Shown one piece after another: positions 1 through 37,471 of a stretch of DNA of 37,471 nt. Origin of the DNA: a bacterium (lineage in GTDB: Bacteria; Latescibacterota; UBA2968). The notes below the pieces were generated by a model. The model was not told the DNA's origin. It saw only the letters and a list, made by a program, of their open reading frames with translations, and searched no databases. The stretch is from NCBI GenBank assembly GCA_027296045.1, contig JAPUJS010000154.1, forward strand, positions 1-37,471. Direction: 5' to 3'. The first letter of the stretch is position 1. Each line of letters opens with the position of its first letter. The position numbers were made by a program, and so were the translations under genes.

Positions 1-72
1 ACTTTAACTCCCTGCTGGGTTGTTATCATATAGGGCAAAGCCCCCTTCCAACCCCCGTAGAGGTTCAACTGG

Positions 73-2298
73 GTGAAACCACCAAAAACATCGATATTCA
101 AGCCTACTTCAGCCTGGTCCAGGGCGCAGATCTTCCCGACCGCCAGATTTGCACGGGCTTTCTGCCTCCTTTGCCTGATCTCCCTGGCCTATCCAAACCC
201 GGCCTGGTCCCAAACGGGCAATCTATCCGGTCGGATCACCGACGCTGAAACCGCCGACGGCCTTCCGGGTGCCAGCATTGTCCTGCTCGGGACACAACTG
301 GGCACCCTCACCGACGCAAACGGTATTTTTCGGCTTACCGGTCTCCCACCTGGCGACTACACCCTTTCCATCTCCATGGTCGGCTACACCCCCAAAGTGC
401 ATAAAAACGTAGGGGTCTTATCGGACAGCACCACCCTCTATAACGCCGACTTGACACCGACTGCCATCGAAATGCCCGCCCTGGTCGTGACTGCCAGCAA
501 GCGCCCCCGAAATCTGGTGGATGTCTCGACCAGTGTATCCCTTCTGGACGGCGAAACCCTTCGCCTACAAAACTCCGTCTCCTTAGACGAATCCTTAGAT
601 TATGCTCCGGGTGTGCATATGGTCAGCGGCCAGGTCAACATCCGGGGCTCCAGCGGATACTCCCGAGGCACCGGCAGCCGTGTCTTGCTCCTGATCGACG
701 GCTTTCCGGCCCTGTCTGCCGACAACAGCGATATCAAGTGGGACGCCATCCCCATGGACCAGATTGATCGGGTCGAAATCATCAAAGGCGCCGGTTCGGC
801 CCTCTATGGCACCGGTGCCCTGGGCGGTATCATCAATATTCTGACCCGAAAACCAACGGCCCGGCCAGAAACCCGCGTCTATATGATGGCCGGCTTTTAC
901 AGCCCCCCCCGTTTTCCCGAATGGTCCTGGACCTCCCATCGGCGCTACCTCCAGGGCATCGATATCAGCCACAGCCGCACCGAAGGAAACCTGGGAATCG
1001 TGGTGAGTGTCGGCCAGAAGTGGACCAACGGGTATCGCGAGAACGACTGGTATAAACGCTACAAAGGATTTGGCAAATTCCAGTATCAATTCACCCCAAC
1101 CACCACCCTGACCACCACCTTGAACTGGGCCATCAACGATCACGGCGTCTTTATCCAGTGGAAAGACCGCAACGAACCCCTGGAAGTGCCCATTCCAAAC
1201 CAGAACGACAAAACCATTTCCCGAAAACTCAACCTGAACCTCGACTTGTATCGTCTGCTCTCGCCCCAAACGGGCTATCGTATCAAAACCTTTGTGTACG
1301 GCACCGATTTCGACAATGATGTCGAGGGCAAAAGTGGTTCGACCGCTTATAAATTCGGCCAGGAAGCCCAGCTTGACCTGCAACCGGTCCCAAAGGCGGC
1401 ACTGACCTTTGGCGCGGAATGGATCTACGACTGGGTCCGATCTTCCCCCAACCTGTTTGGCCGTCACACCGGGTCCAATCTGGCCGCCTACGGCCAGGTC
1501 GAACTCGAACCGACACCCGATGTGAACCTTTCCCTGGGGATGCGCTATGACAGGAACAAAACGGACCGCACCGAACACAGCTTCAGTCCCAAAATCGGCC
1601 TGGCCTATCGCCCCACAGAAATCACCTCCTTGCGAACCACCCTCGGCTGGGGATTCCGCGGCCCTTCGATTGCCGAAATCTACACCGATGCCATCTTTTC
1701 GGGCGTTCCCATCATCCCCAATCCCGATTTAAAAGCCGAACGATCCTTATCCTTTGAAGTGGGCATCAACCAGCACATCACCCCCTATCTTCGGGCCGAC
1801 CTGGCCGCTTTCTGGACCCGCTATGAAAACCTTATCGAAGCCAGCCCGGACCCTTCCGGAACCGTCAGCTTTCGAAATGTTTCCAGAGGCAAAATAGCTG
1901 GCCTGGAAATCAGTGCCCAGGCTTCTTTCGGCCCCCTGGGATGGGAAGGCAACTATACCTGGATAGATGCCACAGAAAATCTCTCCACCGGCAGCCAGCC
2001 CCTGCCCTATCGTCCCCGTCATATTGCGAGTTCTGGCGTCCAACTCATGTTCGGCCGCTTCACGCTCGCAGGCCGCTTCACCTACCGCAGTGCCATTCAA
2101 CGCGCCTCCGGTCTCTTTCCGGAAGGCAACCGGGATCTCATAGCCATTTACCGAATGGACCTGTCTGGCAGCTACGATTTCGGCCCCCTAACAGCAACCG
2201 CCAAAATTCACAACGCGCTGGAATATAATTATACCCAAGTCGAACGCAATCTGGGTCCACCGCGCCGATTTACACTCAGTCTGTCCGGATCATTTTAA
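73..2298 (+). CDS. TonB-dependent outer-membrane receptor with CarboxypepD_reg-like N-terminal domain
   Basis: 741-aa ORF with a signal-like N-terminus (CLLCLISLAYPNPAWSQ). GNLSGRITDAETADGLPGASIVLLGT...DANGIFRL..LPPGDYTL is typical of the carboxypeptidase-regulatory-like domain. A plug-like segment (VVTASKR...IDRVEIIKGAGSALYG) is followed by a long Y/G/N-rich beta-barrel ending in an aromatic F. GTG start as in the ORF track. Confidence 0.85.
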   Translation: MKPPKTSIFKPTSAWSRAQIFPTARFARAFCLLCLISLAYPNPAWSQTGNLSGRITDAETADGLPGASIVLLGTQLGTLTDANGIFRLTGLPPGDYTLSISMVGYTPKVHKNVGVLSDSTTLYNADLTPTAIEMPALVVTASKRPRNLVDVSTSVSLLDGETLRLQNSVSLDESLDYAPGVHMVSGQVNIRGSSGYSRGTGSRVLLLIDGFPALSADNSDIKWDAIPMDQIDRVEIIKGAGSALYGTGALGGIINILTRKPTARPETRVYMMAGFYSPPRFPEWSWTSHRRYLQGIDISHSRTEGNLGIVVSVGQKWTNGYRENDWYKRYKGFGKFQYQFTPTTTLTTTLNWAINDHGVFIQWKDRNEPLEVPIPNQNDKTISRKLNLNLDLYRLLSPQTGYRIKTFVYGTDFDNDVEGKSGSTAYKFGQEAQLDLQPVPKAALTFGAEWIYDWVRSSPNLFGRHTGSNLAAYGQVELEPTPDVNLSLGMRYDRNKTDRTEHSFSPKIGLAYRPTEITSLRTTLGWGFRGPSIAEIYTDAIFSGVPIIPNPDLKAERSLSFEVGINQHITPYLRADLAAFWTRYENLIEASPDPSGTVSFRNVSRGKIAGLEISAQASFGPLGWEGNYTWIDATENLSTGSQPLPYRPRHIASSGVQLMFGRFTLAGRFTYRSAIQRASGLFPEGNRDLIAIYRMDLSGSYDFGPLTATAKIHNALEYNYTQVERNLGPPRRFTLSLSGSF

Positions 2299-2312
2299 GA
2301 AAGGAACTCCCG

Positions 2313-2783
2313 ATGAATCGCATTATATTGATTGTGATGTGCCTGTGCTCCCTGATCGTCACACCTCAGGTTGAAGCCTTCGACCTGTTTTCCTTTAAAG
2401 TAGGCGGCGGATATATTCCCGAAGGCAGCCTGCCCGGCGGGATTGTCAAAGCAGATATCGGTCCCTTGAGTCCCTTTGCCGAATTCTTCCGTAAAAACAG
2501 CACCACAACCGTCAACATCGGTGCCAATATCCTCCTGATCAAAGTCTCCGCCCCCATTCTCAAACCCTATCTGGGGGCCGGAGGGGGCATCAGCCGGAGT
2601 TCGGGAGGCGGTCGGTCCAAAGTCCGCTCGTTGATCACCGGCATTGCAGGGGCAGACCTCAAACTGACCGAAAGTTTGCACGTTTTCGGTCAGGCCAAAT
2701 ATCTCTACACCCACGGCTCGGGTCGCTTTATGATTCGAGAAGTCGCCCTGCAAGGCGGCCTTGTCTTTGGGATCGGATTGTAG
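2313..2783 (+). CDS. Small outer-membrane beta-barrel protein (family not identified)
   Basis: 156 aa with a signal peptide (MNRIILIVMCLCSLIVTPQVEA) and an alternating hydrophobic/Gly-rich strand pattern. It starts 15 nt after the receptor stop. No specific family motif recognised. Confidence 0.5.
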   Translation: MNRIILIVMCLCSLIVTPQVEAFDLFSFKVGGGYIPEGSLPGGIVKADIGPLSPFAEFFRKNSTTTVNIGANILLIKVSAPILKPYLGAGGGISRSSGGGRSKVRSLITGIAGADLKLTESLHVFGQAKYLYTHGSGRFMIREVALQGGLVFGIGL

Positions 2784-2879
2784 TTCATTTCCCAAGCAAG
2801 CCTCCAACGGTTGTTCTTCCACAGCCACAAATCACACAGTCATTTCTCTTAACCCCAGAAGGAAGGAATTCATATTCTT

Positions 2880-3848
2880 ATGAAAGCCATTCGCGTTCAC
2901 CAGACAGGCGGTCCCGAAGTCCTCACACTCGATGATATCCCCACACCCGAACCCGGTGCGGGCGAAGTCCTGGTCAAAATCGAAGCCGCCGGATTGAACT
3001 TTATCGACACCTACCACCGCACCGGCCTCTATCCCCTGGACCTGCCAATCCCTCTTGGCCTGGAAGGATCCGGGATAGTGGAAGCCGTTGGCACCGATGT
3101 AGGGGATTTGCAAATCGGCGATGCGGTTGCCTGGAGCAGCATTGCGGGTTCTTATGCCGAATACATCGCCGCTCCGGAAGAAAGCGTGGTCAAACTGCCC
3201 GAAGGCGTAGCAACCAAATCCGGTGCGGCCGTTATGCTCCAGGGCATGACCGCCCATTATCTGGCCCACAGCACCTACCCCCTCAAGGAAGGGGACACCT
3301 GCCTCATCCATGCTGCCGCCGGCGGTGTGGGCCTGCTTTTGGTTCAGATGGCCAAAAAATGCGGTGCCAGAGTCTTTGGCACCACCTCCACACCCGAGAA
3401 AGCCGATCTGGCCAAAGGGGCTGGGGCAGACGAAATCATCCTGTATACCGAACAGGACTTTGAAGCCGAAGTCCAGCGTCTTACAGACGGACAGGGCGTG
3501 AATGTCGTCTACGACTCGGTGGCCAAAGCCACCTGGGAGAAAAGCATCAACTCGCTTCGCCCCAGAGGCTACATGGTCTTTTTTGGCAATGCCAGTGGAC
3601 CGGTCCCCCCCATCGATCCCCTTCTTCTGAGCCAAAAAGGCTCCATCTTTGTCACCCGTCCAACCCTGGGACATTACACGGCCACCCGGGAAGAATTCCT
3701 GAGTCGGACCCAGGACATCTTCTCGTGGATTCAATCGGGCCAACTGAACGTCCACATCGGAGAAGAGCACCCCCTGGAACAGGCAGCCGAAGCACACCGA
3801 AGGCTGGAAGGCCGTCAGACAACCGGAAAAGTGCTGATTATTCCATAA
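2880..3848 (+). CDS. qor: NADPH:quinone oxidoreductase (zeta-crystallin / MDR family)
   Basis: 322 aa. The N-terminus MKAIRVHQTGGPEVL...AAGLNFIDTYHRTGLYP...LGLEGSGIVEAVG closely parallels E. coli Qor. It has an AAGGVG nucleotide-binding motif and the C-terminal TGKVLIIP. SD AAGGAAGGAA lies upstream. Confidence 0.9.
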   Translation: MKAIRVHQTGGPEVLTLDDIPTPEPGAGEVLVKIEAAGLNFIDTYHRTGLYPLDLPIPLGLEGSGIVEAVGTDVGDLQIGDAVAWSSIAGSYAEYIAAPEESVVKLPEGVATKSGAAVMLQGMTAHYLAHSTYPLKEGDTCLIHAAAGGVGLLLVQMAKKCGARVFGTTSTPEKADLAKGAGADEIILYTEQDFEAEVQRLTDGQGVNVVYDSVAKATWEKSINSLRPRGYMVFFGNASGPVPPIDPLLLSQKGSIFVTRPTLGHYTATREEFLSRTQDIFSWIQSGQLNVHIGEEHPLEQAAEAHRRLEGRQTTGKVLIIP

Positions 3849-3856
3849 AAGCAAAG

Positions 3857-4021
3857 GCGGGATCACAGAACTCCACCCCGCCCCCAAACCCCTCACACGA
3901 ATCAGCACGAAAAACACGAAACCCCACACCGCTCCCGGATGGGAGAAGGTGGTGGGGTTTCGTGTTTTTCGTGAGGTGGAAGGGTGACCAGGAGGGGTTT
4001 CGTGGCCCTCTGTGATCCCGC
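3857..4021. repeat. Compound rod-like inverted repeat (~165 nt, four nested helices)
   Basis: Read directly from the sequence. Outer 13-bp helix: 3857-3869 GCGGGATCACAGA with 4009-4021 TCTGTGATCCCGC. Middle 9-bp helix: 3886-3894 AAACCCCTC with 3992-4000 GAGGGGTTT. Inner perfect 22-bp helix: 3906-3927 CACGAAAAACACGAAACCCCAC with 3952-3973. Apical 5-bp hairpin: CTCCC-GGAT-GGGAG (3932-3945). The motif GGGGTTTCGTG occurs twice (3954-3964, 3994-4004) and its complement once (3915-3925). Confidence 0.8.
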
Positions 4022-4149
4022 ACTACAAAATAAATAAAACTTAAAATACTGTAAATATTTATCTTATATATTTTTTAAGAAAAATTACAAAAAAGCGCAA
4101 AAAAAACCTCAAGACTGCTCATCTTCATGCCGATAACTAAGGAAGAGGG

Positions 4150-4383
4150 GTGATACACACAACTCCGATGCCGAAGACCTTGATCCCACCAAAAATCGAA
4201 AGATGGGTCGTTCCGATGGACCACCAGAAATTGATGTGGCTTCAAACGGAGCTTTCAAAATTGTTTTCTCAATTGCTCGGAGAGGAGGTCGAATTAACCG
4301 TTGCAGAGGCCTTGCAAGTGGCTTCCGCCCTAGGATGCACGCATCCAGAAATTCCGGGAAAACTCGTCTCGCAGTTTAATTGA
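4150..4383 (+). CDS. Hypothetical small protein (77 aa; may start at ATG 4168)
   Basis: ORF preceded by SD-like AAGGAAGAGGGG. Codon usage is visibly more A/T-ending (ttg, tta, caa, aaa, ttt) than in neighbouring genes. No recognisable family. Confidence 0.4.
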   Translation: MIHTTPMPKTLIPPKIERWVVPMDHQKLMWLQTELSKLFSQLLGEEVELTVAEALQVASALGCTHPEIPGKLVSQFN

Positions 4384-4409
4384 ATGCCGAATCACACAAA
4401 GGATTGAAC

Positions 4410-4718
4410 ATGCCAGCAGGAATCGGTCAATCAGTTGCAAACCCTGCCGCCCTGACCCGTCCCCAGGCCAATGGCCAGCGGGAGACTCAGGCTCCGGCAG
4501 AACCATCCCAAGCAGCACAAACCTCCCTTGCTACCGAACAGGATCAGGTCGTACGAGCGCCTGAAGCCAATACCGGCAGCCAGGGCGTTGAGAATCAACC
4601 GAGCGGTGCCGGTCAAGGCGAGTCAACCGGTGCTGCCAGCCCCCCCGAACCCACACCTCAGCCTCGTCAGCTCGAGGTAGAACGAGGGTTGGGTGGCAAT
4701 GTAGATGTCACCGCCTGA
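4410..4718 (+). CDS. Hypothetical Pro/Gln/Ala/Gly-rich low-complexity protein
   Basis: ATG at 4410 with AAAGGA 6 nt upstream (the ORF track starts at TTG 4380). The sequence looks intrinsically disordered and has no recognisable domain. Confidence 0.4.
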   Translation: MPAGIGQSVANPAALTRPQANGQRETQAPAEPSQAAQTSLATEQDQVVRAPEANTGSQGVENQPSGAGQGESTGAASPPEPTPQPRQLEVERGLGGNVDVTA

Positions 4719-4852
4719 TTGCTTGTAACGGGCAAGCCGTCCAAGGTCACAGATCGAATGTCCCGCGGAAAGACACTTGATCTGGGTCGGTTTCTCCACA
4801 GGCTTCGGACTCGTCAATCGAATGCAGTGCTAACGTTTGGTAGGCTAGTGTT

Positions 4853-5854
4853 ATGCCGATTTTTACCTCGCGATTTTCGCCAGAAAGATCGCTGCTCGGG
4901 ACCTTTCTATCTACTCGCTCCCAGCGGGAAACAGAAAAGCGCCAGCGGACCGAATCTGACCCGCAGGCTCAGAACAGGCCCCAGGTCGATCGCCTCGAAC
5001 TGAGCGACCGCCCCGGTGAACGCACCGCTGAAGTGCGGACAACCCAGGTCCCCGAAACAGTCAATCGGGAAACCCAGGATGTACAGGTGCGGGTTTCCGA
5101 CAGCCGTTCCTTTGCGCAGCAGCTGCGCTTAAGACGGGCGGCCCAGGAAGCCGTCGAAGAGCTGCAAGAGCCTGACGCGTCCACCCCACCCCCTGAGCCC
5201 ACTGTGACCGCACCACGTTCTGCGGCCGAATTCAGGCTCCGCATCCGTCAGGAAAACCAGGCCTCCGTACAGAGTGCTGCACCCGACCGCCTGGAAGGGT
5301 TTCTGAACGGCCTCACGGCCTTCCAGAATATCAGCACGGCCATCCTGGAAGAGAATCGGGCTGCCAGCGAAACAGCTGCTCCCGAACGCCTGGAAGCCCT
5401 CTTTGGCACCCCCATTAATGAAGCCCCAACAGCAGAAGCCGTGGAACCGCCTCCTGAAACGCCTGTCGAAAACACAGCGGTTCGAGAAGCAAACACCCTG
5501 GCCGTTCCACTACAACTCTCTTCGGAGCCGCCTTCCTTAAACGATCAACAGGAAGCGCTCCGTGAAGATTTGCGAACCATTGCCAATGGTCTGCGCACCG
5601 ACGCCGCGATTGAAAATCGAATCAACGTCGAACAAACTGCCCAGACGACTGCAAGGGCTTCCCGGCAGCAGCAGCGCCAGGAGGTTCAGGACAACCAGAA
5701 CGAGATTCGGTCGCTCCAGTCTTCGCGCCGACAGGTGCAGCAGGAAATCCAGCAGACCGATCAGGCCATCCGACAGCTGCAAAACCGAAACGCGCGGCTT
5801 CAGAACAGTCAATTTTCTGGCTCCGGATCGTCCCTCGACATCCTGGCCCAGTAA
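4853..5854 (+). CDS. Hypothetical low-complexity protein with Gln-rich C-terminal coiled coil
   Basis: 333 aa, rich in E/Q/R/T/A/P. It has an internal repeat AAPDRLEGF / AAPERLEAL, and its C-terminal ~70 aa look heptad-like (QQQRQEVQDNQNEIRSLQSSRRQVQQEIQQTDQAIRQLQNRNARLQ). There is no signal peptide and no clear SD, so the start is uncertain. Confidence 0.45.
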   Translation: MPIFTSRFSPERSLLGTFLSTRSQRETEKRQRTESDPQAQNRPQVDRLELSDRPGERTAEVRTTQVPETVNRETQDVQVRVSDSRSFAQQLRLRRAAQEAVEELQEPDASTPPPEPTVTAPRSAAEFRLRIRQENQASVQSAAPDRLEGFLNGLTAFQNISTAILEENRAASETAAPERLEALFGTPINEAPTAEAVEPPPETPVENTAVREANTLAVPLQLSSEPPSLNDQQEALREDLRTIANGLRTDAAIENRINVEQTAQTTARASRQQQRQEVQDNQNEIRSLQSSRRQVQQEIQQTDQAIRQLQNRNARLQNSQFSGSGSSLDILAQ

Positions 5855-5969
5855 AACAGAAAAATCAGGTACGAAGCCGACCTGCGCCCGTAACGGCTTC
5901 AGACAATGTGACATTCGGAGTGGCGCATTGTCACGTACCACTGCCAATTTAAGTGGTACCGATTGGTCA

Positions 5970-6026
5970 ACCCCCTTTCCCAGTAGGAGCCCAAGGCCAC
6001 CGAACGGAAAGGGGGTCATTTTTTTG
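5970..6026 (+). terminator. Rho-independent terminator candidate after the 333-aa ORF
   Basis: An 11-bp stem, ACCCCCTTTCC (5970-5980) with GGAAAGGGGGT (6006-6016), encloses a large 25-nt loop and is followed by a T7 run (6019-6025). Confidence 0.6.
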
Positions 6027-6030
6027 CATC

Positions 6031-6065
6031 AAAAAAAAGATGCCTTCGGTTGGGCATCTTTTTTA
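6031..6065 (-). terminator. Bidirectional rho-independent terminator (serves the ferredoxin gene on the - strand)
   Basis: An A8 run, then stem AAGATGCC / GGCATCTT (6037-6044 / 6053-6060), then a T run. On the - strand it reads hairpin followed by TTTTTTTT. Confidence 0.7.
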
Positions 6066-6089
6066 CTACCTACATATTTGGCTTCTTTA

Positions 6090-6677
6090 TCAGGCATCTC
6101 CCCTTCGTTCAATCACAATTGCTTTGGGCAAAGTGGGACACACATACTCACACACACCGCACCCAATACACCCGTTCAAAACCGCCACCTTTTTCTGGTC
6201 GTCCAGACGGATGGCCTCACTCCCCAGCGGACAAAAATCTACACAGGCCGTACAATCCTCACCTTTTGACCGCACACAGGTCCCCTCTGAAACCGCAGCC
6301 AGTCCGATCCGAATTTGATCGACCGGAATATTCCGCAAAGCGCCACTGGGACATTCGGCCATACAGGACAGGTCGTCGCACACCACGCAGGGCTGTTGTG
6401 CCGGACGAATATAGGGTGTCCCATTCAGCCGTTCCTCTTCCTGGTTGAGATACACAATCGCATTGGCCGGACACACATCGCCACAAACCCCGCAGCGTTG
6501 ACAGGTTTCTACAAAGGTCGCTTCCGGAAGCGCTCCCGGGGGCCGCAACAACGGTTTGGGTGAAGGCTTAACCGCCTCCAGCCCCTCTTCCACAAAATCG
6601 GCCGCCGGAACCACGTATCGCCGCAACACTTCTTTAAAAAAATCTCGGCGACCGCCCCCGTCTTTTTCCTGTCCCAC
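6090..6677 (-). CDS. NapF/MauM-like ferredoxin-type protein with four 4Fe-4S motifs and a Tat-like RRDFFK N-terminus
   Basis: The four motifs are CQRCGVCGDVCP, CVVCDDLSCMAECP, CVRSKGEDCTACVDFCP and CIGCGVCEYVCP. The N-terminus GGRRDFFKEV...LRPPGALPEATFVETC parallels the NapF architecture (RRxxL..RPPxA..E..F...C.RC). A GTG start directly abuts the upstream TAG, with AGGAGG 11 nt upstream. Confidence 0.75.
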   Translation of the reverse strand: MGQEKDGGGRRDFFKEVLRRYVVPAADFVEEGLEAVKPSPKPLLRPPGALPEATFVETCQRCGVCGDVCPANAIVYLNQEEERLNGTPYIRPAQQPCVVCDDLSCMAECPSGALRNIPVDQIRIGLAAVSEGTCVRSKGEDCTACVDFCPLGSEAIRLDDQKKVAVLNGCIGCGVCEYVCPTLPKAIVIERRGDA

Positions 6678-7424
6678 CTAAATCACCACCTCCTGTAACA
6701 CGCCCCGCATGTCCATTTCGTATTCGATCTCCACAATCGGTGGACGGGCGTGATACCAACGAATACCGTGTCGAGCGGCTTCTCCTATGCGCTTTAGCAC
6801 CAGATCTTCTACCAGCCCTTCCACTGCATGCACGGTATAAATATTGACTGCCGTCATCAAATCCCAACTCCCGCCAAGCCCCAGCAAGCGTTTTTCCATC
6901 ACATCAACTACATAAGCCGCCTTCTCCCGCATCGCCTCTTCAGAAGTCTCTCCGCGCCGAATGATGGCTTCGCGAACCAGTTTTGGAGAATCCAGTTCCC
7001 CGCCCCCTGCGATCACCACGGTCTTTCGACTGCTCTTGGTAGGCACAGTATACGAAAACCCGTACAAGACCGGCTCACGGACCTTCTCAAAAGCGGGAGA
7101 GACATTGGTTCGTGCCACCGGATTGACGCCGTCGACATACAGCTCCCACGCCTCGAGCATAGCACAATAATCCCGGTTAAATGCAATAAACCCATCCATC
7201 GAATAAGGGGTTGGGCAACGCAACTCGATACCACAGAGTACTGCTCGGTCCCGACCGATTGCGTTCAAATAGGAATCGATTCGTTCAAACCCTTCCCGCC
7301 AGGGCAAAACCTGTTCCAAAACGGCGTGTACGATCTCAAACCCGGGCTGTGCAATTGCGCCGCTCGAATAAGGCGCAATCCCTTTCAAAAACAGATAATG
7401 TCCATTTTTATTTTCAATAAGCAT
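6678..7424 (-). CDS. Conserved hypothetical protein with a RidA/YjgF-like C-terminal signature
   Basis: The ATG at 7424 is preferred (GGAAAGGGG upstream) over the TTG at 7451. The C-terminus (MTAVNIYTVHAVEGL...RWYHARPPIVEIEYEMDMRGV) resembles the RidA pattern (...vyl.d...f...PaR..v.v..LP.g.lvEie). At ~248 aa it is about twice the length of a canonical RidA. Function unknown. Confidence 0.5.
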   Translation of the reverse strand: MLIENKNGHYLFLKGIAPYSSGAIAQPGFEIVHAVLEQVLPWREGFERIDSYLNAIGRDRAVLCGIELRCPTPYSMDGFIAFNRDYCAMLEAWELYVDGVNPVARTNVSPAFEKVREPVLYGFSYTVPTKSSRKTVVIAGGGELDSPKLVREAIIRRGETSEEAMREKAAYVVDVMEKRLLGLGGSWDLMTAVNIYTVHAVEGLVEDLVLKRIGEAARHGIRWYHARPPIVEIEYEMDMRGVLQEVVI

Positions 7425-7504
7425 CCTCGAACCCCTTTCCAACAGAATCAACCTGGCTGTAGTCTGCCTTCCTTAAATTGCCGGGAACGATATCGACCGG
7501 GGCA

Positions 7505-7533
7505 AAAATATCACAATTATTCAACCCTGTCAA
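7505..7533 (-). promoter_or_regulatory. Sigma-70-type promoter candidate for the RidA-like/ferredoxin pair
   Basis: The - strand reads TTGACA (7533-7528), a 17-nt spacer, then TATTTT (7510-7505). Confidence 0.45.
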
Positions 7534-7579
7534 GTGATGGAACTTTAGAAATTTCATAGGATTATTTTTAAAGAAAGGG

Positions 7580-7608
7580 TTGACTTTGGGGGGTCATATG
7601 CCGATAAT
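7580..7608 (+). promoter_or_regulatory. Sigma-70-type promoter candidate P1 upstream of the sigma factor gene
   Basis: TTGACT (7580-7585), a 17-nt spacer, then GATAAT (7603-7608). Confidence 0.5.
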
Positions 7609-7642
7609 TTTTAAGAGGGTTCGCCAAAGATTATAATTTTTC

Positions 7643-7671
7643 TTGACAACCCCTATTAAATCCATATATAT
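7643..7671 (+). promoter_or_regulatory. Sigma-70-type promoter candidate P2 upstream of the sigma factor gene
   Basis: TTGACA (7643-7648), a 16/17-nt spacer, then TATATA/ATATAT (7665-7671). A perfect TATAAT also lies at 7632-7637 without a good -35. Confidence 0.5.
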
Positions 7672-7743
7672 CCGCATCCAACTTTTAAGCGGACCTGCAA
7701 AATACCAATCACCACCCTTTAACGACAATCGAGGTGATATACA

Positions 7744-8604
7744 GTGGCGAAAGCGACAGCCTCTATGGATATCAAAGACTCGCTCCACCGCTACTTGGAA
7801 GATGTTGCTACCTCCCAACCCCTCTCGGCAAAAGATGAAGTTAAACTCGCCATCCGGATTAAAAAAGGCGACCTAAAAGCCCGCGCCAAACTGGTGGAAG
7901 CCAATTTGCGCTTTGTCATCACGGTGGCCAGAGAATACCCCAACCAGGGCGTTCCCCTGGTCGATCTGATCAGTGCCGGTAACATCGGACTGATCACGGC
8001 TGCCGAGCGATTTGACGAAACCAAAGGCTTTAAATTCATTTCCTATGCCGTCTGGTGGATCCGTCAATCCATCCTCCAAACCCTGGCGGAGCACTCCCGA
8101 GTCGTGCGCCTTCCGCTCAACCGAGTTGATCTGTTGCGACGCATCTCCCGCTATACCAACAACCGGCAACAGGAAACTTCCAGTCGGCCGGCCGAAGAAG
8201 AAATCGCCGAAGAACTCGGCATCACGACCGAGCAGGTGGTGGACACGCTTACCAGCGGACAGCGCGTTCTCTCTCTGGACGCCACCTTTGGAGACGACGA
8301 CGAAAACAGCCTGCTGGAAATCATGCCCGACAGAACCCAGGAAGCGCCCGACGAACAGGCCCTGCGAAACTCTCTGGAAGACGAAATCGCTGCGGCCCTG
8401 GACAGCCTCGACGACCGCGAGCGGGAGGTCATCCGCCTCTACTTCGGCCTGGGCGGCGTGCAGGAAATGACCCTGGAAGAAATCGGCATGCAATTTCGAC
8501 TCACCCGGGAACGCGTTCGACAGATCAAGGAAAAAGCCCTTCGAAAATTGCGACACCCAACCCGGGGTCGAAAATTGATTGCTTATACCGAAGAAAACGG
8601 CTGA
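7744..8604 (+). CDS. RNA polymerase sigma factor, sigma-70 family (compact RpoD/RpoS-like, no region 1.1)
   Basis: 286 aa. Regions by eye: 1.2 (YLEDV...PLSAKDE), 2 (LVEANLRFVITVAREY...DLISAGNIGLITAAERFD...GFKFISYAVWWIRQSI), 3, and 4.2 (LEEIGMQFRLTRERVRQIKEKALRKLRHP). GTG start with GAGGTGA 6 nt upstream. Confidence 0.9.
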   Translation: MAKATASMDIKDSLHRYLEDVATSQPLSAKDEVKLAIRIKKGDLKARAKLVEANLRFVITVAREYPNQGVPLVDLISAGNIGLITAAERFDETKGFKFISYAVWWIRQSILQTLAEHSRVVRLPLNRVDLLRRISRYTNNRQQETSSRPAEEEIAEELGITTEQVVDTLTSGQRVLSLDATFGDDDENSLLEIMPDRTQEAPDEQALRNSLEDEIAAALDSLDDREREVIRLYFGLGGVQEMTLEEIGMQFRLTRERVRQIKEKALRKLRHPTRGRKLIAYTEENG

Positions 8605-8624
8605 GTCGACAGATCAAAAAAAGC

Positions 8625-8660
8625 AAAAAGGGTGAACCGATTGGTTCACCCTTTTTTTTA
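8625..8660. terminator. Bidirectional rho-independent terminator between the convergent sigma and murD genes
   Basis: A run, then a 10-bp stem AGGGTGAACC (8629-8638) / GGTTCACCCT (8643-8652) with loop GATT, then a T7 run. Confidence 0.8.
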
Positions 8661-8689
8661 GGCTTTCGTACCATAGCCCAATAACGCCT

Positions 8690-10060
8690 TCAAAGCCTCT
8701 CGCATACCAGTTGTTTAAATCTCTCCCCTCGTTCTTCAAAATTTCGAAACATATCATAACTGGCCGAAGCAGGGGAAAGCAGCACCACATCTCCGTTTTG
8801 AGCGACCGACTTCGCCACACAAACTGCATCTTCAAGCGTCTCGGCCCGATGGAAAACCACACGCCCATCTCGGGGCACAGCACCCGCAATGGCGTCTCCC
8901 GTCTTTCCCATGAGAATCAGATCACACACCTTTTCGGCAATCACCGGCCCCAAACGGTCAAACGCCAATCCCTTATCGGATCCCCCTGCAATCAAAACCA
9001 CCCGTCCCGAAAACGCCTCCAACGCCACACGGGTCCGATCGGGAGAAGTCGCAATCGAATCGTTATAATAGGTGATGCCGTCGACTTCGGCCACACGTTC
9101 CAACCGGTGTGCGACCCCTGAAAATTCTCGGACCGCCTCCACAATCTTCTGCGGACACACCCCCATCCGCAAAGCAGCGCCCGAAGCGGCCAGCGCGTTG
9201 GCCAGGTTATGCCGTCCGGTAAGCCGGATCTCCTCCGCCCCACAAAGTGTCTGGACAGGGCCGGTATCTTGATAACAAATCTCGTTTGCATCCAAAAAAA
9301 TACCCGGCACCGATTTGGTACACAGGCCAAACGCAAATCGCCTGGCATCTCCCTGTATCACCCATCCGTTTACTTCCGCATCGTCTGCATTTACCACCGC
9401 AACCCCATCTTCCCCCTGGTGTGCTACAATCTGATACTTGGCCCTGCGATAGGCATCCAAAGATCCGTGGACGTCCAGGTGATTGGGAGCAAAATTCGTC
9501 ACCACCGCAACCTTCGGGCTCCAGGGCAAATCGCCCAGATAATCCAATTGAAAACTGGACAGTTCCAAAATGACAGGGGTTTCTTTTTTCATATGATCCA
9601 ACTGTCCCAACAAAGATGCACCGATATTGCCCCCAACAAACGTTCCGGGATGATGGCGACGGACCATTTCAAATAGCAACGACGTGGTCGTTGTTTTTCC
9701 ACTGCTTCCTGTCACCCCCACCACCGGGGCTGGACAGCGCTCTACAAACAGACAAATCTCTGTGCTAATCGGAATCCCGGCGGCTTCTGCAAGCTTTAAA
9801 AAAGCCGAAGACCGGGGCACTCCGGGATTGGCCACAATCAGATCGGCCGATTGAAAATCGGCGGTGTCGTGTCCCCCCAGTTTCAACGTGATCGAACACC
9901 CGTCTAGTTTCTCAAGAGACGCTCTCAAATCGCTTGCAGGCCGCAAATCCGTTACCGTGACCCTGGCACCTTCTCGACAGAGAAAACGCACGGCCCCCAC
10001 ACCACCGCCAAAAACCCCCAGCCCCATCACCACAACCCGTTTTCCCTTCAGCGACCTCAC
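8690..10060 (-). CDS. murD: UDP-N-acetylmuramoylalanine--D-glutamate ligase
   Basis: N-terminal Rossmann segment KGKRVVVMGLGVFGGGVG, the Mur ligase P-loop GVTGSSGKTTTTSL, and the C-terminal SPASASYDMFRNFEERG. I place the start at GTG 10060 (VRSLKGKRVVV...), which overlaps the upstream TGA as GTGA. The 222-nt upstream extension in the ORF track overlaps the preceding gene and has no MurD-like sequence. Confidence 0.9.
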   Translation of the reverse strand: MRSLKGKRVVVMGLGVFGGGVGAVRFLCREGARVTVTDLRPASDLRASLEKLDGCSITLKLGGHDTADFQSADLIVANPGVPRSSAFLKLAEAAGIPISTEICLFVERCPAPVVGVTGSSGKTTTTSLLFEMVRRHHPGTFVGGNIGASLLGQLDHMKKETPVILELSSFQLDYLGDLPWSPKVAVVTNFAPNHLDVHGSLDAYRRAKYQIVAHQGEDGVAVVNADDAEVNGWVIQGDARRFAFGLCTKSVPGIFLDANEICYQDTGPVQTLCGAEEIRLTGRHNLANALAASGAALRMGVCPQKIVEAVREFSGVAHRLERVAEVDGITYYNDSIATSPDRTRVALEAFSGRVVLIAGGSDKGLAFDRLGPVIAEKVCDLILMGKTGDAIAGAVPRDGRVVFHRAETLEDAVCVAKSVAQNGDVVLLSPASASYDMFRNFEERGERFKQLVCERL

Positions 10061-11004
10061 AGATCTCGCCCCTCCAAAACAAACATCAACACTTCGGCCA
10101 TGGTGATCAAATCCAGCGCATTGTGGTGCAAAATATCCCGCATCTGCACCGCATTTCCTGTTTGCACAAACCGATGGTACGCATCCGGGATTTCGGATCC
10201 TGGAATATCCCCTTTTCGGATCCGTTTGCAGATATATTTCTCCAGCGTCTGCAGCTTGCAATTTGGCAACTGGGCTCGCCACCGTCGCCTGGCAACATGC
10301 AACAGATCAATATGGTCCTGCCACAATCGAAACGGCACATTCATAAAAATCGACCGGTCGCGAATATAGGGTAAATCGTAGGTCTTTCCATTAAAACTAA
10401 CCACCACCTGAGAGGCCTCCAACACCCCCGAAAAATGCATGAGCAGTGCCACTTCTTCGGTGTAGTCTCGCGCCAGAAATTGCTGCACCCGCAGCGATCC
10501 CCCCGAAAAAACAAGCGCCCCCACGAGAAAAAGCGGCGTGCCGGCAGTCAGGCCGGTTGCCTCAATATCGACATACAACAAGCCCTCTGCCCCCACCGTT
10601 GCCAGCGGGTCAAAGGTCTGATACCGATCGGCCGGCACTGCCGCCCTATCCAAATCTGTTAGCGTCTGGACATAACGTGTCTGAAAACCATCTCCGCCGC
10701 CCGGCAAAACCTCTTGAAACGACCGGTCCATCAACAGAAATTGCCCCGCCTCATTTTCCACTTCCACACCCGGTGCAACATCCTGTAGCGCGAGCTTCAA
10801 CCGGGCATCTGAAGCGGTTGGCCCAACACGCAGCTCATCCGGGGCAGGCGGATCGGCAGGGGGCACACTGGGGGACGATTTCGTCCTGCGTTTCTGCTCG
10901 GGCCTGCGTTGCGGTGCTGCTTCTTTCTGATCCACAACGGGTTCAGGCTGGAGGCTTTTTTTATTCAAAGCGGCAATCCGCTTCCGCAAATCTTCAGATA
11001 ACAT
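10057..11004 (-). CDS. RNase H-like (YprB-type, 3'-5' exonuclease fold) domain protein with a disordered Lys/Pro-rich N-terminus
   Basis: The C-terminal ~180 aa (LLYVDIEATGL...VVSFNGKTYDLPYIRDR...HIDLLHVARRRW...LQTLEKY...HNALDLITMAEV) match the DEDD-like RNase_H_2 pattern. The N-terminal ~100 aa are low-complexity. Confidence 0.7.
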   Translation of the reverse strand: MLSEDLRKRIAALNKKSLQPEPVVDQKEAAPQRRPEQKRRTKSSPSVPPADPPAPDELRVGPTASDARLKLALQDVAPGVEVENEAGQFLLMDRSFQEVLPGGGDGFQTRYVQTLTDLDRAAVPADRYQTFDPLATVGAEGLLYVDIEATGLTAGTPLFLVGALVFSGGSLRVQQFLARDYTEEVALLMHFSGVLEASQVVVSFNGKTYDLPYIRDRSIFMNVPFRLWQDHIDLLHVARRRWRAQLPNCKLQTLEKYICKRIRKGDIPGSEIPDAYHRFVQTGNAVQMRDILHHNALDLITMAEVLMFVLEGRDL

Positions 11005-11128
11005 AGCACCAGACCATCAGGGTCAAAGGTGGAGGCAAGCTTTGATCGAATATACCTGCATCGGGTTGGGAAAGTCAAGCCTGCGTCTTCGAAAATAATA
11101 CTGGCTTCCAACCTGTAGATGCATTATT

Positions 11129-13099
11129 ATGAAACCACCAATTTTCAGTAAAATCAAACTGCCAAGGAGTTTATCCCGTTTGCGTTTCTCTTATCGAACC
11201 ACTGTGCTTTATCTCTCCCTGGTTCTCTCCGGTTGCCTGGCCCCAGATCCCGGTCGAGATTTGGGTGGACAGGTTGAATCCCAGGCAAAAACCGCTCCGG
11301 TTCAGCAAAAAACCCAGGCACCCTTGCACATCGATCCAGCCATTCTTCTGAACCGGTCATTCAAAGAAGCGCCCGTGCTGGCCGAAAAAGTCAAGCGTGG
11401 CGAACTGCCTCCCGTCTCCGAACGTTTGCCTGAAAACCCACTCATCGTCGTGCCCCTGGAGCAGATTGGCCAATACGGCGGCACCCTTCGACGCGCACTG
11501 ACTGGCGATATTATCCAGACCGCGGGTGTTAATAAGACCCTAAGCGAAAACCTGATGGGTTTTGAACGCCCGGTTCCAAAAAGCATTCGGCTCGAACTGG
11601 CCGAAAGCTACAAATTCCAGGATGGGGGAAAAACCGCCATTTTCAAAATCCGGAAAGGCATCAAGTGGTCCGACGGTCATCCGTTCACCGTCGACGACAT
11701 CCTTTTCTGGTATTACGATATGACGCTCAACGACGACGCCCGCGATGCTGTCCTGCCCCCCAGCGTCTGGTTCGTCGACGATGATCCGATTCAGATGGCC
11801 AAAGTGGACGATTACACCTTGAAAATCTACTCGCAAAGGCCTTTGGGGCGCGTTCTACATGCCCTGAGTACGAGCGAGATCGCCGCCCCCAAACATATCC
11901 TGGCGCGATTGCATCCCAAATACAACCCCGCATCCACTTACGAGACTTTCCGGGACAGTACCACCAGTGCCCAGCGTCTCATGAAACCAGGAATCCCGCG
12001 CCTGTCGGCCTGGGTCCCGACGGGGTGGGTTCGGGGACAACGCATTGTTTACGAACGCAACCCCTATTACTGGAAAATCGATACGGAAGGCAACCAGCTT
12101 CCTTACGCCGATCGCATCGTTTTCACTGTGATACAGGATCCGCAAGTCATCCTGCTCAAATTTATCAACGGCGAACTGGACCTCTTCGGACGCTATTCCC
12201 GCATCAATATGTTTCCCACGCTTCGCGCCGAAGAACAGAAGGGGAAATTCAAACTTCGCATCACGGGTCCGGAACGAGGACCGGCCTATTATCTCAATTG
12301 GGACGCCCCCAAACCCGCCCTGCGAGAAGCCTTTAGCAACCTGAAGGTCCGGCAGGCGCTTTCTCACGCCATCAACCGTGAGGAAATCAACCAGATTGTC
12401 TATCACGGCCTGCTGGACAATTCGGGCTATTCCTTTGGCCCCTCGAATCCCTACTTTTCAAAAGAAACCTATTTTAAATATACGGCATTCGACCCCGATA
12501 AAGCCCGTGCTCTGCTCGACGAAGCCGGCTATCGAGACATCAACGGCGACGGTTTCCGGGAACTCAAAGACGGCTCCCGTTTTGAAATGAACATCGATGT
12601 GATCCCCGGCGTGGGCGTAGACGTCTCTCAGTTGGTGGCCGAGCATTGGATCGCCGTCGGCATCAAAACCAATCTCAATATTTCGCTTCGAGACATCATC
12701 TGGCCCCGAAGGCTGAACGGCGAATTCGACATCCATCACTGGGGCCTGGAAGGTCCGGCCGATCCGCTGGGCCGCCTCAATGACTGGGCAATCATGGCCT
12801 CCACAGTACCTTTCTGGCATCGGAATGCCTCTCAAAACGGGCCTTCCTGGCTGCACGAAGCCACCCGATTTATCAAGCTGGCCACCACAACGGTAGACAC
12901 GGCCGAAATTCGGGACTACATGACCCGTGTCCGGGACCTTCACACCGACAACATCCCAGTCATCGTCTGCGGCTCGGCCTATCATGTCTGGGGCGCCAAC
13001 ACCCGCCTGGGCAATGTCCCCTTCGACGGCAGCGCTGCCGACGTCTACCGGGGCTGGAGCCGCCCGGTGTTTCACGAACAAATTTTCATCAAACAGTAA
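11129..13099 (+). CDS. ABC transporter substrate-binding lipoprotein, family 5 (peptide/nickel type)
   Basis: 656 aa with a lipobox LVLSGC. The overall SBP_bac_5-like pattern (WSDGHPFTVDDILFWY..., NPYYWK, LDEAGY.D.NGDG) and its position at the head of a Dpp/Opp-type operon support the call. Confidence 0.85.
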   Translation: MKPPIFSKIKLPRSLSRLRFSYRTTVLYLSLVLSGCLAPDPGRDLGGQVESQAKTAPVQQKTQAPLHIDPAILLNRSFKEAPVLAEKVKRGELPPVSERLPENPLIVVPLEQIGQYGGTLRRALTGDIIQTAGVNKTLSENLMGFERPVPKSIRLELAESYKFQDGGKTAIFKIRKGIKWSDGHPFTVDDILFWYYDMTLNDDARDAVLPPSVWFVDDDPIQMAKVDDYTLKIYSQRPLGRVLHALSTSEIAAPKHILARLHPKYNPASTYETFRDSTTSAQRLMKPGIPRLSAWVPTGWVRGQRIVYERNPYYWKIDTEGNQLPYADRIVFTVIQDPQVILLKFINGELDLFGRYSRINMFPTLRAEEQKGKFKLRITGPERGPAYYLNWDAPKPALREAFSNLKVRQALSHAINREEINQIVYHGLLDNSGYSFGPSNPYFSKETYFKYTAFDPDKARALLDEAGYRDINGDGFRELKDGSRFEMNIDVIPGVGVDVSQLVAEHWIAVGIKTNLNISLRDIIWPRRLNGEFDIHHWGLEGPADPLGRLNDWAIMASTVPFWHRNASQNGPSWLHEATRFIKLATTTVDTAEIRDYMTRVRDLHTDNIPVIVCGSAYHVWGANTRLGNVPFDGSAADVYRGWSRPVFHEQIFIKQ

Positions 13100-13139
13100 A
13101 ATAATCCGCTTTGGCCCACTCATTTTTGGAGCAACCTTT

Positions 13140-14138
13140 ATGGTCCCCTACATCATCCGCCGTTTATTACACATGATCCCCACACTGATCCTGATCTCGA
13201 TGGTCAGTTTTGTGGTCATCCAGGCCCCTCCGGGCGACATGCTCACCTCCCGAATGGCCGAACTGGCCGAACAGGGGGAAATGGGTTCCGAAAGCGCCAT
13301 GGCCCAGATCGAAGCCCTGAGAGAACGCTATGGCCTGAACGACCCCCTCTACGTACAGTATTTTCGTTGGATTGGCAAAATCGTCCTGGAAGGCGACTTC
13401 GGGGAATCCTTCACCTACGAAATGGACGTGATCGAGCTTCTGGGCGAACGCCTTGGACTCACCCTCATCCTCACCCTGTCCACCCTGATCTTCACCTGGG
13501 TGGTTGCCATCCCCATCGGCGTCTACTCCGCCACCCATGCCTATTCTCTGGGTGATTACGGCTTCACCCTGATAGGTTTTATCGGCCTGGCCACCCCCAA
13601 TTTTATGCTGGCCCTGATCATCATGTTCACCCAGGTAACCGTCTTCCATACCGAATCGGTCGGCGGCCTCCTCTCCCCTGAATTTATCGGCGCATCCTGG
13701 TCCCTGGCCAAAGTAGGCGATCTGCTTGCCCACATCTGGGTCCCTATTGTCGTCATTGGTACCGGCGGCACGGCAACGGTCATCCGCATTATGCGCGGCA
13801 ACCTGCTGGATGTGCTGGGTCAACAACACATTCAAACCGGACGAGCCAAGGGATTAACAGAACGCAAAGTCATCGCCAAATACGGCGTTCGCATCGCCAT
13901 CAACCCCCTGGTCAGCCGCGTAGGCACCGAACTTCCCAACCTGCTTTCCGGTGCCGTGGTCACCGGCATTGTCCTGGGACTCCCCACAGCAGGTCCCGTC
14001 TTTCTGACCGCTTTAACCTCTCAAGACATGTTCCTGGCCGGGGCCTTTCTATTGTTGTCCGCAACCTTCCTTCTCTTAGGCAATCTCCTGGCCGACATCG
14101 TCCTGGCCTGGCTCGACCCGAGGATCCGCTATGAGTAG
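13140..14138 (+). CDS. ABC transporter permease (DppB/OppB-like)
   Basis: The ATG at 13140 gives MVPYIIRRLLHMIPTLILISMVSFVVIQAPPGD, the canonical N-terminus of this family. RAKGLTERKVIAKYGVRIAINPLV is the EAA-loop region. The ORF-track extension back to 12927 overlaps the SBP gene. Confidence 0.9.
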   Translation: MVPYIIRRLLHMIPTLILISMVSFVVIQAPPGDMLTSRMAELAEQGEMGSESAMAQIEALRERYGLNDPLYVQYFRWIGKIVLEGDFGESFTYEMDVIELLGERLGLTLILTLSTLIFTWVVAIPIGVYSATHAYSLGDYGFTLIGFIGLATPNFMLALIIMFTQVTVFHTESVGGLLSPEFIGASWSLAKVGDLLAHIWVPIVVIGTGGTATVIRIMRGNLLDVLGQQHIQTGRAKGLTERKVIAKYGVRIAINPLVSRVGTELPNLLSGAVVTGIVLGLPTAGPVFLTALTSQDMFLAGAFLLLSATFLLLGNLLADIVLAWLDPRIRYE

Positions 14139-15276
14139 CTTACCCGAAACGGTACAACCAGTGGTAGAACCCCTTCGAGACGAAAAAACCGCCTCCACAG
14201 CGACCTATTCACAGCGGAAGCTCATCTGGAGACGCTTCAAAAAACACAAGGCAGGGGTGATCGGCGGATACATTGTTATCCTCATGTATGTCTGTGTCTT
14301 CCTGGGTGAAATCCTATCCCCCCACAACATCAACCACCGATATTTTAAGTTCGTTCACCTGCCTGCCCAGCGCATCCATTTCTTCTCGGAGGAAGGCTTC
14401 CACTTTCAGCCCTTTGTCTATGGCATCCAAGGCCACTCGGACCGCAGCACAGGCATCAAAACCTACACCGAAGACGCCTCCAAACGGTATCCGATATCCC
14501 TCTTTGTTCGTGGTGATTCCTATTCCTTCTACGGCCTTTTAGAAAGCGACCTCCACCTCTTTGGGACCGGGAAGGACAACCCCATGTTCTTACTCGGCAC
14601 CGACCGATTTGGTCGCGACCTCCTCTCCCGGATCGTTGTGGGCGGCCGCGTCACCCTCACCATCGGCCTGTTCGCCGTCTTCATCAGCCTGACCCTGGGA
14701 TCCACCCTGGGCGTCATCTCGGGTTATTATGGTGGCAATGTGGACAATGTCATCCAACGCATCATCGAGCTCATCTTTGCCTTCCCCTCCATTCCAATCT
14801 TAATGGCTCTCAGTGCCATCTTACCCCCCGAATGGCCCTCACACTTTGTGTTCATGGGCATCGTCACTGTGCTCTCTCTCATCGGTTGGGGAAGACTTGC
14901 GCGCGAGATCCGGGGGAAAACCCTGGCCATCCGTGATGCCGACTTTGTCCTGGCCGCACGGGTTGCAGGTGCTCGGGATCGACGCATTATTTTCCGCCAC
15001 CTGTTGCCCACCATGCTCAGCCACATCATTGTGATCGCAACCCTGGCCATTCCCATTTTCATTTTGAGCGAAAGCACGCTCAGCTTCCTCGGCCTGGGCA
15101 TCAAACCCCCCATGACCAGCTGGGGCCTGCTCCTTTCGGAGGCCATGAACATCCATTCGCTCAGCCTCTACCCCTGGCTGCTCATCCCCGGCGGCTGCAT
15201 CCTTGTTGCGGTATTGGCCTTTAACTTTCTCGGCGACGGCCTGCGAGACGCCGCCGATCCTTATTCCAGTCGATAA
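14131..15276 (+). CDS. ABC transporter permease (DppC/OppC-like)
   Basis: Its ATG overlaps the upstream stop. Motifs: LGTDRFGRDLLSRIVVG and AARVAGARDRRIIFRHLLPTMLSHIIV. Confidence 0.9.
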   Translation: MSSLPETVQPVVEPLRDEKTASTATYSQRKLIWRRFKKHKAGVIGGYIVILMYVCVFLGEILSPHNINHRYFKFVHLPAQRIHFFSEEGFHFQPFVYGIQGHSDRSTGIKTYTEDASKRYPISLFVRGDSYSFYGLLESDLHLFGTGKDNPMFLLGTDRFGRDLLSRIVVGGRVTLTIGLFAVFISLTLGSTLGVISGYYGGNVDNVIQRIIELIFAFPSIPILMALSAILPPEWPSHFVFMGIVTVLSLIGWGRLAREIRGKTLAIRDADFVLAARVAGARDRRIIFRHLLPTMLSHIIVIATLAIPIFILSESTLSFLGLGIKPPMTSWGLLLSEAMNIHSLSLYPWLLIPGGCILVAVLAFNFLGDGLRDAADPYSSR

Positions 15277-15329
15277 TACCGATCCGAGTCAGTTGGTTCT
15301 CAAAACTCGGAACTTCATCGGGACAACCC

Positions 15330-16346
15330 ATGGCGCAAACAAATACAACAACACCCCTTCTGGACATTCGCAATCTAAAAACCTACTTCTACACCGACGA
15401 CGGCGTGGTCCGGGCCGTAGATGGGGTATCCCTTTCCATTGGCCAGAGCGAAACCCTCGGCGTGGTTGGCGAAAGTGGCTGCGGCAAAAGCATCACGGCC
15501 TTTTCCACCATGCGTTTGATCCCCAGCCCTCCGGGAAAGATTGAAGAAGGCGAAATCCTGTTTCAGCAATCGGAAGGCAAAGACCCCGTTGATTTGACCC
15601 AGTTGAATGCGACAGGTGCCCAAATGCGCGGCATCCGAGGCAACGACATCGCCATGATTTTCCAGGAACCCATGACCTCACTCAGCCCGGTTCACACCAT
15701 CGGCAACCAGATCAGCGAAGCCATTGAACTTCACCAAGATGTGGCCAAAGCCGAAGCCCGGAAACGCGTCATCGAAGCCTTGCGCAAAGTGCGCCTGCCC
15801 AACCCCGAACGCCAGGTAGACGCCTATCCGCACGAGCTCTCCGGCGGCATGCGCCAACGCGCAATGATCGCCATGGCCTTGTCCTGCAATCCCGCCTTGC
15901 TGATTGCCGATGAACCCACCACAGCCCTCGACGTGACCGTGCAGGCCCAGATTCTGGATTTGATGCGTCAGCTTCAAGAGGAAGTGGGCATGTCGATCAT
16001 GCTCATCACCCACGACCTGGGAGTTGTCGCAAGTATGGCCGACCACGTCGCTGTCATGTATCTCGGCAAAGTGGTAGAATATTCGGATGTACGGACCATC
16101 TTCAAAAACCCCAAACATCCCTATACCCAGGGCCTCTTAAAATCGATTCCCCAAATCGGCCAGAAGCAACGCCTCGTTCCCATCAAAGGGTCCATCCCCG
16201 ACCCCTTCGAAATTCCGTCCGGATGTGCGTTTGCACCCCGGTGCCCTCACGCATCAGACCAGTGTCGGCAAGAACCGCAGCTTTTGGAAGTCGAACCGGG
16301 CCACCAGGTCAGTTGCTGGCTGGAAACACCCCATCCTGTCTCTTAA
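15330..16346 (+). CDS. ABC transporter ATP-binding protein (DppD/OppD-like)
   Basis: Walker A GESGCGKS, signature LSGGMRQR, Walker [13 protein letters not shown], and a C-terminal oligopeptide-type Cys motif (GCAFAPRCP...C). Confidence 0.9.
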
Positions 16347-16361
16347 GCAAAGGCAAGCCCT

Positions 16362-17384
16362 ATGGACACCCAACCCCTCATGGAAGTCGAAAATCTCAAA
16401 ACCTATTTCCCCATTAAAAAGGGCATCTGGCGAAAAGTTGTCGGACACGTCAAAGCCGTCGACGGGGTCTCTTTTACTTTACACCGGGGAGAAACATTGG
16501 GGCTGGTTGGTGAAAGCGGGTGCGGGAAGACCACCACCGGCCGTTCGATGATTCGGCTGATCGAGCCCACCGACGGAAAGATCACCTTCCACCACAACGG
16601 CCAGGCCATCGACCTTCGAAGCCTCGACAAAGAAGCCATGCGGGCACTCCGGCGAGAACTCCAATACATTTTCCAGGACCCCTTTTCCTCCCTCAACCCC
16701 CGCATGCCCGTCTTCAGTATTGTCGCCGAACCGTTGATCATCAACCAGATTGCCTCCGGATCTGAACTCGAAGACCGCGTCGAGCAACTCCTCATTCGCG
16801 TGGGGCTGCACCCGGACCACCTCAGACGGTATCCCCACGCCTTTTCCGGTGGCCAGCGCCAGCGCATCGGAATCGCCCGGGCACTTGCCCTGACGCCCAG
16901 CCTCATCATTGCCGACGAACCCGTCTCGGCACTCGACGTCTCCGTGCAGGCCCAGGTCCTCAATCTCATGGAAGACCTGCAGGAAGAATTTGATCTGACC
17001 TATCTCTTTATTGCCCATGACCTGAGCGTGGTAGAACACATTTCCGACCGGGTTGCCGTGATGTATCTCGGACAAATCATCGAAGTCACAGAAGCCAACC
17101 GCCTCTACGAAAACCCCCTCCATCCCTATACCGCAGCCCTGCTTTCGGCCGTCCCGGTCGCCGACCCAGACGATGCCCGAAACCGCATCCCCATCGAAGG
17201 CGATGTCCCCGATCCGGCCGATGCGCCCCCCGGCTGCAAATTTCACCCGCGCTGTCCCTTTGTCCAGGACCAGTGCCGGACCGAAGAACCGGCACTGCGC
17301 GAAATTGAAGACGGACATCAGGCCAGTTGTCATTTTGCAGGCGAATTGGCATTGGACGAACTCCATCAAGTCCAGGTGCTATGA
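16362..17384 (+). CDS. ABC transporter ATP-binding protein (DppF/OppF-like)
   Basis: Walker A GESGCGKT, signature FSGGQRQR, Walker [13 protein letters not shown], and C-terminal [10 protein letters not shown]. Confidence 0.9.
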
Positions 17385-17905
17385 AAGAAAAGATTGAAAT
17401 TCTCCAGGGAGACATCACCCAACTATCCGTAGATGCCATTGTCAATGCCGCCAACACATCCTTGCTCGGGGGCGGGGGCGTCGACGGCGCCATTCACCGG
17501 GCGGCAGGACCAGCGCTTCTGGAAGAATGCCAGACACTTGGGGGCTGTGCTACGGGAGAAGCCAAAATCACCGGGGCATACAATCTCCCTGCCCGATACG
17601 TCATCCACACCCCCGGCCCCATCTGGCGGGGCGGACAAAACAACGAAGATTGCCTTCTGGCCAACTGCTATCAAAACAGCCTGTCTCTGATCACACAACA
17701 TCCTATCCAGACCATCGCCTTCCCCTCCATCAGCACGGGCATCTATGGATTTCCAGTAGACCGCGCCTGTCGCATTGCCCTGAAGGAAATTTGGGGCTTC
17801 CTTCAACATCATTATAATCTGCAAAAAGTCACCATCGTCTGTTTCTCCCCGGATGTGTACCACGCCTATATGCAGGCTCTCCAGGAAATCGACACTCAGG
17901 AATAA
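17381..17905 (+). CDS. Macro domain protein (O-acetyl-ADP-ribose deacetylase, YmdB-like)
   Basis: The ATG at 17381 overlaps the ATPase stop (ATGA). [43 protein letters not shown] is the classic macrodomain signature. Also present: ...HTPGPIW.. and [12 protein letters not shown]. Confidence 0.85.
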
Positions 17906-17909
17906 ACCG

Positions 17910-18710
17910 ATGGTACTGACCTCACAGCAAGTCCAACAGTTCCAAAGAGAAGGCTACACCGCCGTATCCAACCTTTTTCCCGATCGCGAAATTCAGGCGA
18001 TGCGGGCCGAACTAAACCGTTTTAAACGCGAAGGCCTGCTGCGCAACGTGGCCACCGACGGCGACGGAGAAACCCACTCCACCGCCCAGATCAACCTGCA
18101 GATCTGTCCGATTACACCCCAAAGCACGTTCTATCGCGCCTTTCATTTTCACCCCAAAGTCATCGAAGCCATATCCCAGTTGATCGGCACTCCATTTGTG
18201 TTCTACCTCGACCAGATCTTCCTCAAACCTGGCAAACAGGGAATGGGTACAAGCTGGCACCAGGACAATGCGTATTTCAAAGTAGACGACCCCACCAAAG
18301 GCACTGCCATGTGGGTTGCCCTGCACGATGCAACCCTGGAAAATGGCACTCTGCACGTGGTGCCCGGCAGTCACGCCGAAGCCTTCTCACACGGCAGAGA
18401 TCCCAACAGCGACCATCACATCCGCTGCCAGGTCCCCGAAGAACGGGCGGTCCCTATCGAACTCAAAGCTGGCGGGGCAGCCTTCTTTAACTTCGGCACC
18501 GCCCATTCCACCAAAGCCAATACAACCGACCGGGAACGAGCAGGCCTCGCCCTCCATTTTTTGCGCACCGATCATATTCCACCGGAAAGCAAGAACCGGA
18601 ACACTGCGCACCTTACCGGCCCGCTGGCCACGGGGGGGGGAAAAGAATATGGGACCCAGGTTGAAGGCACCTGGGAAGCCGAAGTCGACCGCCTGCTCGC
18701 AGGACCCTGA
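17910..18710 (+). CDS. Phytanoyl-CoA dioxygenase (PhyH) family Fe(II)/2-oxoglutarate oxygenase
   Basis: The ATG at 17910 gives MVLTSQQVQQFQREGY, a typical PhyH N-terminus. WHQD contains the His-x-Asp iron motif, followed by GTLHVVPGSH and a distal His (GTAHST). Confidence 0.8.
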   Translation: MVLTSQQVQQFQREGYTAVSNLFPDREIQAMRAELNRFKREGLLRNVATDGDGETHSTAQINLQICPITPQSTFYRAFHFHPKVIEAISQLIGTPFVFYLDQIFLKPGKQGMGTSWHQDNAYFKVDDPTKGTAMWVALHDATLENGTLHVVPGSHAEAFSHGRDPNSDHHIRCQVPEERAVPIELKAGGAAFFNFGTAHSTKANTTDRERAGLALHFLRTDHIPPESKNRNTAHLTGPLATGGGKEYGTQVEGTWEAEVDRLLAGP

Positions 18711-18795
18711 AAACCCCTCAACAAAACGCCTCCTCTTGCCGATCATAACTCTGTAAACCACAAACGACCATCCCAAGCAAAAAAAAGAAATTACC

Positions 18796-20169
18796 TTGAG
18801 CGCCACATTCTTACCCATAGGCACCACCGATGAAATCGGAGATGCCTGTTATCTGCTCACCCTGAACGGCACCACACTGATGCTGGATGCCGGTGTGCAC
18901 CCCCAAAAAGAAGGCTGGAAAAGCATTCCCGAGTTTCATCTGGCCGAAGGGCGAGATATCGACGCCATTCTCATCTCGCATTGCCACCTGGATCACCTTG
19001 GCGCCCTCCCCATTGCCCTGGCCCATTTCCCGCACGCCAGTGTCCTGATGTCCGAAGCCTCCGCCGTTCTGGCCCCCGTCATGCTCCATCACACCGCAAG
19101 CGTGATGCACCGTCGCCAGGCCGACGGGGCCTCCGAGGCACCCCTGTATACCCACGACCAGATCGACCTGATCGACTATGTCTTCCAGGGCATGAAACCC
19201 CATCAACCCTTCCCCGTTTTCAACCTGGACAAATGGGACAACGATCTACAGGCACAATTTTTTGACGCCGGACACATCCTGGGCGCCTCGGGCATCTGGA
19301 TCCAGGGGCCTGAAACCACCGTTTTCTATACAGGCGACACGGCCTACCACGAACAGGAAATTCTCCCGGGTGCCAAATATCCTGAAGGCCTCGTAGATGT
19401 CTTGATTACCGAATCCACACTGGGCGCCGATCCCAGTGCCGAAAACAACAGACGCAAAGATGTGGTACAGCACTTTGCCCGGTCGATTACCGAAGTCGTC
19501 CAGCGAGATGGAAATGTCCTGATTCCCGCCTTCTCCCTGGGACGAACCCAGGAAATGCTCGCAACCCTCCACCGACTTCGAAACGAAGATCAGATCCCCG
19601 ATGTGGATATCTACACCGCCGGCTTTGGAGACGTCGTATCCAACCTCTACGACCGGACCGTCAAATATACCCGACGACGAGATCCCGATCTGCGATTGAA
19701 AAATCTGGACATCCTGTCCCTGCCTCCTGGCGACGTGCGAAGGGGAGCCCATTTGAGCCGCCCCAGCATCATCCTGGTCTCCTCGGGCATGATGACGGAA
19801 GGCACCATGTCTTACCGCCTGGCAGAGGTGATGCTGCCAGACCCCCGTCACGGCATCTTTTTTGTCGGTTATGTCGATCCGGATATGCCGGGCTATCAAA
19901 TCCTGGCACACAAAAATGAAGAAACCCTTCAACTGGTCCCGGAAGGGCCGGATATCCCGGTCGAATGCACCGTCCAGAGATTCCACTTTTCGGCCCATTC
20001 ACACCGCCGTCACCTCCTGCATCTGGTGGATCGCCTGAGCCCCCGCCAGGTCATCCTGATCCACGGCGAACGGGGCGCTGAAGGCTGGTTGCGGGAATCC
20101 ATCCAAAACCAGCACCCTGAAATCGACGTCGTCATTGGCGAAAAAGGTCGGGAAATCTCAATCGGCTAA
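18796..20169 (+). CDS. MBL-fold beta-CASP family metallo-hydrolase (putative ribonuclease)
   Basis: HCHLDHLGALP (the HxHxDH motif), DAGHILGAS, and the C-terminal FHFSAHSHRRHLLHLVDRLSPRQVILIHGE, typical of beta-CASP/RMMBL proteins. TTG start as in the ORF track. Confidence 0.85.
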   Translation: MSATFLPIGTTDEIGDACYLLTLNGTTLMLDAGVHPQKEGWKSIPEFHLAEGRDIDAILISHCHLDHLGALPIALAHFPHASVLMSEASAVLAPVMLHHTASVMHRRQADGASEAPLYTHDQIDLIDYVFQGMKPHQPFPVFNLDKWDNDLQAQFFDAGHILGASGIWIQGPETTVFYTGDTAYHEQEILPGAKYPEGLVDVLITESTLGADPSAENNRRKDVVQHFARSITEVVQRDGNVLIPAFSLGRTQEMLATLHRLRNEDQIPDVDIYTAGFGDVVSNLYDRTVKYTRRRDPDLRLKNLDILSLPPGDVRRGAHLSRPSIILVSSGMMTEGTMSYRLAEVMLPDPRHGIFFVGYVDPDMPGYQILAHKNEETLQLVPEGPDIPVECTVQRFHFSAHSHRRHLLHLVDRLSPRQVILIHGERGAEGWLRESIQNQHPEIDVVIGEKGREISIG

Positions 20170-20175
20170 TCCACA

Positions 20176-20207
20176 GAAAAAACCGGCAATCAGGTGGGTT
20201 GCCGGTC
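20176..20207 (-). terminator. Rho-independent terminator candidate ending the 23558-20246 operon
   Basis: Stem ACCGGCAA (20182-20189) / TTGCCGGT (20199-20206). On the - strand it is followed by TTTTTT (plus-strand A run 20177-20182). Confidence 0.6.
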
Positions 20208-20245
20208 CAAACGCATCGATTTAAAGCTGTCCGAGTTGGGTGCTC

Positions 20246-20536
20246 TTATTCCACAGTCACGCGCATTTTCTGAAACCGCTCCATCACCACAATATCCGCC
20301 CAGGAAATCCGCTTTTTCCCCCGCCCCTCTGTTGTCACAATCACTTCCTGATCGTCTACACGAATGAGGATGCCCCGCACCTTGGCCCCGTCTTTGGAGG
20401 AGATCTGAACCTGATCGCCCACCTTGAGCTGATTCGGGGATCGGATCACCTCGTAATAGGTGTACGAATACGGCCGATCACACCCTGCCTCAAAAACGCA
20501 CGCCATCATCAAAACCGCAAAAACCCATCGCATCAT
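20246..20536 (-). CDS. Small lipoprotein (96 aa), function unknown
   Basis: The ATG at 20536 overlaps the upstream TGA (ATGA), with GGGAGGG ~10 nt upstream. MMRWVFAVLMMACVFEAGC is a signal plus lipobox-like cysteine. The remainder looks like a small beta-rich domain. Confidence 0.6.
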   Translation of the reverse strand: MMRWVFAVLMMACVFEAGCDRPYSYTYYEVIRSPNQLKVGDQVQISSKDGAKVRGILIRVDDQEVIVTTEGRGKKRISWADIVVMERFQKMRVTVE

Positions 20537-21441
20537 GAAGATCTTCCCTCCCGTCGAATTTGTGCCGAATACACTGGCAACCGGGCAACCGGACGAAACT
20601 TTTGTTTGAACTGCCTCAATCCGGGAAGCCCCAGATCTCCGGCATCGTTCACCCACCGATAGTCTCCAAATGCCCGATAAACCTGCCATCTCAAATATTC
20701 AGATAATCCCAAAACGTCCGGATCGGTCTTGGCCACGAAAAAATTCGCCAGATCCTCCTGCATCCGCCCCCCCAGCGCGAAGGCCCGCACTTCTCCTTCC
20801 AGGTCTACACACCAGCCTTGCAAATCCTCCCGGTCCCACATGTCAAACCGATCCAGGGCCGCTTTTGTATATCCCCAGTCCAGCAAAAACGGATGCCGAC
20901 GCCCCTGCCGTTTGCGCCAGTGCTTCAAAAGCCGCTGGCAGGCCTCCAGGTCGCCAATGTCCAGACATCGAAACGTTGCCCGATAGGTTCTTTGAAATTT
21001 CCGAAGGCGCTTGCGCAGATCCCGATATCCACTGCCCAAAGCGGCAACCACCCTGGCGGGCTCATAAAGATATTCCCGTTCTTTTTCCTCAACCTGTCCC
21101 AATGACGGGGCGATCTGCCGGGCATCTTCCTCGTCCATCCATAAAATACGAAAAAGAGAGTCTTCATTTTTTTTCCCCAAAACCTCCCGAAAAGCCGAGA
21201 GAGCTTCGGTGGAGAATGGGAGGGGAGGCACCATTAAATCAATCCGTCCGTGCCGAATCACCAGGATAAAAAGCGCATTGGCCCATCGGGCCACCCGAAC
21301 CTCCCGTCCGGGCGGCAAACTGAAGCAATGCATAAAAGGCGCATAATAACACCACGCACGCTTGCCCCGAAATGCCGCTTTTAACATGGTGCTGTGCTCG
21401 GGGCCGATGGGCTCGGAGTCAAAGGGCAAATCAACGTCCAT
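20533..21441 (-). CDS. Stand-alone DUF2156 protein (MprF C-terminal aminoacyl-phosphatidylglycerol synthase-like, GNAT-like fold)
   Basis: The ATG at 21441 has GGAGG 4-5 nt upstream. The segments EREYLYEP...LGSGYRDLRKRLRKFQRTY...L and DAGDLGLPGLRQFKQKFRPVARLPVY match the DUF2156 pattern as I remember it (dYiY...L.G.+y+.kRn.in.F...y ; ...eGLr.fK.sf.P). Confidence 0.7.
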   Translation of the reverse strand: MDVDLPFDSEPIGPEHSTMLKAAFRGKRAWCYYAPFMHCFSLPPGREVRVARWANALFILVIRHGRIDLMVPPLPFSTEALSAFREVLGKKNEDSLFRILWMDEEDARQIAPSLGQVEEKEREYLYEPARVVAALGSGYRDLRKRLRKFQRTYRATFRCLDIGDLEACQRLLKHWRKRQGRRHPFLLDWGYTKAALDRFDMWDREDLQGWCVDLEGEVRAFALGGRMQEDLANFFVAKTDPDVLGLSEYLRWQVYRAFGDYRWVNDAGDLGLPGLRQFKQKFRPVARLPVYSAQIRREGRSS

Positions 21442-22486
21442 CACGCCTCCGGGACCGCTTGAGATCGGCGGTGTACAGATCGCCCGTATAGGTCCCCACA
21501 ATCGCCGGCTTGGGTGCCGATGTGGTGACAGTCCGGATCATCTGGCTGACGCCCCCTAGGACTTGAGCCCCCACATAGGCATTGAAGTTCGGCAGCATTT
21601 CCAACGGTGCCAGCCCCATGTCGGTTAGCGACCGGATTGCCTCGGCCGTTTCGGTCGGTGTGCGTCGGCCAAAACAAATAAAGCCTTGTTTGCCAACCTC
21701 TTCTCTAAGCCCTGTGATCCCTCGGGAGACAAAGAGGTTCAATCCTTCAAGTGTGTAGGGCGGATCGGTCAAAAAAACGTCAAACTGTTCGACCCATTCA
21801 GCAGGCACCTCTTCCCGAAGATCGTGTGCAACCACTTCCAGGCCGTGTCCCATTTCTTTGCCAAGCCGTTTGAGAAAATCTACCAGACGCCGGTCAAACT
21901 CCAGCACGACCAGACGCCTCGTACGAAATTCCAAATAGTTGGCCAACAGCCCCACCGCAAGGGACGTCAAATCGTCGTCTCCCAAAATCAACACGTCCCG
22001 GCCTTCCAACGCGTCGTGTTCATAGAGATATACCGCACGTCGCAATGCAGTCTCCGGCGTTGCATGCGACTGATCCAGCCGAACCTCCACCTTGGGTCTC
22101 CGATCACAAATCAGGGCCATCTGCCCACACAGATCTTTCAAATCTTCGGGCAAGTCTGGGAAATTCGGGCGGAGAAACTGCCGTCGGCTTGACAGGCCCA
22201 GAGTCTCGCTCACCAGGCGTTCGCCGTCTTCGCTAAGTGCAACGCCCCCTCGCCGCGTGAGCATCCCCAGTTTTTCCAGTTCCCCTCTCACCGCCGCCAC
22301 CACCGGCACGGGCAACCCAACCTGCTGGGCAAGGGACCGAATCGGAAGCGACCCTTCCAGAAAAACGGTTCTCAAAATGAGGCGCACCCCTTCAGGCCCT
22401 TCTGCCAGACGAGCACCCGTGGCCACCTCGTCCAGAATCGGCCGAACCAGTTTAGGAGGTTTCCGTCTCAGTCTCAGTTTCGCCAT
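21431..22486 (-). CDS. BpsA-like (DUF43) aminopropyl/methyl-transferase-fold protein with a winged-helix-like N-terminal domain
   Basis: ILGDDDLTSLAV and VFLTDPPYTLEG are the hallmark DUF43 / N4-bis(aminopropyl)spermidine synthase motifs. The N-terminus (LPIRSLAQQVGLPVPVVAAVRGELEKLGMLTRRGG) looks like a wHTH. The start is taken at ATG 22486 (MAKLRLRRKPPK), with AGGAAG just upstream. Confidence 0.7.
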   Translation of the reverse strand: MAKLRLRRKPPKLVRPILDEVATGARLAEGPEGVRLILRTVFLEGSLPIRSLAQQVGLPVPVVAAVRGELEKLGMLTRRGGVALSEDGERLVSETLGLSSRRQFLRPNFPDLPEDLKDLCGQMALICDRRPKVEVRLDQSHATPETALRRAVYLYEHDALEGRDVLILGDDDLTSLAVGLLANYLEFRTRRLVVLEFDRRLVDFLKRLGKEMGHGLEVVAHDLREEVPAEWVEQFDVFLTDPPYTLEGLNLFVSRGITGLREEVGKQGFICFGRRTPTETAEAIRSLTDMGLAPLEMLPNFNAYVGAQVLGGVSQMIRTVTTSAPKPAIVGTYTGDLYTADLKRSRRRDGR

Positions 22487-23558
22487 ATGCTTCCTGTTTG
22501 TGTCCCAGATCGCCCGGCGTCTGCCTGTCCAGGAGATTATCGCCATCTTTGCGATATCGCAAAATCACATAGATCAAACTGATCCCCGAAGCATAGACCG
22601 CTTGCCAGTATGCAAGCAAGATGCCCGAAATGCCCACCAGCATCAAACCCAAAATACGGCCGGCCCAGATTTCCGACCAGGTCAAACTTCCAGGCACGGG
22701 TAAGTTTCCGATAATCGCATCCCATCCCTTGGGTTTATAAAACAGATACTTACCTGCCAGATCGAACAGATCGGCCAGTTTGTCCCCCATAAACAGGCCA
22801 CAAGCCGCCGTAATCAACCAGAGCGCCCCCATGGTAAACGCCCCCAGAAGCACCACACCCACCCCGGCGATGACGTTCAACCAGACCGTATACAACACCA
22901 TCCGCCAGGGCTGGCTCCAGGCCAATGAAAAGGACTCGATCACCACTTCCAATGCGCCATCTCCGACCGACCCAACCACCGCCGGAGACATCAGGAGAGA
23001 CACGACAAAAACGACGGCCACAAAAACAGCCACCAGCGCCACAAAAAAGATCGGGATGAAAAACAACGCAAAAAAGACTTCTCCCACAACCGGAATCCAA
23101 TTACCGAGCCAGCCAATCAGAATGCCCCCGATAACAAATAAAAGGAATAGGATAAGCACTGCAACCGGACCAAGCAGAACTTCTGCCCAGTGCCTTTTGG
23201 CAAACCGCCAGGCATCTCCAGATGAAAAAAAGTCATCTCCCTGGATTTTCTGAAAGTTGATTTTGCAAATCATACTGGTGGAGATAAAAAAAACACACAG
23301 CGCGAAGATCATCCCCAGGCCGTGCAAACAGGTGCCCAACACCCCGAATTCTCCAAACACGGCACCGGGAAACAACCCATAGCGATGCCAGAGCTGGCTT
23401 AGCGTCGTACCATCCAACAAATGGGCAAGCCCCACCAAAATTGCGTACCCTGCATAGGCCACCACCAGACCCCGGAAGCCCACCCAGATCTTTTTTCCCG
23501 ACCAGCCAAGGCGAATGGATTGAAACAAATCGCGAATGTCAAAATACAGCGGTTTCAT
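22452..23558 (-). CDS. Polytopic inner-membrane protein (about 8-9 predicted TM segments), family unknown
   Basis: 368 aa with many long hydrophobic stretches (e.g. VAVLILFLLFVIGGILIGWL, FFIPIFFVALVAVFVAVVFVVSLL, NVIAGVGVVLLGAFTMGALWLITAACGLF). It ends in an acidic tail, ...GETETETETS. GGAGG lies 7 nt upstream of the ATG. Confidence 0.75.
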   Translation of the reverse strand: MKPLYFDIRDLFQSIRLGWSGKKIWVGFRGLVVAYAGYAILVGLAHLLDGTTLSQLWHRYGLFPGAVFGEFGVLGTCLHGLGMIFALCVFFISTSMICKINFQKIQGDDFFSSGDAWRFAKRHWAEVLLGPVAVLILFLLFVIGGILIGWLGNWIPVVGEVFFALFFIPIFFVALVAVFVAVVFVVSLLMSPAVVGSVGDGALEVVIESFSLAWSQPWRMVLYTVWLNVIAGVGVVLLGAFTMGALWLITAACGLFMGDKLADLFDLAGKYLFYKPKGWDAIIGNLPVPGSLTWSEIWAGRILGLMLVGISGILLAYWQAVYASGISLIYVILRYRKDGDNLLDRQTPGDLGHKQEAYGETETETETS

Positions 23559-23627
23559 GATCTGCCTCCAGGCGAATAACAGTCTTTGCTAAAACCATTC
23601 ACAGATTTAGAAAAATTAGAACGTTAC

Positions 23628-23663
23628 GCCGATTATCATGCATAATCAGGCGATGAAAGTCAA
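23628..23663 (-). promoter_or_regulatory. Weak promoter candidate with an operator-like inverted repeat upstream of the 4-gene operon
   Basis: The - strand reads TTGACT (23663-23658) followed 18-20 nt later by ATGATAAT, so the spacing is suboptimal. The inverted repeat GATTAT-N5-ATAATC (23631-23647) overlaps the -10 region. Confidence 0.3.
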
Positions 23664-23672
23664 GAATTAAGC

Positions 23673-23720
23673 AAAAAAAAACCGCTGCCCGAGTTGGGCA
23701 GCGGTTGCAAAAAAAATAAA
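23673..23720 (-). terminator. Strong (bidirectional) rho-independent terminator after the 183-aa gene
   Basis: A perfect 11-bp stem AACCGCTGCCC (23680-23690) / GGGCAGCGGTT (23696-23706) is flanked by an A9 run and A/T-rich runs. On the - strand it reads hairpin followed by TTTTTTTTT. Confidence 0.85.
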
Positions 23721-23725
23721 ATCCG

Positions 23726-24277
23726 TCAATCTTGACCTTCGGGTTTCAACACCTGGTGAACCTGGCCGATAAAATTCTGAAGCGGCACCTGCAAAACCTG
23801 GCCTGGTACCGGTTTGCTTCGAATCGTCTGTGGAATGGGTGTCACACCCGGGTGCATTCGCACATGTTTGGCCCCATCTTCCCCTTCCTGCACCCCATAA
23901 CACCCCTGTCCAAGCCCCATCGGCCAGGGAGAACCCTGAGCGTCGGGTTCGGAAAGAAACACCACCATCTCCTGTCCAGCGACAAACCGGGGCACGCCGT
24001 GAACCACCAGACGATTTTCGCCAACCTTTCCCCCTGGAAGGGTCAACACAATTTCTGTCTCCACCTCGCCTTTAATCGGCTGTAAGACCTTTAACCGGGT
24101 CCGGGTAAAGATGCCGTCTTGCGCCTGAAAACTTTCGCTCGTTTCACACCGGACATAAGCAATGGTTTTGGCCTGTTGGCAAAGCGTATCAAATGGAAAG
24201 GTCACGACCGTCGTGGCTTCGACTTGAAAACCGATCAGGACAAGCGCCCATCCCAAAATAACAATGTGTCTGAACAT
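23726..24277 (-). CDS. Secreted hypothetical protein (183 aa)
   Basis: Signal peptide MFRHIVILGWALVLIGFQVEA. No recognisable domain. Immediately downstream of the FliL-like gene on the same strand. Confidence 0.6.
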   Translation of the reverse strand: MFRHIVILGWALVLIGFQVEATTVVTFPFDTLCQQAKTIAYVRCETSESFQAQDGIFTRTRLKVLQPIKGEVETEIVLTLPGGKVGENRLVVHGVPRFVAGQEMVVFLSEPDAQGSPWPMGLGQGCYGVQEGEDGAKHVRMHPGVTPIPQTIRSKPVPGQVLQVPLQNFIGQVHQVLKPEGQD

Positions 24278-24355
24278 GACCTGCTCACTCTCTTTCAGAA
24301 GATTGGCAGATTCTCCATATCTGTTTCTTCCACGCCCTACGCGCCCAAAGGTTCC

Positions 24356-24913
24356 TCACTGGAGCACAAAACTCGGGAAATAAATTTCTACAATGGCATT
24401 TTCGCCCAGAAATTCATTCAGGCGCTCTCTAATCTCTTCCTTTAGCGTCGGATGATTGATCGGATCCAGTTGTGGGATGGTCTTGCTCGACAAGATTCCG
24501 ACCAGTGTATCGTTTATTTTGGGAATCAAATTGTTGTTTTCAATAAAAAGAGACACCTCCGACCCCGAAATCCCAAAATCCACCTTCGCACTCAAAAAAC
24601 GCAACCCTTCCGGGCCGGCCGGATTCACCACAATGATATCCAACTGTTGGAATACTTCAGTCACACGTGGCAGCGGCGGTTGTCCGACCATAGCTTCTTT
24701 GGTCACCTCCACCGGCACGTCCTCTTCCACCATTTCTTCCCCTTCCTCCGATGGCGAAAAAAGCAGTGTCACCAACACATATCCGATAATCACCTGAACA
24801 ACCAGTACGCCCCCAATCAGCGGTAGATATTTTAAAAGCGGACTGCCACCACCTTCCCCTTCTTCTTCTTCGCCCAGTTCATCCATCGACTCAAGTAGCT
24901 CTTCATCGGCCAT
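24356..24913 (-). CDS. FliL-like (flagellar basal-body-associated protein family) single-pass membrane protein
   Basis: An acidic N-terminus and one TM segment (LPLIGGVLVVQVIIGYVLVTLLF), then VFQQLDIIVVNPAG..GLRFLSAKVDFGIS......IPKINDTLVGILSSKT..QL......LKEEIRERLNEFLGENAIVEIYFPSFVLQ. This follows the FliL pattern (f.vNl....ryl.v.i.l....l....p.ird.i...ls.k....l....lk.ei...ln..l....v..v.ft.fviQ). Confidence 0.6.
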   Translation of the reverse strand: MADEELLESMDELGEEEEGEGGGSPLLKYLPLIGGVLVVQVIIGYVLVTLLFSPSEEGEEMVEEDVPVEVTKEAMVGQPPLPRVTEVFQQLDIIVVNPAGPEGLRFLSAKVDFGISGSEVSLFIENNNLIPKINDTLVGILSSKTIPQLDPINHPTLKEEIRERLNEFLGENAIVEIYFPSFVLQ

Positions 24914-25037
24914 GGCCAGACTCCAGGTTTAAGAACGGTTCACAAGATGGATACAAATCGGATGCCATCAGAGGTCATCCCTGAGTTCCAGCTTCTGTCA
25001 TTTTTCTGCTATATATATCGACCGGACACCCCAAAAC

Positions 25038-26372
25038 TCAATCGCCCTTTGAAATACCCAGATTTCGAAATGTCACCTTCGCCAGTTCCAATGCCGCTTC
25101 CCGATCGCTCACCCGCCCTTCCAGTTGCGCGTCTTCGATGGCTGTCAACACCGTCTTAAAAACAGGTCCCGGCACATATCCCATTCGAATTAAATCGTGG
25201 CCGGTCACAAACGGCTCGGGGCGAATCGCTTCGGGCGCCAGCGTTTCCCACATGTGTTTGCAAAACGTGTAATTACCCAGACTACTATGACAGGACAGGC
25301 AATCCACACGATGCAATTCTAGGTGATCCTCGAATCGGTCCGTGCGCAAAAACCGCTTGAGCCGACTTTGACGCATCTGTTTGGCGTGCATAAACAGATG
25401 GTGATCTTTGACCAGACGCACAATATGCTCTATCTGTGCGTTTGAAAACCGCAGCCGTGCACAGAGGCTCTCTGCAATCTGTGATCCAACCTGGGGATGC
25501 TGGTGAAAACGAATCCGATCAGCCACCCGAAACGTGGGGGCTTTGCCCACATCGTGCAACAAAATCCCCATCGCCAGCTCAGGGCTTGGTTTTTCCATCA
25601 GGCCCAGCATCATCAATGTATGGGTCAGCACATCGCCTTCCGGGTGAAACAGCATCGGCTGCGGCACCCCAATCATCGCGGTTACTTCGGGCATCACCTG
25701 CCTCATCAAGCCCAGATTGATCAACCACCGAATGCCCTGGGGCGCCCCTCCCTCCGTCAAAATCTTGATGCATTCGTCCCGCACCCGTTCTTGACTGACC
25801 GACCCGATCTTCCCCCCCAGTCTGCCGATTGCACCATAGGTCTCTTTGTCGATGGACCACAAAAATCGGCATCCAAACCGAACCGCCCGCAGCATCCGTA
25901 ACCGGTCTTCGGAAAACCGGTCTTCGGGCCGCCCGATGGTACGAATCACCCCTTTCGATAAATCCGCCTGCCCGCCCACATAGTCCAACACCCGATCCTG
26001 AACCGGATCGTAAAACAGGCCATTCACCGTAAAGTCCCGGCGGTTGGCATCTTCCCGTTCATCCACAAAGACCACCCGATCGGGATGCCGACCGTCCGAA
26101 GACCCAAGATCTTTTCGAAACCGGGCCACTTCATAATTTTCCTCCCCCAACTTCACCACCACCACGCCAAAATGGGCACCCACTTCCCGGGCATTGGGAA
26201 AAAGCCGAATGACGGTTTCGAGATCCGCATTGGTCGCAATATCATAATCCGAAGCGGGAAGCCCCATTTGCATATCCCGGACACAACCGCCCGCCAAGAG
26301 GGCTCGGAACCCCTCGCGATGAAGTGTTTTCACAATCTCGATCGCGCCTTCGAATGCAAGATTTGCAACCAT
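25038..26372 (-). CDS. cca: CCA-adding tRNA nucleotidyltransferase / poly(A) polymerase family with HD domain
   Basis: GGCVRD and DYDIATNA belong to the nucleotidyltransferase head, RDFTVNGLFYD follows, and the HD domain contains LLHDVGK. Confidence 0.85.
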   Translation of the reverse strand: MVANLAFEGAIEIVKTLHREGFRALLAGGCVRDMQMGLPASDYDIATNADLETVIRLFPNAREVGAHFGVVVVKLGEENYEVARFRKDLGSSDGRHPDRVVFVDEREDANRRDFTVNGLFYDPVQDRVLDYVGGQADLSKGVIRTIGRPEDRFSEDRLRMLRAVRFGCRFLWSIDKETYGAIGRLGGKIGSVSQERVRDECIKILTEGGAPQGIRWLINLGLMRQVMPEVTAMIGVPQPMLFHPEGDVLTHTLMMLGLMEKPSPELAMGILLHDVGKAPTFRVADRIRFHQHPQVGSQIAESLCARLRFSNAQIEHIVRLVKDHHLFMHAKQMRQSRLKRFLRTDRFEDHLELHRVDCLSCHSSLGNYTFCKHMWETLAPEAIRPEPFVTGHDLIRMGYVPGPVFKTVLTAIEDAQLEGRVSDREAALELAKVTFRNLGISKGD

Positions 26373-26375
26373 AAG

Positions 26376-26425
26376 ATAAAAAAATAGGGAGTTGGAAGTC
26401 GGAGGTCCAGTCCGCTTCCAACTCC
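26376..26425 (-). terminator. Rho-independent terminator after murA
   Basis: An 11-bp stem GGAGTTGGAAG (26388-26398) / CTTCCAACTCC (26415-26425). On the - strand it is followed by TATTTTTTTAT. Confidence 0.7.
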
Positions 26426-26446
26426 TCCTTTGTTTAATCTACAACA

Positions 26447-27736
26447 TTAATTTTTTATGGAAATCCGTTTGATTTTTGCTCCCAAAGACCGAAGCCGTTC
26501 ATCAATGGCCTCATATCCCCGATCGATCTGTTCAATATTGCTGATCACGCTTTCACCTTCGGCACACAAAGCCGCAATAATCATGGCCATACCGGCTCGA
26601 ATGTCGGGACTGGCCAATCGATCGCCATACAGCTTGGACGGGCCTACTACCACGGCCCGATGGGGATCGCAAATAATGATTTTGGCCCCCATCTCAATCA
26701 ACCGATCCAGCCAGTACATCCGCTGTTCGAACATTTTTTCAAAAAAAAGAACCGTGCCACGTGCCTGGGTGGCCAACACAATTGCAATACTCATCAGATC
26801 GGGCGGAAATCCTGGCCAGGGGTCATTGTCAATCCGGGGAATCGCATCCCCCACATCGGGCATAATCTCCAATTTTTGGAAATCGGGCACCACCAGATCC
26901 TGTCCGTCCACTTCCACCTCCAGCCCCAACCGGCGGAAAACCATCAAACTTTTACGCATATTTTCCGGTGCAGCATCTTTGATCCGAAGATAGCTGTTTG
27001 TCGCCCCGGCCAGTCCGATAAAACTACCCACTTCCATATAATCGGGGCCCAGCGTGTGGGTTCCACCGCTCAGTGCTTGAACCCCTTCAACGGTCAATTT
27101 ATTGGTCCCAATCCCCGAAATCTGGGCCCCGCAGCGGTTCAAAAACTGGCACAACTCCTGTACATGGGGTTCGGAAGCCACATTGTTCAAAATCGTCGTG
27201 CCTTCGGCCAGCACAGAGGCCATCACCGCATTTTCCGTCCCGGTCACACTGCGCTCGTCCAGAAAAATATCGGCCCCTTTCAAGCCCTGTTCGGCCACCA
27301 TCCTGTAGACATGATTGACCTGAATATCCGCACCCAGTCCTGCCAGTGCCAGCAAATGCGTATCGACACGGCGTCTACCAATGCGGTCCCCCCCAGGGCG
27401 TGGAATATCTACCCGACCATGGCGGGCAAGCAAGGGGCCTCCAAACATAAAACTCCCCCGAACCTGGCTGCACAAATCCGCCCGGAGAGAAGTCTTGTGT
27501 ACAGAACCGGCACACAACGTCCATTCATGATCACCTGTTTTCTGAGCCCGAACGCCCAGATCCCTCAACAACTCGATAATGCGGGCCACATCGCCGATAT
27601 CCGGCATATTTTTTAACACCACTTCTTCATCGATCAGCAGCGTGGCAGCCAAAAGGGCCTGCGCCGCATTTTTATTGCCAGCAGGTGTTATGGTTCCGGC
27701 AAGCGGACGTCCGCCTTCAATGATAAATTGTTCCAT
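26447..27736 (-). CDS. murA: UDP-N-acetylglucosamine 1-carboxyvinyltransferase (Asp at the catalytic Cys position)
   Basis: 429 aa. [34 protein letters not shown] is the canonical N-terminus. The active-site loop reads [13 protein letters not shown], against E. coli LPGGCTIGARPVD. Confidence 0.95.
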
Positions 27737-27802
27737 ACAATCTCCAATAGCCGATCTTCAGGGGAGGCGAAGAATTTTATGGCTTTCGTAATTGTAAGTC
27801 TA

Positions 27803-27831
27803 ACTATAACACATCTTTGGAGAAAATTCAA
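27803..27831 (-). promoter_or_regulatory. Sigma-70-type promoter candidate for murA
   Basis: The - strand reads TTGAAT (27831-27826), a 17-nt spacer ending in TGT, then TATAGT (27808-27803). GGAG lies 6 nt before the murA ATG. Confidence 0.55.
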
Positions 27832-27846
27832 GAAGAAAAAGCAAAA

Positions 27847-28926
27847 TCAACAAAAGGTGGGTCCGGATTGGGAGGTGGAAAGGGAAGGTGCTTGAAAAAG
27901 CTGGCCACATCCAGCGGCAATATCATCCCCTTTGCTATACCGAACGGTGGCCGTAATACAGGCGTCCGCGATGGTTTCTACAAATTGCTCAATAACGGGT
28001 CTTGGTGGGCGTCGAAAGGGTTCCCCGTCAATTGGATTCCATGGGATGACATTGATTTTACAGGGAATACCTTTTACCAGCTCGACCAGCCGGTTCGCAT
28101 CCTCCCGGGAATCGTTAAAGCCGTGCAATAACACATACTCAAAAGTAATGCGGCGCCCCAGGTTTTGCTGATAGATCCTGGCCGCATCCAGCAATGCTGC
28201 GATCGGCCACTTTTTGTTAATCGGCATAATCTGATCTCGCTGAACATCATTCGACGCATTCAGAGAAATGGCCAGCCCAATCTTCAGGCCCTCTTCGGAG
28301 AGTCTTAATATACCCGGCACGTGTCCGGCCGTTGACAGGGTAATGCGTCGAATCCCAATCTGGGGCCCGTAGCTCAAATTCATCAACCGAATCGCACGCA
28401 CCACCGGGTCGTAATTCAACAGTGGCTCTCCCATTCCCATCATCACTACATTGGTCACATCATCGTCCCGCTCCAACAAAAAACGCCGAACCCAAATCAA
28501 CTGATCCAGCATCTCACCCGCCGTTAAATTTCGCACCAATCCCATTTTTCCAGTGGCACAAAAATGACAATCCAGGGGGCATCCCACCTGAGAAGAGATG
28601 CACAGGGTCCGCCGTTTCCCATCCCACATCAACACCGTTTCGACACGTCTTCTGTCCGGCAGTTCAAATAAGTATTTTACCGTTTTTCCATCTTCGGTCC
28701 AAACTTCCTTAACTGGTTGTAAATTCAATATAGTAGACTGTTCTTTCAGCTGGTTTCGGACCTCCTTGGACAGATTGGTCATCTCGTCGATATCGGTCGT
28801 GCCTTTGCCATAAATCCAAGCCGCAATCTGCCGCCCCCGATAGGATGCCATTCCCATCGAAACAGCCAGATCTTCCAGTTCATCTGGCAACAATCCCTTG
28901 AGGTCCACGGTCTGTTCGATTCCCAT
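27847..28926 (-). CDS. rlmN: 23S rRNA/tRNA (adenine-C2)-methyltransferase, radical SAM
   Basis: 359 aa. YRGRQIAAWIY, the radical-SAM motif CPLDCHFCATG, MGMGEPLLNY, and the C-terminal DIAAGCGQL. Confidence 0.95.
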   Translation of the reverse strand: MGIEQTVDLKGLLPDELEDLAVSMGMASYRGRQIAAWIYGKGTTDIDEMTNLSKEVRNQLKEQSTILNLQPVKEVWTEDGKTVKYLFELPDRRRVETVLMWDGKRRTLCISSQVGCPLDCHFCATGKMGLVRNLTAGEMLDQLIWVRRFLLERDDDVTNVVMMGMGEPLLNYDPVVRAIRLMNLSYGPQIGIRRITLSTAGHVPGILRLSEEGLKIGLAISLNASNDVQRDQIMPINKKWPIAALLDAARIYQQNLGRRITFEYVLLHGFNDSREDANRLVELVKGIPCKINVIPWNPIDGEPFRRPPRPVIEQFVETIADACITATVRYSKGDDIAAGCGQLFQAPSLSTSQSGPTFC

Positions 28927-29014
28927 AAAAAAACCCGATTCCTGACAAGCCTGTAAATGCGCAACCGTTCAACATTAACCAAGCAGGCCATTCTGCGCAA
29001 GCGTAAAAATGATA

Positions 29015-29043
29015 TTGACAGACATGCGCATTTGGTTTATTGT
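29015..29043 (+). promoter_or_regulatory. Promoter candidate for the M23 peptidase gene
   Basis: TTGACA (29015-29020), a 17-nt spacer, then TATTGT (29038-29043). This would give a ~120-nt leader. Confidence 0.35.
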
Positions 29044-29163
29044 TTGTTCGGTATTCTCTAAAGAACAAAGAGTTATGCTTATTTTCAAGACCCCTTATCC
29101 TCTCTACGCTGCATACTCCCCGACCCCGCCTTACGCTCCGATATCATTCGAGCTGAGATCTCT

Positions 29164-30591
29164 ATGCCCATACACGATTATAAAAACCCCCGCCGGGCCT
29201 CAAAACGCCCTGCCCGATTTCGAAAGCCGGGCCGCTGGATCCTGTTTGCCTTCCTCATCTACTATCTGGGCACGCTCTGGACAGCCGAAGAAAGCCCGGA
29301 AGCGCCCACCGAGGAGATCGCCCTGGCCCAAACAGATACGGCGGAGGTTGTCGAATCTGATACCCTCCAGGCCGAATCCGAAAGGATACTGGAACCCGGT
29401 TGGACCGTGATCTCCGGACAAATCGGCCACGGCGAAAGTTTCTCCGAAACACTCATCGATCGAGGCGTTTCCAAAACCCAGATCTTCGACGAACTCAAGC
29501 CTGCCATCGATCACATTCCCGGCCGGGAACTGGATCTTAATTTAGTCCAGCAGGGGGATCAATACACCGTTGAACTCGATTCTCTCGGTGTGATCCAACA
29601 GTTTGAATATGTCAAACACGGAGATCTGGAAAGGCGCTTCCTGGCCAGCCGCCTCAACGGCACCCTCCAGGCCCGGAAAGAAGAAATACCGCTCCAAAAA
29701 GAGGTGGTCGTTGTTTCCGGTCAAATCGACAACTCGATGTGGCAAGCCCTTCAGCAATCGGGCGAAAATCCGTTTTTGGTCAGCTACAAATTTTCAAGCA
29801 TATTTGAATACTACATCGACTTTGCAGGCGACTGCCGCACCGGTGACCAGTTTGTCTGTGCGATTGAAAAATTATACGACAAAACCGGCCAGTTCGTGCG
29901 CTATGGCGACATTTTGACCGCCGAGTATGAAGGAGAAAAGGGAAGCTACCAGGCCTTTCTATTTCAGGTGCCGGGCCAAAAAAAGGGCTATTATGATGCT
30001 ACCGGAAAATCTCTGCGGGGCCAGTTTCTGGTCAACCCACTTCAAAACCCCCGAACTAGTTCCAGATTTACCAACCGACGCTTTCACCCCATTTTAAAAA
30101 AATACATCCCACACCACGGCATCGATTACGCCGCCCCGAGGGGCAAACCCGTTTGGGCAACAGCAGCCGGGACGGTTTCGTTCATCGGTCGCAAAAGTGC
30201 CCTGGGTAATTATGTCGAAATTACGCATAAAAACGGCTACAAAACAGGCTACGGACACCTGAGCCGATTTCCCCGAGGCCTCAGAAAAGGGTCAAGGGTC
30301 TCCCAAAAGCAAACCATCGGCTATGTTGGCGCAACAGGCCGGGCAACCGGTCCCCATTTGCATTACAATTTTTACCAAAGACAACACGGTAAACATCGGT
30401 TGGTCAACCCGGAACGGGTGCTCAAAAAAATCAATAAACCCTCCGGAAAGTCCATTCCCCAGGCCTATGCGGCCCACTATCGCCAGCACAGTCAAATGCT
30501 GATGGGGCTGCTTCATCGGGAACACGGAACCATTATCACGGCTGCCTTGCACGACCTTGCGCAACCTTCCGAAGCTCCCTCAGAAGAATAG
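29164..30591 (+). CDS. M23 family metallopeptidase (murein endopeptidase-like), membrane-anchored
   Basis: N-terminal TM segment (WILFAFLIYYLGTLW). M23 motifs HHGIDYAAPRGKPVWATAAG (HxxxD) and GATGRATGPHLHY (HxH). Confidence 0.85.
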   Translation: MPIHDYKNPRRASKRPARFRKPGRWILFAFLIYYLGTLWTAEESPEAPTEEIALAQTDTAEVVESDTLQAESERILEPGWTVISGQIGHGESFSETLIDRGVSKTQIFDELKPAIDHIPGRELDLNLVQQGDQYTVELDSLGVIQQFEYVKHGDLERRFLASRLNGTLQARKEEIPLQKEVVVVSGQIDNSMWQALQQSGENPFLVSYKFSSIFEYYIDFAGDCRTGDQFVCAIEKLYDKTGQFVRYGDILTAEYEGEKGSYQAFLFQVPGQKKGYYDATGKSLRGQFLVNPLQNPRTSSRFTNRRFHPILKKYIPHHGIDYAAPRGKPVWATAAGTVSFIGRKSALGNYVEITHKNGYKTGYGHLSRFPRGLRKGSRVSQKQTIGYVGATGRATGPHLHYNFYQRQHGKHRLVNPERVLKKINKPSGKSIPQAYAAHYRQHSQMLMGLLHREHGTIITAALHDLAQPSEAPSEE

Positions 30592-30602
30592 TTGTTAACA
30601 CC

Positions 30603-31019
30603 ATGCAAGACGAACTTCTCCTAACCGTTGAAGCCCTGGCCGAACACGAAGGCCGTTACCATCGAGACGCCTACCTGTTCATCTTTGCCGCCCTCAGCCA
30701 TACCGTCCAGGCCCTCCACCGGGATCAGCTGGAAGACGAGGACGGCCGCCATGTCTCCGGACAGGAACTGGCCCACGGCATTGCCGAATATGCCCGCGAA
30801 CAATTTGGCCCAATGGTCCAATCGGTCTTCAACCACTGGGGCATCCACGAAACCCTCGACTTTGGCCGCATCGTTTTTTCCCTCATTGATGCCGAATTGA
30901 TGCGCAAAACCGGAGACGACCGCCTGGAAGATTTCCAGGATGTGTACCGCTTCGACAAGATATTCGATCCCAAACGCATACAAGACTCATTGGACCGGGT
31001 GGACCCGGAACAGTTGTAA
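30603..31019 (+). CDS. Conserved hypothetical, probably Minf_1886 family (TIGR04138-like)
   Basis: 138 aa. YHRDAYLFIFAALSHT...HVSGQELAHGIAEYAREQFGPMVQSVFNHWGIHETLDFGRIVFSLIDAELMRKTGDDRLEDF resembles what I remember of this Planctomycete/Verrucomicrobia-type family. Assigned from memory only. Confidence 0.45.
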   Translation: MQDELLLTVEALAEHEGRYHRDAYLFIFAALSHTVQALHRDQLEDEDGRHVSGQELAHGIAEYAREQFGPMVQSVFNHWGIHETLDFGRIVFSLIDAELMRKTGDDRLEDFQDVYRFDKIFDPKRIQDSLDRVDPEQL

Positions 31020-31107
31020 CGCCAAACTTGGAAGAACCGTACAAAGCCTGTAAATTGACACATCCTTATCACTCGTCACGGTCCTTTTTTATCGAGAACG
31101 TTTCCCA

Positions 31108-32265
31108 ATGAAAATTGCCTACTTCGATTGCTTCGCCGGCATCAGCGGCGATATGATCCTGGGCGCCCTGGTCGATGCAGGCTTGTCTTTTGAAACCCTC
31201 CAGCAAGAGCTTTCAAAACTCCACCTGAAGGAATTTGAACTCCAAATTCGCAAAGTCGAAAAACACAGCATCTCCGCCACCAAAATCGACGTCCTCCACC
31301 GGGAAGGCCACGTCCACCGCCACCTCAAAGACGTCTTAGAAATCATCGACAACAGCGACATCTCCCCAACCGCCAAACAAAAAGCCGGCGATGTGTTTCG
31401 CCGACTGGCCGAAGCCGAAGCCGAAGTCCACGGCAGCCCAATCGATCATGTCCACTTCCACGAAGTCGGCGCCGTAGACGCCATTGTCGATGTCGTCGGC
31501 GCCGTCGTCGGCCTGGAAGCCCTGGGCATCGAACGCGTCTACGCCTCCAAACTCCGCTTCGGCACCGGCAAAACCCGGGGCTCACACGGGGCAATGCCCA
31601 TCCCCGTTCCCGCCGTGGTCGCACTTTGCAAAAACCTGCCTGCCGAAAGAACGGATATCCCGTTTGAATTGATCACGCCCACAGGTGCTGCGATTCTCAC
31701 TACACTTGCAACAGAAATTGGCACCTCCATTTCCTTTCGCACCCAAAGTCTGGGTTACGGCGCAGGCACCCGCGACCTGGACCAGGTACCCAACCTGTTA
31801 CGTCTTGAAATTGGCGAACGGGTCACGGACCTCGAAACCGACACCCCCGTCCTCCTCGAAACCAACATCGACGACATGAATCCCGAAATCTACGGCTACC
31901 TCCTGGACCGCCTCTTCGAAGCCGGCGCCCGAGACGCCTACCTCACCCCCCTTATCATGAAAAAAGGCCGCCCGGGCATCCAGCTCTCCGTCCTATCCGA
32001 CCCCGATAAGGTCACCCTATTATCCGATCTCATTTTCGCAGAAACCACCACCCTTGGCGTCCGCCTCACCCCCGTTAATCGCCTGATGGTCTCCCGCCGA
32101 TCAGAAACGGTTGAAACCCCCTTCGGCCCCGTTCAAGTCAAAGTCGCCGAATTCCAGGGCCGCACCCGAATTGCGCCTGAATATGAAGATTGTGTTCGCA
32201 TTGCCCGAGAACAGAATATTCCAATTCTAGACATTTACAGGGCAGTGACAAAGGCGGAGACTTGA
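31108..32265 (+). CDS. larC: Nickel-pincer cofactor biosynthesis protein LarC (DUF111, nickel insertion)
   Basis: The MKIAYFDCFAGISGDMILGALVDAG N-terminus, HFHEVGAVDAIVDVVG, and the C-terminal IAPEYEDC..IA are typical of LarC. Confidence 0.9.
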   Translation: MKIAYFDCFAGISGDMILGALVDAGLSFETLQQELSKLHLKEFELQIRKVEKHSISATKIDVLHREGHVHRHLKDVLEIIDNSDISPTAKQKAGDVFRRLAEAEAEVHGSPIDHVHFHEVGAVDAIVDVVGAVVGLEALGIERVYASKLRFGTGKTRGSHGAMPIPVPAVVALCKNLPAERTDIPFELITPTGAAILTTLATEIGTSISFRTQSLGYGAGTRDLDQVPNLLRLEIGERVTDLETDTPVLLETNIDDMNPEIYGYLLDRLFEAGARDAYLTPLIMKKGRPGIQLSVLSDPDKVTLLSDLIFAETTTLGVRLTPVNRLMVSRRSETVETPFGPVQVKVAEFQGRTRIAPEYEDCVRIAREQNIPILDIYRAVTKAET

Positions 32266-32300
32266 GGCCAGAAACCCTCCGTTCGACCGAGCGTCCCCAC

Positions 32301-32337
32301 AAAAAAGCCCCGGAGAGAATTCTCTCCGGGGATTTGT
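32301..32337 (+). terminator. Rho-independent terminator after larC (palindromic, potentially bidirectional)
   Basis: An A6 run, then the perfect palindrome CCCCGGAGAGAATTCTCTCCGGGG (32308-32331), then ATTTG. Confidence 0.7.
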
Positions 32338-32414
32338 CGTCTCAAACCCAATGCTACGAACGCCCAACCTAATTACGCGCGGAAAATTAGTTATGGCGGA
32401 CCAATATTCAGCAA

Positions 32415-32455
32415 CAAAAACCCCGACGCCTGATCATTCCGCGTCAGGTTTTTAT
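32415..32455 (-). terminator. Rho-independent terminator after the small Cys-rich ORF
   Basis: The - strand reads CCTGACGC-N11-GCGTCGGG (8 bp including one G-U) followed by GTTTTTG. On the + strand an alternative 5-bp stem is followed by TTTTTA. Confidence 0.6.
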
Positions 32456-32474
32456 CACAATACATATTTGAATT

Positions 32475-32729
32475 CTACACGTCCTCATCCATCTCCGCCA
32501 ACACCCGCATCAAATCTTCCATCGACACAATATCGTCCTCGGCAAACATCCCGGGGGCTTCGGTCGCCTTATCCTCCTCATCGGTTCCAAACACAAACCA
32601 CTCAAACTCCTTCAAGAACTTCATACAGTGCCATTTCTTTGTGCGTTCATAATCTTTCGAACACAGTTCCCTTGGAATCGGGCAGCCGTCGTAAAGCCCA
32701 CGCGGACAGGGTCGAGGTTTCTTAGGCAT
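32475..32729 (-). CDS. Small (84 aa) Cys-rich basic N-terminus / acidic C-terminus hypothetical protein
   Basis: ATG at 32729 with GAGGAA 5 nt upstream (the ORF track starts at TTG 32741). Four Cys lie in PCPRGLYDGCPIPRELCSKDYERTKKWHC, and the tail is acidic (DEEDK...EDDIVSMEDLMRVLAEMDEDV). It has its own downstream terminator. Confidence 0.5.
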   Translation of the reverse strand: MPKKPRPCPRGLYDGCPIPRELCSKDYERTKKWHCMKFLKEFEWFVFGTDEEDKATEAPGMFAEDDIVSMEDLMRVLAEMDEDV

Positions 32730-32810
32730 CGGTTTCCTCAAAAAAATAGACGATCACAAAGAGCATCACACCACTACACGATCTACCCTTCACAGATCCA
32801 GAGGCGACGG

Positions 32811-34145
32811 TCAAAGCACCTTCAAATACCGATCCAGTTCATAACCCGTCACCTGTACCCGATAATCCATCCATTCAATCTTTTTGTTGGCAATAAACTT
32901 CTCAAACAGGGGCGCTCCAAGGGCCTTTTTCACCAGATCGCTTCCTTCGGCCAGATCAATCGCCTGGAATAAATCCTGGGGCAAGGTCCGAATGTCGGCC
33001 TTTTCGCGTTCCGCCTCTGTCATTTCAGATGCAGGCTTTTCGGTCGGCCTGGGTGGTTTATACTCGTTCTCAATACCCTCCAGTCCGGCCGCCAGCATAA
33101 CTGCAAAGGCCAGATAAGGATTACACCCCGGATCGGGAGACCGGTATTCCACACGCATCGCACTTTCTTTTCCTGGCTTATAGGTCGGCACCCGGACCAG
33201 ATCCGCCCGATTCACCATTGCCCAGGTCGTAAAAATAGGCGCTTCATACCCCGAAACCAATCGCTTGTAAGAATTCACCCACTGGTTGGTCACCAGCGTA
33301 ATTTCAGGTGCGTGTTTGAGCAGCCCGGCAATGAAATATTTGGCCGTACGGGAAAGGTGAAATTGATTTCGGGCGTCGTAAAACGCATTTCGCTCTCCGC
33401 GAAACAACGACATATTGATATGCATCCCATTTCCGTGTACCCCAAAAATTGGCTTGGGCATAAACGTGGCCCAGACCCCGTGCATCACGGCAATCTCCTT
33501 GACCACCAGCCGATAGGTCATCGCATTATCGGCCATCGTCAGCGCATCGGTATAGAGCAAATCAATCTCGTGCTGACTGGGGGCTGCTTCGTGGTGGCTG
33601 GATGCCACTTCAATCCCCATTCCTTCCAGAGACAGCACCGTGTCTCGCCGCAAGTCGCTGGCCATATCGCGGGCAGTCTGATCAAAATACCCGCCTTCGT
33701 CCAGCCCTTCCAGCGGGGGCTCGGATGATTTGAAATAAAAATATTCCAACTCTGGACTGACGTAAAACGTAAATCCCAGGTCAGAGGCCCGCTTCAGGTT
33801 TTTCCGGAGCACATAGCGTGGATCCCCACCATAGGGATTTCCGTTCGGATCCAGGATATCACAAAACATTCGCGCAACCGCGCCGCCCTCCTGCGGACGA
33901 AAAGGCAAAACCTGGAAGGTGTTGGGGTCGGGCATTGCGACCATATCGCTCTCATCCAAACGCGCAAATCCCTCAACGGAAGACCCGTCAAACCCAATCC
34001 CTTCCTCCAGGGCTTCTTCGAGTTGCTCCACAGGAATTGCCACACTCTTCAACAGCCCCAAAATATCTGTAAACCAGAGCCGAACGAATTTGACCCCATG
34101 CTCTTTTGCGGCATTCAACACATATGCCTGGCTACCTTCGTTCAT
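32811..34145 (-). CDS. glnA: Glutamine synthetase type I
   Basis: 444 aa. VKFVRLWFTDILG, GFDGSSVEGF, MPKP..G.HGNGMHINMSL and NPYLAFAVMLAAGLEGI are canonical GSI motifs. Confidence 0.95.
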   Translation of the reverse strand: MNEGSQAYVLNAAKEHGVKFVRLWFTDILGLLKSVAIPVEQLEEALEEGIGFDGSSVEGFARLDESDMVAMPDPNTFQVLPFRPQEGGAVARMFCDILDPNGNPYGGDPRYVLRKNLKRASDLGFTFYVSPELEYFYFKSSEPPLEGLDEGGYFDQTARDMASDLRRDTVLSLEGMGIEVASSHHEAAPSQHEIDLLYTDALTMADNAMTYRLVVKEIAVMHGVWATFMPKPIFGVHGNGMHINMSLFRGERNAFYDARNQFHLSRTAKYFIAGLLKHAPEITLVTNQWVNSYKRLVSGYEAPIFTTWAMVNRADLVRVPTYKPGKESAMRVEYRSPDPGCNPYLAFAVMLAAGLEGIENEYKPPRPTEKPASEMTEAEREKADIRTLPQDLFQAIDLAEGSDLVKKALGAPLFEKFIANKKIEWMDYRVQVTGYELDRYLKVL

Positions 34146-34223
34146 AACCGTTCCTATTTTAAAGATTTACCATTTTTATTGGCTCCCCTGTTGAATCAAT
34201 AAGTGAGCAAAGATACCCACCCT

Positions 34224-34243
34224 ATGTTTCAGGCATGTTTCAG
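34224..34243 (-). promoter_or_regulatory. Tandem 9-nt direct repeat with 11-bp phasing upstream of glnA
   Basis: ATGTTTCAG-GC-ATGTTTCAG on the + strand, which is CTGAAACAT-GC-CTGAAACAT on the glnA strand. It lies ~80-100 nt upstream of the glnA ATG and just downstream of the preceding terminator. Confidence 0.35.
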
Positions 34244-34272
34244 AGAGATTAAATGAAGGTTAACTGGAGAGG

Positions 34273-34308
34273 CAAAAAAAGAGACGCGGAATCATTTCCA
34301 GCGTCTCC
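34273..34308 (-). terminator. Rho-independent terminator after the lipoprotein gene
   Basis: Stem GAGACGC (34281-34287) / GCGTCTC (34301-34307). On the - strand it is followed by TTTTTTT. Confidence 0.7.
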
Positions 34309-34337
34309 CTTGCCAATCTTGCTTTTTTGCTAAACAG

Positions 34338-34847
34338 CTAAGGAACCCTGCGCCAGGTATCGGTCCAGAAATCGTCATAAGAAGCAACCATCTTATCGCC
34401 CTTAAAAACCCACGACTGTTTGTCGTGTGAGATCTCGATCCCATCTTCCTGCACCGAAATTTTCCCCTTGGCCTTTTTGGCCTTGTGATAAAACGAGAAG
34501 GGGGCTTCAGCCGAAGACCGGTATCCCTGTCGGATCAAGATGTGCCGTGCCTGTGTGATCGCCGAGGTTGAAATCTCATACAAACTGACCGCATAATCAA
34601 ACCGCCGCGGCGTGCCATTCTGGGCGGCCGTTTCACGGTTTAGGGACACATGGGCCTTTCGTGATGTCACCGGAATCCAGGAAATAGCGCCCTGAATCTG
34701 GGGCGGCCTCAACACCGTTCCATCCGGCAGCGTGCGGGATTCCAACACCCAATTCCCCGACATCTGGGCCTGCATCTGGCCCAGCCGGTCGCTACACCCT
34801 TGGCCAAAAAAAAGCAGTCCCAGCGCAATAAAAGCCAAGTGCTTCAT
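34338..34847 (-). CDS. Lipoprotein (169 aa), function unknown
   Basis: ATG at 34847 with GGAGG 6 nt upstream. MKHLAFIALGLLFFGQGC is a signal plus lipobox. The ORF-track extension to 34958 runs into the promoter. Confidence 0.7.
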   Translation of the reverse strand: MKHLAFIALGLLFFGQGCSDRLGQMQAQMSGNWVLESRTLPDGTVLRPPQIQGAISWIPVTSRKAHVSLNRETAAQNGTPRRFDYAVSLYEISTSAITQARHILIRQGYRSSAEAPFSFYHKAKKAKGKISVQEDGIEISHDKQSWVFKGDKMVASYDDFWTDTWRRVP

Positions 34848-34896
34848 ATCAATCCTCCATTGAAAAATACACTCAATGATATGCATATGGACTCCA

Positions 34897-34925
34897 AGTA
34901 TATTCCACACACCCGGATGTGTCAA
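34897..34925 (-). promoter_or_regulatory. Near-consensus sigma-70 promoter for the lipoprotein gene
   Basis: The - strand reads TTGACA (34925-34920), exactly 17 nt, then TATACT (34902-34897). Confidence 0.65.
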
Positions 34926-34956
34926 GAAAAAAAGGCCCCAAATCCTGGGGCCTTTC
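34926..34956 (-). terminator. Rho-independent terminator after the HU gene
   Basis: Stem AAAGGCCCC (34931-34939) / GGGGCCTTT (34947-34955). The - strand then shows a T7 run. Confidence 0.75.
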
Positions 34957-34979
34957 AAAAGTCAAACGAGTTCCATATT

Positions 34980-35255
34980 TTACTGAATCGAATCTTTGAG
35001 TGCCTTGCCAGCTTTGAAACGAGCATTCTTGCTTGCAGCAATCTGGATGGTAGCACCCGTTTGCGGGTTTCGACCCTGGCGCGCAGCTCGATGGCTCACA
35101 GAAAACGTTCCAAAACCTGAAATCGTAACCCGCTCGCCCTTTTTCAAAGCATCGGTCACTTCCCCAATCAGGGCACTCAGTGCAGCGCCCGCATCTTTGT
35201 TCGAAAGACCAGCTTTTTCGGAAATGGCTGCAATTAATTCCGCTTTGTTTGGCAT
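34980..35255 (-). CDS. hup: HU family nucleoid-associated DNA-binding protein
   Basis: 91 aa. MPNKAELIAAISEKAGLS..DA..AL.....VTDALKKGERVTISGFGTFSVSHRAARQGRNPQTGATIQIAASKNARFKAGKALKD is the canonical HU sequence. Confidence 0.95.
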   Translation of the reverse strand: MPNKAELIAAISEKAGLSNKDAGAALSALIGEVTDALKKGERVTISGFGTFSVSHRAARQGRNPQTGATIQIAASKNARFKAGKALKDSIQ

Positions 35256-35500
35256 AGTTTCACCCCCTTTCGTCTAAATATAAGCCCGATAGCAAGGCCA
35301 AGACAACCCCTGGAGGTGAAAATTCACGCATATTCAGGCACAATTCACACACAAATAGTTGTAAATCATATAATTAAAATTAAAAGGCGCACCAAAGTAT
35401 CCCATTTCGCTTCTCAAAACGAAAGCAGAGGTCTGACTGTGGTTTATACTTTCTAATTCACTAATTTTATATTAACTTACAAGAAATATACGTTATTTAA

Positions 35501-36028
35501 ATGATCCAGAGCCCAGGATTTCCCATGTCCCACCAGCAACTGGCACGAAACGCCCTTTGCGTTGCCCTTTGTGCAGTCGCAACACTCCTCATTCGAATCC
35601 CCGTACCTGCCACACAGGGCTATATCAACCTGGGAGATACCCTGATTTTTGTATCTGCTCTCCTTTTCGGGCCCCGAACCGGAGGGATTGCAGGAGGCCT
35701 GGGCTCTGCCATGGCAGACATCCTGGCAGGCTATGCACACTGGGCCCCTTTGACCTTCCTCATCAAGGGCATCGAGGGCATCCTGGTCGGGTCGTTGTTC
35801 CGAGGGCCTCTTCGTGGCCCTGCGGCGATCATGCGCGGCAGCCTGGCCGTGATTGCGGGAGGCCTCTGGATGATTCTCGGCTACTTTCTGGCGGCCACCG
35901 GCCTTTACGGCTGGCAACCGGCCCTGGCAGCAATCCCCGGAAATATCCTCCAGGCACTTTCCGGCCTCATCCTCAGCCTCCCCATTGCGGTTGGGCTTAT
36001 TCGGGCAGGCGTCCCTCGCTCTGAGTAA
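35501..36028 (+). CDS. ECF-transporter S component-like membrane protein (substrate unknown)
   Basis: 175 aa with ~5 TM segments. GYINLGDTLIFVSALLFGPRTGGIAGGLGSAMADILAGYAHWAPLTFLIKGIEGILVG resembles RibU/ECF S-component cores. The start is uncertain (ATG 35501 or 35525) and there is no strong SD. Confidence 0.65.
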   Translation: MIQSPGFPMSHQQLARNALCVALCAVATLLIRIPVPATQGYINLGDTLIFVSALLFGPRTGGIAGGLGSAMADILAGYAHWAPLTFLIKGIEGILVGSLFRGPLRGPAAIMRGSLAVIAGGLWMILGYFLAATGLYGWQPALAAIPGNILQALSGLILSLPIAVGLIRAGVPRSE

Positions 36029-36042
36029 ACCTATTTGCAAAG

Positions 36043-36072
36043 AAAAAAAGACGGGATCCAATCCCGTCTTTC
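36043..36072. terminator. Bidirectional terminator between the convergent ECF-S and ptsN genes
   Basis: An A7 run, then stem AGACGGGAT (36049-36057) / ATCCCGTCT (36061-36069), then TTTCA. Confidence 0.65.
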
Positions 36073-36091
36073 ATCCCCATTCGATATGCGC

Positions 36092-36556
36092 CTACCCCAC
36101 CTGCACTTCCCAATCCGCTTCCAAAATTCCCATCACCTCTTCGACGCTTTCCGCCTCCCGGAGGGCCGCCCGAACCACATCCTGATGCAACCAACGCGCA
36201 ATATCGGCAACCAGCTTCAGATAGGCCTCGTCGTTTCGGTCGGGCCACCCGATGATCACCAGAATATGCACCACTTCATCGTTTCCCCAATCAATTCCGC
36301 CGCTCGAAATTCCCAGGGCAACGGCCGGACCTTGCACGGACTCGTCCCGGTAATGGGGAAGGGCCACGCCCTTATCCACGGCAGATTGAAATCGAGCTTC
36401 CTTTTGAAAAAGCGCCGAAAGAAACCGGCGAAAATCCGGAATCTCGGGACTCCCTTCCAGCACCGAAGCCAGTTCTCGGATGGCACCGGCCTTTTTTTGT
36501 GCCGCCATCCCGGGCAGAATGTGTTCTGCCTTGAGCTCCCTCACAATCTTCGACAT
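36092..36556 (-). CDS. ptsN: PTS EIIA-Ntr type nitrogen-regulatory protein
   Basis: 154 aa. The N-terminus L..EHILPGMAAQKK..AIRELA and the phospho-His region KGVALPHYRD match the PTS_EIIA_2 / PtsN family. GGAGG lies ~10 nt upstream. Confidence 0.8.
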   Translation of the reverse strand: MSKIVRELKAEHILPGMAAQKKAGAIRELASVLEGSPEIPDFRRFLSALFQKEARFQSAVDKGVALPHYRDESVQGPAVALGISSGGIDWGNDEVVHILVIIGWPDRNDEAYLKLVADIARWLHQDVVRAALREAESVEEVMGILEADWEVQVG

Positions 36557-36586
36557 GAAAACCGGCCTCCCAACCGGTACTCCGCC

Positions 36587-37438
36587 TTATCCCACTTCCA
36601 TGAGAGGCTCAAGCTGCGCCCTGCGCCTGGGATGACGCAACCGACGAAGCGCCTTTTCCTTAATCTGACGCACCCGTTCCCGGGTCAAATTGAACCGCAC
36701 CCCAATCTCTTCCAGGGTCAGTGGTTCTCCATCGGCCAAACCAAAATACAAGCGCAACACTTCAGACTCCCGATCGTCTAGCGAGTCCAACACATCTTTC
36801 ACCTGGGTTCGCACCGAATCTTCCACCACTTCCACATCTGGCGCCTTTTGGGTTTGATCGGGCAAAATATGAATCAAACTATGATCGTCGTCTTCTTTAA
36901 AAGAAGCATCTAAAGACCAGACGTCTCGAGCTCGCATCAGCGTATCTTGAACCATCTCAACCGAAACGTCCAGTGCCTTGGCAATGGTTTCGGAGTCGGG
37001 TTCGGACTCGCTGGCCTGCCTCAGTTCCCGAGAGACCTTGGAAATATTGTGTAACAAATCAATTCGATTGATGGGAAGACGCACCACGCGGGAATCCTGG
37101 GCAAGGCTCTGGTGAATTGCCTGACGAATCCACCACACGGCATAAGAGATAAATTTGAACCCCCGCATCCCGTCAAATCGCTCGGCAGCCGTCATCAATC
37201 CCATGTTGCCAGAACTGATCAGATCGGCCAGGGGAACGCCGTGGTTTTGATATTCGCGCGCCACACTCACCACAAATCGGAGATTTGCAGAAACCAGCTT
37301 GTCGCGCGACCGCTTACAACCCTTTCGGATCTTTTTTGCCAGTGCAATTTCCTCTTTGCCAGACAGCGGCTCCGAGCTTGAGATATCCCGCAAATACAAA
37401 TCCAGAGACTCGCTGTCTTGAATCATTATCCCAGCCAA
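36587..37438 (-). CDS. RNA polymerase sigma factor, sigma-70 family (paralog of 7744-8604)
   Basis: 283 aa. LVSANLRFVVSVAREY..., GFKFISYAVWWIRQAI, LEEIGVRFNLTRERVRQIKEKALRRLRHP. The TTG at 37438 lies 8 nt after AAGGAGGA; an alternative ATG is at 37426. Confidence 0.9.
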   Translation of the reverse strand: MAGIMIQDSESLDLYLRDISSSEPLSGKEEIALAKKIRKGCKRSRDKLVSANLRFVVSVAREYQNHGVPLADLISSGNMGLMTAAERFDGMRGFKFISYAVWWIRQAIHQSLAQDSRVVRLPINRIDLLHNISKVSRELRQASESEPDSETIAKALDVSVEMVQDTLMRARDVWSLDASFKEDDDHSLIHILPDQTQKAPDVEVVEDSVRTQVKDVLDSLDDRESEVLRLYFGLADGEPLTLEEIGVRFNLTRERVRQIKEKALRRLRHPRRRAQLEPLMEVG

Positions 37439-37471
37439 GGGTCCATCCTCCTTATGAAAGTGCGGATCGCT

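What the first reader, a model, noticed from the sequence alone, without database searches (positions are those of the whole stretch)
20176..23663. Overlapped four-gene envelope operon: polytopic membrane protein, wHTH/BpsA-like (DUF43) transferase, stand-alone DUF2156 (MprF-synthase-like) and a small lipoprotein
Seen in the sequence: four - strand ORFs are chained by start/stop overlaps of 35 nt, 11 nt and 4 nt (ATGA). Each has its own SD inside the preceding gene. A strong terminator (23673-23720) isolates the operon upstream, and a hairpin plus U-run (20176-20207) closes it. The two central proteins carry clear family motifs: GDDDLTS and TDPPYT for DUF43/BpsA, and EREYLYEP...YRDLRKRLRKFQRTY with GLPGLRQFKQKFRP for DUF2156.

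Established knowledge: BpsA is the dcSAM-dependent N4-bis(aminopropyl)spermidine synthase that makes branched polyamines in Thermococcus kodakarensis and some thermophilic bacteria. DUF2156 is the aminoacyl-tRNA-dependent synthase domain of MprF, where it is fused to a multi-TM flippase domain.

Inference: this looks like a split MprF-like arrangement (separate membrane protein plus soluble DUF2156) with a polyamine-type transferase inserted and a lipoprotein appended. It could make and export a polyamine- or aminoacyl-decorated lipid or envelope molecule. I am not aware of a described pathway that combines these families. It is the best candidate in this window for an undescribed system.
Basis: partly seen in the sequence, partly recalled or inferred. 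Interest (0 to 1): 0.7.

Follow-up and report, generated by a model that had tools for sequence, protein, structure and literature searches.

The report
Polyamine aminopropyltransferase paired with tRNA-type transferase
A tightly packed four-gene operon whose conserved core is an undescribed pairing (sometimes a fusion) of a branched-polyamine-type aminopropyltransferase with a soluble MprF-like aminoacyl transferase, probably making a modified polyamine in uncultured mesophilic bacteria such as Latescibacterota and deep-ocean SAR202.

Summary
Four minus-strand genes overlap by 35, 11 and 4 nt and sit between a strong upstream terminator and a modest downstream one. Gene 2 is a full-length BpsA-family protein (PF01861, 4.5e-47). 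Gene 3 is a stand-alone DUF2156 protein (PF09924, 1.7e-20).

The "split MprF" reading fails. The membrane protein matches no solved fold, including the MprF flippase. Its family also occurs without the pair in Marinimicrobia.

The conserved unit is genes 2+3. They are adjacent in 73 of 73 loci (Latescibacterota, SAR202). In Armatimonadota and other Latescibacterota a SAM decarboxylase gene sits between them. Elsewhere they are fused into one chain, flanked by SAM decarboxylase and a gene of the phosphorylase family that includes MTA phosphorylase.

This supports dcSAM-dependent aminopropyl transfer coupled to an acyl or aminoacyl transfer. The most likely product is an N-aminoacylated polyamine, though this is inferred. 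In Latescibacterota the membrane protein and lipoprotein may export or place it.

No paper in the searched library links these families. A 2026 review states that BpsA is confined to thermophiles.

Verdict: an undescribed variant of polyamine metabolism, product unknown.

The parts
23635..23663 (-). Sigma-70-like promoter candidate (TTGACT-17-CATGAT) about 75 nt upstream of g1
   Evidence: Found by the consensus scan. Such sites are no more frequent here than in shuffled sequence, so this is only a candidate. It lies just downstream of the terminator of the preceding gene.
23680..23706 (-). Intrinsic terminator of the upstream 183-aa gene; it marks the 5' boundary of the operon
   Evidence: 11-bp stem with 8 G-C pairs plus a T-run. 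-22.3 kcal/mol, z = -6.9, 0 of 200 shuffles as stable.
22452..23558 (-). g1: polytopic membrane protein, 368 aa, about 6-7 long helices, acidic C-terminal tail; family without a name
   Evidence: - No Pfam or NCBIfam hit.
- Hydrophobic segments found.
- AF2 model has pLDDT 84.9 and no PDB fold match.
- Adjacent to the pair in all Latescibacterota/'Gemmatimonadota' loci carrying the g1-g2-g3 arrangement and in Handelsmanbacteria (43% identity).
- Lies apart from the pair in Marinimicrobia.
- Conserved motifs: FDIRD, GDDFYSSGDA, SQPWR, LIYVILRKKKDDENLLE.
21431..22486 (-). g2: BpsA-family (PF01861) aminopropyltransferase homolog, 351 aa, with N-terminal wHTH-like domain, GDDD and DPPY motifs and a basic C-terminal tail
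   Evidence: - PF01861 at 4.5e-47.
- PDB matches: 2qm3 at 7e-38, Tk-BpsA 5xnc at 4e-31, Tt-BpsA 6j27 at 3e-26.
- Motifs invariant across the clade: LDQSH, GDDDL.S, TDPPYT, FN.Y.GA, C-terminal YT.
- Relatives are adjacent or fused to AdoMet_dc, and some lie next to a PNP_UDP_1 (MTA phosphorylase family) gene.
20533..21441 (-). g3: stand-alone soluble DUF2156 protein: two GNAT folds joined by a positively charged helix (the dGNAT-alpha(+) architecture), 302 aa
   Evidence: - PF09924 at 1.7e-20.
- AF2 model has pLDDT 91.7.
- Foldseek: 2hqy TM 0.80-0.83; MprF synthase domains about 0.65; aa-tRNA-dependent peptide synthases Sba18/Sbb17 and FemX about 0.58.
- A basic helix at residues 137-152 lies between the two GNAT halves.
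- Lies immediately downstream of g2 in 73 of 73 loci.
- Fused to a BpsA-like domain in P0379 and P0384.
20246..20536 (-). g4: small lipoprotein, 96 aa, with an SH3/Sm-like beta domain; present only in part of the Latescibacterota
   Evidence: - N-terminal hydrophobic segment.
- 33 of 33 homologs keep a signal peptide plus [AGS]-Cys.
- Weak sub-threshold hits to the RimP C-terminal SH3 domain (9e-4) and to LSM.
- Found in roughly 33 of about 49 Latescibacterota-type loci and in no SAR202 locus.
20176..20207 (-). Hairpin plus U-run; probable operon terminator
   Evidence: 10-bp stem followed by UUUUUU. -14 kcal/mol and z = -1.4, so it is modest. The next gene (beta-CASP RNase, 18796-20169) is on the other strand and converges on it.

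Best explanation
**Core unit.** The functional unit is a two-enzyme cytoplasmic module, g2 plus g3.

**g2.** It is a BpsA-family aminopropyltransferase. It takes the aminopropyl group of decarboxylated SAM, releases MTA, and puts the group on an amine nitrogen.

**g3.** It is a soluble tandem-GNAT transferase of the DUF2156 family. All studied members of that family move an aminoacyl group from aminoacyl-tRNA onto a hydroxyl or amine.

**Product.** Together they most likely build a tailored polycation: an aminopropylated polyamine carrying an N-aminoacyl group (less likely another N-acyl group). The order of the two steps is unknown.

**Envelope genes.** In Latescibacterota the pair is co-transcribed and translationally coupled with a polytopic membrane protein (g1). 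In many members a small lipoprotein (g4) follows. These probably export, anchor or use the product in the envelope.

**Shown here.**
- The family and fold assignments.
- The strict gene linkage and the gene fusions.
- The recurrent linkage of the clade to SAM decarboxylase and to a gene of the MTA phosphorylase family.

**Inferred.**
- dcSAM as donor for this particular protein.
- Aminoacyl-tRNA as donor for g3.
- A polyamine as the shared substrate.
- Any role of g1 and g4.
For: **Gene linkage.**
- g2 lies directly upstream of g3 in 73 of 73 loci that have upstream DNA. These span Latescibacterota/'Gemmatimonadota' and SAR202/Dehalococcoidia MAGs at 34-60% g3 identity.
- The same pairing occurs in Handelsmanbacteria and in TARA marine contigs.

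**Gene fusion.** P0379 (713 aa) and P0384 (702 aa) carry BpsA_C, a zinc ribbon and DUF2156 in one chain. Loci L134 and L160 show the same single ORF.

**dcSAM chemistry.**
- An AdoMet_dc gene sits between the two genes in L089, L094, L095, L096 and L109.
- AdoMet_dc follows the fusion gene in L134 and L160, where a PNP_UDP_1 (MTA phosphorylase family) gene precedes it.
- 25 of 78 BpsA-like loci carry AdoMet_dc within 5 kb. Xenorhabdus and Vagococcus have BpsA::AdoMet_dc fusions.
- g2 keeps the GDDD motif, which holds the dcSAM aminopropyl group in Tk-BpsA. It also keeps the equivalents of D225 and Y290 (PMC12979288).

**g3 as an aminoacyl-tRNA transferase.**
- PF09924 membership.
- The predicted fold has two GNAT halves joined by a strongly basic helix, YRDLRKRLRKFQRTYR. 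This is the hallmark of these transferases (PMC6103681; PMC13219428).
- Its structural neighbours include Sba18/Sbb17, which were solved in complex with the small-molecule amine streptothrisamine.

**A soluble acceptor is plausible.**
- g2 and g3 have no hydrophobic segments.
- The pair often occurs with no membrane gene.
- The MprF catalytic domain alone does not make lipid in vivo (PMC8131360).
Against: - No product, substrate or donor has been measured for any member of this clade.
- g2 lacks the acidic C-terminal cluster that carries the aminopropyl group in Tk-BpsA. Its tail is basic, the E259 equivalent is Thr, and the last 45 residues do not align. Its mechanism or acceptor may therefore differ from BpsA.
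- The invariant DPPY motif is also typical of N-methyltransferases.
- No SAM decarboxylase, spermidine synthase or other polyamine gene was identified among the window genes scanned. This covers 19 ORFs by Pfam, with the others assigned by synteny. None is called in the gene lists of the near relatives examined.
- A pattern scan for AdoMet_dc found none in genomes with the g1-g2-g3 arrangement. The patterns were narrow, so this is uninformative.
- g3 could use acyl-CoA rather than aa-tRNA, since the fold alone cannot decide.
- The envelope genes g1 and g4, and the MlaEFD genes next to the pair in Handelsmanbacteria, would fit a lipid acceptor.
- A rough NJ tree does not place all DUF2156-linked BpsA-like genes in one clade.
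Confidence: 0.45

Rival explanations
1. Split MprF-like lipid system. g3 aminoacylates a membrane lipid from aa-tRNA. g2 aminopropylates the new amino group to give a polycationic head group. g1 flips it, and g4 receives it in the periplasm.
For: - PF09924 is the MprF synthase family.
- g1 and g4 are envelope proteins translationally coupled to the pair in Latescibacterota.
- MlaE/MlaF/MlaD lipid-transport genes follow the pair in Handelsmanbacteria.
- Fatty-acid synthesis genes lie near the pair in SAR202 and near g1 in Marinimicrobia.
Against: - g1 has no fold similarity to the MprF flippase or to any solved structure.
- g1 occurs without the pair.
- The pair occurs without any membrane gene in SAR202, Armatimonadota, other Latescibacterota and the fusion loci.
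- g3 is closest to the soluble protein 2hqy. A profile of its family does not reach MprF by sequence.
- An MprF catalytic domain without its membrane subdomain does not make lipid in vivo (PMC8131360).
Confidence: 0.15
2. Polyamine synthesis plus acyl-CoA-dependent N-acetylation or N-acylation. g3 acts as an ordinary GNAT, like SpeG or SSAT. It neutralises or marks the g2 product for export or homeostasis, and no tRNA is involved.
For: - g3 has a tandem GNAT fold. Foldseek also finds AcCoA-binding tandem GNATs (2wpw/2wpx) and other acetyltransferases.
- One source names a homolog 'GNAT family N-acetyltransferase' (P0086).
- An acetylated branched polyamine exists in T. kodakarensis. The review names only a speculative deacetylase candidate and no acetyltransferase (PMC12979288).
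Against: - Every characterised PF09924 member named in the papers read here uses aminoacyl-tRNA (PMC6103681; PMC13219428).
- g3 keeps the basic inter-GNAT helix that binds the tRNA acceptor stem.
- Its better structural matches are aa-tRNA transferases.
Confidence: 0.2
3. Macromolecule modification. The pair decorates a protein, a ribosomal component or a cell-wall precursor, in the manner of L/F-transferase, Fem ligases or hypusine-type modification. It does not make a free metabolite.
For: - Related soluble DUF2156 proteins (25-35% identity to g3) are fused to RsgA GTPase, RimK-type ATP-grasp, Mur-ligase, PGA_cap and Ser/Thr kinase domains.
- FemX and L/F-transferases share the fold.
- g2 has a wHTH-like N-terminal domain.
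- tRNA-Cys and tRNA-Val genes follow the module in L134 and L160.
Against: - The fusions belong to paralogous subfamilies, not to orthologs of g3.
- The wHTH-like domain is part of every BpsA, including enzymes that act on free spermidine.
- No candidate target gene is conserved next to the pair.
Confidence: 0.07
4. The four genes are merely neighbours with unrelated functions.
For: - The g1 and g4 distributions differ from that of the pair.
- The surrounding genes are housekeeping genes in conserved order.
Against: For g2 and g3 this is excluded by three findings: 73 of 73 adjacency across phyla, their fusion into single proteins, and the insertion of AdoMet_dc between them. For g1 and g4 it remains possible.
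Confidence: 0.03

Closest known systems
BpsA, N4-bis(aminopropyl)spermidine synthase (EC 2.5.1.128; Thermococcus kodakarensis 5xnc, Thermus thermophilus 6j27)
   Same: - Same Pfam family and the same two-domain architecture over almost the full length.
- GDDD motif, the DPP aspartate (D225) and the NFN.Y tyrosine (Y290) are kept.
- The clade is linked to SAM decarboxylase, as expected for a dcSAM enzyme.
   Different: - No acidic C-terminal carrier cluster. The tail is basic and ends after an invariant YT.
- The E259 equivalent is Thr.
- DPPY replaces DPPE (Tk) or DPVE (Tt).
- Found in uncultured lineages from non-thermal samples (TARA ocean, deep Lake Baikal, ALOHA). A 2026 review states that BpsA is confined to thermophiles (PMC12979288).
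- Always partnered with DUF2156. The six Methanothermococcus BpsA loci examined have no such partner.
MprF / aminoacyl-phosphatidylglycerol synthases (4v34, 4v36, 7duw)
   Same: g3 belongs to the same Pfam family as the cytosolic synthase domain and shares its tandem-GNAT fold with a basic helix.
   Different: - g3 is not fused to a membrane domain, and g1 is not a flippase homolog.
- TM-score to MprF synthase domains is only about 0.65 at 12-16% identity.
- A profile of the g3 family does not reach MprF by sequence.
- The partner is a polyamine enzyme, not a lipid enzyme.
2hqy, stand-alone DUF2156 protein of Bacteroides thetaiotaomicron (function unknown)
   Same: Best structural match (TM 0.80-0.83) and the only real sequence match in the PDB (1e-18 with the family profile). 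It is also soluble and about 300 aa.
   Different: Only 17-18% identity. The clade-specific motifs of g3 (LLDWGYT, NDAGD) are not shared. Its gene neighbourhood was not examined here.
aa-tRNA-dependent peptide (amide) synthases on small-molecule amines: Sba18/Sbb17 (9wqy, 9wqw) and Orf11 of streptothricin-type pathways; also FemX
   Same: Same tandem-GNAT fold (TM about 0.58). Sba18 and Sbb17 are deposited as aa-tRNA-dependent peptide synthases in complex with the amine streptothrisamine. This is a precedent for the kind of N-aminoacylation proposed for g3 on a polyamine (Orf11 in PMC6103681).
   Different: They belong to a different family and sit in antibiotic gene clusters of actinomycetes. 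None is linked to aminopropyl transfer.

Membership tests
BpsA (branched-chain polyamine synthase, PF01861) | BpsA_C Rossmann-type catalytic domain plus N-terminal domain | tested here: met
   PF01861 at 4.5e-47, 160.8 bits against a cutoff of 27. Residues 16-306 align with 2qm3, and residues 57-306 with Tk-BpsA.
BpsA (branched-chain polyamine synthase, PF01861) | GDDD motif, whose D159/D160 hold the aminopropyl group of dcSAM | tested here: met
   g2 has GDDDLTS aligned to Tk G157-D160. G-D-D and the following L and S are invariant, and the third D is nearly invariant, in 16 clade members. The motif's role is taken from PMC12979288.
BpsA (branched-chain polyamine synthase, PF01861) | Acidic C-terminal cluster (E339, D342, D343, E344, E345) that carries the aminopropyl group in the ping-pong mechanism | tested here: not met
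   The g2 tail is ...GTYTGDLYTADLKRSRRRDGR. Tails across the clade are basic or absent, and the last 45 residues do not align with Tk-BpsA.
BpsA (branched-chain polyamine synthase, PF01861) | Residues that activate the acceptor amine: D225, E259, Y290, Y316 | tested here: inconclusive
   D225 (in the DPP motif) and Y290 (in NFNAY) are kept. E259 aligns with Thr. Y316 lies outside the alignable region.
BpsA (branched-chain polyamine synthase, PF01861) | Uses dcSAM and makes N4-aminopropylated spermidine | not testable with these tools
   Support comes only from gene context: AdoMet_dc adjacent or fused, and a PNP_UDP_1 gene in relatives. The acceptor and product are unknown.
MprF / aaPGS lipid aminoacylation system | PF09924 synthase domain with two GNAT folds joined by a positively charged helix | tested here: met
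   PF09924 at 1.7e-20. The model has pLDDT 91.7. Its strands and helices form two GNAT halves with the basic helix 137-152 between them. Foldseek matches 4v35, 4v36, 5vrv and 7duw.
MprF / aaPGS lipid aminoacylation system | Membrane flippase domain, fused or as a separate homolog | tested here: not met
   The g1 model has no MprF hit among its PDB matches; the best match has TM 0.2 and E = 0.02. There is no Pfam or NCBIfam hit. The pair occurs without g1 in other phyla.
MprF / aaPGS lipid aminoacylation system | Aminoacyl-tRNA donor and a phosphatidylglycerol (lipid) acceptor | not testable with these tools
   Needs an enzyme assay. The lack of a membrane anchor and the polyamine-enzyme partner argue against a PG acceptor, but this is inference.
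Bacterial lipoprotein (g4) | Signal peptide followed by a lipobox cysteine | tested here: met
   Hydrophobic N-terminus. Cys preceded by A, G or S in 33 of 33 homologs. The window copy has Glu at -3, which is unusual.

The most novel reading that the evidence does not exclude
The pair defines an undescribed class of metabolite: a polyamine built by BpsA-type aminopropyl transfer and decorated through aminoacyl-tRNA (an aminoacyl-polyamine), or a polyamine-bearing envelope molecule. It would be made in mesophilic, mostly uncultured phyla, including the abundant deep-ocean SAR202 group. This would give tRNA-dependent aminoacyl transfer a role in polyamine metabolism. It would also show that BpsA-type chemistry is not a thermophile speciality. 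In Latescibacterota a new membrane protein family (g1) and a lipoprotein (g4) would form its export or placement route.
Probability: 0.35. Interest if true: 0.8.

Novelty: new variant of a known kind. Interest (0 to 1): 0.66.

Why it matters
- **A testable new module.** Both enzyme families are known. Their obligate pairing and fusion are not described in the searched literature. That gives a defined two- or three-gene module (BpsA-like, SpeH, DUF2156) that can be synthesised and assayed.
- **A function for orphan proteins.** If the module makes an aminoacylated or otherwise acylated polyamine, it would give a function to the large orphan group of soluble DUF2156 proteins. The 2hqy structure has been unexplained since 2006.
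- **A new acceptor class.** It would extend tRNA-dependent aminoacyl transfer from lipids, cell wall and antibiotics to polyamines.
- **A challenge to current thinking on BpsA.** A 2026 review states that BpsA-type enzymes are confined to thermophiles. Here homologs with the GDDD motif and a SAM decarboxylase partner occur in Latescibacterota, SAR202, Bathyarchaeota, Armatimonadota, Actinomycetota and even Xenorhabdus.
- **Ecology.** For SAR202 and Latescibacterota, which have no cultures that I know of, it points to an unrecognised polycation in cell physiology or the envelope.

Tried and rejected
- **g1 identity.** Pfam and NCBIfam gave nothing, even at E up to 5. Foldseek against the PDB gave only noise. 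The family remains unnamed.
- **Sequence link from g3 to MprF structures.** The family profile reached only 2hqy; the other hits were low-complexity noise. Only fold comparison links g3 to MprF.
- **Does a genome with the g1-g2-g3 arrangement encode SAM decarboxylase?** The first alignment was too divergent to scan. The second scan used two narrow peptide patterns and returned 80 of 89 relatives, none from those genomes. I treat this as uninformative, not as absence.
- **RNA elements.** An Rfam scan of the window and six related loci found no riboswitch or T-box. It found tRNA-Cys and tRNA-Val genes after the module in L134 and L160. Their shared synteny makes this weak evidence.
- **Monophyly of DUF2156-linked BpsA-like genes.** A rough NJ tree puts them in three groups rather than one clade. 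I make no monophyly claim.
- **Catalytic residues of aaPGS.** The primary structure paper (PNAS 2015) is not held. I therefore could not map its residues onto g3.
- **Rejected: the pair as a chance neighbourhood.** See rival 4.
- **Rejected: g2 as an ordinary methyltransferase.** The GDDD motif and the SAM decarboxylase and phosphorylase contexts argue for dcSAM, although the DPPY motif leaves a small doubt.

Full report
**1. The observation**

The window carries four minus-strand ORFs.
- g1: 23558-22452, 368 aa.
- g2: 22486-21431, 351 aa.
- g3: 21441-20533, 302 aa.
- g4: 20536-20246, 96 aa.

With these starts the overlaps are 35, 11 and 4 nt, and each start is preceded by an SD-like purine run. 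For g2 a longer ORF begins at 22546, but it has no SD. The conserved part of the protein starts after the 22486 start.

The upstream hairpin (23706-23680, then a T-run) is a strong terminator: -22.3 kcal/mol, z = -6.9. The downstream hairpin (20207-20176, then UUUUUU) exists but is modest: -14 kcal/mol, z = -1.4.

**2. What the genes are**

*g2.* It matches PF01861 BpsA_C at 4.5e-47. It aligns over nearly its full length with 2qm3 and with the solved BpsA enzymes of T. kodakarensis and T. thermophilus. The N-terminal wHTH-like part is therefore simply part of the BpsA architecture.

According to a 2026 review (PMC12979288), BpsA is defined by three features:
- a GDDD motif that holds the aminopropyl group of dcSAM;
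- acceptor-activating residues D225, E259, Y290 and Y316;
- an acidic C-terminal cluster that carries the aminopropyl group in a ping-pong mechanism.

g2 keeps GDDD, D225 and Y290. It has Thr at the E259 position. Its C-terminal tail is basic rather than acidic and does not align. So g2 is a BpsA-family member but not a proven BpsA.

*g3.* It matches PF09924 at 1.7e-20. Its AlphaFold model has pLDDT 91.7 and shows two GNAT halves joined by a very basic helix, YRDLRKRLRKFQRTYR. Papers describe this as the signature of aminoacyl-tRNA transferases (PMC6103681; PMC13219428).

Foldseek ranks the matches as follows:
- the soluble Bacteroides protein 2hqy, TM 0.80-0.83;
- MprF synthase domains, TM about 0.65;
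- the aa-tRNA-dependent peptide synthases Sba18/Sbb17 and FemX, TM about 0.58.

*g1.* It has no Pfam or NCBIfam match. Its model (pLDDT 84.9) matches no solved structure, and the MprF flippase is not among the hits.

*g4.* It is a lipoprotein. All 33 homologs keep a signal peptide and an [AGS]-Cys site.

**3. Which parts belong together**

The window most resembles Latescibacterota MAGs, and its gene order is shared with complete genomes of that phylum.

In 76 loci found with a g3 profile, g2 lies directly upstream of g3 in all 73 that have upstream DNA. These loci are Latescibacterota/'Gemmatimonadota' and SAR202/Dehalococcoidia.

g1 is present in every Latescibacterota-type locus and in Handelsmanbacteria (43% identity). 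It is absent from every SAR202 locus. In Marinimicrobia its homologs (about 33% identity) lie next to a SPOR-domain gene and the fatty-acid synthesis cluster, with no BpsA or DUF2156 gene nearby. g4 occurs only in part of the Latescibacterota.

The invariant unit is therefore g2+g3.

**4. Evidence on chemistry from relatives**

A scan for BpsA-like genes found 258 relatives. I annotated 78 loci with my own HMMs. Four arrangements include DUF2156:
- g1, BpsA-like, DUF2156 (Latescibacterota);
- BpsA-like, DUF2156 (SAR202);
- BpsA-like, AdoMet_dc, DUF2156 (a second Latescibacterota lineage L095/L096, Armatimonadota L109, and metagenome contigs L089 and L094);
- one fused BpsA::DUF2156 gene followed by AdoMet_dc and preceded by a PNP_UDP_1 gene, the family of MTA phosphorylase (L134, L160).

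An exhaustive profile search found the fusion independently. P0379 (713 aa) and P0384 (702 aa) read as BpsA-like, zinc ribbon, then DUF2156.

Many other lineages have BpsA-like plus AdoMet_dc without DUF2156: Bathyarchaeota, Chloroflexia, Omnitrophota and Actinomycetota. Xenorhabdus hominickii and a Vagococcus MAG have BpsA::AdoMet_dc fusions. The six Methanothermococcus loci have neither partner.

SAM decarboxylase makes dcSAM, and MTA is the by-product of aminopropyl transfer. These contexts and the GDDD motif therefore support dcSAM-dependent aminopropyl transfer for the clade. The fusions and the strict adjacency show that DUF2156 works on the same pathway.

**5. Most likely mechanism**

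g2 aminopropylates an amine using dcSAM. g3 transfers an aminoacyl group, most likely from aminoacyl-tRNA, onto the same molecule. The result would be a tailored polycation such as an N-aminoacyl polyamine.

The family, fold, linkage, fusion and dcSAM context are shown. The donor of g3, the acceptor, the order of steps and the roles of g1 and g4 are inferred.

A soluble acceptor is favoured for three reasons. The enzymes have no membrane segments. The pair often has no membrane partner. An isolated MprF catalytic domain does not make lipid in vivo (PMC8131360).

In Latescibacterota, translational coupling to g1 and g4 suggests the product goes to the envelope.

**6. Rivals**

(a) A lipid pathway, with aminoacyl-lipid then aminopropylation and flipping by g1. 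The envelope genes and the MlaEFD genes beside the pair in Handelsmanbacteria favour it. The lack of any flippase similarity and the membrane-free versions of the module weaken it.

(b) g3 as an acyl-CoA GNAT that acetylates the polyamine. An acetylated branched polyamine is known in T. kodakarensis, and the review names no acetyltransferase for it. However, the characterised PF09924 members named in the papers read here all use aa-tRNA, and the basic helix is kept.

(c) Modification of a protein or cell-wall precursor. Paralogous soluble DUF2156 proteins are fused to RsgA GTPase, RimK-type ATP-grasp, Mur-ligase, PGA_cap and kinase domains. These are only 25-35% identical to g3.

(d) Chance adjacency. 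This is excluded for g2-g3 and remains possible for g1 and g4.

**7. Comparison with what is known, and novelty**

Searches for DUF2156 or PF09924 together with BpsA or polyamine returned no paper. A further search on BpsA homologs, mesophiles and gene clusters also turned up none describing the pairing.

[quoted passage not shown] The homologs here come from uncultured lineages recovered from non-thermal samples such as TARA ocean, deep Lake Baikal and ALOHA.

I file this as a new variant of a known kind. The enzyme families are known, but their combination and its predicted product class are undescribed.

**8. Limits**

- No chemistry was measured.
- No SAM decarboxylase was identified among the window genes scanned. 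The one scan aimed at the Latescibacterota genomes with this arrangement was too narrow to be informative.
- The tree is a rough NJ tree and does not show a single DUF2156-linked clade.
- E-values from the search for related loci are relative to the candidate stretches only.

Noticed in passing
window 1-37471: GC skew is negative in every 1-kb bin (-0.06 to -0.25; cumulative -6 over 37 kb), whichever strand the genes are on. This is an unusually strong and uniform strand bias.
   Followed up: no
window 23726-24277 (-): A 183-aa secreted protein with no Pfam or NCBIfam hit lies directly upstream of the operon and has its own strong terminator. Homologs (44-56% identity) hold the same position in most of the Latescibacterota-type loci, between the CCA-adding enzyme gene and g1.
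   Followed up: partly
window 24356-24913 (-): A FliL gene (PF03748, 1.7e-13) sits between the CCA-adding enzyme gene and the 183-aa gene. No other flagellar gene appeared among the ORFs I scanned. The same placement is seen in L012, L036, L055 and L082.
   Followed up: no
window 18796-20169 (+) and 17853-18710 (+): A beta-CASP metallo-beta-lactamase RNase converges on the operon. It has sub-threshold NCBIfam similarity to archaeal aCPSF1 (7.6e-57) and to type VII CRISPR Cas14 (3.7e-53), both far below the curated cut-offs. A PhyH dioxygenase gene lies next to it. This pair is conserved next to the operon in several Latescibacterota loci (L015, L024, L043, L056, L086, L088).
   Followed up: partly
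P0361-P0459 (proteins): Soluble DUF2156 domains related to g3 (25-35% identity) occur in multi-domain proteins: Mur_ligase_M+DUF2156; two or three DUF2156 repeats plus a RimK/ATP-grasp domain; PGA_cap+2xDUF2156+RimK; RsgA GTPase+DUF2156; and Ser/Thr kinase+DUF2156. These architectures suggest amide-bond or polymer chemistry. I did not see them described in the papers I read.
   Followed up: partly
L172 5007-6530 (Xenorhabdus hominickii DSM 17903) and L165 4959-6521 (Vagococcus MAG): A single ORF matches both BpsA_C and AdoMet_dc. Pfam confirmed this only for L172, where a Cys-rich linker and an upstream TetR regulator gene are also present. L165 rests on my own HMMs. L172 comes from a cultured mesophile that could be tested for branched polyamines.
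   Followed up: partly
L097, L118, L120, L121, L123, L125, L126 (Bathyarchaeota): BpsA-like genes (41-43% identity to the bacterial query; some related proteins in this group carry a C-terminal zinc ribbon) are always followed by AdoMet_dc. This shows BpsA-family genes in a largely non-thermophilic archaeal phylum, which is at odds with the stated confinement of BpsA to thermophiles.
   Followed up: partly
L134 7934-8088 and L160 7548-7704: tRNA-Cys(GCA) and tRNA-Val(GAC) genes lie directly after the BpsA::DUF2156 fusion and AdoMet_dc genes in both fusion loci. The fusion proteins represent different 50%-identity clusters. This may be inherited gene order, or it may hint at the aminoacyl donor.
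   Followed up: partly
L008/L009 6051-6977 and most of the SAR202 loci inspected (e.g. L065 4077-4988): In most of the SAR202 loci I inspected, an NAD-dependent epimerase/dehydratase-family gene (PF01370) sits directly upstream of the BpsA-like/DUF2156 pair, where g1 sits in Latescibacterota. It is missing in L067, L069, L070 and L072.
   Followed up: partly
window 2832-3929 (-), 4853-5854 (+), 6678-7451 (-): Three ORFs of 257-365 aa have no Pfam hit at E <= 1e-4. I did not check whether they are real genes.
   Followed up: no
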